Notes: generated by a model not told the origin, from the sequence alone. A stretch of 31,635 nt of DNA from Candidatus Aenigmatarchaeota archaeon (GCA_030616125.1 JAUWXZ010000001.1:1-31635), one strand, 5' to 3'; shown: positions 1-31,635, counted from the stretch's first letter. A program made the numbers and translations.

Positions 1-3000
1 AATGCTTCTGCTCCAACAACTTCAGACACAGTAATACTTACAATAACTATACCCCCAAACAAGACATGGAGCAGAGAACCAGAAAGTTTCCCAATGCTAA
101 CAGTTGGAGCAGGTCAACAAGGAGTTATTGGATATATAACTTTAAACAACACAGGAAATGTTCCAATAACCTTTGAACTATCCTCAGTTGGTAATGGTTC
201 AGCATACATAGGAACAACCCAATCCTCGATAACAGTAGAAAACCAGTCTTCTGGTTCAGTGACAGTTAATTATTCTGCACCTTCACTTTCAGAGTTGGGT
301 GATGATTTGATGAGAATTTATTTTGTCAATATAACAGTAACAAATTCTTCTGCATTACCTCAGCAACTAAATACTTCAACATTCTTAAGAGTTACAAAGT
401 TTTCTGTCAATATAATATCTCCAAACCAAACCAATCCAGTAAGTGTTACAACAGGTGACAATATAACAATCTATACAACTGCAACTTGGGGAGAAGACCC
501 ACAAGGTGAAAATGTTGAATTCAATGTCGCTTTCAATGAAACAGAGTGCCCAATTATAAGTACAAAATTCTTAACAGATCCGACAAAGCCTTATTACTTG
601 GTTTGGGAAATAAACTGTACAGCTCCAGAACTAACAGATGCTAAAAATTACACTCTCTACGTCACAGGAAATTATACAGTTTATGATGCAACTTCAACAG
701 ACTCAGAGGAAAATGCAATTATCTATCCAGATGTCACAAAACCGTTTTTCACAGGAGTTCATGCAGATTCTGTAGAACCAAACAACAACTCAACAATAGA
801 AGTTAATACATCAGATAATGTTGGTGTAGAAGAAGTTATAACCCAAGTGACCTATCCAAACACAACTCATGCGAATTATTCCATGACAAATATATCTCTT
901 ACAACATGGAGATTAGAATTTTCTGACACTTCTGAGGTAGGAAATTATGATTTAGTATTTTATGCAAGAGACGATGAAAATAACTGGAACTCAACTACAG
1001 GCTGGTTTGAAGTTTACTTGCCAATTATATTCAATGGAACAGCAAAAGATGCAGAAGGTAGCCCAGTCCAAATTGAATTTAATTTATATAGAGTTGGAAT
1101 CGATCAAAAAATATTTACTATCCAAACAAATGAAACAGGATTTTATAATGCAACAATAAGCAATAGAAGTTATGATTTGGAGATCAGATCATTTGGACAT
1201 ATAATTGAAACAAACAACACTCCAATAACTCAGTCAGTCCAAGATCCTATTTTGATAGACGAAGTTCCTGTATCAAAAATAGGGGCAGGAGCTTTGAGAG
1301 TAATAGCAATAGAAACAATTCTATCTTATGATTCAGCGAATGTAAGTCTAAACTATTCAGGGACAAGCTATACAAACGAAAACTTATTAGGAATCTATCA
1401 TTGTGCCAATTGGTCATTCTCTGGTCAAAGTTGCAGCTCAAGCTGGAATAGGCTCAATTCTACTCTGATAGGAAACAATTTGGTTTCTGCCAATCCATCA
1501 AGTCTTTCAGCTTTTGTCATTGCTCAATATATTTGTGGAGATAACAAATGTGATTCAACGTATGGAGAATCAAATGCTGTTTGTCCACAAGATTGTCCAG
1601 CAAGTGAGCCAGGTGGCCCAGGTGGACCAGGAGGTCCCAGTGGACCATCTGCACCTCCAGAAAAACCTATACCTCTAGAAGTTTCAACTAATCAGTTAGA
1701 CATTACTTTGCATCCAGGAGAATATCAAATAACTTCAATAGCAATCCAAAACAATTTAGATAAGAAAATTACTGCAGAGCTTTCAGTGGAGGGAAGAATT
1801 TGGGAATTCACACAATTTGAAGAAACTTCAATATCCATACCAGCAAAGAGTAGAGACTATGCAAGAATAAAATTCCATGCTTTGCCAACAACTTTACCTG
1901 GAATTTACACAGGAACAATAATTATTAAAACAGCAGGAGGTACTCAAGAGATTGCTACAATTTTAAGAGTCACGCCTATAAGAGAAGCTTTGCTAGACAT
2001 AAAAGTAGAAACTATAACAAAAGAAGTGATACCAGGACGTCTGTTGACTACTCGATTATACTTATACAATCTTGGGATGACAAAAAAAGTAGATGTTTTT
2101 CTCAACTATACGATTAGCTCAATAGAAACGGGCGAGATAATAGGCATATACCAAGATACTCGCGCAATAGAAACTTCTCTAACATTTGTCAAAAAGTTTG
2201 AAATACCTGAAGATACAAAACTAGGAAAATACATGATAGAAGTTGCAGCATACTATGATTCAAAATTTGCAAGTTCGACCGATTCATTCAGAGTTGTTAA
2301 AACTCCATGGATAATCACAATGCTTTGGGCAATACTCATGAGTGAATTCACTTACATTGCAATTTTGCTTATAATTATTGGCTATTTCGGTTTTAAATTC
2401 TACAAGAGAAAGAGGAAAGAAAAGATAAGAAAAGCAAGGTATGTATTTCCAGTAGACTTCAAGAAATTACCAAGAGGAATAAACGTTGGAAAAATTGCTG
2501 AAACAGATGTTAATGCGTATGTAGATACTGATAAATTAACTCAACACATGATAGTTGCTGGTGGAACTGGTTCTGGAAAAACAGTTGCAGCAATGGTGAT
2601 AGCAGAAGAAGTCTTGAAAAAAGGAATACCCATAATAGTTTTTGATCCAACAGCCCAATGGACAGGCTTCATCAAAAGTTGCAGAGACGAAAAAATGCTT
2701 AGCTTATACAAAAAGTTTGGTCTAAAACCAGAAGATGCCAAAGCATTCAAAGGAAGTATAGTAGACATCACAGACCCTAATACAAAAATTGATATTGAAA
2801 AGTATGTGAAGAAAGGAGAGATAACGATATTCTGTATAAATAAACTTAAACCAGCTCAGCTAGATAACTTTGTTAGAAAAACCATAGATACAATATTTGC
2901 AGTTCCTTGGGAAGAAGCAAGAAAATTAAAATTATTGATTGTTTATGACGAAGTTCACCGCTTACTACCAAAGTATGGAGGGAAAGGAGGATATGTAGCT

Positions 3001-3504
3001 TTGGAGCGCGGTGTAAGAGAATTCAGAAAATGGGGAATTGGTTTGATAATGATTTCTCAAGTATTGTTAGATTTCAGGGGCGCAATTAGAGCTGTAATAG
3101 CTTCCGAGGCCCAATTGAGAACAAAGTACAGTGGAGATATAAATAGAGTGAAAAGTAAGTTCGGGCCAGAATATGCAGCCACCTTACCAAAACTCCGAAC
3201 AGGTAATGTGTTAACACAAAATCCAGAATTTAATGATGGTAAACCATGGTTCATAGAGTTTAGGCCATTACTGCATGACACTTCAAGAATATCAGAAGAA
3301 GATTTGAGAAAATATAAAGAATTTGAAAAAGAAATTTCTGAACTTGAAGATCAAGTAAATAAGTTAAAAGCGAAGAAAATAGAAACTTATGATATAGAGC
3401 TAGAATTGGGTTTGGCAAAAGAAAAAGTAAAACTTGGTCAACTGCGCATGGCAGAAACTTATATTGAATCGATTAAAACTAGGATTAAATCAATCAAAAA
3501 GTGA
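1..3504 (+). CDS. Giant surface glycoprotein (Ig-like repeats, PGF-pre-PGF-like domain, Cys motif, Pro/Gly linker) fused via a single TM helix to a cytoplasmic HerA/DUF87 (FtsK/VirB4-like) ATPase; 5'-partial
   Basis: Frame 1 is open from base 1 (NASAPTTSDTVILQ...), so the ORF-track start at 94 is internal. Hydrophobic segment PWIITMLW...YFGFKFY at ~2305-2403 is followed by KRKRKEK. Walker A GGTGSGKT at 2560-2583, VFDP motif, Walker B LLIVYDEVH at ~2932-2958, then REFRKWGIGLIMISQ typical of HerA/TrwB-like ATPases. Confidence 0.85.
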   Translation, partial: NASAPTTSDTVILTITIPPNKTWSREPESFPMLTVGAGQQGVIGYITLNNTGNVPITFELSSVGNGSAYIGTTQSSITVENQSSGSVTVNYSAPSLSELGDDLMRIYFVNITVTNSSALPQQLNTSTFLRVTKFSVNIISPNQTNPVSVTTGDNITIYTTATWGEDPQGENVEFNVAFNETECPIISTKFLTDPTKPYYLVWEINCTAPELTDAKNYTLYVTGNYTVYDATSTDSEENAIIYPDVTKPFFTGVHADSVEPNNNSTIEVNTSDNVGVEEVITQVTYPNTTHANYSMTNISLTTWRLEFSDTSEVGNYDLVFYARDDENNWNSTTGWFEVYLPIIFNGTAKDAEGSPVQIEFNLYRVGIDQKIFTIQTNETGFYNATISNRSYDLEIRSFGHIIETNNTPITQSVQDPILIDEVPVSKIGAGALRVIAIETILSYDSANVSLNYSGTSYTNENLLGIYHCANWSFSGQSCSSSWNRLNSTLIGNNLVSANPSSLSAFVIAQYICGDNKCDSTYGESNAVCPQDCPASEPGGPGGPGGPSGPSAPPEKPIPLEVSTNQLDITLHPGEYQITSIAIQNNLDKKITAELSVEGRIWEFTQFEETSISIPAKSRDYARIKFHALPTTLPGIYTGTIIIKTAGGTQEIATILRVTPIREALLDIKVETITKEVIPGRLLTTRLYLYNLGMTKKVDVFLNYTISSIETGEIIGIYQDTRAIETSLTFVKKFEIPEDTKLGKYMIEVAAYYDSKFASSTDSFRVVKTPWIITMLWAILMSEFTYIAILLIIIGYFGFKFYKRKRKEKIRKARYVFPVDFKKLPRGINVGKIAETDVNAYVDTDKLTQHMIVAGGTGSGKTVAAMVIAEEVLKKGIPIIVFDPTAQWTGFIKSCRDEKMLSLYKKFGLKPEDAKAFKGSIVDITDPNTKIDIEKYVKKGEITIFCINKLKPAQLDNFVRKTIDTIFAVPWEEARKLKLLIVYDEVHRLLPKYGGKGGYVALERGVREFRKWGIGLIMISQVLLDFRGAIRAVIASEAQLRTKYSGDINRVKSKFGPEYAATLPKLRTGNVLTQNPEFNDGKPWFIEFRPLLHDTSRISEEDLRKYKEFEKEISELEDQVNKLKAKKIETYDIELELGLAKEKVKLGQLRMAETYIESIKTRIKSIKK
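1609..1653 (+). repeat. Imperfect 9-nt tandem repeat encoding a PGG-PGG-PGG-PSG-PSA linker
   Basis: ccaggtggc ccaggtgga ccaggaggt cccagtgga ccatctgca read directly from the sequence. Confidence 0.8.
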
Positions 3505-3508
3505 GTAA

Positions 3509-5017
3509 ATGGCTAAAAAGAAGAAAGAAGAAAAAACAGTTGGAGAAATTTTAAGTGAAGAATATGCTAAACAGAAAACAGCTGAGCCAGAAGAAATTGA
3601 ACCAAAAAAACCCGAAGAGCCAAAGATAGAATCAAAAATAAAAATTGAAGAAGAGATAGATTTAAGAAAACTTCTGATGGATGTAGAAAAACTTGGAGCA
3701 GAGGTCAATGCTTTAAAAGAAGTAAAATTTCATGCCGATGAAATAATAAAAGAACTTGCCGAGAGCATAGGAGAAATTAGATCTTTATTATTTCAAAGAG
3801 ATGCAACCATAAAAGAAACTGGAGCAAAAATTGATAAAATTGAAGAAATTGTTTCTGAAATAAAACCGGAAAAAATAGCGAGTCAGCTCAGAAAAAGAGA
3901 AGCAGAGATTAGTGAAAACATAGCAAGAATAGAAAAACTTGAAAGAATGTCAAAGGATTTGCTCGATCAAATAAGAAAATCACAAAAAATTCTTGAAAAT
4001 ATAAAAAGTATGGAAAATTTAGTTGAAATAACTAAAGATATAGAATCAAAACTTGAAAAAATTGAAGAACTTAAATCTGGAACAGAAAGAGAAGCTGGAA
4101 AAACGGAAAAAATTTATCTTGAGATGGGTAGAAGGTTTTCAGAATTTTCAGCCTTTAAAGAAAAAATAACAAAAGTTGAAGAATTAAGCAAAGAATTGGT
4201 CAAGAGTTTGGATGAAGTTAAAATTAAACTTGAGAATACAGTGAGTAAAGAAGATATGCAATCAGCTTTAGAAGACGCTTTAAAACCTCCAGAGCTTGGA
4301 GCAGATGTCGAGGAATTAAACAAAAGAAAAAATGAGATTCTAAGTCTTTTGAAAAATTTAGGAGATCAGTTCAGGCAAGGGCTCATATCAAAAGAAAGCT
4401 ATGATGAAGTTGTTGAAAAAAACAAAAGTATACTTCAGCAGATAGAGAATGAGGTAAAAGAAGCAGAAACTAGAAAAAAACCTGAAAATTTGATTGCGTG
4501 GTTAAACCAGATTGAAGAGAAAATAAAAGATTTGGAACTAAAAACCAGCGTCATCGAAAAAAGTAAGGTTTCAAGAGACACCGAAGAAATGAGAAATCAA
4601 ATTTCAAGTATAAAAGAAGACTTGGAAAAACAAAAGGCAATGATGGAGGATATTTTAGGATTACAATTAACTCAAAAAACTTTGACTGATGAAACAAGCG
4701 AAAAGAAAGCTAGAAAACTAGAGATAGAGTCTATTAAAAGTTTATTAGCGACTTTGGAAGATCAATATAGGGAAGGAGTTATTTCTGAAAAAACTTATAT
4801 GGAAACAAAAAGCAAAAACTTGGAACGGCTAAGGGAAAAACCTGAAATCAAAAAAGAGTCTGAAATAAAAATCCCACCTGTTGAAACAGAAACTAAGAAA
4901 ACAAGTTGGGATGAATTAAGAGATGCATCATTATTAGCAAAAATAAAAGAGCTTAATGAAAAAATCGAAAAGTTATCAAAAAAGTCCGAATATCCTAGAC
5001 CAGTAATATTAGAATAA
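3509..5017 (+). CDS. Cytoplasmic long coiled-coil protein with two SHOCT/CdvA-like motifs
   Basis: 502 aa, E/K/I/L-rich with heptad character and no signal peptide or TM. Contains LLKNLGDQFRQGLISKESY and LLATLEDQYREGVISEKTY. Starts 4 nt after the upstream stop. Confidence 0.75.
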   Translation: MAKKKKEEKTVGEILSEEYAKQKTAEPEEIEPKKPEEPKIESKIKIEEEIDLRKLLMDVEKLGAEVNALKEVKFHADEIIKELAESIGEIRSLLFQRDATIKETGAKIDKIEEIVSEIKPEKIASQLRKREAEISENIARIEKLERMSKDLLDQIRKSQKILENIKSMENLVEITKDIESKLEKIEELKSGTEREAGKTEKIYLEMGRRFSEFSAFKEKITKVEELSKELVKSLDEVKIKLENTVSKEDMQSALEDALKPPELGADVEELNKRKNEILSLLKNLGDQFRQGLISKESYDEVVEKNKSILQQIENEVKEAETRKKPENLIAWLNQIEEKIKDLELKTSVIEKSKVSRDTEEMRNQISSIKEDLEKQKAMMEDILGLQLTQKTLTDETSEKKARKLEIESIKSLLATLEDQYREGVISEKTYMETKSKNLERLREKPEIKKESEIKIPPVETETKKTSWDELRDASLLAKIKELNEKIEKLSKKSEYPRPVILE

Positions 5018-5025
5018 GTTTTTAG

Positions 5026-5070
5026 TATATTAATACATCAATATATTATTCTATTAATATATTAATATAT
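5026..5070. promoter_or_regulatory. Candidate promoter/operator with three TATTAATA copies forming overlapping palindromes
   Basis: TATTAATA at 5028-5035, 5052-5059 and 5060-5067. Perfect palindromes at 5052-5067 (16 bp) and 5057-5070 (14 bp), directly upstream of the wHTH start. The region is almost pure AT, so chance is a real possibility. Confidence 0.35.
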
Positions 5071-5072
5071 AG

Positions 5073-5285
5073 ATGAGACCTTCAATTACCGATGGAAAAA
5101 TCCTTAAAATTCTTCGAGAGTCAAAAGTACCCATCTCTACTTACCAAATAGCTAAAAAAGCTAATGTGGTGTGGTCTACAGCAAACTCACACTGCTACAA
5201 ACTCAAATCAATGAAGCGAATTGACAGCAAAACTGAGAAATCAAAGTTCGGTTTTGGAGAAAAAATTATATGGTGGATTAAATGA
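5073..5285 (+). CDS. Small winged helix-turn-helix DNA-binding protein
   Basis: KILKILRESKVPISTYQIAKKANVVWSTANSHCYKLKSMKRI fits a wHTH pattern. ATGA overlap with the next gene. Confidence 0.75.
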   Translation: MRPSITDGKILKILRESKVPISTYQIAKKANVVWSTANSHCYKLKSMKRIDSKTEKSKFGFGEKIIWWIK

Positions 5286-8200
5286 AAAAAATGATTTTGC
5301 TTTTATTGGCTTTATTTTTCTTTATTTATTTTTCTCCCTTAGCTAAGGCAGAATGGTGGAATACAAATTGGCATTATAAATTACCTATAAATATAAGCTT
5401 TGCTTCTGAGGCAGAGAACGCTTCTGTCAATGTGACCTTAAACTTTACTGCTTTACTAGAACAAGTAGGAGATGATGATAAAACATTTGATCCAAATTCT
5501 ATCAGAGTAATTGAAGATAGCTATGAACACCCTCATGACTGGGAGAATGAAACTCTTACTAGAGGAAATGTTAGTTGGATAGCAAATGGAACTACCCCAG
5601 CAAACACCAACAGAACTTTTTACGTTTATTTTGATGTAATAGAAAATGGTGCAAAGTCGGAAGGAAAAATTATATCAGAAGAACCTTACTGGAGGTCTGG
5701 ATATGAAGATAATATGGATGTTTGGTCTAATCAGTCTACTTCCCCAGGAATAGGCTATGAATGGAATAGAACTTGGGCACAATCTTTAGAGACTTACTGG
5801 AAATGGTGTACCGAGGCTCCTATATATGATTATGCATATCTCTATGTAGATGGTTCAGAAGTTAGTCAAAAATACGGCACAGGTTCTGAAACTATTCTCT
5901 TTCAAGGAAATGGACTAGCAGCAAGATTTACGTCTGATGATAGTGTAATAGAGAGTTGTACGGACGGATATGGCACATATGGAACTGCTGTTGATTGGGT
6001 AAAGTTTTACGAAACAGCAAACTATACCACTCCTGCTTTTAGTGAATTTTTTGGCAATACACAAACTCAATATCCTCCAGTGCTGGAAAATTTTATTGTT
6101 TCACCTTCCTTAGATGGATGGGGAGAATATTTTAACTATACTGTTGATGTTTCTGACAGAGAAAACGATGAGGTAAATGTTACTCTATGGGTAAATAAAA
6201 GTACTGGATGGGAAAAACAAGAAACAAAAACAATAACTCCACCTGGAGAATTGTACTGGTATATTTCTATTTTTTCTTGTTCAGATATCGGAGCAAGACA
6301 ATATAAGTTTGAATATAAAGACTGGGCTCATGATTGGGAAAACACTTCTACGCAAACAGGTCCAACTCTAGAAAACGATGATATTTCTCTAGAATATCTA
6401 ACTGGAAATGATACTTCAGTCAATAGGGAAGGAAATTACAATGTTACTCTGGGAATAAGATTTAAAGATCTAGACAAAAACCAATGGGTTTCAGGAGAAA
6501 CAGTAAACTTCTGGGTTTTCTATTCCAGTACTTGGAATCAAGTAGGATCTAACACAAGCGATACTGATGGAAACACAACTTTTGATTTCGATCCAAATTG
6601 TTCTGTAGAGGTTGGAAATCATAACTGGAAAGCAAATTACAGCAACACTTGTTACAAATCTAATGAATCAGACACTTTCTCTTTCGATGTAATAGGTCAA
6701 TTAAAAAATTATTTGGAAAAACCTTTGCAAGACTCTGTTTATTGGCAAGGCGACCAAATTCCTTTAGAAGCTAATGTTACTGATGAATGTACAAATTTTA
6801 TAATTGGAGCAGTAGTTAATTTTACTCTGAATGAAACAGTAGATGTTTGTTCAGCTGATGATAAAGGAGATGGGACTTATAACTGTACGTGGGATTCTTC
6901 AGGAAAGCCTTTAGGTAATTATTCTGTCAGAGTAAATTCTTCAAAATCTAATTATAATTTTAATTCAACTCTTTGGGAAGATAGATTTTCTTTAGAAACT
7001 GCCCCACCCTCAATTACAATCAATCTTTCAAAATATCAGATAGAACAACTGGACTCACTGCAGATAAATGCTACTGTTATTGATAATTCTGGAACAGGAA
7101 TCGATTGGGTAAAAATAAATGTCACAAGACCCAATGGGACTTTGGACCAAGAAAACATGACAAATTTGGTTTCAAACATTTGGAGCATCGACTATCCAAA
7201 TAGCTGGGGGAATACTTCTGAAAGAGGAACCTACAACATAACTGTTTATGCTAAAGACAATGTTCCAAAAACTGGAACTTCTAATGATACTTTTAAAGTT
7301 TATATCAAGCTTAATGTAACACTAAAAACTCAAGAGGCTATTTACTATCAAGGCGATACCGGAAGGCTTGAGTATACACTTAAAGATATGGATAATAATT
7401 CCGTAGCAAATTCTAATGTCACTTTTGAAATAAAAAATCCCAACCAGGTTTTAATTTGGAACGATGACAATATTATTAGTGTAACAAACCAAAACGGAAC
7501 CATCGAACCCCTACCAAGCTTTGAACTCGCTTCAGATGATCCCATTGGACAATATAGACTCTACTCCTTCACAAGCTATTGGGATACTCTAGCTGGTGTT
7601 ACAGTTAGCAAGGAGAATAACTACACATTCAATGTTTCTGAAAAACCAGTAGTAGAGATGCTAGCACTAAGTTTAGAAGCACCAGCAGAAGCAGCAGTCG
7701 GAAAAAAATTACAAGTTTCGGCGACTGTAACAGATAGTGTAAAAAATATAGATGTTGATTCTGCAAAAACAAGCTTGTACGACCCACTAAATAATCTAAT
7801 AGTAGATAATGTCGCGATGGATCATGTCAGTACAGGAATATACAGCAGAAACTATACAACCTCTTCTTCATCAACTCAAGGTAATTGGAAGTGGATTGTT
7901 AATGTAACCAAGGGTTCTAACAGCATAATAAAGGAAATTTTCACACGCTTAGTTGGAGGACCATTTGATGTAAGGAACATAACTGTAATTGACAATATAA
8001 TTCCAGATCTTAGTATTTCGGTTATAATAGAAAACAAAGGAGATGCGGGACAAGATGTAACTGTAGAGTGGAACTTGACCAGAACTGATACAGGAAAAAG
8101 CCTGGATAGTGGAGCTGCGACAATCTATATAGAGGGTCTTTCAACAAAAGTTCACATAGTCCAACCAAGCACAAATTATCTTGGTGAAGTAAAAATAACT

Positions 8201-15615: not shown

Positions 15616-15800
15616 TTTTCCACTTTTTAGTGTTTTGTAATTCTAAAACTTAAACTTAAATTTTTAACGCCAATTTAAACAATATCCTTAAATGTGTAAC
15701 ACTTTATTTTTTTTAGTAGTGATAGGATGAGCTTAGAAAATCCATTAAACAAGTTTAATTTACCTAAAACTTAATTTCTTTAAGGTAATTTAGTGATTAA

Positions 15801-17063
15801 ATGATTAGATTGAGCTTTCTAGGCGCAATGAATACGGTTGGCTGTTCAGCAGTTTTAGTAGAAACTGGAACAGAAAAAATCTTGCTAGATCATGGAACAA
15901 AAATTCAAGAAACGCCCCCAAAATTTCCTCTGCCTATAGAAGGAAAGCCAGACGCAATTTTGTTATCCCACTGCCATCTGGATCATTCAGGTTCAATTCC
16001 GATATTCTTTACTCAAGGGAATTCTTGTCCAGTTTATTTAATAAGTGTGACAAGACCTTTAGTAGAATTGCTTTTACTCGATTCGATAAAAATTAGTAGA
16101 GAGGAAGGAATCGAATTACCTTTTAAAAAGGAAGATCTTAAAAATACAATTGCAAATTTTTCATCAGTAAATTATCGAGTTCCATTTAAAATCGGAAAAA
16201 CAGAAGTCACTTGTTATGATGCGGGCCACCTTCCCGGTTCGATGATGCCTCTGTTAAATTTTGGGAATAAGAAATTACTTTATACTGGAGACTTAAAAAC
16301 AACTGAGACTCGTTTGCTTAAAAAAGCAGATTTGGATTTACCAAATGTTAATGTAGTGATAACTGAAAGTACTTATTCGGATCGTGAGCATCCTGATAGG
16401 AAAGACCAAGAGAAAGAATTGGTTAGAATAGTAAACGATACTTTAGCAGTGGACGGTATTTGTTTGATTGCTGGGTTTGCAGTTGGAAGAATAGACGAGC
16501 TTTTACTCATATTAGACCATTACGGAATAGATTATCCTCTCTATATAGACGGAATGGCAAAAAAAGCAATAACAATAATTAACCAACATAAAAATTTGCT
16601 CAGAAATCCAGATAGTTTGGATAAAGCCTTAGAAAAAGTTCAGTATGTGAGAAAAGAAAAAATGAGAAGTAAAATCATCAGAAATCCTGGTGTTATTTTA
16701 ACAACTTCTGGTATGTTATCTGGTGGACCGATCGTATACTATTTGAAAAAATTATATGACGATAGGAATTGTAGTTTAGTTCTGTCTGGATTCCAGGTTG
16801 AAGGAACTCCTGGAAAAACTTTGTTAGAAACAGGTCGCTATATTACAAATGATTTAAATCTAGACCTTAAAATGTTTGTTCGTAAACTCGATTTTTCAAG
16901 TCATGCTGGAAGATCGGAGTTGTTTAAATTTATCAGAAAAGTAAATCCAGAAAAAGTTTTTTGTATTCATGGGGATCATACTCAAGAGTTTGCCTCTGAA
17001 CTGAAAGAAAAGGGCTTTGATGCTGTTGCACCTTTAGCGAACAACAGAATATTTGAGATTTAA
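15801..17063 (+). CDS. MBL-fold beta-CASP ribonuclease (aCPSF2-like, no KH domains)
   Basis: HCHLDHSG, AGHLPGS, YTGD, ESTY, FAVGR, TTSGML, FSSHAG and IHGD motifs. Confidence 0.92.
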   Translation: MIRLSFLGAMNTVGCSAVLVETGTEKILLDHGTKIQETPPKFPLPIEGKPDAILLSHCHLDHSGSIPIFFTQGNSCPVYLISVTRPLVELLLLDSIKISREEGIELPFKKEDLKNTIANFSSVNYRVPFKIGKTEVTCYDAGHLPGSMMPLLNFGNKKLLYTGDLKTTETRLLKKADLDLPNVNVVITESTYSDREHPDRKDQEKELVRIVNDTLAVDGICLIAGFAVGRIDELLLILDHYGIDYPLYIDGMAKKAITIINQHKNLLRNPDSLDKALEKVQYVRKEKMRSKIIRNPGVILTTSGMLSGGPIVYYLKKLYDDRNCSLVLSGFQVEGTPGKTLLETGRYITNDLNLDLKMFVRKLDFSSHAGRSELFKFIRKVNPEKVFCIHGDHTQEFASELKEKGFDAVAPLANNRIFEI

Positions 17064-17156
17064 AACTACTTTTATTAAACTCCAAAGTGTTTTTCTCTCT
17101 TCCTCTAATTTTCTGGCACCTTACGATACTATAAAAATTACCCTTTGGTAGTAACA

Positions 17157-17164
17157 TTTAAATA
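17157..17164 (+). promoter_or_regulatory. Putative TATA box for the 17187 operon (leaderless geometry)
   Basis: TTTAAATA at -30 to -23 from ATG 17187. Confidence 0.5.
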
Positions 17165-17186
17165 ATTATCACTCTTTAATAGTAAC

Positions 17187-17459
17187 ATGCAAATTGAACA
17201 TCAGATAAAGATATGTTCACACCATTATCAAAAATGGAAATCCTTAGCTTTATCCGCTCACACAATAGAACAAGCCGGAAATTTTCTTGAAAAGGCCTTT
17301 TTTTGGTTGGAATTGCAAACTGCGTTTATCACTTTATTTACAATAGAACAGTCAAAAGGAAATGATTTAAAAGTTTCACAAAAAATAATTCTTGCTAAGA
17401 CAAATTTGTCTAAAAAATTGACTGATTATGCAGAAAAAATTTTAGATGAAATAAAGTGA
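17187..17459 (+). CDS. Hypothetical helical protein
   Basis: 90-aa ORF with an upstream TATA box and a GTGA overlap with the next ORF. Confidence 0.65.
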   Translation: MQIEHQIKICSHHYQKWKSLALSAHTIEQAGNFLEKAFFWLELQTAFITLFTIEQSKGNDLKVSQKIILAKTNLSKKLTDYAEKILDEIK

Positions 17460-17677
17460 TAAAACTGAGATTAATAGGTATATTAGAAATTATAGGATTG
17501 ATATTTTTGATCAGTTTTGCCCTTATGGGAACTGTTACTTTAGCTTTGATGTCGCAAAGCAATGTTATTGCGTGGACTGAACCAAATTTGATTATAAGGC
17601 TAATAGAATTGTTTGGGGGAGTTTTTGGGATTATAATTGCAACAAAAATTATTTTGAATAAGATCCACCTTTCTTAA
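17456..17677 (+). CDS. Small hypothetical membrane protein (2 TM)
   Basis: 73 aa, GTG start, two hydrophobic stretches. Confidence 0.6.
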   Translation: MIKLRLIGILEIIGLIFLISFALMGTVTLALMSQSNVIAWTEPNLIIRLIELFGGVFGIIIATKIILNKIHLS

Positions 17678-17709
17678 GAGTTATTTTATTCAAAATCTAA
17701 TTCTAATTG

Positions 17710-18954
17710 ATGAGAAAAAAGAAAAAACTAAGATATAGAAAGAAAAGGTTTAAAATTGCTAGAAAGAGAAAAAAACTCAAAACCCAAAGGAAAGTTATTT
17801 TCCTAGTAATTGATGGTTTAGCTGATTTACCAATTAATGGAAAAACTCCTTTATCTCAAGCAAGAAAACCAAATTTAGATTATTTGGCAGAGAATGGTAT
17901 AACTGGCGAGCTGAAATTAGTTCCAAAGAAGATGTTGGTAGCAAGTCATATAGCCAATATCGCTTTACTCGGTTATGACCCTAAGAGATATCATTTAAAA
18001 AGGGGCCCTTTAGAAGCAGTTGGGTCAAACTTGCCCTATCGCCAAGGGCATTTGGCTGTGAGATGCAACTTTGCAACCGTGGATAGAAATTTAACCGTGC
18101 TGGACAGAAGAGCTGGAAGAAATTCTCTGGGCTTGGACGAAATTGCAAGGTATGTTAATGAGAATGTTGATATTGGTGTTAAACACATTTTCATAAGAAC
18201 TCACGGTCACAGAGCAGTTTTGATAATAAAAAAAGATTTGAGTGATGAAATTACAAACAATGACCCACATGCTAGTTGGTTAAAAGTTAAAAGAATTGAA
18301 GCCCTTAAACCTACAGCAGAAAAATCTGCCAAACTTGTGCAGGAGTTTGTTGATAAAGCAAGGCAGGTAATGGAATTTCATCCAGCAAACGAGAATAGAA
18401 TTAAACACGGAATACCTTCGGCAAATTATATTTTGACAAGAGAAGCTGGAAACAAATTACCAAGATTAAAAAATTTTATTGAAAGACAAAAACTTAAGAA
18501 AGCCGTGTGTATTTCTGAAAATGGTGTGATGAAAGCTACTTGTATGCTTGTAGGATTCGACTCTGTTACCATTCCTGAACTTAAATTTGAACCAAGCTTG
18601 CGATTTATTTTTGATAACATCAACAATTTAATTTCTGAATATGATTTTGTCTATGCTCATATCAAAGGTCCAGATGAGCCTGCCCATGATGGAAATTTTT
18701 ATAAAAAACTTGAGATGATAGAAGAGATTGACAGAAAATTAGAAGCCTTCAAAGATTTTAATGGTATTTTGGTTGTCACCTGTGACCATATTACTTCTTG
18801 CAAACTAAGGGCTCATGCATATGGGCCAGTTCCCGTATTGGTCTTTGGGAAGGGCAAAGATAAGGTTAAAACGTGGAATGAATTTTCTGTGAAGAAAGGA
18901 AAACTTGGATTAATTACAGGTAAAGGGCTTTGGGAATTTGTTTTTGAGAAGTGA
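17710..18954 (+). CDS. apgM: Cofactor-independent phosphoglycerate mutase, archaeal type
   Basis: VIDGLAD, KTPLSQARKPNLD, ASHIANIALLGYDP, RCNFAT, KGPDEPAHDG, TCDH. Lies directly upstream of enolase. Confidence 0.92.
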   Translation: MRKKKKLRYRKKRFKIARKRKKLKTQRKVIFLVIDGLADLPINGKTPLSQARKPNLDYLAENGITGELKLVPKKMLVASHIANIALLGYDPKRYHLKRGPLEAVGSNLPYRQGHLAVRCNFATVDRNLTVLDRRAGRNSLGLDEIARYVNENVDIGVKHIFIRTHGHRAVLIIKKDLSDEITNNDPHASWLKVKRIEALKPTAEKSAKLVQEFVDKARQVMEFHPANENRIKHGIPSANYILTREAGNKLPRLKNFIERQKLKKAVCISENGVMKATCMLVGFDSVTIPELKFEPSLRFIFDNINNLISEYDFVYAHIKGPDEPAHDGNFYKKLEMIEEIDRKLEAFKDFNGILVVTCDHITSCKLRAHAYGPVPVLVFGKGKDKVKTWNEFSVKKGKLGLITGKGLWEFVFEK

Positions 18955-20111
18955 ATTGGATGGAAATTAAAAATTTAAAGCTCAGGGAGATTTTCGCAAC
19001 AAATTCTTTAAAAACAATTGAAATAGAACTAGAAACCTCTAAAGCTAAAGCAAGATCCTCAGTCCCTATAGGTACTAGCAGAGGCAAGTATGAAGTCGCT
19101 TGTTTGCCTACAGAAGATATAGTTAAAAATTTTTCAAAAGTCAAAAGCCATTTGGTAGATCATGAATTTGATGATCAAGCCGATTTTGATTCTACTTTAA
19201 GAATAATTGATAAAACTTCAAATTTGCGTGAGATTGGTGGGAATTTAGCTTTGGCTCTGTCTTCAGCTTTTTTTAAGGCTTCAGCTTTAGAAGAAGGAAA
19301 AGAAATTTTTGAATTTTTATCTCAAGAACCAAAAAACCCTTTACCAATATGTAATGTTGTTGGTGGATGGAAAGGACAAAGCGATATACAAGAATTTTTA
19401 CTTTTACCAACTTATCAAAAATCTTTTCTTAATTCAATGGAAAAAATTTCTCTAGCCTATCTGGAAATTGCACACAGATTAAAAAAACAAGACCATCAAT
19501 TCAAATTCGGTAAAAATCTAGAATCTGCCTGGGTCACAAGTTTAAATTTTGAAAAAGTTTTGGAGATTTTAACTCAAGCAATAAAAGAGAAAAATTTGGT
19601 AATAGGTTTAGATTTTGCAGCTTCTCAACTCTGGGACGAAAAAAAATATGTTTACTCTAATGGGGAATTATTGTCGACTCAACAACTTAGCCTAATAGAA
19701 GATTTAGTCGAAAAGTATCCGATTCAATTCCTAGAAGATCCTTTTCATGAAGATGATTTTATTTCTTTCTCAACTATAACTCATAGGTTACAAGAAAAAA
19801 TAATCTGTGGTGATGATTTATTTGCTACCAACTTGGACAGACTCAAAATTGGTATTAACTATAAAGCTATTAATTCGATTTTAATAAAACCAAATCAAGT
19901 TGGGACCATTACTGATGTGATAAATGTTGCAGAAGAAGCAAAGAAAAATAATTTAAAAACAGTCATGTCCCATCGTTCAGGAGAAACTGAGGATACCTTG
20001 ATTTGTCATCTAGCTATAGGCTTAGGATGCGATTACATAAAACTTGGAACTTCTGGTGAAAGAACTGTAAAAATAAACGAGATAATTAGACTAGAAGAAA
20101 AATTAAAATAG
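18951..20111 (+). CDS. eno: Enolase (short, divergent)
   Basis: IQEF, GLDFAAS, LEDPF, GDDLFATN, IKPNQVGTIT, SHRSGETED, YIKLG. Start is GTG 18951 or ATG 18960. Confidence 0.93.
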   Translation: MNWMEIKNLKLREIFATNSLKTIEIELETSKAKARSSVPIGTSRGKYEVACLPTEDIVKNFSKVKSHLVDHEFDDQADFDSTLRIIDKTSNLREIGGNLALALSSAFFKASALEEGKEIFEFLSQEPKNPLPICNVVGGWKGQSDIQEFLLLPTYQKSFLNSMEKISLAYLEIAHRLKKQDHQFKFGKNLESAWVTSLNFEKVLEILTQAIKEKNLVIGLDFAASQLWDEKKYVYSNGELLSTQQLSLIEDLVEKYPIQFLEDPFHEDDFISFSTITHRLQEKIICGDDLFATNLDRLKIGINYKAINSILIKPNQVGTITDVINVAEEAKKNNLKTVMSHRSGETEDTLICHLAIGLGCDYIKLGTSGERTVKINEIIRLEEKLK

Positions 20112-20158
20112 GTTCTTAATTTATTGTTAGAATACAAAAAAACTTAAACTTCAAAGTT

Positions 20159-20686
20159 TTATTTTTCCCAAACCTTTTTCTCTAATTCTATATATTCCTT
20201 ATGTCTTTTTTCTACTGTTTTCAAAGTTCGCTGAATTCTTTCGTGTCTTTTGGCTAGTTCTTCTGGAATTGTTAAATTGTTCTTAGAATAATAATCGTAA
20301 ATTGCTTCGCTCAGAGCATCACTTGCTAAAATTGAACAATGGATTTTTATTGGTGGTAAACCCCCTAAAGCTTTTGAAACATCTTTTCTTGAAATTTTCA
20401 TTGCTTCCTCCAAAGTCTTACCTTTTGCTAGACTTGTTATCATACTGCTTGTAGCTATTGCTGCAACGCAACCAAAAGTTTCAAATTTTATGTCAGAAAT
20501 CTTTTTCTTTTTAGTTTTTTTATCTTCTTTTACTTTGATGTAAACCCACATCACATCTCCACATATCGGATTACCTACTTTTCCTATTCCGTCAGGCCTT
20601 TTCATTCTACCCATGTTATGTGGTTTCTTGAAATGTTTTATCACTTCTTTTGAATACAAATCAAAATAAGGTTTCGTCTTTTTCAC
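20159..20686 (-). CDS. iscU: IscU/NifU Fe-S cluster scaffold with C-terminal helical extension
   Basis: HFKKPHNMG, GNPICGDVM, FETFGCVAAIA and KIHCS supply the three conserved Cys. Confidence 0.95.
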   Translation of the reverse strand: MKKTKPYFDLYSKEVIKHFKKPHNMGRMKRPDGIGKVGNPICGDVMWVYIKVKEDKKTKKKKISDIKFETFGCVAAIATSSMITSLAKGKTLEEAMKISRKDVSKALGGLPPIKIHCSILASDALSEAIYDYYSKNNLTIPEELAKRHERIQRTLKTVEKRHKEYIELEKKVWEK

Positions 20687-20696
20687 CTGAATTTGA

Positions 20697-21062
20697 TCAT
20701 TCTACTGTACATACTGGACCCGGACAAGATGGAGATGTTAAGAAATTTATTAACAATATAAACAAAAATATCGAAAGTGTTGTGAACACTATCCCGACCA
20801 CTATCAAGGTTATGTTAAATTTTCTTTCATCATAAAGGAATTTTCCTATAGATGGCATGCCTTTTTCAGAAAACCACATAGATACAGCATGTCTCATCCT
20901 GCTGTCGAATGAAGCCACACACTTCCTGCGTCTAATTTTATCCAAAAAACAGCGCCATCCTTCTTTTATATAACCTCTGTATTTTGGGAAGAAGATGCTC
21001 AGTATAGCAAAATAGCTAATCAAAACAAGGCATGGGATGCAAAACAGAACCACTTTTTTCAC
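20697..21062 (-). CDS. Hypothetical Cys-containing membrane protein
   Basis: 121 aa with two hydrophobic segments, CIPC near the N-terminus and CPGPVC at the C-terminus. Abuts iscS with no gap. Confidence 0.7.
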   Translation of the reverse strand: MKKVVLFCIPCLVLISYFAILSIFFPKYRGYIKEGWRCFLDKIRRRKCVASFDSRMRHAVSMWFSEKGMPSIGKFLYDERKFNITLIVVGIVFTTLSIFLFILLINFLTSPSCPGPVCTVE

Positions 21063-22217
21063 CTATTTCTTAAACGGACTTATCTTCCTTAGATTTTCTA
21101 CTATTCTTGGCAAAACCTCTAAAACATAATCTATGTCTGCATTTTTATTTTGTTTGCCTAAGGTTAATCTCAGGGAGCCATGGGCCTGCTCTGGCTTTAA
21201 ACCTATTACCATTAATACATGAGAGGGTTCTAAAGATTCGGAAGAACATGCAGAGCCAGTAGAGGCAGCTACTCCTTTCATGTCCAAGTGTAAAACTAAA
21301 GATTCCCCTTCGATAAAGGCAAACCAAAAATTAGTGTTATTTGGCAACCTTAATGTCGGATGTCCATTCAAATACGAATTATCAATTTTCAAAATACCTT
21401 CTATTAGTTTGTCTCTAAGCTTGCTTAACCTTTTAGCTTCCGAATCCATCTCTTTTTTTGCGATATCAACAACAGCACCAAAACCAACTATTCCCGCAAC
21501 GTTTACTGTAGAAGAACGTAAACCAAATTCATGTCCACCTCCATGCAACAGAGGGTCTAATTTTATTCCTTGCCTAACAAATAAAGTTCCTACCCCCTTC
21601 GGGCCATACATCTTATGAGCATTTGCTGTCAACATATCTATGTTCATTTTGTTCACATCGATTGGAATTTTTCCAAAACTCTGTGCAGCATCTGTATGGA
21701 AACATACATCATAGTCATGACAAACCTTTCCTATTTCTTTTATCGGCTCTATTGTACCTATCTCATTGTTTGCATGCATTATCGAAACGAGAATCGTATC
21801 TTTTCTAATATGGTCTTCCAATTGTTTTGGGTCTATCAAACCATACTTATCTACAGGTAAAAAAGTTACCTCAAATCCTTGTTTTTCAAGCCAATGGGCA
21901 GAATCTAAAACGCAATGATGCTCGATGGAAGAAATGATTATGTGCTTACCTTTTTTCTTATTTGCAAATGCAAATCCTTTCAAAGCCAAATTGTTGCTCT
22001 CAGTTGCAGAACCAGTAAATATTATATCATTTTTTTTCGCTCTGATTAAACTCGCAACTTTTTCTCTCGATTCTTCTAATGCTCTTTTTGCCTCTCTTCC
22101 AATGCTATACAAAGACATTGTGTTACCAAAGTTTGTCATGAAATAGGGTTTCATAGCTTCGAATGCTCTTGAGTCTACAGGTGTTGTTGCAGCATAATCC
22201 ATGTAAATCCTTCTCAT
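21063..22217 (-). CDS. iscS: Cysteine desulfurase IscS/NifS
   Basis: IYMDYAATT, GSATESNN, HTDAAQSFGK, NAHKMYGPKG (PLP Lys) and TGSACSS (catalytic Cys). ATG 22217 overlaps the upstream TGA and is preferred over TTG 22247. Confidence 0.96.
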   Translation of the reverse strand: MRRIYMDYAATTPVDSRAFEAMKPYFMTNFGNTMSLYSIGREAKRALEESREKVASLIRAKKNDIIFTGSATESNNLALKGFAFANKKKGKHIIISSIEHHCVLDSAHWLEKQGFEVTFLPVDKYGLIDPKQLEDHIRKDTILVSIMHANNEIGTIEPIKEIGKVCHDYDVCFHTDAAQSFGKIPIDVNKMNIDMLTANAHKMYGPKGVGTLFVRQGIKLDPLLHGGGHEFGLRSSTVNVAGIVGFGAVVDIAKKEMDSEAKRLSKLRDKLIEGILKIDNSYLNGHPTLRLPNNTNFWFAFIEGESLVLHLDMKGVAASTGSACSSESLEPSHVLMVIGLKPEQAHGSLRLTLGKQNKNADIDYVLEVLPRIVENLRKISPFKK

Positions 22218-22579
22218 TTTTTCACTTTTTTCATTTCTATTAAGCATAAGAATGGATGTAACTTCTTATCAGAAAAAATTTTTCCTTTTCTAGTTTCTTC
22301 ACAAACTTCACAAATTTTTTCATGAAATTTTATATCTCCAGAAGCAATTTCAGCTGCAATTTTCTTTGCTAAGATCATCAGATTTTCGTTTGAGGTTAAG
22401 AGTTTTACTTTAGTTCCTCTCAAACCACTTTTGTATTGGGAGACTGCAGGCTGAGTAATTCCTAGCTTTTTAGAAACTTCTTCTTGAGTCATTCTATAAG
22501 TTTCTAACAATTCCTTTGCTATAACTGCTCTCAAAGCTGGGAGAATCTCAGAAAATACTGCCTCGCAAAAAATTCTCAT
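22214..22579 (-). CDS. HTH transcriptional regulator (COG2522-like, Cys-containing)
   Basis: CEAVFSEILPALRAVIAKEL...TQEEVSKKLGITQPAVSQY plus a C-terminal CEVC. Confidence 0.85.
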   Translation of the reverse strand: MRIFCEAVFSEILPALRAVIAKELLETYRMTQEEVSKKLGITQPAVSQYKSGLRGTKVKLLTSNENLMILAKKIAAEIASGDIKFHEKICEVCEETRKGKIFSDKKLHPFLCLIEMKKVKK

Positions 22580-22601
22580 AGAAATATTTCAAGCTTTAAA
22601 G

Positions 22602-22624
22602 TATTTAAATATAACTATGTTATA
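22602..22624 (-). promoter_or_regulatory. TATA box with adjacent palindrome TATAAC-N3-GTTATA
   Basis: Palindrome at 22610-22624. TTTAAATA at 22609-22602 on the minus strand is -30 to -23 from ATG 22579. Confidence 0.6.
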
Positions 22625-22627
22625 ATT

Positions 22628-23044
22628 TTAAACTATTCGAGCTACTCTAGATAAGGGATGACCTTTAGCTTTTATTTCTAAAGTATTGAACCAACCGAAA
22701 GGAGTTCTGATAACTTCAAAATTTCTTTGAGTTAATTCTTTCTTAATCATTTCCAATACTTCTATAGCCACTTCTGGTTTACTTAATTCGGCAAAAAGAT
22801 GAGCAAACGAGTGAAGAACTATTGTTTTAATTTTAAGTTGATTTGCTAAATTTGCTATTTCTTCCATTGCTCTCTTTGAAATATCTTCCTTTTCATTTGC
22901 GTCTTTCTTCTCAACACTTGCAAATACAAGAAGTGATTCGTTTACACTTGTAATTTTTTGTTCAGGATTTTCAATAATTTTTGACCTACCTTTTTCAGTA
23001 ATAGTAGAAATAAAAGAATCAACATGGATCATGAGCATTCTCAT
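22628..23044 (-). CDS. Stand-alone archaeal ThrRS editing domain (DTD-like fold)
   Basis: MRMLMIHVD, LLVFASVEKKD, HSFAHL and PFGWFNTLEIKAKGHPLS match the archaeal ThrRS N-terminal editing domain. The ORF ends at 138 aa with no catalytic core. Confidence 0.88.
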   Translation of the reverse strand: MRMLMIHVDSFISTITEKGRSKIIENPEQKITSVNESLLVFASVEKKDANEKEDISKRAMEEIANLANQLKIKTIVLHSFAHLFAELSKPEVAIEVLEMIKKELTQRNFEVIRTPFGWFNTLEIKAKGHPLSRVARIV

Positions 23045-24462
23045 ATTTTTTTCACCCTAGGACCCTTAGGAGTATCTTCCAGCAAATAGCCAAGCTCTTT
23101 AATTTTTTTCCTTATTTCATCTGCAGTCTTAAAATCTTCTTTTTTTCTAGCTTCTTCTCTTTTTTTGATCAACTCTTCTATTTCTTTTGGAATTTTAATC
23201 TCTTTCTTAGAAGGAATTATTTGAAAGAATTCTGCCAACTCATAAATCATTTTTTCTGCTTCCCCTAAATCTTCTTTTGAAAATTTATTTTCATCGATTT
23301 GTTTGTTAACCAAAGAAAGAGTTTCGAAAAAACATGCTAATGCTAAAGGTGTGTTTATGTCGTCCGTCATAGCAGCAAGAAATCGTTCCCTTAATTTTTC
23401 TAGTTTGTTTATGAATGCTGGTTCTTTGTCTGTTGCCCTTTTAATGCTTTCTTCAATTCTTTCTAAGGTAGAAGAAATTTTTTCAACTTTTTTTCTAGCA
23501 ACTTCTAAATTTTTTTCATTATAGTCTAACGGCTTTCTGTATTTAGTAGAAGCGAATAATAATCTCAAAGTTTCTGCTCCATGTTTTTCCAATGCAACTT
23601 CTAGTCTTACAAAATTTCCCAAGGACTTACTCATTTTTGTCCCGTTTACAGTTAACAAACCTGTATGAATCCAATATTTCACATAAGGCTTTATTCCTGT
23701 TGTAGTTTCTGCTTGAGCAACTTCTGCTTCATGATGAGGAAAAGCTAATTCAATGGCCCCACCATGAATATCATACTGTGGACCAAAATATTTTATTGCT
23801 ATGGCTGTGTCTTCTATATGCCATCCAGGATACCCCCATTCACTCCAGGGTGAAGACCATTTAAGGATATGTTCTTTCGGGGCATTTATCCATAAAACGA
23901 AATCTCTTGGATTTTTTTTGTCTGGATTTATTTCAACTCTTGCTCCTGCAACCAATTCTTTTGAGACTCTTTTAGATAATTTTCCATAGTCTTTAAACTT
24001 TGAAACTTCAAAATAGACTGAGCCATTTGAAACATATGCGTATCCGTTTTTCAGAATTGTCTCAACTTGCTCTATTATTTCTTTTATATGTTCACTTGCT
24101 CTTGGCATTAAATCTGGCTTTAAAAGTCTAAGCTTTTCAATCATTTCTAACCAGTACTTCAAATAATATTCAGCGACTTCCATTGGATGCTTTCTTTCTT
24201 CTTCTGCTTTTTTTATTACTTTATCTTCGCCTGTGTCTAGTAGATGTCCTACATCTGTCACATTTTGAAGATAAGTAACCTCATAGCCTAAAAATCTTAG
24301 AAACCTTACCAAGGTATCATAGAAAGCATAAGTTCGAGCATGGCCTAGATGAGCATAATCATAAACTGTCATACCGCAAACAAACATCTTAACCTTTTTG
24401 TCTTTAAGAGATCTAAATTCTTCTTTTTTTCCTGTTAATGTATTGAAAACTCTTAAAGTCAT
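23041..24462 (-). CDS. cysS: Cysteinyl-tRNA synthetase
   Basis: MTLRVFNTLT start with RBS GTGA, VCGMTVYD, HLGHAR, PGWHIED, FPHHEAE, KMSKSLGN. The ORF-track N-terminal extension runs through the tRNA gene and is not used. Confidence 0.96.
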   Translation of the reverse strand: MTLRVFNTLTGKKEEFRSLKDKKVKMFVCGMTVYDYAHLGHARTYAFYDTLVRFLRFLGYEVTYLQNVTDVGHLLDTGEDKVIKKAEEERKHPMEVAEYYLKYWLEMIEKLRLLKPDLMPRASEHIKEIIEQVETILKNGYAYVSNGSVYFEVSKFKDYGKLSKRVSKELVAGARVEINPDKKNPRDFVLWINAPKEHILKWSSPWSEWGYPGWHIEDTAIAIKYFGPQYDIHGGAIELAFPHHEAEVAQAETTTGIKPYVKYWIHTGLLTVNGTKMSKSLGNFVRLEVALEKHGAETLRLLFASTKYRKPLDYNEKNLEVARKKVEKISSTLERIEESIKRATDKEPAFINKLEKLRERFLAAMTDDINTPLALACFFETLSLVNKQIDENKFSKEDLGEAEKMIYELAEFFQIIPSKKEIKIPKEIEELIKKREEARKKEDFKTADEIRKKIKELGYLLEDTPKGPRVKKI

Positions 24463-24473
24463 TTTATCACGAG

Positions 24474-24546
24474 AGCCAAGGGCAGGATTTGAACCCACAT
24501 AGACCGCTCTGCAGGCGGTTACATAACCGGATTCTGTCACCTTGGC
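24474..24546 (-). tRNA. tRNA-Cys (GCA), no intron, CCA not encoded
   Basis: Acceptor stem GCCAAGG/CCTTGGC, anticodon arm ACCGC-CT-GCA-GA-GCGGT, T loop TTCAAAT, and discriminator U as expected for tRNA-Cys. Confidence 0.95.
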
Positions 24547-25082
24547 TTTAAAATTTTTTCCCAATCCAAGAGTGGATATCTATTTATCGTCCTTTTTTTT
24601 GCACTACTACCAAGATAATCCCCTAAAAACAAAATAGAACCTTCACTTTTGTGATATCCTGTTGAACCTGTTCTATCAAATTCATCTTTAATAGGATAGG
24701 TATGACCTTCTTTAACGATTGTTATTGAGGGAAAATATAAAGGAGTTTCCTTTAAAAACTCGCCCCCATCAAACATCATTTCTCTGAGATCATGGGTAGT
24801 TCTTGGTTCCCTTATAAACATTATTTTTCGAGAATTTTCATTTGACTGAACAAGAAGTTTATCTTCAGGTGTAATTTTATCAACGAAATCAATAGATCTT
24901 GGAAACATGTCATGATTAGCCAACAGCTCAGTGACTAATAAAGCGGCCCTTGGATGAGATCCTCTATCTATTTTCAAATTTATTTTCAAATTAGTTTCAT
25001 AGTACAGGAATCTAGCAGATAAAGGTGGAGTAATATCTTTATCTAAAAGTTCTAAGGGCACATTATAGGCAAAGACGTCCAC
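24537..25082 (-). CDS. Hypothetical protein
   Basis: 181-aa ORF with GTG start and no motif I recognise. Its stop codon lies inside the tRNA 5' end. Confidence 0.6.
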   Translation of the reverse strand: MDVFAYNVPLELLDKDITPPLSARFLYYETNLKINLKIDRGSHPRAALLVTELLANHDMFPRSIDFVDKITPEDKLLVQSNENSRKIMFIREPRTTHDLREMMFDGGEFLKETPLYFPSITIVKEGHTYPIKDEFDRTGSTGYHKSEGSILFLGDYLGSSAKKRTINRYPLLDWEKILKPR

Positions 25083-25105
25083 CCATTCTTTTCACCTTAT
25101 AAAAG

Positions 25106-25127
25106 TTAACACTGTTAAATATTTAAA
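25106..25127 (+). promoter_or_regulatory. Palindrome TTAAC-N3-GTTAA with adjacent TATA box
   Basis: Palindrome at 25106-25118. TATTTAAA at 25120-25127 is -31 to -24 from ATG 25151. Confidence 0.6.
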
Positions 25128-25150
25128 GGTAACGGTTTAAATTTCTTTAT

Positions 25151-25561
25151 ATGAAAGCACCCTGTGAATTAGTAAGCAATGTAGTTCTTCCCAGTATTAG
25201 AGCTTGGATAGTGAGAGAATCTGTGAAGAAAGGGATAAAACAAAAAGATGTTGCTAAAACTCTAGGCTTAACAGATGCTGCTGTTTCTCAGTACTTGAAA
25301 AAGAAAAGAGCAGATATAGGAGTAAGTGAAAAGGAGTTAAAACAAATAAAACCTTTGATAGATGATATAACAAAAAGAATAGTAGCTGGAAAACTTACAG
25401 ATTTTGATTTGATGAAACTTATATGCAAGGCTTGTATTTCATTAAGAGCTTCATTAGTTCTTTGCAAACTACACATGATAGCTGAGCCTAAACTTAAAAA
25501 AATAGACTGTACATTTTGTGAAGAATTACTTAGAAGTTACAGGAAATTAGATTTGAAATAA
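25151..25561 (+). CDS. HTH transcriptional regulator (COG2522-like), Cys-rich C-terminus
   Basis: PCELVSNVVLPSIRA...KQKDVAKTLGLTDAAVSQYLKKKR, then CKAC, LCKLH and CTFC. Confidence 0.87.
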   Translation: MKAPCELVSNVVLPSIRAWIVRESVKKGIKQKDVAKTLGLTDAAVSQYLKKKRADIGVSEKELKQIKPLIDDITKRIVAGKLTDFDLMKLICKACISLRASLVLCKLHMIAEPKLKKIDCTFCEELLRSYRKLDLK

Positions 25562-25573
25562 CAAAAAGATAAT

Positions 25574-25792
25574 ATGGCAAAAATCACAGAAGATACAACT
25601 TTAGCTGAAATTTTAAAATATCCTGAAGCAGGTAATATTCTCGCGAAACATAATTTACCCTGTTTACACTGTCCGATGGCTAAATATGAAATGGGCATGC
25701 TAAAAATTGGAGAAGTTGCCAGAGTATATGGTATTGATATTAAAAATTTGCTTAAGGAGTTAAACAAAAATATTAAGATAAGAAAAAACTAA
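25574..25792 (+). CDS. DUF1858-family small CxxC protein
   Basis: ITEDTTLAEIL...LAKHNLPCLHCP...IGEVARVYGID...LLKELN fits the DUF1858 pattern. Confidence 0.8.
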   Translation: MAKITEDTTLAEILKYPEAGNILAKHNLPCLHCPMAKYEMGMLKIGEVARVYGIDIKNLLKELNKNIKIRKN

Positions 25793-25809
25793 AATTAATA
25801 GGTGAAGAA

Positions 25810-26559
25810 ATGAAGTTAAAAAATAAAGTAGCAATAGTTACTGGTTCAGGACAAGGAATAGGAAAAGAAACTGCCTTGGCTCTAGCAAGAGAAGGCGCCA
25901 AGGTTGTTGTCTCAGATGTAACAGATAAAATTCATGAAGTTGTCAAAGAAATAGAGGCTTTGGGTTCCGAAGCCTTGGCAGTAAAAGCAAATGTTTCAAG
26001 TAGTAAAGATACTGAAGAAATTGCTAAAAAGACTTTGAAAAAATTTAAAAGAATCGATATACTGGTGAATAATGCAGGAATTTTTCCCTTTAAGCCTTTT
26101 GTTGAAATGAAAGAGGAAGACTGGGATAATGTTTTATCGATAAACTTGAAAGGAACTTTTCTTTGCACAAAAGCAGTGCTCCCTACAATGATAAAGCAAA
26201 AATATGGGAAGATTATAAACATTTCTTCTATCGCAGGTACAGTAGTCGGATTTCCTAAACTAGTACATTATTGCGCTTCTAAGGCAGGAATAGCCGGATT
26301 TACTAGAGGTGCAGCACTGGATTTAGCGGAATATGGAATAAATGTAAACGCTATAGCTCCAGGAGCAATAGAAACACCAGGAGCAGTTGCTGCTATGGGA
26401 GGAAAAAAAGCATTTCAACAATTTGCACAAACAATTCCACTTAAGAGACTTGGTCAACCAATAGACATAGCAAATTTAGTGGTATTCCTAGCTTCAGATG
26501 ATTCTAGTAACATAACAGGTCAATGTATAGTTTCAGATGGCGGACTTACAGATCAGTAA
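25810..26559 (+). CDS. Classical SDR oxidoreductase (FabG-like)
   Basis: TGSGQGIG, NNAG, YCASK (YxxxK), NAIAPG. RBS GGTGA upstream. Confidence 0.93.
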   Translation: MKLKNKVAIVTGSGQGIGKETALALAREGAKVVVSDVTDKIHEVVKEIEALGSEALAVKANVSSSKDTEEIAKKTLKKFKRIDILVNNAGIFPFKPFVEMKEEDWDNVLSINLKGTFLCTKAVLPTMIKQKYGKIINISSIAGTVVGFPKLVHYCASKAGIAGFTRGAALDLAEYGINVNAIAPGAIETPGAVAAMGGKKAFQQFAQTIPLKRLGQPIDIANLVVFLASDDSSNITGQCIVSDGGLTDQ

Positions 26560-27488
26560 CCTTTTTTACCTGTTAAATATTCATAAGCAGAAAGAGCAGC
26601 CTTTGCGCCTTCACCAGCAGCAATTATTATTTGTTTCCATCTAACATCTGTTACATCGCCAGCAGCAAATAAACCAGGAATGGTCGTATTACAATTTTGA
26701 TCAACATCTATTTCTTTCTTTTCATTTAATACCAATTTTTTAGGCAACTCAAAACCAATGCTTGGCTCTAAACCAATTTCAACAACTACCCCCCCAACTT
26801 TTAAATCTGAAACTTCTTTTGTAACCTTGTTTGTGAATTCAACACCTTCTACTCTTTTTTCACCTTTTATTGAAGCTACTTTACAATTGTTAAAAACTTT
26901 TACAAAAGGTAATTTTTTAACACTATCTTGCAATACTTCATCTCCTGTTAGTTCTGAAGCTAAATTGATAACGTAAATTTGATTAGTAAATTTTGCTAAC
27001 TCTAGAATAGCTTGTAAAGCCGAATTCCCTCCACCAACTATTGCAACTGGCCTGTCTTTAAAGAATGGTGCATCACATATAGCGCAATAAGTTATTCCCC
27101 TACCTATAAGTTTGTCCTCTCCAGGAACATTTAAGCTTCGTGGTTTTTTTCCAGAAGCTATTATAACAGTTTTTGTTCGGTAAGCATTGCTTTCAGTTTC
27201 TACTTTAAAAAGCCTACCTTCCTTCTTTATTCCCGTAATTTTCTCATGAATCACTTTTATATTAAAAGCGTTCAGATGTTCTTCAAATCTTCGTACTAAC
27301 TCTTGGCCAGGTATCATTGTAAAGCCTGTGTAATTTTCTACATCAGTTGAAAAGATAGCTTGGCCTCCTATATCAAGAGTAAGAACAAGAATGTCGAGTT
27401 TTTTTCTTGCTAGATAAATAGCTGCTGTTATCCCGGCTGGTCCTGCTCCTATTATAATTGAATCATAAGGAACAATAGATGCTTCCAT
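26553..27488 (-). CDS. trxB: Thioredoxin reductase (TrxB/AhpF-like)
   Basis: IIGAGPAG, YCAICD (CxxC), VGGGNSA, FAAGDVT. Confidence 0.9.
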   Translation of the reverse strand: MEASIVPYDSIIIGAGPAGITAAIYLARKKLDILVLTLDIGGQAIFSTDVENYTGFTMIPGQELVRRFEEHLNAFNIKVIHEKITGIKKEGRLFKVETESNAYRTKTVIIASGKKPRSLNVPGEDKLIGRGITYCAICDAPFFKDRPVAIVGGGNSALQAILELAKFTNQIYVINLASELTGDEVLQDSVKKLPFVKVFNNCKVASIKGEKRVEGVEFTNKVTKEVSDLKVGGVVVEIGLEPSIGFELPKKLVLNEKKEIDVDQNCNTTIPGLFAAGDVTDVRWKQIIIAAGEGAKAALSAYEYLTGKKGY

Positions 27489-27556
27489 AAAATTAATTTT
27501 TAATTATGATATTAAATAAATCTTTCTTGTTAAAAGAATTGAGCGTGTTCGACCAT

Positions 27557-28933
27557 TTATTTACCAATATAAGGTTTAAATTTTTCTTCTAGTTCAAAAA
27601 ATATCGAGTCAATTTTTTCTTTCCATTCAGGAAATCTTTCAGGAGAGGCAGGATATGCTGAACAATGATCTTTAATTTTTTCCATAACACCCTTAACATA
27701 GTTTAGATTTCTAAGCAGGGACAACCTTCCAATACCTCTGAAGGATCTTTTTGCTTTATCAGTTAAACTTAGCTTAAGTTCGCCTTTTGTTGTTAAGGTT
27801 ATCAAATCTTCTTCCTTAATTATCCCATGTTCTCTTGCATAATCTAAATCTTCAGGTTTAATACTTTGAAGAAAATCTCTGAAAGCATCTATAGGTGTGT
27901 ACCTTTGCCCATAACCATTTTTTTCAGTATAGTGTTGAAGATCATACGTCCATAAATTTTCTCTGCTTACATCACTTTTTTCTAAAGCATCACATGCTAT
28001 TTCAGCAGCAAACTTTCCTGTAACAAATGCTTGTCCATTACCGCTACCAGTAACAGGGTCTACTATTGAACCAGCTTCGCCAGCTATTAGAATGCCATTT
28101 CCGACTAAAGAAGCCAAGGATCTTCTAGTTGAAACATCCATACCACCAGCTTGTTTTCTTCCATTTGTTTCCAAAATTTCCGAGTCTTTAAACAATTCCA
28201 TTTTAAGTAAGGTTTCATAAAGTCTTTCTCTAGGATTTGGATGATTTGGCAATTTTCTAACACCCAAGCCAACATTTACCACATATTCACTTTCAGGAAA
28301 TATCCACCCATATCCACCTGGAAACTCATGAGGATTTACATATATTCTGCAGAAATTTTCACTTTCAAGTTTTTGTTTTATTTTTCTTCTTTCTCTATAA
28401 CCAATATTAACATCTTTATCTTCAATTTTTGTTTCTATGCCAAAGGATTTAGGTAATTTTTCCCTAATAAAAGATCTAAGACCACCACAATCAATTGTGA
28501 TATTTCCATAAATCTTTTCATTTGGACGGACCTCTACGCCCTTCACAAAACCGTTATCAATAATTGGTCCAGCAGCAACTGTTTTATCTCTTAATTCAAC
28601 CCCAGCATCTATAGCGCGGTTTAGAAGATACTGCCCAAAAAGCAATCTATCAAGCATCATTCCTCTATATTCTCCTCCAGGAACTTCCCAACAATCGAGA
28701 CTTGGGGGGTATATGAATAAACCTTCTATTTCATTAGTTTTAACATCTTCAGGAATTTCTAAACCAATTCTTTCTAAATGATGATGCCCAATAGCATTTC
28801 CACAGATTTTATCCCCAACCCTTTCTCTTGGTTTAGCATCTATTAGGCAAACATTAAAATTTCTTTTTGCAGCTGTAAAAGCGGCTGAGCAACCAGCAGA
28901 ACCAGCACCAACAATAACAATATCATACATCAT
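27557..28933 (-). CDS. Geranylgeranyl reductase family flavoprotein (DGGR-like)
   Basis: IVGAGSAG, KICG, PGGYGWIFP (YxWxFP) and GEAGSIVDPVTGSG. ATG 28933 or 28930 is preferred over the track start. Confidence 0.88.
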   Translation of the reverse strand: MMYDIVIVGAGSAGCSAAFTAAKRNFNVCLIDAKPRERVGDKICGNAIGHHHLERIGLEIPEDVKTNEIEGLFIYPPSLDCWEVPGGEYRGMMLDRLLFGQYLLNRAIDAGVELRDKTVAAGPIIDNGFVKGVEVRPNEKIYGNITIDCGGLRSFIREKLPKSFGIETKIEDKDVNIGYRERRKIKQKLESENFCRIYVNPHEFPGGYGWIFPESEYVVNVGLGVRKLPNHPNPRERLYETLLKMELFKDSEILETNGRKQAGGMDVSTRRSLASLVGNGILIAGEAGSIVDPVTGSGNGQAFVTGKFAAEIACDALEKSDVSRENLWTYDLQHYTEKNGYGQRYTPIDAFRDFLQSIKPEDLDYAREHGIIKEEDLITLTTKGELKLSLTDKAKRSFRGIGRLSLLRNLNYVKGVMEKIKDHCSAYPASPERFPEWKEKIDSIFFELEEKFKPYIGK

Positions 28934-28958
28934 AAAAGGATATGAAAAAAACAAATAT

Positions 28959-29798
28959 TTAAATTATAGCTTCAGGAATTGCATCTATTAAATCACTAGC
29001 TGTTACACTTTCTTTTAATTTTTTACTTGCTATTTCTCCTGCTCTTCCATTTATATAAGCAGAAGCACAAGCCGCGGTGAAAACATCGTTACCGCGAGCA
29101 AGCAAGGCTCCACATATTCCAGCTAACGTATCTCCCATCCCACCTTTTGTCATATAAGGTGAACCAGTTCTATTCAAAGCGACTTTTTTACCATCAGAAA
29201 CAACATCAACATGTCCTTTCAATAAGATTGTTGTTTTGAGTTGATGGGCAAGTTTTTTAACTGCGTTTACTCTTTCCTTTAAATTTATACTAACTTTTTT
29301 TCCACTTAGAACAAAAAATTCATAGCTATGCGGAGTAAGTAAAAAATTCTTATTTTTCACTATACCCTTATTTCTTGCCACAGCATGTATAGCATCAGCA
29401 TCAATTACACATGGGATATCAACTTTTTTAAGGTATGTGGCAATCACATTGAGAATCCCCTCTTCTCTGCGTAATCCTCCACCAATAACTACTGCAGTTT
29501 TGTTTTGAGTAAGTTTAAACAATTCTGTTAGATGCTCAACACCTAAATAATTCCCATTTAAAGGATAAGCTATCAAATCTGGAGTAAATGAAGCAATTAT
29601 ATTAGCAGCCCTTTCCGGCGCTGCAATTGTAACCAAATCAACTCCAGCTCTCAAAGCAGCTAAAGCATTTAGAGTTGGAGAACCAGAATATTGTTTACTT
29701 CCGCCTATAACAAGCAAATGGCCAAAATAGAATTTATGAGACCAAGGATCTCTTTTTTTATAGATTTTCTTAAGAATATCTTTTTTTACTTCAATCAT
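28959..29798 (-). CDS. nnrD: NAD(P)HX dehydratase, stand-alone YjeF C-terminal domain
   Basis: HK..FGHLLVIGGS..YSG, AALRAGVDLV, VIDADA, LTPH and GGMGDTLAG. Confidence 0.93.
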   Translation of the reverse strand: MIEVKKDILKKIYKKRDPWSHKFYFGHLLVIGGSKQYSGSPTLNALAALRAGVDLVTIAAPERAANIIASFTPDLIAYPLNGNYLGVEHLTELFKLTQNKTAVVIGGGLRREEGILNVIATYLKKVDIPCVIDADAIHAVARNKGIVKNKNFLLTPHSYEFFVLSGKKVSINLKERVNAVKKLAHQLKTTILLKGHVDVVSDGKKVALNRTGSPYMTKGGMGDTLAGICGALLARGNDVFTAACASAYINGRAGEIASKKLKESVTASDLIDAIPEAII

Positions 29799-29817
29799 AT
29801 AATTAATATTGTTTTGA

Positions 29818-30857
<1,040 letters not shown>

Positions 30858-30858
<1 letters not shown>

Positions 30859-31635
30859 TGGATGGTTTAATGAAAGATTTTCTGAGGATTGATGATGTTG
30901 ATGTTAAAGATAAAACAATCCTTCTCAGAGTCGATATTAATGTTCCTTATGATGTTGAAACTAAGCAAATTAGCGATTCTTATAGATTAAGAGAACACGC
31001 AAAAACAATTAAAGAATTATCAGAAAAAGGGGCAAAAGTGGCAATTCTTTCTCATCAAGGAAGAAAAGGAGACCCAGACTTTATTCATCTAAATCAGCAC
31101 GCAGAATTTCTAAGTAAACATGTAGGAAAAAAAGTAGAATTTGTAGAAGATGTAATTGGAGAAAAAGCAATAGAAAAAATAAAATCCTTAAAGCCAGGAT
31201 GTTTACTGTTACTAGATAATGTAAGATTCTTGGATGAAGAAACTCAAGAAAAAGCACCTGAAGAACACTCAAAAAGCAAACTTGTTCAGACTCTTGCCTC
31301 TTTAGTAGATGTTTTTGTGAATGATGCATTCTCTGCTGCTCATAGATCTCATGCTTCTTTGGTTGGATTCGCTTTAGCAGTACTTTCTGTAGCTGGTAGA
31401 GTTATGGAAGAAGAGATAAATGCGCTAGAGAGCATAATTAAACGCTTTGAAGAATTAAAAAATAATGTTTTTGTTTTAGGTGGAGCAAAGCCAAAAGATT
31501 CTTTGAATATAATGGACCATATGTTGAATCAGGGAATTTTAGGTACTGTAATGGTTTCAGGCATAGTCGGGGAACTTTTTCTTATAGCCAAAGGTTATAA
31601 ACTTGGAAAACCTACCCTAGACTTTTTAGAAAAAA
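30858..31635 (+). CDS. pgk: Phosphoglycerate kinase, archaeal type; 3'-partial and absent from the ORF track
   Basis: ATG 30858 (TAATG overlap with gap) or ATG 30870. Manual translation gives LLRVDINVP, SHQGRKGD, LLDNVRF, FVNDAFSAAHRSHASLVGF and VLGGAKP. The frame is open to the window end. Confidence 0.95.

What the first reader, a model, noticed from the sequence alone, without database searches (positions are those of the whole stretch)
22628..23044. Free-standing ThrRS editing domain translationally coupled to cysS
Seen: only the ~140-aa editing domain, with an ATGA overlap with the cysS stop and no thrS in the window. Established: this DTD-like domain hydrolyses Ser-tRNA(Thr), and the crenarchaeal trans-acting ThrRS-ed also carries an anticodon-binding domain, which is absent here. 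Inference: a minimal trans-editing factor whose specificity may be broader or redirected, for example to proofread tRNA-Cys charged by the variant CysRS next door.
Basis: partly seen in the sequence, partly recalled or inferred. Interest (0 to 1): 0.6.

Follow-up and report, generated by a model that had tools for sequence, protein, structure and literature searches.

The report
Rewired stand-alone tRNA-editing domain behind cysS
A tiny archaeon carries, right behind its cysteine tRNA and cysteinyl-tRNA synthetase genes, a horizontally acquired stand-alone copy of a tRNA-proofreading domain with a rebuilt substrate pocket. It is probably not the known Ser-tRNA(Thr) editor but an uncharacterised deacylase linked to cysteine and sulfur metabolism.

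Summary
ORF 22628-23044 (-) is a 138-aa full-length PF08915 domain, and its ATG overlaps the cysS stop (ATGA).

- A tRNA-Cys(GCA) gene (24473-24546, -) ends 10 nt before the true cysS start. The unit is therefore tRNA-Cys / cysS / editing domain.
- The genome has a full-length ThrRS that keeps its own canonical editing domain.
- The genome also has a SepCysS-SepRS operon.

The protein is not a canonical editing domain. It belongs to a stand-alone subfamily, found in both Archaea and Bacteria, in which the amino-acid pocket residues are replaced: Tyr120 to Phe, Lys121 to Asn, Glu134 to Arg. The adenosine/catalytic scaffold is kept.

None of 60 relatives has it. It nests among Bathyarchaeia and Asgard sequences and is under purifying selection (dN/dS about 0.1).

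The cysS linkage holds only in close metagenome relatives (84-99% identity). It is 0 of 80 elsewhere, and the CysRS is ordinary.

Unrelated carriers nonetheless place the gene beside cysteine or sulfur genes:
- a cysE-cysK operon;
- DsrE neighbours and one DsrE fusion;
- SepCysS plus tRNA-Cys;
- TtcA-like and BigR-like genes.

No member of the subfamily has been characterised. Mukai et al. (2017, 2022) noted such homologues. This scan has met the same family before in bacterial windows.

The parts
24473..24546 (-). tRNA-Cys(GCA) gene with discriminator U73 and no encoded CCA. It ends 10 nt before the cysS ATG.
   Evidence: ARAGORN; sequence read; discriminator derived. The same tRNA-Cys / cysS order occurs in L119 and in 8 of 29 relatives' cysS loci.
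23041..24462 (-). cysS, a canonical class I cysteinyl-tRNA synthetase (473 aa). Its stop overlaps the ED start.
   Evidence: TIGR00435 481 bits vs cut-off 340; PF01406, DALR_2 and CysS_C domains. It is 65-71% identical to the CysRS of same-family relatives.
23052..23057 (-). GGGTGA Shine-Dalgarno-like motif inside the 3' end of cysS, 7 nt before the ED ATG.
   Evidence: Read from the sequence. Function is inferred, not tested.
22628..23044 (-). Stand-alone ThrRS-editing-like (DTD-like fold) protein of the 'FN...R' type, 138 aa.
   Evidence: PF08915 140.5 bits. PDB 4RRF E=7e-30. Model pLDDT 88, TM 0.88-0.90 to 4RRF and 1Y2Q. Subfamily signature. dN/dS 0.08-0.11.
22580..22627 (-). 48-nt spacer after the ED stop. 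It holds an A/T-rich TATA-like stretch and a TAAC-ATA-GTTA palindrome in front of the HTH gene, so the HTH-nifS unit probably has its own promoter.
   Evidence: Read from the sequence. The palindrome was also noted by another first-reader note on this window (e1-5284938). Not tested.
22214..22579 (-). HTH_3 (XRE-type) regulator, 121 aa.
   Evidence: PF01381 28.5 bits. Kept downstream of the ED in the P0003 contig and in L119.
21063..22247 (-). nifS, cysteine desulfurase.
   Evidence: TIGR03402 535.6 bits vs cut-off 530.75.
20697..21062 (-). 121-aa ORF with no family match, lying between nifS and nifU.
   Evidence: No Pfam hit. The relative G015 has nifS followed directly by nifU.
20159..20686 (-). 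nifU/IscU-type Fe-S scaffold.
   Evidence: PF01592 143 bits.

Best explanation
The gene encodes a functional, free-standing paralogue of the archaeal ThrRS N-terminal editing domain (DTD-like fold). It belongs to a distinct stand-alone subfamily that occurs patchily in Archaea and Bacteria. This Aenigmatarchaeota-like DPANN lineage acquired it horizontally, probably from a Bathyarchaeia- or Asgard-like donor. It now sits as the last gene of a tRNA-Cys / cysS transcription unit and is translationally coupled to cysS. The protein keeps the scaffold that binds the 3'-terminal adenosine and supports RNA-assisted hydrolysis (His83 equivalent, PFGW, KGHP) and is predicted to form the same homodimer. 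All three functional side chains of the amino-acid pocket are replaced: Tyr120 to Phe, Lys121 to Asn, and the cross-subunit Glu134 to Arg. The subfamily also has a specific Arg20 loop. It therefore most likely still removes an acyl group from the 3' end of a tRNA in trans, but with a different acyl (and perhaps tRNA) specificity from Ser-tRNA(Thr) editing, which the genome's own ThrRS covers. The recurrent cysteine and sulfur context points to quality control of tRNA-Cys charging, for example removal of a sulfur-modified, anionic or otherwise non-cognate acyl group. Shown here: domain identity, fold, signature, distribution, selection and gene order. Inferred: deacylase activity, altered specificity and the tRNA-Cys target.
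For: Domain and fold:
- PF08915 over the full length.
- TM 0.88-0.90 to MjNTD and PabNTD structures.
- Homodimer prediction: score 0.89, best of 3 controls 0.00. That mark was reached by 20 of 30 proteins solved as pairs of one chain and 1 of 23 solved as single chains. The runs agree in 100% of contacts and partner pLDDT is at least 94. His82 of one chain touches Arg133 of the other. NTD homodimers are solved, so this pass may reflect likeness only.

Scaffold kept, pocket changed:
- Conserved in both types: A81, H82, L83, P115, F116, G117, W118, K127, H129, P130.
- Conserved in each type but different: R20/E, H78/Y, F84/S, N120/K, S132/A, R133/E.
- Among the 150 best library representatives, 75 read YK...E and 11 read FN...R. 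All 11 FN...R representatives are 167 aa or shorter.
- According to PMC4491819, Tyr120 and Glu134 are the two pocket side chains, and Glu134 holds the alpha-amino group across subunits.

Non-redundancy:
- The own ThrRS (G000:C17, 617 aa) keeps K121 and E134 and is 29% identical to the ED.
- Bacterium G087 has a canonical ED fused to SepRS as well as a free FN-type copy.

Horizontal transfer:
- None of 60 relatives has an FN-type copy. Their 27-39% matches are all canonical.
- The tree puts the window protein inside an archaeal FN subclade.
- Relative G015 has cysS-nifS-nifU with no ED or HTH gene.

Selection: dN/dS 0.08-0.11 at dS 0.8-1.1.

Cysteine and sulfur context:
- Here: tRNA-Cys / cysS / ED / HTH / nifS / nifU.
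- cysE-cysK-ED operon in three Asgard genomes.
- L121: BigR-like ArsR, Trx-OsmC, SQR, ED, DsrE-like, then tRNA-Cys and SepCysS.
- DsrE-like genes within 2 kb in 6 of 80 carriers and none at 2-6 kb, plus an ED-DsrE fusion protein seen in two samples.
- TtcA-like gene 44 bp upstream in Bacillota.

Other points:
- tRNA-Cys and tRNA-Thr of this genome both have U73.
- The genome also has SepCysS-SepRS, which only 2 of 61 genomes in its group have.
Against: - No activity was or could be measured.
- PMC4491819 shows that PabNTD and ApNTD Y120A/E134A mutants still edit Ser-tRNA(Thr). The substitutions therefore do not prove a new specificity.
- The cysS linkage is confined to one narrow lineage. cysS is within 6 kb in 0 of 80 other carriers, and so is tRNA-Cys.
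- No neighbour family occurs in more than 9 of 80 loci.
- The sulfur theme rests on several small, partly related groups.
- My estimate of chance expectation for DsrE neighbours is rough.
- The 80 genome loci were found with a peptide pattern containing FGWFN, so the invariance of Phe119 and Asn120 in that set is partly circular. R133, R20, H78 and F84 lie outside the patterns.
- Tree support for the archaeal placement is 85-89 SH-aLRT on a quick tree.
Confidence: 0.5

Rival explanations
1. It is simply a second, redundant trans-acting Ser-tRNA(Thr) (or generic Ser-tRNA) deacylase. It would back up the cis editing domain of ThrRS, and its place behind cysS would be accidental.
For: Side chains of the NTD pocket are dispensable for Ser/Thr discrimination in vitro (PMC4491819). 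His83 and the adenosine scaffold are kept. tRNA-Thr has U73. The cysS linkage is not conserved outside the genus-level lineage.
Against: Every carrier checked already has an editing ThrRS or a canonical ED, so redundancy would not explain near-invariant R133, R20, H78 and F84 across Bacteria and Archaea. It would also not explain dN/dS of about 0.1. Canonical domains keep YK...E almost universally. Bacterial ThrRS enzymes edit with a different domain (established knowledge).
Confidence: 0.15
2. It is the Ser-tRNA(Cys) editor proposed by Mukai et al. for the SepRS/SepCysS route. It would clear Ser-tRNA(Cys) formed when Sep-tRNA(Cys) is dephosphorylated.
For: The hypothesis is published for stand-alone and SepRS-fused tRNA-Thr-ED (PMC5424206, PMC8762117). 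This genome has SepCysS-SepRS, which is rare among its relatives (2 of 61). L121 has an FN-type ED near SepCysS and tRNA-Cys. tRNA-Cys has U73.
Against: 72 of 80 FN-type carriers have no SepRS. In G087 the SepRS-fused ED is canonical (YK...E) and the FN-type copy is an extra gene. A serine pocket would not need Glu to Arg and Lys to Asn changes. G001 has SepRS without an FN-type ED.
Confidence: 0.12
3. It is a general chirality or damage checkpoint, that is, a deacylase for D-aminoacyl-, N-blocked or hydroxyacyl-tRNA. It would stand in for DTD/DTD2, which this small genome lacks.
For: DTD2 (PF04414) was not found in the 90%-complete genome. The protein has the DTD-like fold. Loss of the Glu that binds the alpha-amino group would fit a substrate without a free L-alpha-amine. 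Mukai's Text S1 suggests aminoacyl- or hydroxyacyl-tRNA hydrolysis.
Against: 60 relatives manage without it. DTD2 and DTD were not checked in the relatives or in the bacterial carriers. TM to DTD structures is only about 0.6. This reading does not explain the sulfur context.
Confidence: 0.08
4. It no longer acts on tRNA. The adenosine pocket and the new Arg-rich site would bind a 3'-substituted adenosine nucleotide of sulfur metabolism (CoA, a CoA persulfide, PAP or PAPS), acting as a sensor or hydrolase.
For: Two Glu to Arg reversals and one Lys to Asn change sit around the site that held the 3'-ester. Neighbours include CoA-transferases (8 of 252 ORFs) and ADP-forming acyl-CoA synthetases (7), as well as DsrE and SQR.
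Against: This is pure inference. No DTD-fold protein is known to do this (my knowledge). RNA-assisted ester hydrolysis does not carry over to phosphate esters. The tRNA-Cys / cysS placement argues for a tRNA substrate.
Confidence: 0.05

Closest known systems
N-terminal editing domain (NTD) of archaeal ThrRS (PabNTD 1Y2Q/2HL1, MjNTD 4RRF; Pfam PF08915)
   Same: Same Pfam family and fold (TM 0.88-0.90, 37-43% identity). Same predicted homodimer with a cross-subunit active site. Conserved His83, PFG[WY] and KGHP scaffold.
   Different: Free-standing rather than fused to ThrRS. Pocket residues are Phe/Asn/Arg instead of Tyr120/Lys121/Glu134. Also Tyr79 to His, Ser85 to Phe, and a subfamily-specific Gly19-Arg20 loop. 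Only 29% identical to the same genome's ThrRS NTD.
Crenarchaeal trans-editing ThrRS-ed / ThrRS-2 (Korencic et al. 2004; ApNTD 4RR6)
   Same: Acts, or is presumed to act, in trans. Same editing fold.
   Different: ThrRS-ed carries an anticodon-binding domain and serves a ThrRS-cat that lacks editing (PMC5424206 Text S1). Here there is no such domain, and the ThrRS has its own editing domain. NF011500 scores 91 against a cut-off of 362.
Stand-alone 'tRNA-Thr-ED' homologues of Mukai et al. (mBio 2017 PMC5424206; Front Genet 2022 PMC8762117)
   Same: Single-domain, without the anticodon-binding domain. Glu135 is not conserved. Associated with tRNA-Cys and sulfur-metabolism genes. One FN-type sequence (Peptococcaceae BRH_c8a) is in their data set.
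   Different: The SepCysS-linked groups they discuss keep WYK (MSBL1 example) or carry a Cys-rich tail. Here the partner in cis is CysRS, not SepCysS, which lies on another contig. The pocket is the FN...R type.
DTD and ATD, the other DTD-fold trans-editing factors
   Same: Small free-standing homodimeric deacylases of the same fold superfamily.
   Different: TM only about 0.6 and 12-17% identity. The Gly-cisPro motif of DTD was not examined.

Membership tests
Archaeal ThrRS editing domain, PF08915 (NTD, DTD-like fold) | Sequence match to the family model above its curated cut-off, over the full length | tested here: met
   140.5 bits vs 30.2; residues 1-136 against profile 1-135 of 137.
Archaeal ThrRS editing domain, PF08915 (NTD, DTD-like fold) | DTD-like fold superposable on solved NTDs | tested here: met
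   AlphaFold2 model pLDDT 88. Foldseek TM 0.88-0.90 to 4RRF, 1Y2Q and 2HL1.
Archaeal ThrRS editing domain, PF08915 (NTD, DTD-like fold) | Homodimer with a cross-subunit active site | tested here: met
   Prediction only. Score 0.89, best control 0.00 (mark reached by 20 of 30 solved homo-pairs and 1 of 23 single chains). H82 contacts R133 of the other chain. May reflect likeness to solved NTD dimers.
Archaeal ThrRS editing domain, PF08915 (NTD, DTD-like fold) | Adenosine-76 / catalytic scaffold (His83, PFG[WY], KGHP) | tested here: met
   H82, P115-F116-G117-W118, K127-G128-H129-P130.
Archaeal ThrRS editing domain, PF08915 (NTD, DTD-like fold) | Serine-pocket residues Tyr120, Lys121, Glu134 (PabNTD numbering) | tested here: not met
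   Phe119, Asn120, Arg133. Of the 150 library representatives, 75 read YK...E, and all 29 relatives' domains keep Lys121, with Glu134 wherever the printed match reaches it.
Archaeal ThrRS editing domain, PF08915 (NTD, DTD-like fold) | Ser-tRNA(Thr) deacylase activity | not testable with these tools
   Needs a biochemical assay.
Crenarchaeal ThrRS-ed (Ser-tRNA(Thr) hydrolase, NF011500) | Editing domain joined to an anticodon-binding domain; score above the curated cut-off | tested here: not met
   138 aa only. 91.4 bits vs cut-off 362, matching profile positions 1-131 of 387.
Crenarchaeal ThrRS-ed (Ser-tRNA(Thr) hydrolase, NF011500) | Partner ThrRS-cat that lacks an editing domain | tested here: not met
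   The genome's ThrRS (C17:1386-3239, 617 aa) has PF08915, PF00587 and PF03129.
Stand-alone tRNA-Thr-ED of Mukai et al. | Single domain, no anticodon-binding domain, Glu135 equivalent not conserved | tested here: met
   Definition taken from Text S1 of PMC5424206.
Stand-alone tRNA-Thr-ED of Mukai et al. | Gene neighbourhood with tRNA-Cys and sulfur-metabolism genes | tested here: met
   tRNA-Cys, cysS, nifS and nifU on the same strand within 4.4 kb.
Stand-alone tRNA-Thr-ED of Mukai et al. | Adjacent clade VII SepCysS gene | tested here: not met
   SepCysS-SepRS lie on another contig (C21). The clade of this SepCysS was not determined.

The most novel reading that the evidence does not exclude
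The FN...R stand-alone proteins would be a fourth functional class of the DTD-like fold, after DTD, NTD and ATD. They would proofread cysteine decoding by removing sulfur-modified or otherwise wrong acyl groups (persulfidated or oxidised Cys, Sep, Ser) from tRNA-Cys, in some organisms together with DsrE-type sulfur carriers. As far as I know, no editing system has yet been described for tRNA-Cys.
Probability: 0.2. Interest if true: 0.85.

Novelty: new variant of a known kind. Interest (0 to 1): 0.55.

Why it matters
To my knowledge, CysRS is the classic synthetase with no editing activity, and no trans-editing factor for tRNA-Cys has been shown. The subfamily described here is widespread and horizontally mobile. 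It keeps the catalytic scaffold of a known proofreading fold, has rebuilt the amino-acid pocket, and repeatedly sits beside cysteine and sulfur genes. That makes it a concrete, cheaply testable candidate for such a factor. At the least it would be a new specificity class of the DTD-like fold.

This window is the cleanest case in which the gene is wired into a tRNA-Cys / CysRS unit. The organism also has both the direct (CysRS) and indirect (SepRS/SepCysS) routes to Cys-tRNA(Cys) in a 0.56-Mb genome.

Tried and rejected
- **cysS linkage as a family trait.** tblastn with the window's CysRS found no cysS within 6 kb of the gene in 80 species-level carriers. ARAGORN found no tRNA-Cys there either. 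Rejected as a general trait.
- **One conserved neighbour.** All-against-all clustering and Pfam/NCBIfam tallies of 252 flanking ORFs gave no family in more than 9 of 80 loci.
- **SepRS co-occurrence as the explanation.** Only 8 of 80 carriers have SepRS.
- **'Variant CysRS'.** Rejected.
- **ThrRS without editing.** Rejected.
- **Fusions.** The search for longer forms found a single one, ED-DsrE. Among library representatives, the FN-type ones are all 167 aa or shorter.
- **Literature.** Only two papers mention stand-alone tRNA-Thr-ED, and neither tests it.
- **Other look-ups.** The ESM Atlas search added nothing beyond PF08915 clusters. Cluster look-ups gave no organism names. The taxon rests on named ThrRS hits, with Aenigmatarchaeota at 71-80% identity.
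- **DTD2.** Not found in the genome. Relatives and bacterial carriers were not checked, so this does not decide the DTD-substitute rival.
- **Second cysS.** The copy on the 3.2-kb contig C70 could be contamination (tetranucleotide correlation 0.956 against a median of 0.98). No weight was put on it.

Full report
**Observation**

On the minus strand, ORF 22628..23044 encodes 138 aa. It matches Pfam PF08915 (tRNA-Thr_ED) from end to end, at 140.5 bits against a cut-off of 30.2. It matches only the first ~135 positions of the full ThrRS model and of the crenarchaeal Ser-tRNA(Thr) hydrolase model, far below their cut-offs.

The coding strand reads ATGA at 23044-23041, so the ED start overlaps the cysS stop. 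A GGGTGA motif lies 7 nt upstream of the ATG. There is no thrS in the window.

The listed 507-aa TTG ORF is too long. ARAGORN finds a tRNA-Cys(GCA) gene at 24473-24546 (-). It has discriminator U73 and ends 10 nt before the ATG at 24462, which starts a 473-aa CysRS.

That CysRS is ordinary. TIGR00435 scores 481 bits against a cut-off of 340 over the full length.

**Surroundings**

The minus-strand order is:
- tRNA-Cys
- cysS
- ED
- a 48-nt spacer with a TATA-like stretch and a TAAC-ATA-GTTA palindrome
- an HTH_3 regulator
- nifS (TIGR03402, 535.6 bits)
- a 121-aa ORF with no family match
- nifU

The ED is therefore the last gene of a tRNA-Cys / cysS unit. The unit is followed by a regulator and Fe-S assembly genes.

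**The genome**

The window lies in a 562-kb assembly of 78 contigs, 90% complete. Its ThrRS is most like ThrRS of Aenigmatarchaeota MAGs (71-80% identity).

- It has a full-length archaeal ThrRS (C17:1386-3239, 617 aa) with its own editing domain. That domain keeps the canonical motifs (YPYAHLS, PFGWCK, KGHPLAE) and is 29% identical to the stand-alone protein.
- It also has a SepCysS-SepRS operon on contig C21 (567.6 bits vs 301, and 485.5 bits vs 380.65). The composition of C21 fits the genome.
- Among the genome and 60 relatives, only 2 have SepRS.
- A second cysS (41% identity) sits on a 3.2-kb contig and may be contamination.
- DTD2 was not found.
- tRNA-Thr(GGU) and tRNA-Cys both have U73.

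**What the protein is**

Aligned to PabNTD and MjNTD, it keeps His83, PFG[WY] and KGHP. It has the following replacements:
- Tyr79 to His
- Ser85 to Phe
- Tyr120 to Phe
- Lys121 to Asn
- Glu134 to Arg

According to Ahmad et al. 2015 (PMC4491819), Tyr120 and Glu134 are the two side chains of the amino-acid pocket. Glu134 holds the alpha-amino group across the dimer. Lys121 was the proposed catalytic residue. However, Y120A/E134A mutants still edit Ser-tRNA(Thr).

The replacements are not idiosyncratic. The 120 best hits of 75-242 aa all share H[PS]FAHLF, RTPFGWFN and KGHPLSR.

I compared 80 carriers with 29 canonical domains. Positions conserved in both groups but with different residues are R20/E, H78/Y, F84/S, N120/K, S132/A and R133/E.

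An exhaustive HMMER search of 1.84 billion representatives gave 75 YK...E and 11 FN...R sequences among the best 150. There were also a few F-x...R variants. Every FN-type representative was 167 aa or shorter.

One caveat applies. The genome loci were found with a pattern containing FGWFN. Only the invariance of R133, R20, H78 and F84 in that set is independent of the search.

The model has the NTD fold (pLDDT 88; TM 0.88-0.90 to 4RRF and 1Y2Q; about 0.6 to DTD).

A homodimer is predicted, with score 0.89 against a best control of 0.00. That mark was reached by 20 of 30 solved homo-pairs and 1 of 23 single chains. The runs agree in 100% of contacts, and pLDDT is at least 94. His82 touches Arg133 of the other chain, and the residue 16-20 loop touches residues 128-129. 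Because NTD dimers are solved, this shows likeness rather than independent proof.

**Origin**

None of 60 relatives of the same family or order has an FN-type copy. Their matches (27-39% identity) are the canonical domains of their ThrRS, or canonical free-standing copies in two families.

In a quick maximum-likelihood tree, the canonical domains form one clade (SH-aLRT 100). The window protein, together with two metagenome relatives (support 100), nests in an archaeal FN subclade of Bathyarchaeia, Freyarchaeota, Jordarchaeia and Heimdallarchaeota (support 85-89). The best named matches are Bathyarchaeota at 64% identity.

The window's CysRS, by contrast, is 65-71% identical to those of same-family relatives. 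tRNA-Cys lies directly upstream of cysS in 8 of 29 relatives' loci. One relative (G015) has cysS-nifS-nifU with no ED or HTH gene.

I infer that the ED, possibly together with the HTH gene, was inserted into an ancestral cysteine cluster. The transfer is not recent: GC is 30.5% against 33% for the genome. The gene is under purifying selection, with dN/dS 0.08-0.11 at dS 0.8-1.1.

**Is the cysS linkage conserved?**

Only narrowly. The order cysS-ED-HTH is kept in contigs carrying proteins 99%, 87% and 84% identical. One of them also has tRNA-Cys upstream. In 80 species-level carriers from many phyla, there is no cysS and no tRNA-Cys within 6 kb. No neighbour family occurs in more than 9 loci.

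**A recurrent theme**

Independent lineages nonetheless place the gene among cysteine or sulfur genes:
- Three Asgard genomes have a cysE-cysK-ED operon.
- A 110-kb metagenome contig (L121) has a BigR-like ArsR, a Trx-OsmC fusion, SQR type III, the ED and a DsrE-like gene. About 2.3 kb further on lie tRNA-Cys, a thioredoxin and SepCysS.
- L122 has ED, DsrE, ArsR, a metal ATPase, ThiI and ThiF.
- Five Bacillota have a TtcA-like tRNA-thiolation gene 44 bp upstream.
- DsrE-like genes lie within 2 kb in 6 of 80 carriers and never at 2-6 kb.
- One protein, seen in two samples, fuses an FN-type ED to a DsrE domain.

SepRS is present in only 8 of 80 carriers. In one of them, bacterium G087, the SepRS carries a canonical ED at its N-terminus while the FN-type gene is separate.

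**Interpretation**

Shown here:
- a real, selected, horizontally acquired stand-alone paralogue of the NTD;
- an intact scaffold with a rebuilt, more positively charged pocket;
- coexistence with canonical editing domains.

Inferred:
- It still hydrolyses an acyl ester at the 3' adenosine of a tRNA, as a dimer and in trans.
- Its acyl (and possibly tRNA) specificity differs from Ser-tRNA(Thr).
- tRNA-Cys is the most likely client here, given the operon and the sulfur theme.

I put about 0.5 on this layered reading and about 0.2 on the specific tRNA-Cys proofreading class. The rivals are:
- a redundant Ser-tRNA(Thr) editor (0.15);
- Mukai's Ser-tRNA(Cys) editor for the SepRS route (0.12);
- a DTD-like general checkpoint (0.08);
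- a non-tRNA adenosine-nucleotide ligand (0.05).

**What is known**

Mukai et al. defined stand-alone 'tRNA-Thr-ED' proteins and noted four things:
- their wide distribution;
- the lack of the Glu135 equivalent;
- linkage to SepCysS, tRNA-Cys and sulfur genes;
- fusion to bacterial SepRS.

They suggested Ser-tRNA(Cys), aminoacyl- or hydroxyacyl-tRNA hydrolysis (PMC5424206 with Text S1; PMC8762117). One FN-type sequence is in their data set. I found no experimental test in the paper library.

Earlier follow-ups of this scan reached the same family in bacterial windows. They also described a rebuilt pocket and lineage-specific neighbours.

New here:
- the tRNA-Cys / CysRS / ED unit in a DPANN genome that has both routes to Cys-tRNA(Cys);
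- the evidence for transfer;
- the DsrE fusion and the wider sulfur theme;
- coexistence with canonical editing domains as an argument for a separate function.

Noticed in passing
window 24473-24546 (-): A tRNA-Cys(GCA) gene is hidden inside the 5' end of the mechanically listed 507-aa cysS ORF. A TATA-like ATAAATAG lies at about 24580-24587, inside the 3' end of the upstream 181-aa ORF.
   Followed up: partly
G000 contig C21 (L160:3950-5518 - and 5544-6692 -): There is a SepCysS-SepRS operon in this 0.56-Mb genome, which also has CysRS. SepRS was found in only 2 of 61 genomes of the group. The other genome, G001, gave no CysRS match.
   Followed up: partly
G000 contig C70:260-1651 (+): A second cysS lies on a 3.2-kb contig. 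It is 41% identical to the window's copy and closest (49-52%) to the CysRS of other families of the order. It may be a real paralogue or binning contamination.
   Followed up: partly
L091:1501-1905, L093, L097, L116 (relatives in families f5 and f7): These loci carry free-standing canonical-type editing domains (133-138 aa open frames, with K121 and E134 kept). Each is the only PF08915-like match in its genome. They may be a ThrRS editing domain split off without an anticodon-binding domain. The ThrRS bodies of these genomes were not examined.
   Followed up: no
L159:772-2682 (+), bacterium G087: A SepRS carries an N-terminal canonical tRNA-Thr_ED fusion (637 aa), the type described in PMC8762117. 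It coexists with a free FN-type gene (L035).
   Followed up: partly
P0124; L161:875-1663, L162:676-1464: A 262-aa protein fuses an FN-type editing-like domain to a DsrE-like domain with a CGTC motif. It was seen in two sequencing runs, next to a sulfatase-family gene.
   Followed up: partly
L094 (G009:C2:20799-21215): The N-terminal domain of a relative's ThrRS is very divergent (YPYVHLLF, RTPFGYYK, PLSE). It sits on a long branch at the base of the FN clade in the quick tree. This may be an artefact or an intermediate form.
   Followed up: no
window 22214-22579 (-) and 25151-25561 (+): Two HTH_3 regulators flank the cluster. The spacer before the first holds a TAAC-ATA-GTTA palindrome beside a TATA-like stretch, as another first-reader note on this window also reported.
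   Followed up: no
whole genome G000: ARAGORN finds only 21 tRNA genes in the 90%-complete assembly. Several are long or have ambiguous anticodons, which may reflect introns or split tRNAs.
   Followed up: no
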